A stretch of DNA of 63,083 nucleotides, counting the filler, from Folioceros fuciformis (Eukaryota), in NCBI GenBank assembly GCA_049999805.1. It is 25 parts of 25 records of this genome, joined end to end, with 100 filler letters (N's around TTAATTAATTAA, not from the genome) between each part and the next. Parts side by side here need not be neighbours in the genome. Positions count along the whole stretch, not along the records: positions 42,890 to 46,176 come from JBNGIO010000687.1; 24 more parts are not named here. One strand, written 5' to 3'. Shown piece by piece: positions 1 through 63,083 of the stretch. The position numbers and the translations under genes are program-made. Within the stretch, counting starts at the first letter, position 1. Each line of letters begins with the position of its first letter. Below the pieces are notes generated by a model. The model saw nothing but the letters and a program-made list of their open reading frames with translations, was not told where the DNA came from and did no database searches.

Positions 1-1023
1 CGGAGGAATCTTCATCCGAGGAAGATGACTCCCTCTTCTTCTTCCCCTTCCTAGGCCTGTTCTTCTTCTTGTCCTTCTCCCTCATTCTCTCCTTCTCCTT
101 CTTGAATCTCCCTTTGCCCCACGGATGAGACTCCTCATAATCGAGGGCTGCCCTCATAGCCCTGTCCACACCTTTTTCTACGAACAATTTCACATGGCCC
201 CCCATCCTTGATCCTAAGCCTCCAGCTAACCACCTAATGGCTTGTAAGTTTGAATGAGGTCCACAGCGATCCCGCAGGCTGTGGAACCTCTCCACATAGG
301 CCTGCAAGGTCTCCTTCCTCCTCCTCCTCAAGGCCTCCAGCTTGGATAGCACATAGCCCTCTACGTCTATCCCCCTGAACCGCTCACAAAAGGCCCTCTT
401 CAACACATCAAAAGTTGCTGGAAATGTACCAACCTTGAGATACTTTCTCCTGTACCACTTGCAGGCCCTCCACGCAGTACACCATAGAACAATTGGATGC
501 GCTGTGCATCCGCTGATTCTTGGTTAGCAAGGGTCAAATGCTCAAACCTCTCCACAAATTCATCCGGGTCCTCATACCCCTTCTTCTCCCCATACAAGGG
601 GTACAATTGCTTGGTGGACATTGCAACAGCTAGGGCTGCCATGGTGCCTGCACTCACCACTGCAGTTGCGGATCCAGCAGCTCCAACAACTGAAGTTGGG
701 CTAATGTTGCAAAATCCTTCAGCCCCTACACTCCTAATCACCTGCACCAGTCTAGGATGAAGACCAAGGAGCAGACTTGGATGAGGCCTCCCCCCAATAG
801 CTAAAAGTTGAGGGTCTTGTTCCAACGTGATTGATTCCCCCAAGATCTGCTGGTTGCTTGCCCCTCTCCTCCTCCTCTCTAGTGTATGCCCTGGCTGTGC
901 CCTCCTTAGCTCCCTCTCCACTGCTCTTTGCTCACTCTCCAATACTTGCTGCTGCCTCCTTACTTGAGCTTGAGCTCCCCCTTCAAAGCTAGAGTTGAAA
1001 TCTTCAGCTCCTATGCGGGGCAT
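1..1023 (-). pseudogene. Ty3/gypsy gag (frameshifted) of a tRNA-Asp-primed element
   Basis: KGYEDPDEFVERFE..RIQLFYGVLRG gag-like motif just downstream of the PBS; homologous copy at 45385-45527. Confidence 0.8.
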
Positions 1024-1098
1024 CCATCAACCCTGCACATTCCCTTGTACAGTCCCCTATCTAGGTCAGTCCTCTCCAAACCTTGACAGCAATGTCAC

Positions 1099-1116
1099 TC
1101 CCCGGCAACGGCGCCA
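1099..1116 (-). promoter_or_regulatory. Primer binding site, tRNA-Asp (TGGCGCCGTTGCCGGGGA)
   Basis: 18-nt complement of the plant tRNA-Asp 3' end, 3 nt from the LTR end CA at 1120. Confidence 0.92.
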
Positions 1117-1119
1117 AAA

Positions 1120-2010
1120 TGTGGAGTGATTTCTTGCACACCCAAGAACCACCAAGGGGCCACACTTCCCCTTATTATCGTTGCAGTCTTATGATTCGCT
1201 CCCAAGGGAGTGAACTAATGTCAAGGTTACCTACATCTCCCTAATTTCACCCTATCTATCAGCATATACCAAGTGCTACAGCAATAGGTTAGAATTCTCG
1301 GTCCTGTCTTTGGCTCCTACCACAACACCAACCCCAGCCTTAACAAAATGAGAACTCCAGCATTGTCTTCAGCCCTTGTTTCCAAGTCCAAGTATCAATC
1401 ACTTCAGTGCTGAGAGGAGGCTCCAGCCCCAAGTCTGGCCTCCAACTCTCAGCAGCTAGTGCTAGCTATCTCCGCAGTTGAACGAGAACCTCAACTTCAG
1501 CTAGCTCCTCACTCCAGCTTCAACACTTCATTCCACCACTTCAGCACTTCACCCCAGCATTTCAGTCCTTCACTTCAGCACTTCAGTCCTTCACTTCAGC
1601 ACTTTACTTCACCCTCCAGTCCCTCACTTCAGCCTCAAGCCCCTCACTTCAGCTCAACTCCTCACTTCAACACTTCCACTTCCAAAATCTGCAACTCAAC
1701 CCTTCTCTTCTGCAATTTGGAACACAATAGCCTTCCCTCTTGCAACCTTCCCTTCAAGGCAGAGGTGAGGCCTAGGGCTGGGTAGCCTCTTTGGCTCACG
1801 GCCCTGCAACCTCACCTCAACCAGCATACAAGGTGGTCAACCATTGCGGATCCGGCCACACGAATCTTGGAAGTCTTGGGATCCTCCACGTTCCCCTAGT
1901 GGTAAGGGAAATCAAGACCTTGGTTTAGCCTCAACCAGCTCAGTGCCCTAAGCCAGGAGTTCCGCACCCAAGGTCCAAGGAAATCACACCGTAGACAGCC
2001 CCCTCCTCAA
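1120..2010 (-). mobile_element. 5' LTR (truncated) of a TGTGG..CCACA gypsy family
   Basis: Abuts the PBS; homologous to the solo LTR at 8395-9520; contains CACTTCA-rich short repeats. Confidence 0.88.
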
Positions 2011-2110
2011 NNNNNNNNNNNNNNNNNNNNNNNNNNNNNNNNNNNNNNNNNNNNTTAATTAATTAANNNNNNNNNNNNNNNNNNNNNNNNNNNNNNNNNN
2101 NNNNNNNNNN
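2011..2110. other. Artificial contig spacer N44-TTAATTAATTAA-N44 (first of 24 identical spacers; last at 61533-61632)
   Basis: Identical 100-bp block with six-frame stops recurs throughout; the sequence on either side is unrelated. Confidence 0.99.
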
Positions 2111-2356
2111 AAATCGGTAGGGGAGGTACTGGGGCCCTTCCAAGTGAAGGAATGGTGCCTACCTATTGATGGGACGTGTGGCCAGATTGGTAGGTACGTG
2201 GTTGGGAGAGTTGACTAGTGTAGGGGAGCGATAGATGTAGCTGACCAGACTCAGAGGGGAGCGATTCCGGGGAGACCTACAACGACCGTGGGATTGATGT
2301 GGCCACGATACATGTGAGCGGGTGCCTGGTAGGGATACCATGCCCGCTTGCCCACA
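2111..2356 (+). mobile_element. 3' end of a long gypsy-type LTR (..GCCCACA) inserted into integrase
   Basis: Closely matches ~40978-41224; interrupts the pol frame at 2357. Confidence 0.75.
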
Positions 2357-4032
2357 ACTATTCATGAGCAAACTTAATGTTCTTTTTGTACCAAAATGTC
2401 CTAACTCTACATGAATCTTTCTTGCCAAACCCATTCTTTCTTCAGGTCTTGGTACCACCCTCATGTTATCCTTAAACAATAACTTATTGTCAACCCATAC
2501 ATATCTCCTACTGCGCTTTGTCACCCAATCATTTTCCTTCACTGTTAACGATTCTTGATTACCACCGTCATCGCCCTCTCTAATGTATTCTTCTTATCCT
2601 CCCACACATCTACTAGCGCCGAAGAAACTCCCAACTCCACCAAATTCACCAGATATGAGCTCGGTGTCCATCTAGACACCACTAGATTACAGTCAACCCC
2701 AACATTCTTCTCAAAATCCTACATGGCAACTGTTGAGTCCTCTGAAGTTCCTAATGGATTCCTTGACAACACATCTGCATTTGCATGTTTCACTCCTACC
2801 CTACGCTCAATAGAAAAATTATACTCTTGCAAAATAAGTGCCCACCTTGCTAACTTTCCTGTCAACTTTTCAGTCTTCATCAACCACTTCAAAGGCTGAT
2901 GATCTATCACCAACTCAAATTGAGCCCCATACAAATAAGGCCTAAAGTCCAATACTACCCATACCGCCGCCAAACATTCCCCATGATATGAGGAATAATT
3001 GCTCTCTGCAAAATTGTTACTCCTGCTTGCATATGCTACCACATGCTCTACCCCACTTTCATCATCCTCCGCCAGCACTGCTCCCAAACCAAGTTTGCTC
3101 CAATCTGTATATAACTTAAACTTTCTGTCAAAATTAGGTCTTGTCAATAAAGGCTTGCTCATCAAAATTTCCTTTATCTCCTTAAATGCTCTCTGCTGAT
3201 CTTCTCCCCAAACCCACACTACATCTTTCTTTAACAACATTGTCATTGGTTTTACCACCACACTATGGTTTGCCACAAAATTGCGATAATAATTCACCAA
3301 TCCTAAAAAAGAATGCACAGTTCCCACATCTGAAGGTGGCATGATTTTTGCTATCGCTTCAACTTTAACATCATATGGTGCCATACCCCTAGGCACTATA
3401 AAATGTCCCAAATATGCTATCTTAGAGGACCCAAACCTGCACTTTTGTGGATGACACGTCAAACCAACCTCTTTTAGTCTATCCAACACTCGCCTAACAT
3501 GCTCCTTATGTTCTTCCACACTGCTACTAAAGATTATTACATCATCTATGTAACATCTAATGAATGACAAACCTCTCAATGCTTGATCCATTGCTCTATG
3601 AAAAGCACTAGGAGCATTCTTCAATCCAAATGGGATTACCACCCATTCCCACAAACATCTATTACCCCAAAAAGCAGTCTTCTTCTTATCCTCCTCCTCA
3701 ATTTCAATTTGATTAAAACAACCCCTCAAATCCAATATTGAAAATATATTACATTCACCAATTGCATCAAAAATTTCCTCTGGAATTGGCATTGGATATC
3801 TATCCATAGGTGTCACCTCATTAAGTGGTCTATAGTCACCACACATCCTCTTTTCTGTCCAATTACCATGCACATCCTTCTTTGGTGGAAGCACCGTAGC
3901 TGCTGCATACTCTGACTCCGAAGATCTTATCAATCCAGCTTCAAGCAACTCTTGACATTTCTTGTCCACAATCTCATTCTCCAATTTACTCAAACAATAT
4001 GGCCTTCTAAAAACCGGTTTAGAAGTTTTAAG
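2357..4032 (-). pseudogene. Ty3/gypsy pol fragment: RT, RNase H, start of integrase
   Basis: RMCGDYRPLN, PFGLKNAP, YIDD, TDWS..GLGAVL, AYASRSNN, DHQPLKWL, H-x3-GHFG motifs. Confidence 0.95.
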
Positions 4033-4232
4033 NNNNNNNNNNNNNNNNNNNNNNNNNNNNNNNNNNNNNNNNNNNNTTAATTAATTAANNNNNNNNNNNN
4101 NNNNNNNNNNNNNNNNNNNNNNNNNNNNNNNNCGACAGTCACTGCCCTAAAGCGCATGAGCCCTTGCTTGGGGGTTCTCGTGCATGGAAATCATGCTGGA
4201 TCCAGAATTTGAAGCCGCTCTTGGTGCTGTCC

Positions 4233-5402
4233 TCATATGAACTTCGATTGGCCGTAATGGATGCGCTCTGCAGGAGCGACAAGCGTATGCGCTTGAACGA
4301 GGAAGCTCTGATAGCCATCACAATGGAACAGTGTCTCAAGCAGTATGCAATTTCTGTGGTGCCATTGCTTTCGCACTGCTAAACCCTGTACACTACTCGC
4401 ACTATGCTCTTGTCTTGGGCAGATGCCTTCGGGTGACTCTACTGGCGCAGCAGACTGTTCGACCACAGTCTCTTCATGGCCATGATCTACCTCAAGCTCA
4501 ACTGTACCGGTCGTATCTTCTTGAGGTGCATTAGCCGGATCCAAGTCAGCTGCAGCAACCACATCCGCCTCAACTGCAGAGGCCACATGTACGTCACCTG
4601 CAGATTCATCTCCTTCCACAGCTTCCTCCAACAGTTTAGTGATGTTCATTGGTTTCATGAAGTCATCACTTTCATCCAAGCCCTTCAAAACCTTCGGTGC
4701 AGAGGTCTCACAACAGCCTTTGTTGGCTCTTCGGCATGTACACTCACAAGCGGATCCCATAGTGTGGGGACATGGAAGAGGAGTTTAACACACACCAGAG
4801 TGCCATCTGCCTCACAACGCTCCACAAAAATGCTGCCTTTACATGTATTCCTGCGTTTGACTTCACGTAGAAGAGCTGACCTAAGGAAAAAACATGTCCC
4901 TTCGGGTACAGACCAGAAGGGCTACAGCCGACAACAAACTTGATTGACACGCACTGCATACCATACGAGAACAATGGGCACAATACTGAGGTAAGCTACT
5001 ACCTGCAATTGTAGGAAATAGCAGCCTTTGCACATTCCGGAGTCAGACCTTGGCCCGTGGACAAATTTGCAGCATTGTTGGGTGCCCTTAGCTCCATCCC
5101 ATTTGCAGCACCACTGCTCAGCACAATGTTCCTCCCCCTTGTCCAGCCTTGCAGCATATGCAGCTCACCTCCCAACATAGTCGCATAACACGGCCCCACG
5201 ACACGGCGATGCAGCAACAACCAGCAGACAAGACATTCCGAAATAGTCACCTTACCTAAGCTTTGCCAAAAACTTCTCTCCTACCTCGGGATCAAATATT
5301 GCCCGCCCGTACTTAATCTCAAAGACGATGCCGCGCAGGGAGAAGCATGATTCAGAGTCCGTCCAGGTGTCTCTGGCTGAAGGCCACAGACGTTTGAGCA
5401 TG
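4233..5402 (-). CDS. Possible spliced gene of unknown function (acidic segment 4233-4760)
   Basis: Open frame MLKRLWP..FLAKL ending at AG|GTAAGG (~5255); pyrimidine-rich TTTTTCCTTAG acceptor (~4881); downstream acidic ORF; no family recognised. Confidence 0.3.
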
Positions 5403-5799
5403 GCGTCTTCAGGGTGACATCCGTCAGCCGTTGTTGTCGTAATTAACGTTAAGCTTCTCGCCTGCGAGGGTCCCGACCCGCTNNNNNNNNNNNNNNNNNN
5501 NNNNNNNNNNNNNNNNNNNNNNNNNNTTAATTAATTAANNNNNNNNNNNNNNNNNNNNNNNNNNNNNNNNNNNNNNNNNNNNCCACTGCTTCTAGCCCTA
5601 GCTAGGGTACGACCTCCATGACTGTTCAGGCCAGCCAGGCAATCAGCCAGCCTAACGTCAGACCCTGACACTGACATACCCATATTCCCATTCCTATGTT
5701 CAAACCCTTATTTTATTATTTAATATTTTTATTATTATTTAATCATTTAATATTATATATATAATTAATATTAAACTAATCACCAGACCTAGACTCAAA

Positions 5800-6010
5800 C
5801 TTTCCCAACCCTATGGCCCGGTACCGGACCTAAACTTTCCCAGGTCTGGGACTAGACCTGTACCCACTCTAATAACCAAACCAACTATTTCCTTGTCAAT
5901 TAACCTAATTAGCACAAAGAAAAATAGGAAATATGACCAGGAAATAAAGAAAAATTAGGGAAAAGAAGTAGAAAAAGAAAACCAAACCATACCATACCAC
6001 TATTAACCCT
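5800..6010. repeat. Dispersed repeat, reverse complement of ~41829-42019
   Basis: About 190 bp of clear similarity between two contigs. Confidence 0.75.
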
Positions 6011-7376
6011 TTTTCAACCAAAACAAACTACTACCCCAAACTTTGGAGGTTCACACTCGTTCATTCAAAACCAGTGTTTTGGAAAAATCGCACTTAGTGA
6101 ACTGTCGTAGCACAATCCTAGTCTCCCCAACGCCCATGGGCGCAGCCTGGCCAGATTGGCTAACTCAAAACACCAGCAGACCCACAAATCCGCTCCGGTC
6201 TCTAGCAATTACCACATGAAGCCCGCCACTTGCTGGCGCCGCCACAAGAGCCATGAGTCTGCAACTCCTCACTGGAAGGTCGCGGCCCCTTGCCCAGCTC
6301 GGACACTTAGCGTTAGACCCAGCTTGCACTCACACTACATCGTCACTCGCACCATACGATCATAGCCCCAGCTCGGTGAGTCTCCCCGATGACCTCGGTC
6401 CACAGCTCGCACTACATTGATTCCACGCACAAGCTCCAAGCTTGGCTTTGTGATTTGCTTAGCATCTCGTGTCGTGCAACCCCGCAGCTAGCAAACATTG
6501 GGTGAGGGTTTGCAAAGGAACCGCCACGCCCTCGACATCGCAACTCCATTCCAGCATCGCCCACAAACAGCGATCACTGTGTTGGGCTCACGATTTGAGC
6601 CCCCTCCTCCCGGCTACAGTCCACCGGTCCCGTCCTTGCAATCAGGTTTGCCCTCAACACATCGACTTAGCAAATCAGACTCTGTGGGTTGTAGTATGTC
6701 CTCGGCCTAGCATTAACACGACACACTTGGACCACACACGACATGACTCTTACAACTTGCTCCGATTCATGAGAAGTCACAAAGCATAGCACATGTCCCT
6801 TAGCCAGCTACACGGGAAGGTCCAAGCTGCACACCGCAGCAGGCTACTACATGAGAACTTCTGACAATTTCCTAGCTAAGCACCACAATTTGGTACTCAT
6901 CTGTGCTGCTCTTACTTCTAGTTGTTGCCCGTGATCTCTCTCCAAACCGTGGGCGCCATGCCGCCCACGCTCGCAACCTCACAGCCATCTCGCACAATGG
7001 TGCTCAAGCTGCCCAATCGCTCACGTTCGCCATCGTCCAGCACCACATGTTTGCCCTTCACGCCTCACTCCTGAGCCCTAAACGAACCCACATGTTTCAT
7101 GCTGGCTAATTTGACTGATTATCTAATAATTAGCTTAAGTACCAAGGTTAGTTAATTACCTAGCCTATTTGACCAACATAGCTTGACAAGTGTCGTGCTA
7201 AAACAGTTTTAGCTAAACGCGCCATTGACATTAGGCAACCAACATTGTATGTAAACAAGAAACCTAATCTCTCACTCTCTGAGAAGGTTGCCGTGAACAT
7301 GAGTGTAAGGCAGATGAGAAAATAAGCAGGGATGAACGGGATCCTAGTAAGTCCTTATCTCCCCCCCAGTGTGGTG

Positions 7377-10300
7377 CTACAAGCCACCAAAACTGCAGGC
7401 AAGCTCTATCAGATGCCAAAGAAAAGTCCAAGAGTTCACCTGATCAGCTGTTATTGGTGTCTCTAGGTTGCAAAGAGGACAATACCACAAATTCTCGGGC
7501 ACCTCAATCAGTGGTGGCTGAAGACAAAATAGGTGGTAGCCTCCATTACAGCCATCACACAACAACATGAGCTCTTGATCATCAATCCTCCTGCACACGT
7601 GACATGGATAATCAGCCAAAGGGACCCAATTTACTGTGACCAGCGTGGGGTCCAAGTTGGGTAGATGGCATGGGGCACAGTTTTTCATGTGGTCTATTGT
7701 AACCCACCCATCAGACCCTTCCAGTAGCAACCCTCCATTCCTACGGACCTCTCACACACATAACACATGCCTGCTGGTGCTAGGCTCCAAAATGTCTTGT
7801 GCTTGTCGCTGTAGATAGATATAGTCAGATATTTTCTAACCTTAGGATGGAAGCTCCCACTCCTAGTATGAGCATACCTGAGTGTGTCATGATGCTTAGC
7901 TATCTTGAGATTGGCCATAGCCATAGGCACGTTCTTCAATAGCCTTGGCCCAAGCTGCTGGGTTATCCAACCTTAGCACCTCTTGCATCTGGCAAGCAAT
8001 GGCCATAGGTGGCACTGGCTCTCTCCCAAACAACAGGAAGAAGGTGAGAAGTTGGCCAATGAGGCATGCTTGCTCATCTTGTAGCCCATAGCAATGTATG
8101 GCAAAGCCAAGTCCCAATTTGTCTTGGACTTGGCGAAACACAGCTTCCTCAACGCCTGTTTGATGGTTTGCACCATCCTCTCAGCAATGCACCATCCTCT
8201 CAGTAAACCCGTCTGCTTGTGGGTGATCATGGCTTATGCACCGATGGTCCCTAAGTGCATAATCTAGTAGATCCTGAAACTCACCTCTGAATTCAGCTCC
8301 CTAGTCTATGAGGCACTCAGCACTGCTTCCAAACCTGCTAGGCACATTATGCAGAAATGCTTGTGATGTGCTTCGTGATGTCTTGTTTGGAAGTTGTGGA
8401 GTGATTTCTTGCACCCAAGAACCACCAAAGGGAGACACATCCCCTTATTATCATTGCAGTGCTATGATTCGCTCCCAAGGGAGTGAACTAGTGTCAAGGT
8501 TTTCTACAATCTTCCCACATTGCCCTAATCTAACCCTATCTATCAGCCGGCTCCTAGCCCTAGCCTCACTACAGCAAAAAAAATCAAAATCCTTAGCCCT
8601 GTCTTCAACGCCAACCACAACTCCAGCTGAATGAGAACTCCAACATCATCTTCAGCTCCCACTTACAGCTCCAAGTATCAGCCGCCTCAGCAACTGAGAG
8701 GAGGTCCCAGCCCTAGCCTTGGCCTCCACTCTCAACCCTAAATGCTAGCCACCTTAGCAGCTGATTGAGAACTTTAGCACCTAAGCTCCTCACCTCAGCA
8801 CACCAACTCCACACTCCAGCACTTCAGCTTTTCAACCCTTCATCCCTTCACCCTCGCGGTTCACTCCTAGATTTTGGAACACAACAGCCCTCACTTGCAG
8901 TCCTTGAGGCAGGGATGTGCAAATCCATGCTGCATAGCCTCCTTGGCTCACAGCCCTGCAATCCGTCACCTTGGAAACCCCATAGGGACGTCAAGGTACC
9001 CCAACCACCCAACCAGCATGTAAGAAAGGTCAGCCCTTGCGGATCTAGCCACCCAGATCTCAGCAATTTTGGGAGCCGCCACGTTCCCCTAGTGGCATGG
9101 GGAATCAAGGCCGAGATGCATCTGCACACTGGATTAACCCTCTAACCCAACAACCTGCACACAAGGTCAAGGGCGCTCTCACCAAAAAAACCTCTCCCCT
9201 TAATGACAAGCGCAGCCCATACACAAGGTCAAGGGAGCTCTCACCAAAAAAACCTTTCCCCTCAATAACAGGCCTGGCCTCTTATACTCCCTTGGCCCGT
9301 AACCCCTGTCACTGCCTAACCAGGTATCAGCACACCTTAGATAAAACCCTCCACTCGTGAAAACCCTAAACCTAAGTCCAACCTAATCCTAACCCTAACT
9401 CTGATCTAACTCTAATCTAACCGAATCTTCTAACCTTTCCTCTACAACACTCACTCATAGATCCAAAAAAAAAGGGAACCCATCATTTCCCAGGGGTCTA
9501 TTCAGCATGTGGATTCCACAGAAGTGCAATCAGCTCCACCCATAACCATGATGTAGACATTGCCACATGGTGTGCGTGGAAATTCCCCAGCCAAGTCACA
9601 GGACCATTTAAAGAAGAGTCCCATGATAGGCAACGGTTGTACTCTGAATGAGGGTTGCTAAAAGAAGCCTTGACCCTGTCACATTGAGCACATCTAGCCA
9701 CTCCTCGCGCACTTGAGTGAACATGCCATGCCAGTGAAAATGTGGAAGGAGTAGACTATAGGTGCACTTCACTCCAAAATGGCCTAGATCTTCATGCACT
9801 ATGTGTATAAGCCCTGCACGATCCTGTGGTGGAGACACCAAACGTTCAGCCCCGTTGGCCAGCCTCCTCAGTAGGTACCCATCCCTCCATTCGTAACGAG
9901 CTGCTCTCTACTGCACTCTCTCTTGCTAATGTGGGTCCAAGCTAGCATCCATTTGCCTAGTCTTCACATACTGCAGTGTGGCTTCGTCACTCCACACATC
10001 CTTGTGGGGCTGAAAATGGTTGTTAGCACAATCATGTACCACACAAAGCATAGTCACCGAAGTTGCAACACTAGGAGTTCCTCCATGTCACCTTGCTACT
10101 CTGTCCAGGGTTGCGTGACAACACATCTACATTCTGGTGCTTGGTTCCAGGCCAAAGTACCACCTCAAACTCATAGTCCTGAAGAATCATTGCCCACATT
10201 GCAAGTTTCCCTCTAAGCTTCGTGTTAGACATCAACCATTTCAAGGGCTAATGGTATGTTACCAAGGTAAAAATTTGCCCATATAGATAAGGATGAAAAT

Positions 10301-10463
10301 GGCAGATAGCCCACACAGCTGCAAGCAACTCGCCTTCTTACCTGAAGTAATTTGCTTCTGGCCTGTTGTTGCTTCTTGAAGCATAAGCAATGACCCTCTC
10401 TTGGCCTCCAGCATCCACTTGTGCTAGCACAGCTCCCAGCCCCAAAGTGCTCTAGTCTGTATG
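7377..10463 (-). pseudogene. Ty3/gypsy RNase H-integrase with C-terminal PHD finger; degenerate, interrupted by a solo LTR
   Basis: GLGAVLAQ..AYASRSNN; HEDLGHFG..CAQC zinc motif; AERMVQTIKQAL; C4HC3 PHD at 7470-7604; G7AGA polypurine tract at 7358-7367. Confidence 0.9.
8395..9520 (-). mobile_element. Complete solo LTR (1126 bp), TGTGGA..TCCACA, 5-bp TSD GAAGT
   Basis: GAAGT at 8390-8394 and 9521-9525; removing it restores integrase WVELIALPNKTSRS. Confidence 0.95.
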
Positions 10464-10755
10464 TGTAGGGTTATTAAAGCCCAAAATGTGCTTAGACTAA
10501 TGTGTTTAGTCCAAGATTAGTGTCTAGTTAAGTATAATTTGTTTAGATTAGCTTAAGCTAATTTTTAAGAAGCTTCTTGCACAACTTCCTTTGAGCCTCT
10601 TGTGAAGCTTCCTTGGGAGCTCTTCTATAGGGTATAAATACCCTCTTGAGCTCCCTTGCAATATAAAGAGTGTGAGAGACCTTTCTTTCCCCTCTCCTCC
10701 TTCATTATGTGGCTCCCCTCCTCCCCCTAGTGATCCTTTCAACTGGTATCAGAGC
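10464..10755 (+). mobile_element. Copia family A 5' LTR (10464-10741) + tRNA-iMet PBS (10744-10755)
   Basis: TGTAGGGTTATTAAAGCCC..CA, TATAAATA, TGGTATCAGAGC; six copies in the window. Confidence 0.93.
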
Positions 10756-10967
10756 TTGGTTGTGGAGCAAGATCGTGATGTCTATAGGTGCTGCAAACAA
10801 GGTGCACAAAGGTGTGAGGAAGGCTTTGAAGTGAGAGCAGCATCCTAGGGGCCCGTGTGCGGCAACCCTACTGCCCGGGGTGTAGGGGGCTCCAGCCCCA
10901 CCATGCTCAGGCGTAGGCCGCGGTAGCGGCAGTGCAGGGCACCTAGGAGAGCGCCGCCGCGCCACCT

Positions 10968-11153
10968 TGTAATGGAATATAGCTTATTTGAACAAAATGT
11001 GTTAAAACATAATAGTGATTTAAGTCACAATTAGAATTAGGTTTAGATTTATTATTAATTGATTAATAACCGTTTTTCTTGTATAAGACACCTTTTCGTG
11101 CGTTAGTTGAACATTCTGACGACTCCAACTTGCTCTCGCCTCCCTTGCTTACA
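10968..11153. mobile_element. Short LTR, TGTAA..TTACA (186 bp), probably the 3' LTR of a minus-strand element
   Basis: 5-bp inverted termini, abrupt GC-to-AT shift, AGGAAGA purine run adjacent on the minus strand, no TSD. Confidence 0.55.
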
Positions 11154-11200
11154 TCTTCCTAGATCATCACATATGTGATCCTAGGCCATAAATTCTTTAT

Positions 11201-11497
11201 TGTTGAGTTATCGAGCTCTATATAAGCTAAACTCATGTGTGTTACTTATCCTGATTAGGTTCATACTATACTAGTTATAGTTATCAGTGAACTTAGGATA
11301 GTGTAGATTATCCCATATTGAACCTGGAAGTTGTGTAAACCTAAATGTACTACTTAAATGAGGACCTCGGACCTCCATAGTAACACAATGGTGATGTGTA
11401 TCGTTTTTGGTTGTAACCACCAATACCACCGTGTCTTCTCTCCTCTCCTACACTTGCACATAGACTGGAGTCGATCCTATTGACATGGTATCAGAGC
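11201..11497 (+). mobile_element. Copia family B 5' LTR (11201-11485) + tRNA-iMet PBS
   Basis: TGTTGAGTTATCG..ATTGACA directly followed by TGGTATCAGAGC; copies at 48261, 56703, 60350. Confidence 0.93.
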
Positions 11498-12091
11498 TTT
11501 AGAGCCAGATTGGTAGCCGTAGCCCAGAGCTGGAGAGCCAGGCGGCTACACCTGAAGGCGGTGTAAGATCGTCGTGCTGCAAGAGGCAACAAGAGTGCAC
11601 ACCAGGAGCTGGAGCAGCTACGAGGAGTTGGAGCAGCTTAGAGGGAGATCGGTAGCAAGCGTCCCGGCAGCTAACTCTCATATCGGTGTGTGCAGGCAGT
11701 GAGGAGAAGGGCGACAAGGCCTTGTCAGCTTACTATTCAAGCTATTGATCCCCGGAGCTCTATGGAAGGGCTGACAAGTGGAGGCAATAGCTGCAGTAGC
11801 CTCAGCAGCTGCAAGAAAGTGTGCTAACCCTAGCTTGGTAGCAGGGAAGGAATTGATAGGAAATCTCACGGGAGCTTTGTGGGTAGACCGTCAAGAGTTT
11901 GTAAGGACACGGAGCATGAGACAATTTGGTTCATGCAAGGCAGCGTGATTCTACACTAGATTGCTCTTAGGAAGAAGAGACTTAAGGTCTTGTGAGTAAA
12001 ACTCCAGTCAGAAGCAGTCTCTTTCTTCTAGACATTTATTGGGTGTGAGTACTCAAGAAGGATTGAGTGTCAATCTTGAGTGGTGGCAAGA

Positions 12092-12506
12092 ATGGCCAGT
12101 GACAGTATTAACCAGATCGTGCACGAGAAGCTAGACAAAAACAACTTCCATGCCTTGAAGTTTTGTTTTACAAACTTTCTTATGGGAAAGGGTTATTGGG
12201 ACTACATTGAGGGGGAGTATGAAAAACCCCTTGTAGTACTTGAACGGAATGCAATAGTGGAGCAGATTAAGGCGCTGAAGGATTTGAGTCAAGGATCTCG
12301 GAAGGTCATGTATTGGTTGTCAATCAACATTCATGACACCATGATTGGGCACATATAGGATGCAAAGTCGCCCAAAGAAGCATGGGATGAGTTGGTCAGA
12401 CTCTATGAGACCAACATGAAGGCGAGGAAACTGCAGTTGAAGAATGACTTCAACATAGTTATGAAGAAGAACTTATCAATCAATGAGTACGCGTTAAAGA
12501 TCAAAG
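12092..12506 (+). pseudogene. Copia family B gag N-terminus
   Basis: EKLDKNNF..FLMGKGYWDYIEG..KEAWDEL; premature TAG at 12356. Confidence 0.88.
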
Positions 12507-13036
12507 NNNNNNNNNNNNNNNNNNNNNNNNNNNNNNNNNNNNNNNNNNNNTTAATTAATTAANNNNNNNNNNNNNNNNNNNNNNNNNNNNNNNNNNNNNN
12601 NNNNNNCGGCCAGGATTCGAAGGGGCGCGACTAAGCTCACACCTCTTTGCTTGATACTCTTGCATTGATTGCTATTCATCCATCCCGTGGGCGTCTATTC
12701 ACATGTCAAGGACAAGTTGGTTAGGTGCAAACTCTAATGATTAGTTTTCTTTAGTTTTCTGAAACAACACCATTTTTAGGGTTACTTCCAACGCAACCTT
12801 TCACTAGTGCATGAAAGGAAGTTGAGGAGTTTCAACACAACGAGGGCATGTTGGGTGTAGCATTTCCCACCTCCTGTTGAACCCCCTTCCCTGCGAAGGG
12901 CTAGTTAGCTTTTTTTCAAACTTCAAAGATGCGATTTCTTATCTGTGAGTCAAGGACCGCCAGGTAGTTGTATATGCCCTCTTACGTCTTTGACATTGAC
13001 GACTATTTCTCCTCGTTGTTTTCCTCTTCACCCCTG

Positions 13037-14250
13037 ATGGCTGCCCCAAACCGTGCATTAACTTTCACTTCTGAGATGAAAGAGAAGGATCGTTTTAGGG
13101 GTACAAGTTACCTGATATGGAGGGTCAGGATGAAGGCCACTCTATTAGCCCAAGGAGTTTGGCCAGTCCTTGACGGCACCTTTAAGAGACCGGACCCGGC
13201 TACCCATCCTTATGACCACTCTAGATGGGTCAATCATATTGGAGTGGCCATGGCACTACTCATCAATGGCCTAGATGCAGATCTTATGCCTGATGTCGAG
13301 TTTCTGGACACGACTGCAGACATCTAGAATCAATTAGAAGCCACTTATCATTCCACCAATATGATGTCACTATCAGCTGTGCGTATGGAATTTTATGCTT
13401 TGAAGATGAAGGAAGGAGATAAAGTAGCCACACATACCAGCAAGTTTCGCCATCTGCGAGCCCAGATCACGTCATTGACTGGACACAAGATGCCAGAAGT
13501 CGAAGCTATATCTTAGCTACTCATTAGTCTCCCTCCTTCATACCAGAGTTTAGTTACAGCCCAAAACGGCCCCATTAAGTCGGCTGCTGGAGCTACTATC
13601 GCTGCTGTCCCCACTGTTGAGGACATCATCGGCGCACCCTATGAGGAGGAACAAGCATGTGCTCTCTCTGGTTCTGCTCCAAAGAGCAAAGCCGAGAGAG
13701 TGTTAGCTGTCAACTCTCGCTTTCCTAAAAGCAAGGCAACATTCAAAGGTGGAAATAATCCATCGGGAGGTTCTGGTCAGCGAATGGATTATGCCAGATC
13801 TTCCACCAAAAGACCAGGATCGTGCAATTGGTGTGGCACCCTTGGCCACTGGGCAAGAGAATGCTGGAAAAAGAAGGCAGGTGAGCCACAGCGACAGCCT
13901 CGAGCAAACTCCGCTATCAAGGAGAAACACCCTGTGGAACCAAAGGCACCAGTTAAGATACTTACAGCCTGCCTATATAGTTCCACTGATGATCATAGCA
14001 GATGGTACCTTGATTCCGGTGCTACGACTCATATATGCAAAAACAGGGAGTTGTTTACTACCCTTAATCTTGGCCACGTACATGAAAAGGTGTTAATCGG
14101 AGACGAGCAAAACACCACTAGTTTGCACATATAGGGCAGAGGTACCTGCACCTTTAGGCTGCAAGACGGTACAGATCTAGGATTAGATGGTGTACTGTAC
14201 GTACCAAATATGGTCAAAAACCTCATGTCTATGAGTCAGTTTCGCATGAC
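13037..14250 (+). pseudogene. Copia gag-protease (KKKAGEP lineage)
   Basis: WRVRMKATL, CNWCGTLGHWAREC zinc knuckle, WYLDSGATTHIC; in-frame stops. Confidence 0.92.
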
Positions 14251-14659
14251 TGCAGATATCCCCACCAAGGCACTGGAGAAGATCAAGCACTATGAGCATG
14301 CGTCGGGGATGGGGTTGCGAGCTTGTGGCAAACCTCTACGGTGGAGTGCGTCATCCATTTCGAGATCCATCTCAGCTGAACACTGAAGACAGGAGTTGAA
14401 GACCGAAGACTGAAGACTGTCGAACTAGCTTTTAGGGCTGCGTCTACCCTTTTTCTCTCGAGACGAGCTTTTTCGCCTCGTCGAAGTTTCTTTAGAGTAG
14501 TTCAAAGTCTTCTGGTTAGGTCCACGTTTCCTTAACAATAGACATATACATATCTAAGANNNNNNNNNNNNNNNNNNNNNNNNNNNNNNNNNNNNNNNNN
14601 NNNTTAATTAATTAANNNNNNNNNNNNNNNNNNNNNNNNNNNNNNNNNNNNNNNNNNNN

Positions 14660-15909
14660 ATATCCTGAGGCACAAAAGTGAGGCTCTGGAGAGATTTAAG
14701 GATTATCTGCTCATGGTAGAATGTCGGCATGGACGATCCTTGAAATGCCTGCGATCCGACAATGGTGGGGAATATACCTCAAATGCTTTTCAGGATTATT
14801 GTCGTGGTCTCGGCATTCAACGCCAGCTCACCGTCCCATACACTGCCCAGCTTAATGGTGTCGCTGAAAAGAAAAATCAGCTGCTGCAGGAAACAGCAAG
14901 AGCACTTCTCAAATAGGCTCGTTTGTCACGCTCTTACTAGGGTGAAGCGATTAACATAGCTAACTACTTGTTGAATCGGCTGCCTACACGAGTGTTACCT
15001 GGCACAACACCATTCGAGGCTTGGTGGGGAAGGAATCCAGCTGTACAACATTTGCGTATTTTTGGTGCTCCGGCGTATGCATTTGTTCCGAAGCCCAAGA
15101 GGAAGACGAAACTGCAGAATAGAGCCAACAAATTAGTGTTTATAGGCTACATTGACGGCATCAAAGCCTACAAGCTGTACGACCCTGTGACGAGGACAGT
15201 GAGTCATGCCAGAAGTGTTGTCTTTGATGAACGAAGTGTGATGCAAACACCCTACTCGGTTGTACCTGAAACTGGCACCAGTGTTGGTGGGCTGATGAAT
15301 GACTATACAGAAACTGAGGAAGAGGATGCAGTTGCTCCATACCCTGCATTCAGTCAAGATGGAAGTGATGATGTTGTAGTCTCACACTTTGACCAGACTG
15401 GCGAGCATGCTGACGACACTGCTGAAATTAATGCAGAAGACGATGACCTTCCTCCTAAAGATGACGATGGTGAAGGTGAGGTACCTGAGCATGCTGATGT
15501 AGAGATGCTTGACTAGGATGCTCCAGATGTACATGGATCCGTTCCAGATGCATCAACACACATAGATATAGTTTGAGGGAAAGGAACAGGCCCTGGAAGG
15601 AACCTCCGCTGGAAATGAAGGACTGGTGCCCAAATAAGTCCAAGTCTAAGACAAGGAATGCAAAGAGTGGATAAGGAAGTGCACCAATTACCTCGATCGA
15701 TACCTCAGTGGGGGCACAGGCTATAGAGGAGTCTTTAAATGGTGCTGTAGATATGTCAGAAGATGCACAAGCCTCAAGTGCATTTGTTCAAGCCATGTTG
15801 GCAGCCTGCCACGTTGACATAAGCCTTTACAGGGTCAGATGCAAAGCGGTGGAAAAGGGCAATGGACGATGAGTATGCGTCCATAGTGAAGAATGGTACC
15901 TGGTCACTC
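14660..15909 (+). pseudogene. Copia integrase to RT start
   Basis: LRSDNGGEY, NGVAE, HLRIFG, GYIDGIKAYKLYDP, KNGTW; stops. Confidence 0.93.
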
Positions 15910-16009
15910 NNNNNNNNNNNNNNNNNNNNNNNNNNNNNNNNNNNNNNNNNNNNTTAATTAATTAANNNNNNNNNNNNNNNNNNNNNNNNNNNNNNNNNNN
16001 NNNNNNNNN

Positions 16010-16139
16010 AACCTACCCACGAGAGGAGGGGTAGGGAACCTACCCACGAGAGGAGGGGTAGGGAACCTACCCACGAGAGGAGGGGTAGGGAACCTACCTA
16101 CGAGAGGAGGGGTAGGCAACCTACCTACGAGAGGAGGGG
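16010..16139. repeat. 27-bp tandem array AACCTACCCACGAGAGGAGGGGTAGGG (~5 units, truncated by contig start)
   Basis: Units start at 16010, 16037, 16064, 16091, 16118; also present at 39991-40040. Confidence 0.95.
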
Positions 16140-16955
16140 AAGGAATGGTAGGGACCCTAGGGTACCTACGAAGGGAGCAATAGGTACCCTACCTACGGAG
16201 GGAACATTCCCACCTTGCGTAGGGAAGGAGCCTCAAGTTGAGGAACAAGGGGATCCCTCCCCTACCAAACCTGTAGGTGGTGGTGAAGGGATAGCTCAAG
16301 AGATCCACACAGAGGAAGGTATGGTGGAAGCTCGTGGATCCAAAAGAAGACGAATCCCAATAATGGAGGGGGGTCTAGTGGCTCAGCCTTCAAACTTTGC
16401 TTCCCTTCAGGAGCCCTCCTAGTCACACCTTTTTGAAAAGGGGGTCAACGAATCTTCTATGGCGGCACCGACAGTCCTAATCTTCATCGGCGCGCACTGC
16501 CCTAGCAATTATTGGTAGGACTTAGCCTCTTGGTAGGTGTGTGCAGTTAAAGTTGGTGGCGCCTAGTGTGAGAGAAGGGTAGCCCACGACCTACATGTAG
16601 GAGAGGGTTCATGTGTCGATCTCTCCTATAAGGAGGGGCTACACAAAGAAATGAACCACCACATTCTGCACTCTTCTCATGGCGAGTTCTTATGCTCAGC
16701 AGAGCGTAGGAATCTCGTTGCCGGCTGTGTGCCATCACAGCGCCTGGTTGTGGCTAGAGTTGCAGTGGTCGAAGTGCTTGGCGGAGGGCTCATATTCTTC
16801 GATGGGCACCCCTGCAAGTTGCTTCCCTTGTGAATGGTTGTTGTGCTGCTGTAGGTGTGTGGCAATACCTATGTGGCTGTTGGCTTGAGGGTAGACTCTA
16901 GGGAAAGACTTCCCGGGAGTTCTTGCTAACAAGCGCAAGCATGCAGCAACCGGCC
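16010..16955 (+). mobile_element. Internal part of the repeat/LTR family ending ..GCCCACA
   Basis: Colinear with 39991-40478 apart from a ~350-bp indel. Confidence 0.7.
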
Positions 16956-17906
16956 TGTGGAGGCCACATGAGGAACAGACCCTGGAAAATGGTAGGGTTT
17001 CTTTTTTTTGGAATCTCTTAGTGAATTTTGTAGAGAAACGGTTAGGAGATTAGCTTAGATTAGTAGTTAGATTAGTGGGTTAGTGAATAAGGTTTAGGAG
17101 GGTGTGTGGTAGATATGACACGGGCTCCGGTTTCTCAGGACAGGGTGACAAATGGACGAGGAACCCTAGAACGGGTCATGGGAGGTGAGTCGGGGTCCCC
17201 TATGGCTGGTGCTGGTGGAAGCGGAAGATGGAGGCAAAGGTGCCTGAGGCTGAGGCCCTGAGAGCACATGTCCATGCAGGGAGGGCTAAGGCTGCGGAGG
17301 CATCGGATCCGAAGGGCAGCTAGGTAGCCAAGGGAGCAGATGAGCGGTTATGTTCAGGAGGAAGGCCTGAGCGAATGGCTTGGAGGGTGGAGGCAGGCCG
17401 GTTGCGGAAGACCGGCAAGTGGCCCAGCCGACGACTAGGCATCTGGAAGGCAGCTGGCGGGACGGAGTCAGGGCAGGTGGCTGGGCTACTGTGGGAGTTG
17501 GCTAGACAGGGGCTGGCTAGTGGGGGTGTCGGCTGGAGGCCGAGTCGCCAAGGTGCTGCAGGTGGTCTAGCAGCATGGACAGTAGCAGGCCGGCCGGCTG
17601 AGGTGGATCCGAAGGCTTGGCAGGGCTACTGGGTCCTCGAAGGCGGGGGAGGTTCAAGCCAAGAATGCAGACAGGGCTGCCCAGCTGCTGAGGAACTTGG
17701 CCAGCAGATCGGGTAGGCCCAGCTGTAGGCAGGCAGCAAGCGGGCCGTGGTCTGGCTGCCTGGCCAGATCCGGAAGGGAAATGGCAGACCGCTAGTCGCA
17801 GCTGGCTGGCAGGCGGCTACCACCGGATCCAGGCGAGCGCGCGGGCAAGTTGGCTAGATCCAGTCCCGATCAACCGAGGGCCGGGCATTTGGGGATAGTC
17901 GTGGAT
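16956..17906 (+). mobile_element. 5' part of a TGTGGA-type gypsy LTR, nested insertion
   Basis: Start matches the reverse complement of the 9520 end of the solo LTR; the breakpoint is exactly where homology to contig 39991 stops. Confidence 0.78.
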
Positions 17907-18006
17907 NNNNNNNNNNNNNNNNNNNNNNNNNNNNNNNNNNNNNNNNNNNNTTAATTAATTAANNNNNNNNNNNNNNNNNNNNNNNNNNNNNNNNNNNNNN
18001 NNNNNN

Positions 18007-19450
18007 AACAATATATTATCCCGGGTGACTTTTCTTGTGCGGATGATGTTCTTAGTATTCCTTTGCAAGGATTCTCGAGGTTGTGGGTGCAGGAGTTCAG
18101 GTCAAGGGTTTATCGGTCACAAATTTTCGGGTTGGCTTGTCGAAAAGGTGTCATCTGTGGAACAAGTCAGAGGCTCGTTGGAAGGAGATAGAGGAGGTCA
18201 AAGCGGAGTTTGGCTTAGAGACCTGGCACATCAGACTCATTTTCTCGTGGATGCATGAGGGGTTAGAGGAAAAGGTGCAACAGTTCTTAAGGCAACAACC
18301 TACCATAGGAAGTGAAGGGTGGTATGCATACTCCATGGATAGTAGGGGGGTCGACTCGGAGGAGGAGGATGATCAGGTGGAAGCATTAGAACTAGATAGA
18401 GCGGTTTGGCTTGAGAGAACGAATGACAAAGGGATGTTGCAGTCGTTCAAGGTCTTGTCGCCTGATGGATTTTTGGAAGAACAGGGCAGGGATGACGGGG
18501 AAGCCCGAGGAGGGGAATTGCGGGCTATCATTGTCCTCGTTAAGTCTGTGCGGGTAGGGCGATGGTGCATCCCAGGCGAATGCCCAATTGGGCCACTACC
18601 CTCCGATAAAGCAAAGGTTCAGTGTTGGTTCCGACTGGGCGAGAATTGGACTATGACCTTCAGACCAGATCTCTACAAATGGCCTAGGCGTCCAGGGTGC
18701 AAGAAGGCTATCCCTCGATCTTTCTTCAACTTCCCTACGGCGAACTTGTTCCTTTGGTTAGTGCGAGCGCAGAAAATCAAGCAACGACAACCAATGGCTC
18801 CCCGATGGCAACTCGCTGGACGGCAACAAAGGGAAGCCATCAAACTTCTATGAAAGTCCGCAAGAATTCCCCCCAAGGTCAGGTCTACAGTTTGGTGTTT
18901 TTTTCAAGCGTGCTTGCCTAATGCGGATTGGTGGGATGGGCTTTTAGCTGCGACAGGGGAGGATGTGTGTCGACTGTGCACCGTTGGGGCCCCAAACAAG
19001 AGCCAACACATGTTCTATCATTGTAGCTTTGCCCAAGAGATCTAGAGGGAGGTTGGCAGGTGGCTCTGTTTGATTTTTCCTGGTGCTAACCTCAAGATCA
19101 CGTCACAATTAGCCTTATTTGGGCTGGACGCAACCTCGGGCAAACCTCTCCTTAAACACAATGGTGGGGCTTACTGTGGTCTTCTTGCCTTTTCCATCTT
19201 TGGGTCAACTGGTCTGCGGTGGTCTATGGAGGACAAGATTTAGCTTCATCGAAACATTTGATGTGGCGCATATTAGAGCATTTGTTGATTGCAGTAGAAG
19301 CTTGGGAGCAATCCCGTCGGAAGCAGTTTAAGCGGAAAGGCTGGAGGATGGCGGGATTCCTAGCGCCTAGGAAAAATACGCGGTGGAATCATTCGTGCCC
19401 CTGGGGACGATGAGTCTTAAAGTCCATGGGAGACCTTGAGGGTGAGTATA
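18007..19450 (+). pseudogene. L1-like LINE ORF2 C-terminal part with zf-RVT
   Basis: Trp-rich frame, IPPKVRSTVW, CRLC..HMFYHCSFAQEI motif. Confidence 0.78.
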
Positions 19451-19879
19451 NNNNNNNNNNNNNNNNNNNNNNNNNNNNNNNNNNNNNNNNNNNNTTAATT
19501 AATTAANNNNNNNNNNNNNNNNNNNNNNNNNNNNNNNNNNNNNNNNNNNNGGCGGCAGCTTGGCTGCATGGCGGTCTGGCTAGGCGCCCACCTACTGGCT
19601 GCCTACTGACTCTCGCTGCCTGCCATCCCAGCTGGATTCATCCCCTGCAGCCTACTACTTTGGTCCCAATCAGCCCACCCCACCGATTGGCCAGGATTCG
19701 CCCCCACCCTGCTGCTGCTTGGCCGCGGCCCAGCCACCCTGCCAAACCCAATCCAGGCCAGCCTGCAATACGATCCAGGCCAGCCCGCCATGGGTGCCGA
19801 CCTGGGCTGGGCTGCTGCTAGGCCCTCCAGCAGCTGCTGCCAACGGCCTGGGCAACCAGCCTCCACCAAACCGCCTGCC

Positions 19880-21105
19880 CAGAGTCTTCTACCTTCTGGT
19901 TCCCTCTCCTTAGTTTCAAAACTAGAGAGTGCTTCAAATGAGAGTGTAAAAGATGACATGCTAGCCCTATACCTTATGCTTTCCTTGCCTCCGTCATGGT
20001 CACACTTTGTGACCTCGTTAAATGCTTCAAAGCTCACAGCTATGAAATTAGCAAAGGCTTCAAATGTCACTCTCCCTGAGATGACATTCACAGAATTAGT
20101 GGGAGCTCTTCTTGAGGAAGAGGCCACAAGAGGACCTGTAAGGAGCAAACAACATGCCCTTTATACCACAAACCGAGGAAAGGGGGGGCAAACCTAATTT
20201 CCGAGGTTGACAGTATTCTTCAGGTGCTGGGACTCCTCAGAAGGGTGCCACACAAAAGAAACCCAAGAAGGCTGGAAAGTGCCACTGGTGCCAAATTCCA
20301 GGCCATTGGGAACATGAATGTCGTAAGAAGCAGGCCAGAATACCTCGCAAGGAGGGCAATTCCACTTCTGAGACACATGTTGTGGTAAAGCAGCAGTCCT
20401 CCCCGTCAGTCCTTACAGTAGGAACTAGGGAGTTCGCTGGCCCTCTTACTTATCCCACCTGTCTATCCACAAGGGCTGAGGTTAGATCATTCCAAGAATG
20501 GTATCTAGACACTGGTGCAACAGCGCACATATGTTTTGACAACAATGCCTTTGCAACCTATCAGCCAGTAACAAATCAGTTTGTTTACCTGGGTGATGAT
20601 AGATCCCTTGTGTCTCCTGGAAGAGGAACAGTAAACCTTAAAGTTCCTTTAGGCATTACTCTGTTGCTCACAAATGTATATTATGTGCCTGAGAGACAAG
20701 GAACCTTATATGTGTTAGAAAGCTAAACATGGATAACAATACACATATCCTGTTTACACCTACAGAATGCAAGATTATAGATGCCATTGATCCTCATAAG
20801 GTCTTGGCATATGGATCATCAGACAATGACCTTTTTCGTCTTCACACTAATGCTGCACAAGCTCACCTAGCTTCACAGGCTGTTGATGCTCCTGCAAAGC
20901 AAATAGAAAAGGTGAAGTTATGGCATGCCCGTTTAGGTCATCCACATAGTTCCAAGTTACAGCAATTGGCAACAAGTGACTTGTATCATGATGGCCAAAT
21001 TGGTTCCTTGCCACCCTTACCTCTTTGTGAAGCATGTGTGTTTTCTAAGCGCCATCAAGCTGCCTTCAAGAATAAGACTCCACATCGAGCTTCTGAAGTG
21101 CTTGA
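19880..21105 (+). pseudogene. Copia gag-protease-preintegrase (KKKAG lineage)
   Basis: LSLPPSW, WYLDTGATAHIC, LWHARLGH, CEAC. Confidence 0.9.
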
Positions 21106-21205
21106 NNNNNNNNNNNNNNNNNNNNNNNNNNNNNNNNNNNNNNNNNNNNTTAATTAATTAANNNNNNNNNNNNNNNNNNNNNNNNNNNNNNNNNNNNNNN
21201 NNNNN

Positions 21206-21476
21206 GCGCGTCCCGCACCTCCTCCAGGAACCGGAACGCGTCCGCCTTGTTCAGCGCCTCGTCCACTATCGCGCTAAAGATGAAGCCGTCCTCCATCAGG
21301 CAGCTGAACATCCGCCCGTTCACCGTGAGCGAGTACCGGCTATGGTTCGTCGTCACCTTCTCCAGCTGCTGCGCGCAGTCCTCCGCCAGGTCCGTCTCCC
21401 CGTCCACATACTCCGCCAGCACCACGCTCCCCCTCGCCACCCCCGCCAGGTATATCAAGTTCGGCAGCGGGCCCAT
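21206..21476 (-). CDS. PHYL: Phytolongin (non-SNARE longin protein), N-terminal part, truncated by contig end
   Basis: MGPLPNLIYLAGVARGSVVLAEY..LEK..HSRYSLTVNGRMFSCLMEDGFIFSAIVDE..FLEEVRD longin signature; intronless, GC3-rich. Confidence 0.82.
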
Positions 21477-22285
21477 CTTGGAAAGCAACGGACTCTCTCG
21501 CTCTCCCTCACAACGCGTGTTTCTTCCTCTCCTCCTTCTCCACCCCCTCTCCAAGAGCATCCGCGGAATCACAATCCCACCTCACCTCATGTCCTCACCA
21601 CACCGCTCTGCTCACCATGCCAAATGCAGTCCCGAGATGCAGCAAATGCAAGCAACCGCATATCGTCCGCTCCGCAAAAAAGCCCGGCGCCACACGGTCC
21701 AGCACTTGGGAAACCAGCGCAGTTCCAGGTCTCGCCCTTGGGAAACCAATATGGCCGTGGGAAGAAGGTCAAGTCATTCAGGGCGCATAGAGCTCTCTGG
21801 CAGGGCCCGGAGCAGCGCGTGCGATTCCCCTTGATCCCGCTCCAGCTGATCCGGCGATGGCGGCAGACCGAGGACGCCCGAGTCAGGGACATCGGGTTTC
21901 ACAGCGCCCGCCTTCCCCGCACGTTCTTCCCTACTTCACTTCCTCAGGTCGCAGCCGCGGCTTGTGCGCGCGGAAAGCCTGTAAGTATACGTCGGCTGCG
22001 GCATCCGTTTGGCCTGAGCCCTGAAGAGAGACAGGGTACTGGAGGAAACGGCAACGGGATGGGAAGCAGCGAGGATGTGGGACGGGAAAAGCCGGGTGGC
22101 TGCCACTCGGATTCACGCCAATTTCAATGCTCTTCCACATGGGCTAGAAACGGCTCTCTTCTGTACGCATGTGGTGTTTCTGGGATTCTTGACAATGCGT
22201 ACGTTTTTGGCTTTTCCTCACTCTAGTTTTGTGACAGAAAGACGACGTGCTTGACCTACCTCATCCTGAAGTCCAGAGGATTACA

Positions 22286-23666
22286 TTACGCAAATGAGGG
22301 GGACTGGGTTTTGCGGGTAACTTCTCTGAAGACCTCGTCCAGATTTGGGTGGTCGCCCACATATTCATCTTTCCTCGAGTAGACCACGTCCTGCCCCTTG
22401 AAAACGTAGAGGCCACCCTAGGTGTAGCAGAACAGACATCACTGTTCAGGGGAAGGCAGAAACATGGATGGTTGTGTGATTTTGTACATGTTGGGGAGAA
22501 GGTTTCCGCGGGCCGTACCTGCTGCAACACTCCAGACTGGTCATCTGGTGTTGACAGCTCGTACCCGCCCGTCAGCACGTTCTTAATCTCATCGAGCCTG
22601 CCAAACACATTGAGCTGCATGGACGGAAGAAGATCAGTATGTGGACATTCCATGTTGTAAGCATGCCAGATGCAATGTCAGTGAGTGTCTGTCTTGGGAT
22701 TCTCACCGCCCCCAGGTTGAGGAATGTGGACTGGACCCCGAAGTTCAGCTGGAGGGCGTCATATGCCTGCAATTCCACCGGGCTGGGTTGAAGTCTGAAT
22801 CCTAGGTTTTCTTCCATTGTGCCAGTTTTCCAGGACAAGAATTTCAGAGTACCTTTCTCTCGTCGTCACAGAAGAGGTTTATCAATTGGGAAGTTCAACT
22901 GCAGGGCCGCGAACAAGGGTTACACTCTACTTGCAGCAGAAGCGAGACAGCTGAGAGGACTAGGAAGTGAAGCCAGGGCCATGGTTTACCTTCTGAACCA
23001 GCAGACGTGCTTTGCCTGGCTTCCCAATCCCGATCGTGATGAGCTTGATACCCGAGGCATCAAATCTAGGTTTGTAATCTCGAAGCTTGCCAGCGAATTC
23101 CCAGCTGCAGCAGCAGCAACAGAGGAGAGAGGAGGTAGCCGACGATCACTGCACCGAAAGACCTAATGGGAAAAGGAGAGCCGTGGCCACCAGAAAGGAC
23201 ACCCAAAATGCCTCAGGAAAGCCACCATCGCCAGACCCTGCACGACACAGGCAGGATTCAACTCCGGTTCAGCTGCGCAAACAGGCAGATGCACGGTTTG
23301 GCAGAATCAAGAGGAAGGCGGAAGCAATCCTACATCTTTCTGGTCCCACAATTCCTGGAATTGCACCGGCTCCCCGTCAGCCGCCTCGTAAATTGTGACG
23401 GGACCCAGAGTGCTGGCCGGTCCACGGGAGCCAGATGACGCCTGTGCTCGAACGGCAGGAGCAGACCGCGCTCTTGCGCTAAAGGTGGAATTTGTGGTGG
23501 GCGCCGACGATGACCACGATTCTCTGAAATGGCGAGGGCTTGTGAACGCGAATGCTCGGGAAGAAAGAGCAAGAAGAGGAGCAGGGATTTCACGCTTGCC
23601 GGCCGGATGTGCAGCACCTCTACCCAGCGATCCTAACCCGCTACTTGCGCTGAGTAATGCCTCCAT
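22286..23666 (-). CDS. AhpC/TSA-like peroxiredoxin-like (AAED1/PRXL2-type) protein with transit peptide; 7 exons; 1-bp frameshift in exon 4
   Basis: GT-AG exons 23666-23334, 23237-23191, 23104-22990, 22898-22853, 22766-22707, 22614-22519, 22417-22286; LWDQKD, LRHFGCPFCWE, VLQQGGLYVFKG, GDHP motifs. Confidence 0.9.
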
Positions 23667-24743
23667 TGCAGACTGCAGACCTGGGAATGTTAAGGTGTCA
23701 GGTGAACAATGTTCAACTCCTACGGGTGTGATCCCTGTATATAGCAGCTGCAGAGTACGTATGGGCAGCACAGGTGACTTGTCCCTCTTTTATCGTGATG
23801 CAGGGGCAGTGGCCACGGCAGTACTGTGACAATAGATGCTTGGTGAAAAATGCAGCCACGTAGCCGGCTGGCTGCTCACCACCAAGCTAAACACCTGTGC
23901 ACAACTGACAGACGGACTTCCCCTTCATGCGCCGTCTTCAGGATTTTGAGCTACTGAAGTCACGGGGGCCACTTTCAAAGGCACGCGATCATTCCCACAG
24001 GTTCCTCCCAGTCCGACCTTTCCTCAATTGAAGTCGACAGCTATGGCCTCATCAGAATTGTTGGAAAGCATTCCGATTGCTAATTCCTGGATAGCTAACC
24101 ATTCAGTACGCTTTGCCTTTTGAGCCGCTTTCTCTGAGCTTTGGGACATCTCCAACCATCTTCACTGCGTAGCACTTGTTGCACGTGATCTTCCTCTAAC
24201 TGCAGAGTCGCAGGACGCTTTTGCACTTTGCACACTCATATCCCAAAAGTCGAACTTAAGCGAAGGGTTACGAGTACGCTCGCAGCGTTTCACCTCTGTA
24301 CGATCACGTTTCAATACAAATCTAATCCTCATAATTACATGGTACGAGAGCAGGATCCCTTCCCTCGGGTCATTGATCTCATCCATACCAGCTACACCAT
24401 AATGCCCCGCCAATTGCGACCTAGCGCCTGGTGATCAGAGGCTAAGGCGCCTTGCAAAGAAGGCAGAAAACAAAAGCCAAATACCTTCAATGGCAAAGGT
24501 CCAACAGAGAGATTCAATAGGACTAGGAAGACGCCAATCAACAAGCACACAACGTGATCATCCAGGCTATGCGTCATGGGAATGTCCAACAGATCAAAAA
24601 CACAGACACTAGACACTGCAGCAGCTGCCTGGCAGCAATTGCANNNNNNNNNNNNNNNNNNNNNNNNNNNNNNNNNNNNNNNNNNNNTTAATTAATTAAN
24701 NNNNNNNNNNNNNNNNNNNNNNNNNNNNNNNNNNNNNNNNNNN

Positions 24744-26996
24744 GACAGACAATGGGGGAGAGTATGTTTCAAAGGCTTTCCAGTCATTCTGTGATTCCAA
24801 GGGAATCAAGAGAGAGTTGACTACGCTGTATACTCCTCCCTAAAATGGTGTGGCTGAACAGATGAAGAGGGCCATCCAGGAGAGGATGCGTAGTTTGTTG
24901 TCGAACTCTGGATTGCCTAACGGATTTTGGGCAGAAGCAGTGGTTACTGCATTGCATCTTATGAATAGATCTCTTAATAGGGCTATGGATGAACAGGTTC
25001 CGGAGGAGATGTGGTCTAGAAAGAAGCCATGATACAAGCATCTACAAGTGTTTGGCTGCGAGGCGTACTACCATGTTCCTAAGGAGTTTCGGGACAAGTT
25101 GGCTCCTAAGTCAAGAAAATGTATTTTTCTTGGCTATGGTGAATTTGGTGAGATGGGATACTATTTGTGGGATCCAGAGGCCAAGAGGATGGTTCGCAGC
25201 AATGACGTGTTCTTCAATGAAACCAAGATGCACAAGAAGCCTACTCCAACTGTGGAGGTGCGACGGGTGGTCTTCGGGACGTCGTGATGTGCAAGAACAA
25301 GTTCCTCCACTTGTAGAAGAGAGAGTGCAACCAGCTCCGGTCGAGGCGCCAATGCTTCGTAGGTCAGGAAGGATTTCATGTCCTCTTGACAGGTATGTTG
25401 CATCTCTTGATTATGTCATGCTGACGGATTGTGGGGAGCCCTCTTGTTATCAAGAGGCAATGTCAATGACTAACAAGGACAAGTGGGAGAAGGCGATGCA
25501 GTCGCACATGGATTCGCTCCATCAAAATCAAACTTGGGAGTTGGTTTGGTTGCCTAGGAACAAGAAGCCGTTGCCATGCAAATGGGTGTATAAGATGAAG
25601 GACATACCCCATTATAGCAAACCCAAGTACAAGGCGCGATTGGTTGCTAAGGGTTTTAAGCAGTAGCAAGGTATTGACTTTGATGAGATTTTCTCACCAA
25701 TTGTCAAAATGACCACCTTGCGATGTGTTGGTCTGGTTGCGAGGCACAACATGGAACTTGTCCAGATGGATGTGAAGTCGGCATTTCTACATGGTGATCT
25801 CTAGGAAGAGGTATACATGCAACAACCAGAGGGTTTCATTGAGAAGGGCAAAGAGAATATGGTGTGCAGGTTAAAGAAGAGCCTTTATGGTTTGAAGCAG
25901 GCACCTAGGGAGTGGTATTTCAAGTTCCACTCATTTATGCTTTCTCAAGGATACAAGAGTAGTAATGAGGACCATTGCCTCTATATGAAGCAAGCAAAGG
26001 ATGGAAGCTTGCTCATTCTGGTCCTCTATGTGGATGATATGCTAATTGCTGGGACTAACAGTGATGAGATTTCAGCATTGAAGTCAAAGTTGAATGCTCG
26101 CTTTGACATAATAGACTCGGGAGAGGTAAGCCATATTCTTGGCATGCGTATTTATCGGGACAGACAGAAGCGTTTGCTTTACTTGTCTCAGACTGAGTAC
26201 ATTAACAAGGTGCTTCAACATTTCAATATGGAGAAGGGGAAGGTATTGAGTACTCCGTTGCCTCCACATGTGAAACTGTCGAGCAAGGATTGCCCAAGTT
26301 CTGCAGAGGACAAAGCTGAAATGGAGAAGGTTCCATATTCATCAGCTGTAGGGAGTTTGATGTATGCAATGATTGCTACACGTCCTGACATTGCTTTTGC
26401 AGTGGGAGTGGTTAGCAGGTTTATATCAAACCCAAGCAGGAAGCATTGGGAGGCAGTGAAAGGAGTTATGAGGTATTTGAATGGTACGAAAGCTTTGTGC
26501 TTATGTTTTGGTAGTGAAGATGCATCTATCGTGGGATATACAGATGCTGATTATGCGGGAGATATGGACAACAGGAGGTCCACATCATGTTATGTCTTCA
26601 TGTGCACTAGAGGGGCACCATCACGTTATGTCATGGTGATCTCGTTTGCAATCGTGCATAACGCTATGTACCACAGAGGTCGAGTATGTTGCAGCGATTG
26701 AGGCGTGCAAGGAAGCCATGTGGCTTGCTCGTTTAGTAGGAGATTTGGGGATCAAGGTTGAGCTGCCAGTGTTGCATTGTGATAGCTAGAGTGCTATTCA
26801 ATTGGCAAAGAATCCAATGTTTAATGCGAAGGCCAAACATGTGAAAGTGAAGTATCACTTTATTCGAGAGGTGTTGGCAGACAAGAAGGTACAGCTTGTC
26901 AAAGTTCACACCGGTCAGAACCTTGCAGATGTTCTTACCAAGGGGCTCTCTTCGGAGCAATTTGCACAAGCTCGGACACTCATGGGCATGAGGTAG
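24744..26996 (+). pseudogene. Copia family A pol (integrase-RT-RNase H), Tnt1-like
   Basis: TDNGGEY, KARLVAKG, QMDVK, SLYGLKQ, LYVDDML, YTDADYAGD, KHVKVKYHFIRE. Confidence 0.96.
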
Positions 26997-27027
26997 ACCA
27001 CTCTCCTATGAAGGTAAATTGGCCTTT

Positions 27028-27243
27028 AAGTGGGAGGTTGTAGGGTCAATAAAGCCCAATGTGCTTAGACTAATGTGTTTAGTCTAAGATTAGTGTCTAG
27101 TTAAGTATCATTACTTTAGTTTAGCTTAAGCTAATTTGTAGGAAGCTTCTTGCGCAGCTTCCTGTGCGATTCTTGTGAAGCTTCCTAGGGAGCTCTTCTA
27201 GAGGTTATAAATACCCCCTTGAGCTCCCTTACATATTGAGACT
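27028..27243 (+). mobile_element. PPT (AAGTGGGAGG) + 3' LTR of copia family A (from 27039, truncated)
   Basis: Follows the RNase H stop; same LTR as 10464. Confidence 0.92.
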
Positions 27244-27343
27244 NNNNNNNNNNNNNNNNNNNNNNNNNNNNNNNNNNNNNNNNNNNNTTAATTAATTAAN
27301 NNNNNNNNNNNNNNNNNNNNNNNNNNNNNNNNNNNNNNNNNNN

Positions 27344-28157
27344 GAAAGACTATGTTATCCTGGTTCAATATAACCATAGTCTGCAAGAGATTGTTGAATT
27401 TCTAGCAGAAAGAGAAGTGCCTTATGTCCGTGGTAATGTTCTAGAGTATCTAGTAAGACTTCGTGATTTTGCAGATCCTGTCTGGTTTCACTTCAAGATG
27501 TGCAACAAGGATCATGGATGATCTCACGTTATACTGCAGGTCATTGAGGACAATGACATCTTCCTAGTGGGGAAGAGAGTAATGGCATAAGTGAAATAAG
27601 GTGAAAGTTAAAAGTAGAAAGGTGAAAGCTAAATCTAGAGCTGTCTTGATGAAGAAGCTTCTTACTGCCTTTGGAAACAAAATGTGTGTTCCAGGCAAAA
27701 CCTCCTAAGAAGGATGGAGTTGTAATGACACTAGTATTCTAGGATGAGTGGTGTGTATCATTCCCAGTTTTAGCAGTGGCTTAGCTGTGGAGTATAAATA
27801 GGCCAGTGTTAGGGTCTTAAGGATACGGTGATACACTGATACAAAAAGAGGCAGACAGTGAGAAGTCTAGCCTGGAGGCATAGCTGTGGAGGGCTTGAAG
27901 AGCAAGCTTGTCAGATAGAGTCGAGGGCAGTAGCCAGTGGGGCGTAGATCGCCAGACTCTTTGTAAGTATCTGGAATAAAGAGCAGCACCTAGAGGAGGT
28001 GGTCTGCGAGTCGTCAGTGGACGGCGGGCTACTTGGAGCCTAGTGCTGAGTCGTGTGAGAGGGAGTGAGTGAATTGCAAGTGGAGCGCTGCGGAGTGTTT
28101 AGACGAGATTCGAGGCCGTTGCTTCCTTTTACGCTGCGTAAGGAAGGGGGCGTTACT
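27344..28157 (+). mobile_element. 3' end of a chromovirus-like gypsy: chromodomain-like remnant, PPT, 3' LTR ~27721-28157
   Basis: EIVEFLAERE..LEYLVRL; AAGAAGGATGGAG then TGTAA..GGGGCGTTAC; TATAAATA inside. Confidence 0.62.
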
Positions 28158-28193
28158 TATGCAATGAACATTAAGGAATTATGAGACGGTGAT

Positions 28194-28424
28194 GGGATGG
28201 TGGGAATTCCCATTGCCGACTCTAAATCACTTGGGAACGGTGGGAATTCCTGTGGAGAGGATGGTGGGGATTCCTGTCGCCCACTCTGAATCCCTTCATT
28301 CCCGCCGCCGTCTGAGGATCCCTTCATTCCCGCCGCACTGCCTTCATCCTTCGATTCTCGCTGCTCTATCATTCCCGTCGCCCTCCCTTAATCCCTTACT
28401 CCCGCTGTCCCGATCCCTTTACTC
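28194..28424. repeat. Two adjacent degenerate short repeat sets (GGTGGGAATTCC x3; ATCCCTTCATTCCCGCCG x4-5)
   Basis: Visible imperfect repeats. Confidence 0.65.
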
Positions 28425-28524
28425 NNNNNNNNNNNNNNNNNNNNNNNNNNNNNNNNNNNNNNNNNNNNTTAATTAATTAANNNNNNNNNNNNNNNNNNNN
28501 NNNNNNNNNNNNNNNNNNNNNNNN

Positions 28525-30824
28525 TACACTGGCAGAGGAGGAAGAAGGGGCCGTGGTGGCCGTTTCCCAACAAGACCACCATCTCAAGGCAGAGGCAAGA
28601 CGATTGAAGGTCAAACTCCGCCGAATCCCAACCATAGGAAACTCACTTGCAACTGGTGCCGCATCCTAGGCCACATTGAGGCCGATTGCCGGAAGAAGAA
28701 AGCCGGGGAGCCAAGGAAAACTCCAGAGGCTCATGTGGCTGCCCGGGCCAAGCCAACAAATTCAAATGCCATCCTTACAGTGTGCCTCGCACACACCAAG
28801 GCTGATCACAATTATTGGTTTGTCGATTCAGGTGCCTCAGCGCACATATGCTACATGAGGGATGGCTTCATCACATACAACAGCTATGCACCTGGACAGT
28901 TTGTTTTACTTGGCGATGAGAGTGGCCTTGCCGTTGCCGGCTGTGGCAGTGTTCAAATCCAGCTGCAGGATGGATCAACTCGCCTCCTTCACCAAGTGTT
29001 ACATGTCCCACAGATGTGTAAAAACTTATTGTCAGTTCGGCATCTTTGCAAGGATTGGATGGTCAACATTTCATTTAGTGAAGACCATTGTGAGTTGCGG
29101 GAGACACACACAGGACACCTCCTGGCCCTTGGTACCTTGAAGGCTGATTTGTACAAGTTGGACTGCACTACATCACCTGCTAGCAATCCACAAGCCAACT
29201 CGACGTCCCAAGTCCTGCTGGCCAAGCGTCTTCCACACAATGATCCTCAGCTCTTATGGCACTCAAGGCTTGCACATCCGAATTTCACGAAGATGAAACG
29301 GATGACAGAGCAGGAGCTCTATCGTGAGAAGCTCGACTGGACCGTCACTGACACACATGTGCTATGTGGTGCCTGCATCCACAGTAAGATGGTCAAGAGG
29401 AAGCCCAAGAAGGGTGAGCATGATCGTGCTTTTGATTTATTGGAAATGGTCCATACTGATCTTTGTGGCCCCATGTCAACACCATCTCTTGGTGGTTCCC
29501 TTTATTTTATGGCTGTAGTTGATGATTACAGTAGATATACCATCACCTACTTCCTACGCCACAAGAGTGAAGCTTTAGAAATGTTCAAACAGTATGTTGA
29601 CTTCTCTCAAAGACAGACTGGGAAGACCCTCAAAGTGCTCAGGACCGATAATGGAGGCGAATTTGTAAGCGGCGATTTTCAGTCTTATTGCCGCTCTCTT
29701 GGCATTGCTCGCCAACTCACCTCCTCCCATACCTCCAGCCAGAACCCTTTGGCAGAGGCTAAAAATAGATATCTTCAAGAAGCAGCCAAGGCCATGCTAT
29801 ATCAATCTGGTTTATCCAAGCACTATTGGGCAGATGCAGTACAAACTGCAACATATATACAAAATCGCTTGCCAACCTCTTCATTCACAGGAGCTACCCC
29901 ATTTGAGCGATGGACCGGCCGCAGACCATCCATCTCACATCTGAAAATCTTTGGCAGCCATGTGTATATGCACATTCCAAGGACCCAAAGGCGGAAGCTA
30001 GATTACCAGGCCCGTACCATGACCTTCATTGGGTACACGGAGGGCATCAAAGGGTATAAGGTGTATGACACTAGCTCGGGCTATGTCACTCACACTCGTG
30101 CTGGTATATTTGATGAACACAGCTTGTTGGCTGCGGCTTGTGCCCGAGAGGGGGGGAGCCCAGATGTGATGAGTGACTCTCCGGCTGCTGAACTCCATAG
30201 TGATAGTGATTCTGACATTGAGCAGATAATTCCAAATGTGATTCAGCCACGAGCAGCTCTGCCACAAGCCTCAAGCCACACCTCAGCTTCAGGCTCAAAT
30301 CCAGCACCACAAGATGCATTTGAGGCCAACACAAATGAGGGTGAAGCTGATACAAATGTGCCAACACCACCTGCTCCGCTTAGGAGGTCAGCGAGACACC
30401 ATACAAGCTCTCCTTTGGAATGGAAAGAAGTGCCACTTGCCATGGAAGGGCACCTACGACTGGATGCAAACACGAATGCCATGCTGGCTCAAATACTTGT
30501 AGCAGCCCAAGACCTTGGTGAACCAGCATCCTACAAAGAGGCCATCGACTCACCGGAGAAGGAGCAATGGCAAGCAGCGATACAATCAGAGTATGATTCT
30601 CTCATAGAGAACGAGACATGGGAACTGGTTGATTTACCTCATGGAAGGAACCCAATTTCAAATAAATGGGTGTTCAAAAGGAAGCTCAACCCTGATGGCA
30701 CCACGGCTAGATTCAAGGCTAGACTAGTAGTGCGTGGGTTCTCCCAAAGAGAAGGGATAGACTACAATGAGACCTTCTCCCCCGTTGTACGTGCGTCATC
30801 CTTAAGGACACTCATGGCCATTGC
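28525..30824 (+). CDS. Copia gag-end/protease/integrase/RT start, uninterrupted frame (KKKAGEP lineage)
   Basis: CNWCRILGHIEADC, WFVDSGAS, HTDLCGP, RTDNGGEF, FKARLVVRG; over 700 codons without a stop. Confidence 0.96.
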
Positions 30825-30956
30825 NNNNNNNNNNNNNNNNNNNNNNNNNNNNNNNNNNNNNNNNNNNNTTAATTAATTAANNNNNNNNNNNNNNNNNNNN
30901 NNNNNNNNNNNNNNNNNNNNNNNNCTTATGGCCTTGTTAACCTAATTCTTTTGTTC

Positions 30957-33323
30957 TTAATTACAAGCTTCCGCTCTCGCTACACTTTCTAACAGATCAT
31001 CTTGCTCCACATCTAGTGCATCCTCAAGTTCAGGTAATTCAGTAATAGACTCTCCATCCAAACTAGGGTATTCCACATAAGGAAAGTGTTGAAGTTCAGT
31101 TGCTAAACTAACAGGAGTGAAATTGTCTTCAGCAGGCACAGATAAAGATTCTGAATTGACCCCTATTGAAGCAAGCTGGTCTAAAGCAAGACTTGAACGA
31201 GGAGAGATAGGTTCATCAAACACCACACTCCTCGCCAGCACCACTCTCTGGGTAGGTGAATCAAGCAACCTGTAAGCTTTGGAAGTTTCTGAATATCCTA
31301 GAAAAATATATGGTTTTGCTCTATCATCAAGCTTACGAGGACGTGGCTTAGGGACATATGCATATGCTAGAGAACCAAAGACCCTTGATGCCAAGATGCC
31401 TTGTGATTGGAACAGATCATCATATCTTTGGCCTGAAAACTCCCCACCATGATCCGTTCGAAGACATTTAATGAGGTTTCCAGTCTGTCTTTGAACCAAG
31501 GAAATCTAGGACTCTATACACTCAAAGGCATCACTCTTAAGCTTGATTGGAAAGACCCAAGTATATCGAGAGAAGTCATCAGTCAAGGTAAGGTAATATT
31601 TAGCACCACCCAAGGACCTGACTTGAAGCTTTCCAGCAAGGTCAGCATGAACAAGTTCCAAGACTAACGTTGCCCTTTGTGCTTGCTTGTTCTTAAAGTG
31701 TAGCTCCTTCTGCTTAGAAAGAACACAAGAGCTACACACTGGTAGATTCTTAAAACAGGCAGGTAGTTTCTCCCTGAAGCTATTCAAAGAGGCCATCAAG
31801 TTGAGCTTTTCCTTGTTGACATGTCCTAACCTGGCATGCCACAGATTTGCTTCGGAGGAAGATGACAAGGCATACACCAAGGGGGAAGTAGGACTGACAT
31901 GCAACCTATACAAGTCATCCACAAGCTCTCCTCGTGCTATGCAAAGTCCAGGAGTGGACAGTCTGTACATGCAGCAACTGCCCTGTTCAAAGGTAAAGCC
32001 ATAGCAGCCTGATTTCGTAGCTGCTCTAACAGATAGTAGGTTCTTAGACATAGCAGGTATGTACAAAACACCTTCAAGCTGTATATCCTCACCTTTCAGC
32101 AATGAAATGGTAACTGTTCCTGAACCCTTTATAGCTACACCTCTTGCATCCCCCACATACACTAACTGAGGTGATGTTTGTGATGTGAAGGTGGAGACCA
32201 GACTCTGATTATTGCACACATGTGATGTAGCACCAGAGACTATGAACCAAGCAGAAGAGGAATCACTGGTGGATGTGAAGCAGACTGTAAGAATAGTAGA
32301 GCTGCTCTTACGAGAAGAGGTTGCAGAGCCCTTGTCCTTTGCAGTGACATGAACCTCTGACTGAACCTCCTTCTTTGGCTCTCCAGCTTTCTTTTTACGA
32401 CAGTCTCTCTCCCAATGACCAGGCAGCTGACACCAATGACAATTTCCTTGTCTCTTGGTAAGTGAAGCTCCTGTACCATCAGGTATCTTCTTACCCTTGC
32501 TCTTCATAAATGGTTTCCCTCTGGCAGCAAATAACACCTTCTCACTCCTGGCTTTTTGATGTTGTCTCCCAAGTCTATGGCGGGACTGTTCTTCTTGAAA
32601 GAGTGCACCAGTAAGCTCGCTAAATGTAAGTGTTTGTGTCTGCCCAGCGGAGATTGCAGCCACAGAAAATCTCAAGGCGGCATTCTGGGTTGAAACAAAA
32701 CTCTAATAGGAGGAAGGAAGGCTGGACAGCAGCTGAGCAACCACCTAGTTCTCCATAAGTACACTGCCCAGTGAAGCTAATTGAGCTCTTAACACCCTGA
32801 AGCGACTGATATGTATAGCAACATAATCACCTTCCTTCATCCTCAAAGAGTGGAATTCATTCCTAGCAGCAACCAGAGTAAGGATGTTCTGCACCTGATA
32901 AGTTTCTTTGAGTTGATTCCACACTGCTGCTGCAGACTCTAAGTATTCAACTTCTATCACCGTGGCTTCATCCAGGCCAGATAGAAGAATAGCAAAAGCA
33001 ATTTTGTTGCCGTTCTTCCACATAGCAATCTCATCAGCAGTTGGTTGAACTGGGGTTGATGCTGGAGTCTTGCGAGGATCAAGTAGAGTACCATTAACGT
33101 ACTCCCACACATTCTGCGCATCCAAGTAGGCCTTCATCCGACCTCGCCAACCCTCATATTTGGTTGGTTTTCCATCAAACCGATCTTTTTCTTTGAACTC
33201 TCCTCCATAGCCACCAGGAACATTAGTAGGAACAAAAGACAACATAGACGTATTAGCCATGACTGCAGCTAATTGAGGTTGTGATAACTGAATTGCCGCT
33301 GTGACTTGTGAAGGACTGGACAA
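30957..33323 (-). pseudogene. Copia gag-protease-integrase with an internal integrase deletion (KKKAGEP lineage)
   Basis: WRGRMKAYL, CHWCQLPGHWERDC, LWHARLGH, HADLAG, RTDHGGEF joined almost directly to RVFGS. Confidence 0.93.
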
Positions 33324-33921
33324 AAAGCCTACATCGTCAACATAGTCTTATGCTAAGACTAGACGGGCTAACGACTCAGACAAGGAATCAAGATCTAAGT
33401 CATCCTCATCCATCCAACAAGCACAGAGGCAGAAACATCCACCAACAACCACACCAGGTAAGACTTTCTCCACTGTTCCATGTTAAGTTTCAACCGGCAA
33501 TGTCAAGAGCCAGCAGAAAAAAAACAACTTAAACTAGCGAAATGACAAGCCAGTCTACAGACATGAACTGGTAACATAACTGTTTGTCCCTGTCCATTCA
33601 GCTACAGACATTCCAGGCACCGAAATGACACCAGCCGCACTCGCGCCTGTCCAAATTTGCACCGAATTTTTCACAGCAGAGGCTTGTCGCAGTGACGCCT
33701 GGGCATGGGCGCATGTGATACAGGATGCGCCTCGCCAAATCCTCGCAACAGGCAGGAGCAGTCTCGAATTACTAATGAAGGTTGAACCAAGGTGCTATCT
33801 TCACCAAAATCTTCAATCAATNNNNNNNNNNNNNNNNNNNNNNNNNNNNNNNNNNNNNNNNNNNNTTAATTAATTAANNNNNNNNNNNNNNNNNNNNNNN
33901 NNNNNNNNNNNNNNNNNNNNN

Positions 33922-34745
33922 AGCTTTTGCAGCGGTTTAACATGGCTGATGCTCGCCCCGTTTCTACCCCTATTTCAACAGGTGAAAAACTCTCTAAGGA
34001 GCAATGCCCATCATCACAAGCAGAGAAGGATTTGATGGCAACACGTCCTTATAGACAAGCAGTGGGTAGTTTGCTTTATCTTGCTGCTTGGACACGCTTG
34101 GATATTTCTAGGGCTGTTAATAGTGTATCCCAATTCTTAGAGAACCCAGGGGAAGCCCATTGGACGGCAGTTAAAAGGATTTTTAGGTACCTCAAGGGAA
34201 CTTCTAGTTTAGGACTTACCTATACTAAGCAGCCTAATGGTTTGGTGCTCACTTCATACTGCGATGCCGACTGGGCTGGCGATCCAGATGGTAGAAGAAG
34301 TGTAGCAGCATACTGCAATCTACTAGGTGGGTCAGCCATCTCATGGTCTAGTAAGAAGCTGTCTACCATTTGCCTTTCATCTACTGAAGCAGAGTATGGA
34401 GCTTTGTCTCAAGCTGCTAGAGAGGTAATATGGATACGCTCTTTTTTTAGAGGAATTCAACAGTTACCAGCAGGGGCTACAACTATGTGGTGCGATAATC
34501 AATCAGCAATTGCACTTTCTAAGAATCCGGTATTTCATGCGAGGTCAAAGCATATTGAAATAACGCATCATTTTATTAGACAAGCTGCTGATACAGGCGA
34601 GGTTGAGGTTCACTATATTCCAACAGGTGACAATATAGCGGATCTTTTGACCAAGCCACTCCCAAAAGTTTCTCATGGCAAGCACTCCGCAGCAGCAGGT
34701 CTCAAGTCCATTACTGTAGTGACCAAAGTTGGTACTGCACACTAA
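33922..34745 (+). CDS. Copia RT C-terminus and RNase H
   Basis: YRQAVGSLLYL, YCDADWAGD, SSTEAEY, CDNQSAI, KHIEITHHFIR, ADLLTKPL. Confidence 0.95.
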
Positions 34746-34928
34746 AGTTACATGTTGATTAGCGCAGTGGATGAAGCTGCAATGTTTTGTGTTAATCGTG
34801 CGCTTTTCAGCAAGAACATCACCCTCTTTTGGAGTTTAAGAGGGAGCTAGTAGTATGTTTGAGATTTAGTGTTATGTTTTCACTAGTCTAGTTTGCATAT
34901 TTTATCCTTTATTCTGATTATTTCAACT

Positions 34929-35053
34929 AAGAGGGAGTAAAGGAAATTATGTTAGTTTAGGTTAGTAGTTTCATAATCAGTTAAAACTACTCTTTTAAAA
35001 TACTCATATATACTCTTTTTTATTCTTTTTTGATATAACGATAACTACCTTTG
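34929..35053 (+). mobile_element. PPT + putative very short 3' LTR (34938-35053) with non-TG/CA ends
   Basis: AAGAGGGAG followed by TAAAGGAAATTATG..GATAACTACCTTTG imperfect inverted termini. Confidence 0.45.
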
Positions 35054-35350
35054 CCCTTCGTGCCTCGTGCGCTCTCGCTCCCGTGCTCTCTCTCCCACAA
35101 TCCACACAATGCGAAATCACGCGCTCTTGCGCCTGTCGCGGCTTCCTACGCCGCCTACGTCGCTGCGCCTCCTGCGTCTCTCTCCCTCTTGCGCCTCTCG
35201 TGCGCTCTTGCGCCTGTTGCGGCTTCCTACGCCGCCTACGCCGTTGCGCCTCCTGTGCCTCTCAATGGCTTGCGTTGCCAGCCACCTTCACGCTCACGGC
35301 CATAGCCTCAAACCCCCGCCATTGCCACCCGTGGCACCGGCACTCTCTCT

Positions 35351-35635
35351 CTGGCTCTGATACCATGTTGAAATAGCACCACAGGCTTAGAAGGACTCCA
35401 CAGTTCCTTACTTATGGGTCACATGATGCTACATATATAGCCTTCAGGCGGGGCAACCCTCGATAAGGTAAGCCTTAGTCTCGAGGGTGCAATATCCTAG
35501 TATATCCTAGTATATCCTGATATATCCTGATAACACTTAGGTGATAGATAACTACGAGTTCAATATGGGATAATTTACACTATCCTAAGTGTTGTATGCT
35601 CTAATAACAATTCAGTTAGAGCTTGATTTCTAATA
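35351..35635 (-). mobile_element. Copia 5' LTR (~35366-35635) + tRNA-iMet PBS (35351-35365)
   Basis: CTGGCTCTGATACCA abutting TGTTGAAAT; 10-bp TATATCCTRR x4 repeat; duplicated unit in the 5' UTR at ~35122-35250. Confidence 0.82.
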
Positions 35636-35725
35636 GACATCCCTCCTCTGAACACCATCCCAAGTCCTCACCCACCGCCCTTAAGGGATCTCCAGACTCC
35701 AGCCCCTGGCAGCGCACTAGCAACT

Positions 35726-35990
35726 TTTGCCACTGCGATGAGATTTCGCTTAGGTTTGGCCCACCCCATGGCTTTTTCTCTCTCTACATGTAGTTGTGGG
35801 GTTGCCATTGTTGGTACAGGGTCCCATCTGGCACATTGTCCCGTTGGGGGGCATCACATTGCCACCCATGATGTAGCTCGAGATATCATGTTCTCAATGG
35901 CTAGGGAGTGTGGGTCTTTTCCCTATAGGGAGCGTCCATATACTTTGCACAATGGGGTTTCACTTAGAGCCGACCTTTTTCTCGCTAGCT
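35726..35990 (+). pseudogene. CRE-like (restriction-like endonuclease) non-LTR retrotransposon fragment
   Basis: RFRLGL..CSCG..H..HC..GG..HDVARD..E..RADL: zinc motif leading into the RLE start. Confidence 0.68.
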
Positions 35991-37400
35991 TTTTCGACAA
36001 CGTGTACCCATTGCTTTACAAAGAGCATTGACCAACGTAGTTTTTAGGATAGCAATAATCGCAGGTCAAGCGGCTTCTTCGGCATCAATGGTAGGTAGAC
36101 CTTTTGTTATTCCACATTAGGACATTTTGGGAGCAGTAATTAGCTTTTGAGAATGATATTCAAAGGGGCTAATAACCCTTTTGGCATTTGGTCTTGCTTG
36201 GGTTGTTCCTCCAATCTTTGGAGTAGATGGGACTTTTGGGGGTTTAGGGTATCTTTTTTAACAATAGAAAATGTATTGTTAGAAGTGACATCACACAACA
36301 CTTCAATATTTTTCATAATTTGTACACGGTCATAGAATTCTAAGACTGCATGTTCAAAAATGTTGTCCCCTCGACTAGAGTGGTAGCAAAAAGGGAGGGA
36401 AGGCAGCCATAAGAGCTAGGAGCAATGAAGTAACGTGCATGGCAATATTTTCTCCTTGCTTCATTAAACGCATCAACACAAGTGCTTCATTTTTTTTTAA
36501 TGGCCATATAATGCATTACATAAATCAAATTCTAGAAAATGTAGCTCAACTAGAAATCAATTGCTATGTATTAAAGCGAGTACTACTTAAATGCGCTAGA
36601 CCTTTAGGGCTTAGGCATTAGCGAGAAAGCTTGAGTTGCATATTGCATACAAGGCACATTACTTGTGCTAGTGGCACTATCTTCTTCTTAACTAGCTATT
36701 GGCACTATCTTCTTCTTTAACTAGCTTCTAGCATGATGAAAGAGAAATAAGAGAACTTGCACGATGGCCAACTATCGGTTGGATGTTAAGTTGATGCTAT
36801 CACAAGAGACATGAAGACACATAATTGTCCATGCATCTTTTTATTCACATAAAGCATTTCTTCAGTCCAACCATAATATAATATATACCAAATTAACCAC
36901 TGCCCATAATCTAATGTAATGTAATCTAATCTAATGACATGCTCGCTACATCTCCACAACTTTCTACATAAGGATCTCCATAGCTCCGGATGCAATGATA
37001 AGCTCTCTACTCCCCTCAAGGTAAGAGCTACTGTTGTTGATGCAATCATATGCTCACCGAGTTAAACTTTCTACATACCTCAAGGTAGGGCTTGCAGCGC
37101 ACACAAGCTTGCCTGCCCGTTAGACGAGGAAATGAGTCTACGCTGAAAATCCTAACTCTTGGTCTTTTATAGCTTGCCTCCATAAGACAGCGCCCCAGCA
37201 GCCCTATGTAAGTGGTTGTTGCAGTTCTCATTTAGAAGAATGCATGAAGCAGCGCATTCATCTTCTCCACAAAATACAGGAGCTGATACATCAATTTCCA
37301 NNNNNNNNNNNNNNNNNNNNNNNNNNNNNNNNNNNNNNNNNNNNTTAATTAATTAANNNNNNNNNNNNNNNNNNNNNNNNNNNNNNNNNNNNNNNNNNNN

Positions 37401-39268
37401 TGTTCCCCCTCCTCCTCTGGTTACTGAGGATGGCAACAGGCTCTCGTTCTACCCATCGTTGGGCCTCTTCTTCCGTCAACTCCTCCAGAATTGCCTCCGC
37501 GTAGCAATGGGGCAGGCCTGTCACCCACCAGCTGTAGCGGTAGAGTCCCTTGCTGGTCCTCATATGCATGCCGTAGCCCCGCGTCCCTCATGTGCCCATA
37601 CGTACATACAGAAACAGTTTAAGAACTTTGGCCCCTTCCACATAAAGACCTGGCACATAGGAAGCCACCTCCTCATACTGCAGTACAACCCGACCTTCTG
37701 CCATAAAGGAGGTGCTTACCCCTTCCTCCCTTGGACTACCATGGGCTATCTGTTCCCCATCTTTCTGGGGTACCTAAAGGTCCTTCACCCGTCTAGCTGT
37801 TGCTTCCTCCGGCTCTGTCCTTCAGGTGCGGGTCAATCTCTTGGAGCGCCTAAGCTCAAGCCTGAGGCCTTCGCTGTTTCTTCCTTGGCTCCTAGGGCTG
37901 GTCCCTCGGCTACTCTGGGCTAAGCCGGGCTACCGGTAGCCGTGGCAGCTACTCGGCTACCAGTAGTCCGCTCGATTACCGGTTCCCCTACTCGACTACA
38001 GGTAGCCTCTTCAGCTACCGAGGTCGCCATTTGACTTGGGCGCACAACCTTACCCTTCCCCTTCACTCTCTCTTTGGCTTCGTCTTGCTCCCGCTTGTAC
38101 CTGTCAGCCAGCTTCTGGGCCTGTTCCACTGCTGCTATTTCCAGCTCTTGCGCCTTGGCCATCTCCTGCTGTATCTCCAGGTTAGTCTCATGGGCCTCCC
38201 TCACCTGAGCTAGTAGGATCCCCTGATGCTCCCCTAGCGCTTGGACCTCGGCCTTCGCCTGGCGTACCTCTTCCTCAGCCTGTGCTCTCTCTTTATCCAG
38301 GATTCGCTGTCTCTGCTCCAGCTGCTGCCGCGCCGTCTCCAATTCTGCCAGTAGCCTCCGGGCTTCAGCCTCCTTCCGGTATGCCTCTGCCTCTTTCCCT
38401 CGGGCCTCGGCTTCTCGTTTTGCCTGCACACTCAGCCAGGTCAGTGCCCTAGCAGCCTGGTTCGAGATCTGCTTGGGCCTGTACCATTGCGGCAGTCAGC
38501 CTTGGCAGATCCACCTCCTGCACCTTTCCAACCGTTATCCCCCTTGCCGTAATCTACTTGCCCAGAAACTCCCTCAGCTTCTCCTAGTCTCCCACGTGCA
38601 GCCTATCCTTCTGAGGAATGCTCCTGAAGATTTCCTCCCATCCGGAAAAAGCTCCTTGCGCCGAATCGTTCCCTAATTCGCTCTCATGCCTGGGAGGAAT
38701 TAACTCGGCGACTAACGTCTGCTCTTGAGACCCCTCCAGCCCTGCTTCATCCTGCCCTTGCTCTTCCAGTCCTTGATCCATAACCCCCTGACTAGCGAGC
38801 TCCTGTTCTACCTCCTGTTCTTGTACAGCTTGCTCCTCTGTCTGACCTTCGGTTTGCTCTAGGGTTGTCTTCGGTGTCTCCGGCCTACTCCCTCCTCTCG
38901 TGCTCTACATGCTGACCCATCTCCTCTTGGCAAGGGTGTTACCTTGAGCCACTGTCCTCTTCTTAGGCCTGACAGGGACCTTCCCCTCTGAGTTGTTCCC
39001 ACTCCTCGACTCCCACCTGCTGGAGTCAGCCTTCACTGGCTTAGCAGGCTTCCATTTTACATCCCTGATTGGCCTCCACATGTGTAGTGAAGCCAACACC
39101 TCCAGTTCTAACACCAGGTTAGCATAACTATAAATATGCACTAGAAACGGGGAAATCATCGAGGGCTAAGTAGAGGACAGGGTCAAATTCTGCCTCTCCT
39201 CGTCCATCTGGGCATACAGAATTTTTCCCCAATCAATCCTGGTCCCCTTCACTACCTCATGCACAAAC
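37401..39268 (-). pseudogene. TE-associated accessory protein, copy 1 (acidic linker, coiled coil, C-terminal domain)
   Basis: Homologous to 48554-49572 over IDWGKILYA..MISPFL..WRPIRDVKWKP; cut by family A LTR at 39269. Confidence 0.7.
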
Positions 39269-39605
39269 TGTAGGGTTATTAAAGCCCAATGTGCCTAGAC
39301 TAATGTGTTTAGTCTAAGATTAGTGTCTAGTTAAGTATTATTAGTTTAGATTAGCTTAAGCTAATCTCTAGGAAGCTTCTTGTGCAGCTTCCTGTGGGCT
39401 TCTTGTGAAGCTTCCTGTGGGCTTCTTGTGAAGCTTCCTAGGGAGCTCTTCTAGAGGGTATAAATACCCCCTTGAGCTCCCTTGTATGTGTGACTCTATT
39501 GTGAGAGTGTGACCTCTCTTTCTCCTCTCCTCCTTGCCTCCTCTTCTCCTCTCCTTCACCATGTAGCTCCTAGAGCGTTCCTTCAAGTGGTATCAGAGCC
39601 AGGTT
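39269..39605 (+). mobile_element. Copia family A 5' LTR (39269-39585) + 18-nt tRNA-iMet PBS (39588-39605)
   Basis: TG..CA, TGGTATCAGAGCCAGGTT. Confidence 0.95.
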
Positions 39606-39990
39606 GTGGAACTCAAGTTGTGGAACGAGATGGTCATGTCTGCAGATGCCACAGACAAAGATCTGTGACAAAGGACATCTAGGAGGAGCACTGAACTCCG
39701 AGAGAGAGGGAGCCGGAAGCTCGAGGTGCCGGGAGTTCGAGGCACCGGGAGGGTGCTGCCATGGGCATTTACCCCGAGGCGCCATCGGCACCGGACGTGC
39801 CTAGGCCGAAGGCCCGCCTGCCGAGCGCCCCAACGGACAGCCCGCCAGCGGGTGCTCCAGGCCCCCAGTCGGAGCGGGTCGCCTGGCTAANNNNNNNNNN
39901 NNNNNNNNNNNNNNNNNNNNNNNNNNNNNNNNNNTTAATTAATTAANNNNNNNNNNNNNNNNNNNNNNNNNNNNNNNNNNNNNNNNNNNN

Positions 39991-41224
39991 GGTAGGGAAC
40001 CTACCTACGAGAGGAGGGGTAGGGAACCTACCTACGAAGGGAGCAATAGGGACCCTACCTACGAAGGGGACATCCTCACCCTATGTAGGGAAGGAACCTC
40101 AAGTTGAAGAACAAGTGGATCCCTTCCCTACCAAACCTGTAGGTGGTGGTGAAGGAATATCCCAAGAGATCCACAGAGAGGAAGGTTTAGGGTTTTCTTC
40201 TCATTGTGAGTTCTCATGCTCAGCAGAGTGTAGGAATCTCGTTGTCGGCTGTGTGCCATCACAGCGCCTGGTTGTGGCTAGAGTTGCAATGGTCACAATG
40301 CTTGGCGGAGGGCTGATATTCTTCCATGGGCACCCCTGCAAGTTGCTTCCCTTGTGAATGGTTGTTTTGCTGCTGCAGGTGTGTGGCAATATTTGTGTGA
40401 CTGTTGGCTTGAGGGTAGACTCTAGGGAAAGACCCCCTGGAAGTTCTCGCTAACAAGCACAAGCATGCAACAATCGGCCCAAGGAAAAACTTGTGGGCCG
40501 TTTTTTGGACTGTAAGTGTTTTGTGATGAATAGTGAACCAACTTTCGCAAGCCTACATGGACATCCTAGCGGAAGCGGGAGCTGCAAGTGCCCTTTGTAT
40601 TGCCGATCACAAAGGTTCTTGTGGTGTCTGGTTGGGAGTGTTGAACGTAGGGAGACTAGCAGTCGGATTGCTGTGGAAGGTGTTGTGAGGAGACTTGTGA
40701 GGAAGGGGTGTTGGATGTAGGTAGTTAGAAATCGATAGGGGAAGGTACTGGGGCCCTTCCAAGTGAAGGAATGGTGCCTTCCTACCGACTGGACGTGTTG
40801 AAGGTATGCGCTAGGGAAGGTTGAATGTCGAAGGTGAGCGATAAACACAGTTGGAGGGAGCGGAGCAGGCTCAGAGGAAAACTTGTTGGTCGTAGGGAGA
40901 CGAGCAGCTAGATTGTGGGTTGGGGAAGGTGTCGTAGGGAGCCTTGTGAGAAAAAGGTATTGAGTGTAGGGACGTAGAAATCACTAGGGGGAGGTACTAG
41001 GGCCCTTCCAAGTGAAGGAATGGTGCCTACCTACTAACTGGATGTATTGCAGGATTGGTGGGTACGTGATTGGGAGGGTTGACTATTGTAGGGGAACGAT
41101 ATACGTAGCTGACCAGGCTCAGAGGGGAGCGATTCCGGGGAAGCCTACAATGACCGTGGGATTGATGTGGCCACAATACATGTGAGTGGGTGCCTGGTAA
41201 GGATACCATACCTACTTGCCCATA
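39991..41224 (+). mobile_element. Long gypsy-type LTR (3' part) with hairpin repeats and an internal duplication
   Basis: Matches 16010-16955 and 2111-2356; U5 boxes present; ends GCCCATA. Confidence 0.72.
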
Positions 41225-41830
41225 ATAGAGTTTGTAGGAGATGTCAGGAAGAGGTTGAGAGGTCGGCTGAGAAGGATAGGAGAGGAAAGGGATCTTACAG
41301 GATGGATAGAGTTGTCTTACCTATGGGCGGAAGTGTTGCGGAGGACAAGATTGAGGCATTGACCAAGGGTTTAGTAGAGCTTGAGGTGAAGACTATTCGG
41401 AACTAAGCACCAAGGAGATCCCCATATCCTGGGAGGCACGGGGTATATTGCTCAATTTGTCAACAAGCTGGTCATACCAATAGGGAGTGTGCTAGAGCAC
41501 CAAGACATGCTGTCACTCAGGTGGAAGCTTGCATGCCAGGTGACTATTGGTATGTGGATGATTCTTACCAAGTGCAAGTTGTGACAACCCCTCACTTTCC
41601 ACAGTCATTGTGGCCATCTTACCAACCGCCACCTCCTCCTGCAATGAGGTATGGGAGACCATCTTCACCCGGATCATGGAGGCCTGATCCATCGCAAAGA
41701 CCTCTAACTGTTCCTCCAGGAGGGTGTTACAATTGTGGGATGACAGGTCATTATGCACTGGATTGTCAAGAACCGCGCTGACAGATTGGTTTCTACCATT
41801 CTGTCGGATCTATAAGGACCTAGGACATGG
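41225..41830 (+). pseudogene. Retrotransposon gag C-terminus with two CCHC knuckles
   Basis: KIEALTKGLVELEVK, CSICQQAGHTNREC, CYNCGMTGHYALDC. Confidence 0.75.
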
Positions 41831-42012
41831 TTCATAGTGGTATGGTTTGGTTTTCTTTTTCTACTTCTTTTCCCTAATTTTTTTTTCTGGTCATTTCTCT
41901 TATTTTTCTTTGTGCTAATTGGTTAATTGACCAGGAAATAGTTGGTTTGGTTATTAGAGTGGGTATAGGTTTGGTCCCAAACCTGGGAAAGTTTAGGTCC
42001 GATACCGGGCCA

Positions 42013-42395
42013 TAGGGTTATTAAAGCCCAATGTAATTAAACTAATGTGATTAGTCTAATTAAACTAATGTGATAAGTCTAATTAAACTAATGTGATTAG
42101 TCTAATTAAACTAATGTGATTAGCATAAGATTAGTGTCTAATTAAGTATCATTAGTTTAGATTAGCTTAAGCTCATTTTTAGGAAGCTTCCTACATAGCT
42201 TCCTGTGAGCTTCTTGTGAAGCTTCCTTGGGAGCTTTTCTAGAGGGTATAAATACCCTCTTGAGTTCCCTTTGCAAGGGAGGTGAGAGAGAGCTGTGAGA
42301 GACATTGTGAGACCTCTCTTTCTCCTCTCCTCCTCTCTTCCTCTCCTCTCTCCTCCTCTTCTCCTTCATCACGTGGCTCCCTTTTCGATCCTTCA
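42013..42395 (+). mobile_element. Copia family A LTR lacking its initial TG, with a 23-bp tandem expansion; no PBS
   Basis: TAGGGTTATTAAAGCCC..GATCCTTCA; AATTAAACTAATGTGATTAGTCT x4. Confidence 0.88.
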
Positions 42396-42789
42396 AGGAT
42401 CACAAGGTGTAATGACAGGTGAAGGGGCTTGCCCCTAGCTCTTAATTGTAAAGGATGTGTCTTTCTCTCGACCTGTCCACTCTTGTTCCCCGTTTGGACA
42501 AGTGCTGTAGGCCGGCCATGTTTCATGGCGTCTGGTAAGGTTGTGGGGAGGAGATATACGAGGGGGTGTGAGGGGAGTGTGTTCCCTTCTTTCTCTTCTT
42601 TGGGGTTAGTCTAGTGACTCTTGCCGAGTAGGAGGAGTCAATAGGGAAGTGTAGAAGGTAGTGGTGTCGTTGTTAGTTGTTGGTGTTGGAGTGAGAGAGC
42701 GAGTGAAGTGAGTGAGGGAAGTCGCAAATCTGAGAGGTTAGGGTCGTTGTAGTGACTGGAGTGAGTTTGTGGGCACCAAGAGAGGTGCA
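42396..42789 (+). mobile_element. Internal part of a TGTGG-type LTR
   Basis: Reverse complement of ~45750-46144. Confidence 0.78.
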
Positions 42790-42889
42790 NNNNNNNNNNN
42801 NNNNNNNNNNNNNNNNNNNNNNNNNNNNNNNNNTTAATTAATTAANNNNNNNNNNNNNNNNNNNNNNNNNNNNNNNNNNNNNNNNNNNN

Positions 42890-43121
42890 CCCCACAAGCA
42901 CACCCCACCCACTACTTTGTTTTCTCCACGGCCACGGGTTAGCTAAACGATTGTTCACTTTCTGAACTCCACCACTGCTATCTCCCGATCAGCTTATCTA
43001 ATCTAGTCCTATCTAACCTAGTTTTCTAATTACCTTTCCAAGGAATTCAATCAAAACTCAAAAAAAAACAAACAAATACTACGATTTTTCTAGGAGATCT
43101 ATCTACCATGTGATCTCCACA
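42890..43121 (-). mobile_element. 5' end of a TGTGGA-type LTR, nested insertion
   Basis: Ends CATGTGATCTCCACA, resembling 9400-9520. Confidence 0.65.
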
Positions 43122-44873
43122 AGTGGTGAGGTAGAAATCCTGTGGGAGGATTTGTTTGAACAAAGGCGAGGGAGGAGGGCTCAAGGTTGGCAGGGAAGAG
43201 GAGCGCGACGACCTGACAGGAGGCGAGCATAGCGATAGGATAGGCTAGAGTTATTGCATCTTAGAATAGTATACTGTAGGATCTGGAGAAGATGCTTTCT
43301 TGAACCTAATGCCGCTCATAATTAAGAGCGCCTGCCTATCCACAGACTCAAATTAATGGCGGCTACGGACCCGCCATCGTGTACAAGAGGTCTGTTGGTG
43401 CCTCACTGAATAGCAAGAAATTGGCATTCCAACCTGTGGAAGCCTGGCGATGGCCGCTACCGGATAGGGAGATCCGGGCAGGCGAGTGCATGCAGTGTTC
43501 CCAGGAGAAGGTATGGGCGATTTCTCTGCTCCACAACGGGTGGTATCGGGGACGAATCTGTGGGACTTCTCACCGAGTGGAAGGCAAACTTCCCTTATTC
43601 CCGGTAACCCACGTTGTGTGTCGCAATAGGAGTGAAGGGGAATGAATCCGTCGACCCGCAGAGTGGAGGGAGAACGTTCCTTCCCTTATTCCCTAGATCG
43701 ACTGAGCTGTGACTTGCGGTTGAGGTGAGGGGGACGAATTCGCCCATGAGCGGAGTGGAAGAAGGGGTGCGTGCTTCCCTTATTCCCTAACTCTTCAACT
43801 GCCCCCAAAACTACAATGTTGAGAAGTTAGTGGACGTGGAGACTGACTATGCACTGTGGCTGAGGGAGGGAAACGAATCCCCCATTGCGCGGAGTGGAGG
43901 AAGATTTCCTCCTTCTCTTATTTCACAACTGTCGGCTGCAACCCGGTCTTTGCATTGGTGTGAGTGAGTGTTTGAGACATGATTGTGTAAGAGGGAGAGA
44001 AGTGAAGAAGCGAGTGAGTCGAGACGAAGAGGAGTGAGTCACACCCGTGGCCGGGGTGAGAGAGACAAATCCGCCGACCCACGGAGTGGAGGGGAAGTTT
44101 CCCTTCCCTTATTTCCCGAACTGCTGGCTGCAGACGGGTGTGCTGTGAGACTAAGTGTTTGAGAAGAGTACTAAGGTTGAGATGAGATTGCTGGAGAATT
44201 CTTGGAGAAACCTCGGACGTTGTGGAACATTGTCAAAAGGTTGTGGTGTGAAGGATCGCTGAGAAACTGCTGGGGAATTGTGGACGCTGCTGAGGGTCAT
44301 AGACATTCGGGATCAAGTTTATGAGAAGTAACTGTACGTTGGAGATTTGGTGTGTGCTGGAAGCGCTGTGTGGGTGTGAAGAGTGAGGTGTGGCCGCCCT
44401 ACGGAACCAGTTGTCTAAGTGTGTATCTGTGAGTGAGAGAAGTGTTTAATAACCCCGACCCGCGACTAAGGGGGGTTTGGGTAGAAACCCGTGGAGGCAC
44501 CTGTGCCGGTATGTGTCAGTTAGGGCTTTGGGTGGGTCCCACCACGGTCGTGGAACCCACTGCCGGTTGTGGAAACCACCACCGGTCGTGGAAGTACTAG
44601 CGGTCGTGGAGACCCCAACCCCGGTCATAGAGTAGGGACCAGAGTCGTAGAGTAGGGTTCGTGGTAGCTAGGCTAACTGGGGGGTAGTGGTAGGGAGTAG
44701 AAGGTAGTAGAACTGGTGATAGATAGGGCCTAACCTAGGTAAGAGCCAGTTGTAGAAGAAACTTGTGTTACTTGGCACAAATCATTCCCTTGGGAGCAAA
44801 TCCCATGGCTACAACGACATAGAGGGCTTGTGTGGACCTCGTAGTGTCCTCAAACACATTATTTTCCTCCACA
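43122..44873 (+). mobile_element. Long 5' LTR region of a tRNA-Asp-primed gypsy element (left boundary uncertain)
   Basis: Ends TCCACA 3 nt before the PBS; 3' part homologous to 57145-57520. Confidence 0.7.
43532..44142 (+). ncRNA. Array of five putative structured RNA three-way-junction motifs
   Basis: Consensus GGGGA-CGAA-TCCG..CGGA-GT-GGARG..CTTCC-CTTA-TTCCC with variable but pairing stems and G-U pairs. Confidence 0.65.
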
Positions 44874-44876
44874 TTT

Positions 44877-44894
44877 TGGCGCCGTTGCCGGGGA
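44877..44894 (+). promoter_or_regulatory. Primer binding site, tRNA-Asp
   Basis: TGGCGCCGTTGCCGGGGA. Confidence 0.93.
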
Positions 44895-45043
44895 ATTTAC
44901 TGCTGTCAAGAACGTAGGTAGGAGTAACCCATAGCTTAGAGAGAGTCTAGGTAGTGGTAGCTTGATGGATGCCTCGGGTGAAGACCAGCGACTCTGAGCC
45001 TGATTGTGCATAAACACCGTTAGCAAAACGGCAACGCCAGGTA

Positions 45044-45527
45044 GTGGAGAGGTTGCAAAGGGTCGCCAGAAGGTCACAGCGGGCGAACACACCTGCTAGA
45101 CGAGGAAGACAAACAAGGAGCCAACTTGGAACTGAAGGTCAGATTTCATTTGAGTCAGATCCACAACTCTTGGGTTTGGAGGAGGTATCTTGGCCCTGGT
45201 ACCCCAATCCAAGCCCGCTGGTTGATCTCCAGTCCAGATTGCCTCGCTCAACTTCAGTCTAGACAAATTTTGTGGGTGTAGAAGTCAGTCCAAGCGCGGT
45301 AGTTGCATCTTCTACTACAAACGCTGTAAACACTACCACGGGAGCTATGACTAGCACTCCAGTTGCTGTAACCACTAAGTAGTCTTACCCATTGTGTGGG
45401 GAAAAGAAAGGGTATGAGGATCCTGACGACTTTGTCGAGCGTTTTGAGCAGCTGACCTTTGCCAACCAGGAGGCAGGGGACGCACAATGTGTTCAACTGT
45501 TCTACGGAGTTTTGCGTGGAGCCGTGG
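45044..45527 (+). pseudogene. Gypsy gag N-terminus, interrupted by an LTR insertion
   Basis: ISFESDPQLL, GEKKGYEDPDDFVERFE..QLFYGVLRG; homologous to 400-1023. Confidence 0.82.
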
Positions 45528-46176
45528 TGTGGAGGCAAAACCCCGGGCACTGATTGCCAACGGGTTACACCCTTAGTGGCCACACTTATCCCACTGTCGT
45601 TGAGACATTGGGTTTCGTTCCCACGAAGGAGCGATGGGGTTCCTTGCTGCTGTGGATGGAGGGTCGGACTTGATCGACTCGATGATGGATTCGAGGGCTC
45701 CCCTCCAGCTCCGATCAGCGTAGAACAGGCCTCGCTATTCAGCGGTCAGCTGCACCTCTCTCGGTGCCCACAAACTCACTCCAGTCACTACAACGACTCT
45801 AACCTCTCAGATCTGTGACTTCCCTCACACACTTCACTCACTCTCTCACTCCAGCACCAACACCAACAACTAACAATGACACCACTACCTTCTACACTTC
45901 CCTACTGACTCCTCCTACCCGGCAAGAGTCACTAGACTAACCCCAAACAAAAGGAAGAAGGGAACACACTCCCCTCTTGGATATCTCCCCCCTACAACCT
46001 TATCAGACGCCATGAAACATGGCCGGCCTACAACACTTGTCCAAGCAAGGAACAGGAGTGGACAGGTCGAGAGAAAGACACATCCTTTACAATCAAGAGC
46101 TAGGGGCAAGCCCCTACACCCTGGTCATTACACCTTGTGATCCTACCAGACACTATATAACCGGCAACACGCTGCC
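45528..46176 (-). mobile_element. 3' part of a TGTGG-type LTR inserted in gag
   Basis: TGTGGAGG at the breakpoint; U5 boxes at 45596-45622; matches 42396-42789. Confidence 0.78.
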
Positions 46177-46276
46177 NNNNNNNNNNNNNNNNNNNNNNNN
46201 NNNNNNNNNNNNNNNNNNNNTTAATTAATTAANNNNNNNNNNNNNNNNNNNNNNNNNNNNNNNNNNNNNNNNNNNN

Positions 46277-47295
46277 TGATTCTTACAGTGCTCCAAATTG
46301 TGCAACTTCCCAACATTAAGGTGGGCTGGTGCAATTACTCACCTCCTTCGACACGTAGGCGTGTAGAATAGCCAGCAGTCCGTGTTATCTGAACTGCTTT
46401 TGTAACCTGGGCTATTGGACACAGGTTTCGACAGTGCTATTGAGTTGTGCGTTCTTCTACGACATTTTCTGGGTGTTCATATCACCTTATTTCTTCCACG
46501 AAAGTGTGATGATTGTGGTAAGTACATGGCAGATGTCTTTGCCCTTTTCTTACAGCGTCTCCTGCATGCGAGTCCTATCTAAGGATGCTCATGCGGTGAC
46601 CATCCCAGGTTGCCCGAGGTGACAAAAGCGGAGGAGATGGTATTCCGATGCTTCTGAAGGTTCCCAGATTGTATGACCCATGGGGTGGTTACAGCATTAT
46701 AGGTTTTGGAGACATTCTTCTGCCAGGCCTGCTTGTCTCCTTCTGCCTCAGGTAAGTCACCGGCTATTATGTCGTTGCCAGTAATCGCAGAACACGCCGG
46801 ATCACAACCCTTGAAATGTCGCTGTTGCCATTTCGCAGGTATGACTGGGCAGCGAAAAAAGCCTTCACGAAAGGATACTTCTCATGGGCAATCGTGGGCT
46901 ACGGTTTCGGTAAGTCTCTACAGCACCGAAACCCCGTTCAGGTGTCACCCGGGGCTTATGAGAACCGATCCTCTTGCAGGCCTCTTCCTGACTTACGTGG
47001 CACTTAACCTCATGGACGGCAAGGGTCAACCGGCGCTTCTGTACATCGTCCCTTGCACACTCGGTAACAAACGCAACGCCTCCCTCCTCGCTTTAACCGC
47101 GGTGTGCATTCCGATCTGTTTCTACCCAGGGCTAACCGGCATTGCACGTGTGTAACGTATCTCGTAGGAACTGTGCTCTTCCTGGCATGGAGGAGGGGGG
47201 AGATGAACCTCCTCTGGAGCCAGGACGACGAAGACGTGAAAGGAGAAGGAGAACCACCTCACACGGCAGCAGTACCCGCAGTGGGTGTATCATAG
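46277..47295 (+). CDS. SPPL: Signal peptide peptidase-like aspartyl intramembrane protease, last six exons
   Basis: Exons 46277-46320, 46425-46517, 46609-46751, 46839-46909, 46980-47063, 47168-47295; [25 protein letters not shown] motifs. Confidence 0.95.
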
Positions 47296-48260
47296 TTCGC
47301 CCAAGACGTCACCCACCACGAGCTGACAATCGGGTACATAAACTCTCCCTCCTGCCTGTTGCAGACGGGACTCCAGGACAGCGGCCCCGTCCATTCATTT
47401 CTGGAATGGCCTAGGTGTTCCCAACTTGGCAGCAGTAGCGGCAGACAGTTGTGGGGAGGAGCTGTGCTTCTCTCACCCAAAACTCATGCACTTCGTACAA
47501 ATTTTTGGAGGAGTCTAGAATCCGTCTCCATCTACGGGAATGCCACGGGCGGCACACACGGTTCTAGCGCCTCCTCTTTCCCTTCACTGGTTGTCGGTTT
47601 GGGTTGGGTCACATTTATTTCGCAGTGGCACTGGACTGGAAATATCTGCAGCCTGGGGCTCCGATGAAGAACATGGACTTTGGCGGTTGCCGTCGCTTCG
47701 TCTGGATGTACCGGACGTGAGTTGAACTCGCAAACTGCGGTTCTGCAGTCCTACGCACCACCACTCGGTCACGGAAATTACCTCTTAATGACCTAATCCT
47801 GTGTTCACGCCCTGCGAGTTTCGGACGCGCACTCGTGACTTTCGTCTCACGTACACGCCCCCAAGACTCACTTCCAACTTCCCTTTCGCTTTAATGGAGC
47901 TTGCCAAATCTTCTGGAAGCAATTGTATGTACGCGTCCATTGATTAGGTGGTGAAGGCAGGCGCAGCAGGGTGAGTATACGCCTGCAGTCTGCCAGCCCG
48001 GCACTTCAGCTGGTGGGCTGTGCCTGAAACGCCTTTCAAAACGTAGGCGACAAAATGAAAGAAAAACTGCGAAAGCACGGTGATGGATCGATGTTAAGCT
48101 TTCACGGCGCAATGTCTCGCAGTTTGACCTGCGCAGGCCTACATTTAATGGTCAAGCACCNNNNNNNNNNNNNNNNNNNNNNNNNNNNNNNNNNNNNNNN
48201 NNNNTTAATTAATTAANNNNNNNNNNNNNNNNNNNNNNNNNNNNNNNNNNNNNNNNNNNN

Positions 48261-48553
48261 TGTTGAGTTATCGAGCTCTATATGAGCTAAACTCATGTGG
48301 TGTTAGTTATCCCAGTTGGGTTCATACTAGACTAGTTCTAGTTATTAGTGAACTTAGGATAGTGTAGATTATCCCATATTGAACCTGGAAGTTGTGTAGC
48401 CCTAAATGTACTACTTAAATGGAGACCTCGGACCTCCATAGTAAGACAGTGGTGATGTGTATTGTTTTCATGGTTGTGATCACCAATACCACCCTCTCTT
48501 CTCTCCTCTCCTCTCCTACACTTGCACGTAGACTGGAGTCGATCCTATTGACA
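48261..48553 (+). mobile_element. Copia family B LTR (3' or solo), no PBS
   Basis: Full TG..CA unit near-identical to the reverse complement of 56703-56995. Confidence 0.93.
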
Positions 48554-49572
48554 CCTAATTCCCTCATACCCTCAGGAGGGGCCACTTCCATTTCTGGCAC
48601 TTGCTCCTGAGGTGCTTCTGGCTCCACCTCGTTGGGTTCATGCTCCGCTGGCTCTTGAGCAGCTCCCTGCTCCTCCTGAGCCTGCTCCGGGGCTGCCTCC
48701 TGTGGCGCTGACCCGCTTCCTCTCCAAGCAATTTGGCCACTGGCCCGTCTCCTCTTGGCGGGAGTCTTTTTCCCTGACCCTGCCTTCCTCTTCTGCGTGG
48801 CGAGGGTCCCCTCCTCCAAGCTGTCCACACCGCCCGACTCCCAGCTGCTGGAGTCGGCTTCTATTGGCTCAGCGGGCTTCCACTTCACATCCCTTATCGG
48901 CCTCCATATATGCAACGAGGCGAGCACCTCCAGTTCAGAGACAAAGTTAGCATAACAGTATATATGGATTAGAAAGGGAGAGATCATCGAAGGTCGAGGA
49001 GAGGACAAGGTCAGATTCTGCCTCTCCTCGTCCATCCTCGCATACAGGATTTTCCCCCAATCCACCTTGCTCCCCTTGACAACCTCGTGCACAAACAGGA
49101 GCATATGATCAGATAGATAATCCTGCTTGCGAACTTGTAGGAAACTCAAGAACCATCTAGCCAGACCCATCAGCTGGGGGTTGGCCATATCGCGGACCAG
49201 CCACCCATTAGCTTCCTTCTTGGTGCTTGGTTTGAGCAACACCTCGGCGTCCGCTGTGCCGCCACGTTTCTTCAGGGACTCCAGCACCAGTTCCCCCTCC
49301 TCCTGCTGATCGCGACCATACACCCGCCTCACCAGCTCCAGGTTCCATTCCTGGGGCCTGCCGCGGATTCCCTCTTCTGGGACGGGCTCTCTCATCTTCA
49401 AGACGGACTCCCTGACCAGTTGCGGCGCTGCATGGTTCCACCTCTGGGTCATGAACCTGAGGCCTAGTTCTCCGACCAGTCCTCCGGCTCTGACCCTCCA
49501 GTGCTCCATGTTGGGCCATAGGAGCACGTCAATCTTCGATAGAGGAGGTTCTCCCTCCTGCTTAGGCACCAT
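48554..49572 (-). CDS. TE-associated accessory protein, copy 2, N-terminal ~340 aa, truncated by the LTR
   Basis: Open frame; homologue at 38905-39268; TATAAAA at 49812-49818 upstream on the same strand. Confidence 0.72.
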
Positions 49573-50574
49573 TACTCATGGCAGCAACTTTGAACGAGAC
49601 CTCATCCTGCCTTATCTCCCCTGTGCTCCAAACACTGCTGCCCCCCTGCACCTGAGGTTGCCCGGTGTTCTCTGCTCGCTCTGCTCCACTGCCTTAGTGC
49701 CCGCTCCGCTCCCGTCTGTCGTCACGCTCCGCAGCTACTCCCGTCCTCGCTCAAACCCGCGGACGCTCCCACCTCGATTACTGCCCAGGTTCCCCTTGAC
49801 TCTCTCGAGGGTTTTATACTGCCGTTCCCGTTCCACTACCGCCGGTTGGGCTACCGCCGATTGCCCTTCCACGACGGTCGCCCAACCGGCTACCGTCGCC
49901 TAGTCACAACACCCCGCTTTTTTGCCTAAGTCCACAACTACCTAAGCCCCTACCCCACTCCCTATTTCCTTATTTTTCAGGGGGGGGGGGTTGGCATATA
50001 TAGACACCTGAGTTGTCCCCGAACCACCAAGGGCCAAGGACACTCTTGCTCACACCTCCCTTGGTCCTGTCACTCATTCCCAACGAAACACTAAGGGCAA
50101 AGGAGACTTTGGATATAAATACCAAGTCTTATTCACATACTAAGCCGATTCACTCGCATCTTCACAAAAAAAATCACAACCTGTTCATTTTGCTCTTCAA
50201 AATGGTGTGAGCTCTCGATCTTTGGGGACCAGGGTGGTCTATGGAGGCGGTTGTTGTGGAGACGGTGATGAAGGTTAGGAAAAGGTATCCCAGTGACCCT
50301 GACTTTGTGAAGAAAGGGACGAGAGAACAATTGTGGGCTGAGAGCTCAACTACTCCTACCTGGGTGAAAGGGGAGCTTGCTCAGTTCCGCCACCGAGCAG
50401 GCCGCCTCCTAGAGGTTATGGGAATCAGGGTGGATACGGGAACCAGGGGGGCTATGGTAATCTAGGATATAGATNNNNNNNNNNNNNNNNNNNNNNNNNN
50501 NNNNNNNNNNNNNNNNNNTTAATTAATTAANNNNNNNNNNNNNNNNNNNNNNNNNNNNNNNNNNNNNNNNNNNN

Positions 50575-53500
50575 GTGGGAGAGCTTGGAGAGTCGTCCTG
50601 CGCTGGTGGAGTAGCAAGACTGTCCGTTGCGGCTAGGGCTTCTAGACTATCTTGAGTGGCGGGGTCTGCAGGTGGCAGCGGGTCGAGTTGGGCAGGTCTT
50701 TGGATCACTGGCTTCAGCATACTCACATGGAAGGTGTGACACATGCGCCAACCGGTAGGCAGCTCCAGTGTGTAGGCAACTTCGTTTACCTTGAGCAAGA
50801 TCGTGAAGGGTCCTGCAAATCGATACGCCAACTTGTGTTTTTGCTAGAGAAGTGACGGATACCTGTGAGGGCGGATTCGCAACCACACTAGTTGTCTGAT
50901 GCTGTAGGAGATTTCCCGCCAGTGCTTGTTGCTCAATTTCTTGGCCCGGTCTTGAGCTAACAGGAGATTCTGCTTGGCCTTGTGGACCTCATGCCAGATG
51001 TCCTCTGCAACCTCGGCTGCACTTCTCCACTTGGCTTTGCTAGCTGGCCAAAGTGCGGGTGGTGGTGGATTCTCACCATACAGCAATTTGAAGGGGGATA
51101 CTCCCGTGGCGGCGTGCTTGGAGGTATTTTAGGCAAACTCGAGGAGGGGTAAGAGTTCCTCCCACTTGCCTTGCTTGTCTTGTGTGTAATGCCGCAGCAT
51201 GTCTTCAAGCACTTGGATTTGACGCTCTGTCTGACCATCTGACTTGGGGTGGCATGTGGAGGACAAGCTCTGTCGGATGCCCAGGGTTTCGGTGAAGGAC
51301 CGCCAGAACCCTGCTGTAAACTTGGGGTCCCGGTCTGAGACAATATTCTGGGGGCACCCGTGAAGCCTGAAGATCTCCTATGTGAATATGTTGGCCAGTC
51401 GTGGAGTTGTAATGTTGGAATTTACTGGAATGAGATGGCAGCACTTGGACATTCTGTCCATAACCACCCATATGCTGTCCTTTCTTGTATGACTGCAGGG
51501 AAGGACAGTCACAAAGTCCATGGAGATGGTCTGGAATCTTCCCTCGGGTACTTGTAAAGGTAACAACTGGTGTTTTCTGATGCTCTGGTTTTGTCTGTTG
51601 ACAGGAGGTGCAGCTTCTGACCCACTGTATGCAATCATTTCGCACGCCCTCCCAGTGGGAATGGGCTTTCACCCGCTCATAGGTTTTGTCGATACCTAGG
51701 TGTCCAGAGATGGGAGAGTCGTTCAGATTTTGCAGGATCCCTCTCTGGGTCTCCTTTAGCTGTTGAGGAATCACCAGTCGACCCTTCTTGTAAACACAAG
51801 CATCTTTGAGTTGGTAAGTCTGCATCAAAGCTGTGGGAATGCCTTCTGCTATGTCTTGTACTAACTACTGGTAGATCTGCTGCAGGTGTGGATCTCTTGG
51901 GATGGCTGCTCGGACGAGCCTGATGGTATGTAGTTGAGAGGTTATCAGAGTGAGAGCTCGCCTGCTGAGGGCATATGCTACCGAGTTAGAGGCTCCAGTG
52001 ATGTACTTAATCTCAAAGTTAAAATCAGCTAAGTATTCTGACCACCTCCGCTGTCGTGCATTCAAGTTGGGTTGGGTGAAGAAGTGCTGGAGGGAATGGT
52101 GATCCGTGTGCACTGTGAACCTCTGTCCCAGTAGGTAATGTCTCCAGACCTTGAGTGCATGGATGATGGCAAGCAGTTCTTTGTCATGAACTGGGTAATT
52201 AACTTGTGCTCCCTGGAGCTTGTGGGACTCGTAGGCAATCGCCCATCCCTCCTGGGACAGAACAGCCCCAAGGGCGAGATCTGATGCATCTGTGTGCACA
52301 TGATAGATCCCCTTGGGATCTGCCACCACCAAAACCGGCCCTGAGCTCAGAGCTTGTTTCAGTTGGGTGAAGGCTAGCTGTGTTGCTGCATCCAGATTGG
52401 AAGATTTGCTGGGGAACTGTTTCAGGGCGTCGGTCAGGGGTAAGGCAATCTTACTGAACCCCTGGATAAACCGGCGGTAGAATCCTGCAAGTCCTAGGAA
52501 CCCTCTGATTTGGGTGATGTCTGTGGGTAATGACCATGTTGTGACTGCCTGGACCTTGCAGGGGTCCATCCCTCGTGACGATGTGTCCTAGGTAGTCCAC
52601 TTCCTTGCGCATGAAGGTGCACTTGCTCCTCTTGGCTAACATGTGGTGCTTTCACAGGAGTAATAGGACAACTCTAACCAGGTTTATGTGGGTCTCTGCA
52701 TTTGCAAAATGGATTAGGATGTCGTCGAGGAACACTTCTACGCCCTGCCCCAACAACGGCTGGAGGATGTCCTGCATCAGGCACTGGAAGGTTGCCGGTG
52801 CATTGGTGAGCCCCATGGGCATCACCACCCACTCATAGTGGCCATGGCGGGTTCTGAATGCTGTCTTGTGCTCATCCCCTTTCTTAACCCGTATCTGGTA
52901 GAAGCCAGAACGTAGGTCAATCTTGGTAAACCATGTAGAACCATGTAGCTGGTCTAGAATCTCATCGATTCTAGGCATTTGGTACATGTTCTTCACTGTG
53001 GCCCTATTTAGGCCTCTGTAATCTATACAGAGCCTCCAGCCACCGTTTGGCTTCGCCACTAGCAGCACCAGGGCTCCCTAAGGTGAGACAGATGGACGCA
53101 CAAAGCCTTGAGCCAAGAAGGCGTCAACTTATTTTTTTATCTCTACATTCTCCATGACTGACGTTCGGTATGGTGGAATGCTTACAGGTTTTGAGCCTGC
53201 TACAAGGTCGATGCTATGGTCCACTGGTCTCTAGGAGGAAGCTCTGCAGGGTCAGCAAACAACTCATTGAATTCTGTCAACAGTGACTTCATTTCCTCAG
53301 GAAGGGCTTCTTCCTCTCGAGCCTACTTCTCTGCTCGAGTTTTTGCTGTGCCTTCCAATGGGGAGACCTTTTTCATCTTGGCTATGTACAAGAAGCTGCC
53401 GTGGGCAGTTGCTTTATGTAATGTTGAGACAGCGAACAAGTGTTTGTCGGGGATGTAGGTTTCTCCTACTAACTTGTATTGCTGGTGGCCCACTTGCAGA

Positions 53501-55642
53501 CTTACTACATTGTTCAGCAGCCAGTCGATCTTGAGGTGCTAAGAATGGGCAGCTAACCAAGGCTTTCCTACGATCACATCATGGACTAGGCTAGGCATCA
53601 CAACCAGCTTCAACTCCTCAGTGTACCCCCTGGGAAAGTAAGGTGAGCTTCTACCCACTTCTCTGAGCTAGTATCCTTCTTCCCTAAGGCTGTCACTACT
53701 GTGGATAGCTAACCGGAGTCCTGGATGTGCAGATTTGCTCTATGAGCCATAGCTTCAAAGATATAGTGGTGGCTAGCCCCACTGTCCAGTAGGGCTGTGA
53801 CCGTGGCGCCCTCCAACAGCATCCTGAACTTGAGGGGGACATGGTGCAGGTTACAAGCATTTAACAAACAACAACCATTGCACCTGATGAGGGCTCTTCT
53901 TCAACTTCCTCGAGGGTGACCGAATGGCTCCTGCGGGGGTAGGGGTTGCTGTGAATGGGGCCGCTCCTGGTGGTGTTGCCTGTCTCCTTCAACCAAGCAA
54001 TGAACTCCTTACGGTGTGGGCAATTTCGAGAACCATTGTCAGTACCTGTACAGGTAAAACACATTTTTTTGTCGCTGTATTCCTTCTTCTCCTCTTCTGT
54101 CAAGATCTTGAACGCAGGCTTTTTGTTCACCACATTGGCTGTCCTCCCAAACTTCGGTCTCTAACCCGTGGGTGTGCCCAAGTGCTTGTACTTGTTCAGG
54201 CCATAGTTCATGGCAGCTCGGATCGCCTCTGCCAGAGTTCTAGGATTTGTCTAGTTGACGTTTGTGCGTAGCTCAAACCGGAGTCCGTCAATGAACTTTT
54301 CCACCTTCTGCTCTTCGTCCATCCTCGGCATATCCAGGGTGAGTTGGAGGAACTTGTCGCAATACTCCTGCACACTGCCCTGTTGATAAATTTTCCTAAA
54401 CTGATGATACAGCTCCTTCCTGTGGTTGACGGGAAGGAACTGTTCTAGAAAAATTTGGCGGAACAGGGGCCATGAGTACACCGGGGACTCCATTCCGAGG
54501 TCCACCTGTTTCTCCCGTTGTCGCCACCAGCGATATGCATATCCGTCCAAGGACATCACACAAAACTGAATCTTCTGGAGGTCATCCTTCTCACTGGCTG
54601 CGAGGTACTCGTCCATCTTATCTAGCCAGTCGTACACGCTTTGGGCTTCCTTGGCTTGGCCGTCAAAAGTGGTGGTCTTGATCTTCCGTTGGAGCTCTCG
54701 GTCTAGTTGTGGTTTGGGCTTAAACAAGTACTCGTGTTCTTCAGGTGCTCCTCCTCCTGCTTTACCTCTTTGTCACTCCCAGTGTTCATACCGCATCAGC
54801 TGTAACCTCTTGACCATTGCCTTGATGTCCTTGTCCTTCTTCTCTGCAGGTGTGAGTTCGATTTCGAGCCTCCTCTTCTCTTCCTGCTCGGCGCTCAACT
54901 CCCTGTCTTGGGAAGGCCCCGGGGAAACTCCCTTCGTTTCTCCAATCTCCCTTTTGCTTGCAGTGCCTTCAACGAGCGTCTCCAATCGACGAATGGAGCC
55001 GGGTGGAGGCGTTGGGGGACCGGACGTGGGAGGCGGGGAGTGTTCCAGCGATTGGAGCACCCCATTGAGTTGTCTTTCCAGACGGGCTTGACCCTCCCCC
55101 ACTTGCGACTCAACCCGAGTCAGCAAGGTTTCTACCTTCTCCAGTTTCGAGTCTTGCCGAGACATGGCACTGTACAGTTCAGCACAGGTGCATTCTACTC
55201 TCTCTATTCTATCTTCCAACCTTTGTAGAAGGTCGCCCGGTGTTGGTTCTCCCTGTCCGGGGGCTAACCTGCCTGGATCGTGGATGGGTGCAGGTCAGGA
55301 TCCCGCGTGGGCGCCCTGCTTCCTCGGGTGGCCTTGCATCCTGGCCACCGGTTCACTGTCGTATTCAACGGCACCCGCGTCCACTCTCACCTCCAGCTCC
55401 TCGTCTTCAGTCGGCGGAAGGGTGTCCGCCTGAGATTCTTGCAGATGCGGGTCGCCTGCCATCCCGCGGCGTCGCCTTCTAGGTTCTTCCTCTCGCCTTG
55501 GAGCATGCAGGGAGAATTCTTCTTCTTGCCGGGTTCTCGATCGCAGGCATCCTGCGATCCCTCTGGATGAGTCTTCTCCCTCACTCCCGCTGGACATCGC
55601 CCGCAGGACAGTTTGCAACCTTCTGGGTACGAAATCGCTCAT
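50575..55642 (-). pseudogene. Ty3/gypsy (chromovirus-type) gag-pol, degenerate
   Basis: Gag AYRWW..QQGSVQEY; LLDSGASH protease; WRLCIDYRGLN, FLDD; TDASD; HLGIDKT..CTSCQ; ISMDFVT; RFAGPF..FHVSMLKP. Confidence 0.96.
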
Positions 55643-55872
55643 GGCTTTTGTTGTCCTGCAGGAACAAGGTGGTGCTGTCTCCTCTATTCAGGACTTTCCC
55701 AAGGCAATTTCGAACTCCTCTCTCTGGTCCGCCGGAGCGCTAATGTTGGGCAACCCAATAGGTAGGCTCCTTGGCTGTGCGTTGCTGTTTCTCTTCAGTA
55801 TCCTCCGCCTGACTCTGTGAATTCTTGATGTTGGTGAGGTCGCCACAAATCACCGCTGGCTTTGGCGTGAGG

Positions 55873-56147
55873 TGTAGGGTTATTAAAGCCTAATGTGCTT
55901 AGACTAATGTGTTTAGTCTAAGATTAGTGTCTAGTTAAGTATCATTAGTTTAGATTAGCTTAAGCTAATCTGTAGGAAGCTTCTTGTGAAGCTTCCTAGG
56001 GAGCTCTTCTAGAGGGTATAAATACCCCCTTGAGCTCCCTTGCCAACCACACTCTCAATGTGACCTCTTTTTCTCCTCTCCTCTCTGCCTCCTCTTCTCC
56101 TCTCCTCCACCATGCTCCTCTAGTAATCCTACAAGTGGTATCAGAGC
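55873..56147 (+). mobile_element. Copia family A 5' LTR (55873-56133) + PBS (56136-56147)
   Basis: TGTAGG..CCTACA, TGGTATCAGAGC. Confidence 0.95.
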
Positions 56148-56290
56148 AGGTTGTGGAGCAAGACCATGAAGATGGCCATCTAGGAGGGGGNNNNNNNNNN
56201 NNNNNNNNNNNNNNNNNNNNNNNNNNNNNNNNNNTTAATTAATTAANNNNNNNNNNNNNNNNNNNNNNNNNNNNNNNNNNNNNNNNNNNN

Positions 56291-56995
56291 GCCTTGCGTG
56301 AACCAGATTGTCTCATGCTCCGTGTCCTTACAGACTCTTGACTGTCTGCCCACAAAGCTCCCGTGAGATTTCCTGTCAATTCCTTCCCTACTGCCAAGCT
56401 AGGGTTAGCACACTTTCTTGCAGCTGCTGAGGCTATTGCAGCTGTTGCCTCCACTTGTCAGCCCTTCCACAGAGCTCTGGGGATCAACAGCTAGTCCAGT
56501 AAGCTGACAGGGCCTTGTCGCCCTTCTCCTCACTTCCTGCACACACCGATATGAGAGTTAGCTGCCGGGACGCTTGCTGCCGATCTCCCTCCAAGCTGCT
56601 CCAACTTCTCGTAGCTGCTCTAGCTTCTGGTGTGCACTCTTGCTGCCTCTTGCAGCACCTCCTACGCCGATCTTGCACCGCCTGCACCGGGCTCTGATAC
56701 CATGTCAATAAGATCGACTCCAGTCTACGTGCAAGTGTAGGAGAGGAGAGGAGAGAAGAGAGGGTGGTATTGGTGATCACAACCATGAAAACAATACACA
56801 TCACCATTGTCTTACTATGGAGGTCCGAGGTCTCCATTTAAGTAGTACATTTAGGGCTACACAACTTCCAGGTTCAATATGGGATAATCTACACTATCCT
56901 AAGTTCACTAATAACTAGAACTAGTCTAGTATGAACCCAACTGGGATAACTAACACCACATGAGTTTAGCTCATATAGAGCTCGATAACTCAACA
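56291..56995 (-). mobile_element. Copia family B 5' LTR (56703-56995), PBS (56691-56702) and 5' UTR
   Basis: Reverse complement of 11201-11940. Confidence 0.95.
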
Positions 56996-57144
56996 AAGAA
57001 TACTCAACATTTGTTGAGCACGGAACGTGGGATTTGGTTCAATTGCCTGATGGCAAGGTTCCTATTGTTTCTAAGTGGGTGTACAAGCTGAAGTTCAAGT
57101 CAAATGGAATGCTGGAGCGTTACAAGGCCATGTTGGTTGCAAAG
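56996..57144 (+). pseudogene. Copia RT start fragment
   Basis: EHGTWDLVQLP..SKWVYKLK..RYKAMLVAK. Confidence 0.85.
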
Positions 57145-57790
57145 TGTGGGGGGAAATATTGCACCCGGGGGTGCTGCGAGGTCCACACAAACCCTCGTTG
57201 TCGTTATAGGATTGGGATTCGATCCCAAGGGAATGATTTGTGTCAAATAACACAGGTTTCTTCTAAAAGTCAGTTACTACCTAGGTTGGACTTCAACTAC
57301 CCCGGCTCCACTACCTACAGGTTCATCTACCCCTACCTCCGTCCGTGGACTACCTAACAAACATACTCGGCTACTAGGGTGGGGGTCCCTACAACTACCG
57401 ACCCTTCAACTACCGAGGTAGGGGCTCAGCTACCGGTAGCCACTTCGGCTACCTCTGTGGTGGGTCCCACCCCAAACCCTAACTAATTATTTCCGGCACA
57501 GTCGCCGCCGCGGGTTTCCACCCACGGGTTTCTGTCCTAGACCTTCCAGATTCACATAGCTGGCTTATTCCATGCTCCTCACACATGCAAGGGCTGATCC
57601 TTGGGGAACAAAGCCTTGCGGATCAGCCACACCTCCCCACACACTCATGCACACTCCACTCACACACAAAACACACATAAGAGCTCTGGACCACAATTAT
57701 TCTCACAGGCCTGCCCCTAAGGGCTTCAATCTTCAGCAATGCCCACCAATCTTCAGCAAATCCTTCACAACTCTTCACAATCTCTCATGG
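57145..57790 (-). mobile_element. 3' part of a TGTGG-type gypsy LTR
   Basis: Homologous to the reverse complement of ~44480-44873. Confidence 0.75.
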
Positions 57791-58784
57791 GCTTGACACA
57801 AGTCTCACACCATGAGAGGTGTTGAATGTGAGAGAGGCAGGGTGTATGATATAAATTTTCTGCCTTAGATATTTTTACTAATTTTTGACTATTTGGATGA
57901 AAAAGACGACAATGCCATAACATTGTGGGAGAGAGACTTTGAGAAGAACTGGCGACATGAGAAGATTGTTGACCTCCTACTAGAACAGACAATTTATAAA
58001 GGCCATCTTCTAAAGTACCACTACAAATGATATGATCGCTATCACCTACATGAGAGAGAAAGCAACTATCTGTAAAAAGGGTCACCTGCATGGAACGGGT
58101 TTGACAAATACTTGCAACTGATAATAAATTCTTGCACATTGATGAAACATGGAGAACTTGGTGGAGGTGGAGGACTTGTCCTGAATCACATGTTAGTACG
58201 ACAGAACCAGTACCTTCAATAGGTAGGTTGTGATCATCTCCCAAGAGGACAGGTTGATGTCCTGTGGTTGGTGAGTATGACTAAAAATAACTTCTGTTGT
58301 AACATATATGTGACGTTGCTCCACTGTCTAAATACCATGAGGTATGAGCAGGTTTGGATGATGCCAAACATACAGTGAGCACTGTTGGAGTTGATGAAGA
58401 TTGCTTTTTGGAAGCTACATTAACTCCTTGTGAAGCCTCCTTGCGAGGTTCACCATTCTTCTTTTTGCGACAATCCTTTTTTTGTATGATTAGGAATCCT
58501 GCACCAATTGCATATAATGCCGCTCTTCTTTTTACCCTTTGAAGGTGTGGATGAAGAACTCTCTCCAATGTTGGTACTCGACGAAGAACATGGAGGACGT
58601 TGGGAAGAAAAACCTCGGCCTCTGCCTCGGCCTCTGCCTCGTCCTCTTCCTCTGCCTCTCTGCAAGTACATTACTTGTTGTTTATTAGGCCTGGAGTGAG
58701 AATGGCGCCTACTTGCCTCCTCCTGTAGAAGTGCTCCGATCAATTCAGAAACACTTATGTCAAAACCCTTTGTCCCATCATCTG
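57791..58784 (-). pseudogene. Copia gag-protease-preintegrase (KKKNGEP) with an RG repeat
   Basis: (RG)7, CNWCRIPNH, WYLDSGATSHIC, LWHCRLFHP, CETC. Confidence 0.9.
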
Positions 58785-58884
58785 NNNNNNNNNNNNNNNN
58801 NNNNNNNNNNNNNNNNNNNNNNNNNNNNTTAATTAATTAANNNNNNNNNNNNNNNNNNNNNNNNNNNNNNNNNNNNNNNNNNNN

Positions 58885-59644
58885 GGTGCCAAGGAACACA
58901 CTTTGACCTAAGCGGCACCGCGTACACAGCAATGCTGAAGATCTTCATAAGCTCAGTGTTCTCAACGTTCAATACAAACGGTATGTGTGCAAGGGTCTTT
59001 TTCGGAAGTTAGCTCGTGTGCATGATCGTTTGCGCGTGCATGACACTGGGATGACTGTGAACTAGTTGACTTGTTTAAATTGTTAAAATGTTGCGGTGAA
59101 TTTGTTTAACTTACAAGCCCATATGCATGCACATGATACTGTATATGAATAGGGTGCCTTGCATGTACGGTGGTGACATCGCGTTTGAGGTCGACAAGGG
59201 ATCCAACCCATTTTACTTGGCTTTCATCGTCAAATATGTGGGAGGCCTAGGAGATCTCTCAGCAGTGAGCATTCAACAGGTAAGCAGTTACTAGTGGATA
59301 AGGTTTTAATAAATGGTTTTAGGGTGCTTAGGATCGCTTTCATGAATTCGTTCATGGTTGAATACCACCTCGCTAAATCAGTTAGCTAGAATTATAACAC
59401 GATTATCATATATACTTATGTTCATCTCATTCTCTGTACAGAGTGGAACAAGCACTTGGGTTCCAACGGTTCATACTTGGGGTGCAAATTGGCACATCTA
59501 ATCAAGCTCTCCCATTCAAGGGCCCATTAGCATTCAACTAACGAGACCAACTTGGAACATGAGACAATCATTGCCTCCAATGTCATACCTGCCGGCTGGC
59601 AACCTAGAGGGTTGTGCACTTCAACGGTGCAATTTCAAAACTAG
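58885..59644 (+). pseudogene. EXPB: Beta-expansin pseudogene, last three exons
   Basis: HFDLSGTA; RVPCMYGGDIAFEVDKGSNPFYLAF; WGANW, NVIPAGW; stop at 59499 and frameshifts. Confidence 0.88.
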
Positions 59645-60349
59645 GTTGAAAATGAAGTGTTACAGACTATCCTGAAAAGTGAACGGAACAATGTAGGTGT
59701 GAGATATGGTGGGGCCAATTAATTTGTTGTGTTCAAAACACGTCGACGTTGCACCCAATTCCACATTGGGGTTCATTCGCATTTTGACAATGTCGTATTC
59801 ATGGCTGCATTGCTTCATTTAAATTGCAATCATTGCACAAATGTATGATGTTCAAAATGGTTGCAAATTATTGTTTTTCCTCTTCCTTCTACCACCAAGT
59901 CCCTAGTGAAGGCAATGGCAGGCAGCGAGTCAGGACAAAAGAGCAACTGTAATAGTAAATGTCAAGAACTACTAGTATCAAGCTGTGAGCACCACTACAT
60001 AAGTTCAATAAATTCGATGCGAGCGGGTGATCTCCCTCACACATAGACTCCTCACATGAGGGATATAATGATAGGAGTAGGTGCTCTCACGCGAGCAACT
60101 CACGCAAGGGAGGAGCGGGTGCTCCCACGCGGGGAGCTCACAAAAGGGAGGTTGTCATGCTGTTGCTGTATGAAGAACATAGCACCTAAGACTTTATGAC
60201 TGGATACTGACTAGAGCATCCTGGGCATAAGCCTTGATGCTGAAGTGCTNNNNNNNNNNNNNNNNNNNNNNNNNNNNNNNNNNNNNNNNNNNNTTAATTA
60301 ATTAANNNNNNNNNNNNNNNNNNNNNNNNNNNNNNNNNNNNNNNNNNNN

Positions 60350-60424
60350 ATCACCAATACCACCCTCTCTTCTCTCCTCTCCTCTCCTACACTTGCACGT
60401 AGATTGGAGTCGATCCTATTGACA
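60350..60424 (+). mobile_element. 3' end of a copia family B LTR
   Basis: Matches 48480-48553. Confidence 0.9.
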
Positions 60425-61532
60425 TCTCGGGTCTTTTTTTATACAGCAACCCATACGTTGGTGTTCCCTTCAAATACCGCATAATTCTTTGAACAGCTGA
60501 CCAATGAGGGCGTCCATAATTTGTGAGGAACTGTGCAGTAGCTCCCACTGCTTGAGACAGCTCAGGTCTGGTCCAGTTCCGGCAATATATAAGCGTGCAT
60601 ACAGCTGGTCTGTAAGGAACCAGTTCCATTTCTTGTCTTTCTGCCTCCGACTTCGGGCACTGTTCCAGAGTGAGTTTTTCTCCCACTGCAAGTGGTGTTG
60701 CTGCAGGTTTGTAGTCTAACATTCTGAACCTTATCAGGACTTGTCTAATGAATTGGCTCTGATGTATGAACACCGTATGCATTGATAGGTCTTGGACTAT
60801 CTGTACTCCAAGAAAGTATGTGAGCTGGCCCACATCCGTCATGCTAAACTATGAAGTAAGAATTCCCTTCACTTTGTCCATAAGCGCAGGGCTACTAGCG
60901 ATGATCATTGCATCATCTACATAGAGCGCCAGGTACACCACCCCATTCTTGTCGTACGAGACATATAAATTGCTGTCAGAATCACTCTGGACAAACCCCG
61001 AGTCCTTCAGGTATTTGTCTATACGCTTATACCAGGCCCTTGGAGACTGCTTCAAGCCGTATATAGTCTTTATAAGTCTGCATACCTTTTGTGGGTACTG
61101 TTTGTCCTCGAAACCCTCAGGTTGCCGCATGTAGATAGTTTCCTCCAAGTTACCATTTAAGAATGCCATCTTGACATCCATGTGGTGCATTTTGTAGTCA
61201 TGTTGAGCAGCTATGGCTAACAAGGTTCTAACTGAGGTTGCTCTTACTACAGGTGAGAACGTCTCAATGTAGTCCAAGCCTTCTACTTGGCTATATCCTC
61301 TAGCAACAAGACGTGCCTTATACCGAGCGATAGTACCAACCTGGGCTAACTTCTTTTTGAATACCCATTTACATGTGACAGCCTTGCGGCCTGGAGGTAG
61401 GTCCACCATCTCCCATGTTTTATTGTCTATTAGAGACCAGTTTTCAGACTGTATGGCCTCAACCCATTTTGAGGCCTCATGTGAGCTGATAGCTTCTTTA
61501 TATGATTGTGGCTCACTTAGATCCACAGGTTC
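60425..61532 (-). pseudogene. Copia reverse transcriptase
   Basis: EPQSYKEA, YKARLVARG, HMDVK, YGLKQ, LYVDD. Confidence 0.95.
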
Positions 61533-61632
61533 NNNNNNNNNNNNNNNNNNNNNNNNNNNNNNNNNNNNNNNNNNNNTTAATTAATTAANNNNNNNNNNNN
61601 NNNNNNNNNNNNNNNNNNNNNNNNNNNNNNNN

Positions 61633-62001
61633 ATGATTGGACATCCTCGTCCCTTCCTTCATCTTCAAGTCCACCAGCTGTTTCAACCAATACACCTGAG
61701 AAGCCGCACTTTGCTTCTCATACAAGTCACACAGCTTCTGCCATAGCTCGAAACTTGTGGTCTTGTCTTTCACGTTGAAGTAGACCGACTTCGACACTGT
61801 TAGCATGATGGTAGACATAGCAAGCTCATCTAGATCCTGCCACTCATCCTGAGTCATGCTAACATGTTTCACTCCTAGCAGCTTGATGGGCTTGATCTGC
61901 TTCTTCTGTACTAGAACATTATACACTTGTTCTTTCCACAACGGGAAGTTAGTACCATCTAACTTCTCGATATTGAACATGACGTTTTCTGAGGATGTCA
62001 T
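61633..62001 (-). CDS. Copia family A gag N-terminus (Tnt1-like)
   Basis: FNIEKLDGTNFPLWK..LWQKLCDLYEK..LKMKEG downstream of the family A LTR/PBS. Confidence 0.92.
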
Positions 62002-62289
62002 GCTTCAAAATCGATCCAAATCAACCAAAAGGCTAGTTTGAAATTGGTCGAAATGAAATGTAGACTCTACAGGTTACCCTCACAACTTCTTCCGAATCGT
62101 ATGTCCACAACTTGGGCCTCTATCGCTCATAACAAGAATGTCCTCCTACGTCTGATCGAGATCCTGACTTCCTCAGCCGGGGTCAATACAGCGCCCACAC
62201 TCTCGCTCCCGGCATCTGCGATTTGTTCACTTTCCGGCGCTCGTCAATCGGGTCCTCGCTTCACTAGCACGCTCGTTTCGCGCGTAACA

Positions 62290-62523
62290 GGCACCCACGT
62301 GGTGCCCGATGGCGCCTAGGTGGCGCAGAGGTGGTGCCCGCGTGGTGCCTAAGTGGCGCCGGGTGGCGCCTGCGTGGCACCCTGATGGCGCCCAGTGGAG
62401 CCCACGTGGCGCTTGGGTGGCGCCCGTATGGCGCTGGTGTGGCGTACGGTGGCGCCCAAGTGGCTCTCACATGGCGCCTAGGTGGCGCCTGCATAGCGTC
62501 GAGGTGGCACCTGCGTGGCGCCC
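62290..62523. repeat. ~10-11-bp minisatellite (core GTGGCGCC, ~20 units) in the copia 5' UTR
   Basis: Visible degenerate tandem units. Confidence 0.85.
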
Positions 62524-62568
62524 CTCCCCCTCCTAGATAGCCATCTTCATGGTCTTGCTCCACAACCT

Positions 62569-62999
62569 GCTCTGATACCACTTGTAGGAGCACTAGAGGA
62601 GCATGGTGGAGGAGAGGAGAAGAGGAGGCAGAGAGGAGAGGAGAAAAAGAGGTCACATTAAGAGTAGCTGGCAAGGGAGCTCAATGGGGTATTTATACCC
62701 TCTAGAAAAGCTCCCTAGGAAGCTTCACAAGAAGCTCACAGGAAGCTGCGCAAGAAGCTTCCTACAGATTAGCTTAAGTTAATCTAAACTAATTATACTT
62801 AACTAAACACTAATCTTAGACTAAACACATTAGTCTAAGCACATTAACTAGACACTAATCTTAGACTAAACACATTAGTCTAAGCACATTAACTAGACAC
62901 TAATCTTAGACTAAACACATTAGTCTAATCACATTAACTAGACACTAATCTTAGACTAAACACATTAGCCTAAGCACATTGGGCTTTAATTACCCTACA
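62569..62999 (-). mobile_element. Copia family A PBS (62569-62580) + 5' LTR (62583-62999) with a 46-bp unit x4
   Basis: GCTCTGATACCA; TGTAGG..CCCTACA; tandem expansion in U3. Confidence 0.95.
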
Positions 63000-63083
63000 C
63001 TGCCCATTTTCTCCAATCCCGCTGCCATCTCCCCTTGCCACGGGCTGATCTAGCCCCTTCCCCTTCCAATTTCCCCTCCCATC

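Follow-up and report, generated by a model that had tools for sequence, protein, structure and literature searches.

A diverged five-unit repeat array near the LTR of an apparently ATHILA-type Ty3/gypsy retrotransposon in Folioceros fuciformis

The repeat array and its host element

The window analyzed in this work (63,083 nucleotides from Folioceros fuciformis, filler included) consists of short contigs chained by N/TTAATTAATTAA linkers, and the usable context of the locus described here is therefore restricted to positions 42890-46176. This segment carries, on the + strand, a repeat array followed by part of a long terminal repeat (LTR), a primer binding site (PBS) and a remnant of gag. In the list below, Pa, Pb and Pc designate the helices of the RNA three-way junction that a previous, sequence-only reading had proposed for each unit of the array.

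43532-44142, +: repeat array, units 1-5, with a core at each of the positions claimed for it
43532-43618 (core 43548-43602), +: unit 1; outer stem CACAACG (43532-43538) paired with CGTTGTG (43612-43618), extended Pa TATCGGGGA/TTCCCGGTA
43637-43693, +: core of unit 2; Pc of 8 bp, two of them G-U
43716-43802 (core 43730-43787), +: unit 3; 10-bp basal stem, GCGGTTGAGG (43716-43725) paired with CTTCAACTGC (43793-43802)
43855-43940 (core 43868-43924), +: unit 4; 9-bp basal stem, 43855-43863 with 43932-43940 (RNAfold), and, after a Pc of 7 bp, an additional TTCT
44040-44142 (core 44058-44117), +: unit 5; outer 9-bp stem, CACACCCGT (44040-44048) paired with ACGGGTGTG (44134-44142)
44143-44444, +: stretch rich in G, T and A that carries short repeats of GAAG/GCTGA type and separates the array from the conserved 3' part of the LTR
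44247, +: candidate LTR start TGTGAAGGA; reverse-complementing the LTR end gives eight of its nine bases
44445-44452, +: TTTAATAA, putative signal of TATA-like or poly(A) type immediately ahead of the well conserved part
44478-44873, +: conserved 3' part of the LTR, probably R-U5, ending in ...CCTCCACA, assigned by homology to related copies
44877-44894, +: PBS TGGCGCCGTTGCCGGGGA, 3 nt (TTT) after the LTR end
45383-45553, +: fragment of the gag N-terminus, assigned by eye from peptide likeness

The location of the array in a gypsy LTR, as originally proposed, stands only in part. The PBS at 44877 is well established: its 13-nt core, TGGCGCCGTTGCC, occurs exactly at 44877-44889, after a CACA terminus and TTT, a distance within the 3-6 nt spacing of ATHILA elements, and together with the gag fragment downstream it confirms the + strand as the sense strand of the element. 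This core corresponds to what bioRxiv 10.64898/2026.03.20.713144 describes as the ATHILA tRNA-Asp/Asn PBS seed. It also agrees with the tRNA-Asp PBS of the Calypso/Diaspora group. The window holds two exact copies of the core, the second of which (1104-1116, - strand) is again followed by gag, in an open reading frame of contig 1-2010(-) that matches Retrotrans_gag with 32.7 bits (cut-off 24.1) and returns no match at E<=0.001 among longer proteins. The gag fragment at 45383-45553 resembles the peptide encoded just upstream of this frame and has no Pfam match by itself. It is also the only coding part of the element in its contig, which ends at 46176: at about 45530 the element is broken by a very abundant repeat, where depth rises from ~2e3 to ~2e5. 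The upstream part of contig 1-2010(-) contains a long hairpin that has 13 nt in common with the flank of unit 3; it yields neither significant similarity nor a covariance model match and is therefore of no help here.

The 5' boundary of the LTR can be placed only tentatively. The conserved 3' part shares 67-75% identity with 57140-57524(-) and 71% with 1099-1213(-). In the former copy (57140-57820, - strand), strong conservation begins ~25 nt downstream of TTTAATAA and homology runs on for ~5 nt beyond the CACA terminus, to 44878; at the other end it starts only at about 44210-44250, abutting a copia integrase frame, and no target-site duplication is seen in this copy. Given this late start of homology, the array may lie just outside a 627-nt LTR, for instance among the 3' internal non-coding sequences of an element in tandem. 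If genuine, the candidate start at 44247 would likewise leave the array outside the LTR; it constitutes weak evidence, since GTGGAGG-like words are common throughout 44143-44444, and TGTGAAGGA has no second copy in the window. Most probably, the array occupies the interior of a long U3, some 340-950 nt upstream of the conserved R-U5 of a 5' LTR.

The association of the array with the element extends to other genomic copies. Logan contigs from DNA runs, with 85-96% identity to the window, connect unit 5 to the LTR body (43960-44307, 44071-44446, 44117-44367 and 44153-44356), and others span 43264-43733; hence, the array is part of a repeated element and not a chance flank, its connection to the LTR being shared by several diverged copies. 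Contigs from runs X1-X3, which represent one sample that is perhaps the source of the assembly, also contain joints at which units are skipped or swapped (43500 to 43718, spanning 217 nt, 44024 to 44102, 43898 to 43678 and 44119 to 43960), and a further joint connects 43879 to 44102 through 32 other letters. The number and arrangement of units thus differ among copies of the family within that sample. Another contig joins 44873 to ~43952 via 34 other letters, a configuration that could reflect either tandem LTRs or a nested insertion. Run X4, guessed to be RNA, provides essentially no cover of the array, only of the hyper-abundant repeat from ~45320 onwards, and has no bearing either way.

Conservation and distribution of the repeat units

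The five units are real. They are old, diverged copies of a unit of ~60-100 bases, irregularly spaced at 89, 93, 138 and 190 nt from start to start, and all five share the layout Pa-CGAA-Pb-GT-Pc-CTTA-Pa' in a MAFFT alignment. As had been claimed, GT and CTTA are invariant and CGAA departs from its consensus solely by CpG-type changes (TGAA in unit 2, CAAA in unit 5). The alignment of the extended units spans 115 columns with a mean column identity of 64%, and 29 columns, GT and CTTA among them, are invariant. Conservation is unevenly distributed: pairwise identity reaches 0.92 in the junction strands and 0.90 in Pc, as opposed to 0.68-0.69 in Pa and Pb, 0.36-0.60 in the flanks and 0.37-0.45 in the loops, a contrast with the loops that is inflated by the uncertainty of their alignment. 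Each unit can accordingly be summarized by two near-invariant boxes, ..GAGTGGA.G.. (box A) and CTTC.CTTATT.C. (box B), the GGARG of the former being complementary to the CTTCC of the latter. The two-box pattern matches four of the five units against an expectation of zero (100 shuffles); unit 4 escapes it on account of a single C>T change.

This unevenness bears on a rival account of the array, namely that its units have no function and stem from a segmental duplication decaying neutrally in a dead, methylated retrotransposon copy, the apparent boxes and stems going back to a single ancestral unit in which runs of purines and of pyrimidines were abundant by chance. Several features agree with such decay: the copy is degraded, with a fragmentary and interrupted gag; substitutions among units are rich in transitions (63 to 45 transversions); the CGAA variants are of CpG type; and unit number varies among copies in a minisatellite-like manner. 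Uniform decay, however, does not predict 20 columns at 0.90-0.92 identity next to loops at 0.37-0.45 and Pa/Pb at 0.68, nor does neutral decay account easily for the persistence of the units in several diverged copies of the family. We therefore regard this explanation as doubtful, though still worth entertaining.

Tandem Repeats Finder does not call the array, because its copies are too diverged and their spacing too irregular. Direct-repeat search, BLAST self-comparison and a covariance model of the five units, run with filters off, found no sixth copy in the window; the units themselves score 58-90 bits with this model and the next best stretch 12.6 bits. Two-box patterns were also retrieved from metagenome contigs (14 loci, with two covariance model matches at E<=10, of 15.5 and 14.8 bits), from viral contigs (111 stretches) and from contigs of prokaryote genomes (9 loci). 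Applied to 89 of these loci (the first 80 viral and the 9 prokaryote ones), the covariance model gave three matches at E<=1, the best of them partial and of 21.1 bits. All these matches are single and none forms an array, and they were dismissed as chance, an outcome that is expected for a lineage-specific eukaryotic repeat. A tRNA-like origin was likewise discarded, as ARAGORN finds nothing in 42890-46176. Judged by title and opening lines of the abstract, none of the papers retrieved on this topic from one open-access library deals with such a three-way-junction array in LTR retrotransposons.

Folding and covariation

The sequence-only reading had interpreted each unit as a selected RNA structure. 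In the form considered here, this interpretation would make every unit a sense-strand three-way junction, located in a U3-derived 3' untranslated part of the genomic RNA or in a 3' internal non-coding region, that binds Gag/nucleocapsid or an export or stability factor through its invariant CGAA, GU and CUUA strands. Several of the observations on which it was based are sound. The basal stems listed for units 1, 3 and 5 are present, and with that of unit 4 they amount to four units with a flanking stem of their own, of 7-10 bp. Pairing is mostly retained, as had been stated: standard pairs occupy 92.5% of the 80 core cells on the proposed helices and 90.8% of the 120 cells that include the basal stem, and fall to 48-68% when the 3' partners are slid as a control. 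In unit 1, Pb is a longer, 8-bp hairpin; in unit 2, the change of CGGA to CAGA leaves a C.A mismatch in Pb; and in unit 5, Pa contains an A.C mismatch at 44061, where most other genomic copies have G, which restores a G-C pair. RNAalifold recovers the three-way junction plus basal stem as the consensus of the five units, with an energy of -14.56 versus -5.08 +/- 2.16 in column-shuffled alignments, none of which (0/300) is as low (z -4.4 on the + strand, -2.0 on the - strand). The selected-junction interpretation can also point to the junction strands being the most conserved class of positions while the loops vary in both length and sequence, to double changes in 6 of 26 pairs (3 of 16 in the core, among five paralogues of one ancestor) and to two stretches of other copies that, together with adjoining window bases, can again be read as Pc hairpins, one of 6 bp and another of 9 bp, whose inner letters differ.

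Other measurements count against it. The RNAalifold covariation term is +0.92, so that covariation lends no support to the junction, and five units that are all paralogues of a single ancestor hold too little power for covariation in any case. Among 500 shuffles, 21-32 score as high in pairing and covariation (26/500 and 22/500 for the covariation score), a marginal excess of a kind that is common among related sequences without structure. The isolated cores have folding z-scores of -1.14, -0.82, -0.50, -1.28 and -0.49 against dinucleotide shuffles for units 1 to 5 (mean -0.85), and a stability not above that of such shuffles also favors neutral decay; for the extended units, the corresponding values are -3.2, -1.8, -1.3, -1.7 and -2.6. 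The junction is close to the minimum free energy (MFE) in two of the five units. The MFE structure of extended unit 1 contains it. The energies of junction and MFE are -15.2 and -16.2 kcal/mol in unit 1, and -15.9 and -17.3 kcal/mol in unit 5. In units 2, 3 and 4, by contrast, the junction is less stable than the MFE structure by 5-7.5 kcal/mol (5 kcal/mol in unit 2), with Pa and Pb pair probabilities of at most 0.12, unit 4 Pa being left out. Extended unit 3 keeps its basal stem and Pa in the MFE structure, with Pb and Pc shifted in register, and its isolated core folds without the junction; the isolated core of unit 4 assigns Pb a probability of ~0. When the whole array is folded (z -1.5), the junction survives in unit 1 alone.

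A Pc arm finds nearly as good a partner in another unit as in its own (5.6 versus 6.6 bp). The abundance of G-U pairs had been put forward as an argument for folding on the + strand, and this argument fails: in register, 23 cells are G-U and 3 are A.C, the slid controls are similarly rich in G-U (17-33, versus 5-17 A.C), and the excess is thus largely compositional. Taken at its center, the claim of a selected RNA three-way junction receives weak support from these models and is neither shown nor refuted by them; in our judgment it is improbable. Its broader form seems to us equally unlikely: here the units would constitute a three-way-junction RNA module not described before, reiterated in ATHILA-type plant retrotransposons, each on its basal stem, carried in the U3-derived 3' end of the genomic RNA and read through CGAA/GU/CUUA by a protein such as Gag/nucleocapsid or the export or decay machinery.

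A more specific variant of the RNA interpretation, by analogy with known ribozymes, would be that the unit is a new self-cleaving ribozyme. Hammerhead ribozymes occur in the LTRs of plant retrozymes, and the unit resembles them in arranging three helices around a small junction within a plant LTR-type element. This precedent, and the three-way topology with its short conserved junction strands, are all that speaks for self-cleavage. Unlike the hammerhead, the units join their helices by CGAA, GU and CUUA, and CUGANGA, already reported as absent, has no match to a regular-expression search on either strand of 43500-44160. The sequence-only reading had also assigned the units to no recognized family and had proposed Rfam as a check, which bears it out: there are no matches at the gathering score in the whole window, and the ten obtained in 43300-44400 with permissive filters at E<=10 (10.8-16.8 bits, far below the gathering score) include no ribozyme family. 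Neither twister, twister-sister, pistol, hatchet, HDV-like nor hammerhead ribozymes were identified by their Rfam covariance models. Considering also the weak fold statistics, a ribozyme is highly improbable.

A proposed variable repeat module of the element

Since the evidence does not show selection of the fold, we favor an ordinary variable repeat module. According to this reading, to which the sequence data lend roughly even odds, the array would be a hypervariable module of an ATHILA-type Ty3/gypsy LTR retrotransposon, variable in unit number and composed of reiterated cis-regulatory sites. Duplication and unequal recombination, or template switching in the course of reverse transcription, would give rise to the units, which would later diverge chiefly in the two hairpin loops and in the spacers. 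In analogy with other LTR U3 repeats, the boxes might then be bound as DNA, as a series of sites distal to the promoter through which transcription of the element is tuned, and the three-armed fold, easily drawn from purine-rich and pyrimidine-rich arms, would not itself be the selected feature. That the array belongs to U3, that transcription starts at about 44480 and that the boxes are cis-regulatory is inference.

Several observations are left unexplained by DNA-level binding sites. Complementarity is kept between the GGARG of box A and the CTTCC of box B, and four units possess flanking stems of their own, with some double changes across the pairs. The consensus fold also exceeds column shuffles by more on the + strand than on the - strand. 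The folding of the extended units, better than that of dinucleotide shuffles (z -1.3 to -3.2), counts against a DNA-level reading.

A variable repeat module has precedents. Tandem repeats in U3 are described as frequent in retroviruses and able to regulate transcription, with an early find in tobacco Tnt1 (PMC3601003), and in plant LTRs the variable part with a regulatory role is U3 (PMC10794571). Repeats of the Tnt1 type are reported to differ from one subfamily to another, with a presumed role in tuning transcription (PMC3601003; PMC10794571). The array resembles them, Tnt1 U3 boxes for instance, in comprising reiterated units upstream of a promoter core, provided that it indeed lies inside the LTR, and differs from them in that its units are longer (~60-100 nt), irregularly spaced and strongly diverged, and have an internal palindromic layout. 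A second parallel is found in the Tat/Ogre lineage, in whose non-coding parts hypervariable tandem repeats are said to be common and are attributed to illegitimate recombination or abnormal strand transfer (PMC7004042). Like the Tat/Ogre 3' untranslated repeats (Macas et al. 2009, as cited in PMC7004042), the units described here are non-coding, adjoin an LTR and vary in number among copies. In contrast to them, they are not homogeneous head-to-tail monomers, they lie upstream of the LTR that precedes the PBS, and this PBS is that of the ATHILA lineage. Its core, TGGCGCCGTTGCC, follows a short AT-rich spacer as in ATHILA, Calypso and Diaspora, and the tRNA-Asp PBS and a gag preceded by a long non-coding leader, which measures ~500 nt in contig 1-2010, recall Diaspora. 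The LTR terminus, on the contrary, reads ...CCACA and not TATCA as in Brassicaceae ATHILA, and the lineage is placed here by its PBS.

The case of this array illustrates how readily repeats built of purine and pyrimidine runs yield convincing multi-helix folds, and hence why proposals of ribozymes or riboregulators call for composition-matched controls first. Should the units be no more than U3 or other non-coding repeats, they represent another instance of LTR retrotransposons reiterating and reshuffling short modules beside their promoters, and their value resides in the annotation of the family and little more. If, on the other hand, the fold were selected, the array would define a new class of structured RNA in plant retroelements, a counterpart in plants of the reiterated elements that serve simple retroviruses in export and packaging, through which the poorly understood export, stabilization and packaging of plant LTR retrotransposon RNAs would become testable.

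Host element of the array

At 24 sites, one every 1.3-6.4 kb (e.g. 42790-42889 and 46177-46276), the window is interrupted by a linker, N44-TTAATTAATTAA-N44; it hence represents short contigs joined in a chain, in which adjacent segments are not true genomic neighbours. Since linkers flank 42890-46176, the true context of the five-unit array (43532-44142, + strand) is limited to that interval, in which reading of the sequence places two landmarks:

ending at 44873, + strand: 3' end of the LTR, ...CCTCCACA
after a 3-nt spacer following the LTR end, + strand: primer binding site (PBS), TGGCGCCGTTGCCGGGGA

The only other PBS copy in the window, at 1104-1116(-), precedes a ~500-nt leader and then a gag ORF, which scores 32.7 bits for Retrotrans_gag (cut-off 24.1), in the related contig 1-2010(-), and the peptide of 45383-45553 is similar by eye to the stretch immediately upstream of that ORF. 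Excerpts of the literature quote a 13-nt PBS core (tRNA-Asp/Asn) with an AT-rich 3-6 nt spacer for ATHILA elements (bioRxiv 10.64898/2026.03.20.713144) and a tRNA-Asp PBS with a long leader for Diaspora/Calypso (PMC1142308). The match of PBS core, spacer and leader to these descriptions identifies the array's element, as judged from sequence, as an ATHILA-type Ty3/gypsy retrotransposon with + as its sense strand; the PBS and the gag-like peptide, both on +, bear out the orientation proposed in the sequence-only reading.

At ~45530 the contig enters a highly abundant repeat, with k-mer depth roughly 100-1000x higher. In X1 and X2, two of the DNA sequencing runs compared with the window, summed k-mer depth is ~1e5 or more over 45530-46176 and its inverted counterpart at 42396-42789, versus ~1e2 elsewhere in the contig; two contigs end in this same repeat, 90% identical and in opposite orientation, and the repeat is the sole part covered by X4, a run guessed to be RNA. 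A separate Ty3/gypsy element, unrelated to that of the array, occupies 50575-56190(-) (Retrotrans_gag, 59 bits; RT, 108 bits; integrase zinc domain; Tf2-type SH3 domain), and a 386-aa open frame at 48415-49575(-) matches Pfam Transposase_32 ('putative plant transposon protein') weakly (16.6 bits, under the cut-off of 45).

Shared sequence of the units

The five-unit array is confirmed. Direct reading and MAFFT alignment recover the units at 43548-43602, 43637-43693, 43730-43787, 43868-43924 and 44058-44117 with the common layout Pa-CGAA-Pb-GT-Pc-CTTA-Pa', where Pa, Pb and Pc are proposed helices joined by junction strands, of which GT and CTTA are indeed invariant and CGAA is otherwise only TGAA or CAAA. 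Homology extends past the cores, since 5' and 3' flanks can be aligned among units 3, 4 and 5, and outer flanks between units 1 and 5. In the five extended units 29 of 115 columns are invariant (mean column identity 64%), and these are concentrated in two boxes, ..GAGTGGA.G.. (box A) and CTTC.CTTATT.C (box B), inside which the GT and CTTA strands fall. Start-to-start distances are 89, 93, 138 and 190 nt, and the array is not among the calls of Tandem Repeats Finder. The two-box pattern matches 4/5 units (0 expected), and a covariance model built from all five gives them 58-90 bits and finds no further unit in the window (best other score 12.6 bits).

A possible sixth, degenerate unit (GGGAGA-TCCG...CGAGTG...TTCCC), lacking the Pc hairpin and missed by the covariance model, lies a short way 5' of unit 1 at 43448-43495. 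Box A of unit 4, AGTGGAGGAA (43893-43902), is one base off the reverse complement of the terminal 10 nt of the LTR, TGTGGAGGAA (44864-44873), and box B, CTTATTTCC, is similar to ATTATTTTCC immediately before the LTR terminus; this likeness may be a coincidence of a purine-/pyrimidine-rich region or a sign that the units originated from LTR-end sequence.

Assessment of the RNA fold

On balance, our results do not favour a selected RNA three-way junction. RNAalifold finds Pa, Pb, Pc and a basal stem, the outer flanking helix, and the stems do mostly keep pairing, as had been proposed (92.5% of 80 core cells and 90.8% of 120 with the basal stem; 48-68% in slid controls). Consensus energy is -14.56 versus -5.08 +/- 2.16 in column-shuffled alignments, 0/300 being as low (z -4.4; 1/300 for the core alone; no stronger than z -2.0 on the - strand), but this z is inflated because shuffling breaks the purine/pyrimidine runs that let such sequences pair. 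Against dinucleotide shuffles, extended units 1-5 give z of -3.2, -1.8, -1.3, -1.7 and -2.6 (- strand, -0.9 to -2.1), and the cores alone are no more stable than their shuffles (-1.14, -0.82, -0.50, -1.28 and -0.49). Double changes occur in 6/26 pairs, and an A-T to C-G exchange can be read by eye between unit 1 and unit 5 in their outer stems; the alifold covariation term, +0.92, counts against the fold, and pairing plus covariation is equalled by 21-32/500 shuffles, a level that the tool's calibration finds common in related structureless sequences. Only units 1 and 5 hold the junction within 1.4 kcal/mol of the MFE; for units 2, 3 and 4 it costs 5-7.5 kcal/mol more than the MFE (the unit 4 figure without Pa), and in the whole-array fold (z -1.5) unit 1 alone keeps the junction. 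Pc arms pair over an average of 5.6 bp with non-cognate partners versus 6.6 bp with cognate ones, and the G-U excess earlier taken as strand evidence is largely compositional, its 23:3 ratio over A.C being near that of slid registers (17-33 vs 5-17).

The junction strands (0.92 identity) and Pc (0.90) are conserved far above Pa and Pb (0.68-0.69), loops (0.37-0.45) and flanks (0.36-0.60), which counts in favour of the fold; with both sides considered, a selected sense-strand RNA module seems unlikely to us. Purely neutral decay of the units, to be weighed against this same uneven conservation, we regard as doubtful. That the units are ribozymes is highly improbable: in agreement with the claim of no known family, nothing in the whole window reaches gathering score in Rfam, no ribozyme family appears among the 10 weak matches (10.8-16.8 bits, E<=10) in 43300-44400, and CUGANGA is absent from both strands of 43500-44160, as previously stated. 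No tRNA-like gene was found in 42890-46176, and scanning metagenome, viral and prokaryote collections with the pattern gave single chance matches only.

Position of the array relative to the LTR

Three DNA runs (X1-X3), all of one sample that may be the assembly's own source, provide Logan contigs that span the entire stretch with 80-99% identity. Some pieces, 85-96% identical, run from unit 5 into the LTR body (43960-44307, 44071-44446, 44117-44367 and 44153-44356) and others connect across 43264-43733; such bridges in diverged copies indicate that the array belongs to the repeated element and is not a chance flank. The proposed location in a gypsy LTR thus stands as regards the gypsy element and linkage to the LTR body, but the data leave the 5' boundary of the LTR ambiguous. 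Copy B, a related LTR body at 57140-57820(-), can be aligned only from ~44210-44250 onward, where it adjoins a copia integrase ORF. A candidate LTR start, TGTGAAGGA at 44247, agrees with the reverse complement of the LTR end at 8/9 bases, but is weakened by the abundance of GTGGAGG-like words in the region, box A itself being one. A long LTR with the array inside U3 is the probable arrangement; less probably, the element is a tandem or recombinant one that has the array in its internal 3' non-coding region. Strong conservation with copy B starts near 44478, shortly after TTTAATAA, from which we infer the start of R-U5, and by this the transcription start would lie about 340-950 nt downstream of the array.

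Copy B is 62% identical to the LTR body and lacks the array. It is wedged between the copia integrase ORF, which shares its strand, and a copia RT fragment that lies on the opposite one; no target-site duplication was found there, and the locus is rearranged or chimeric. The conserved 3' part of the LTR holds a 19-nt (37-nt) tandem repeat, CCACCACCGGTCGTGGAAA x2.9 (44539-44614), of which copy B has a diverged version.

A proposed variable repeat module

Joints in Logan contigs skip or swap units (43500>43718, with 217 nt skipped; 44024>44102; 43898>43678; 44119>43960; and 43879>44102, with 32 other letters between), and hence unit number and order vary within the family, much like the hypervariable repeats described for Tat/Ogre elements in an excerpt of PMC7004042. 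At many positions where the window has C, all X3 contigs carry T, a pattern absent from X1 and X2 of that sample and such as a bisulfite-type library would give.

The best-supported reading, to which we give about even chances, is that of a hypervariable repeat module, variable in unit number, that belongs to the non-coding regulatory portion of an ATHILA-type LTR. For the two conserved boxes the most plausible role would be that of reiterated sites acting at the DNA level, as in the other U3 repeats for which passages of PMC3601003 and PMC10794571 offer precedent.
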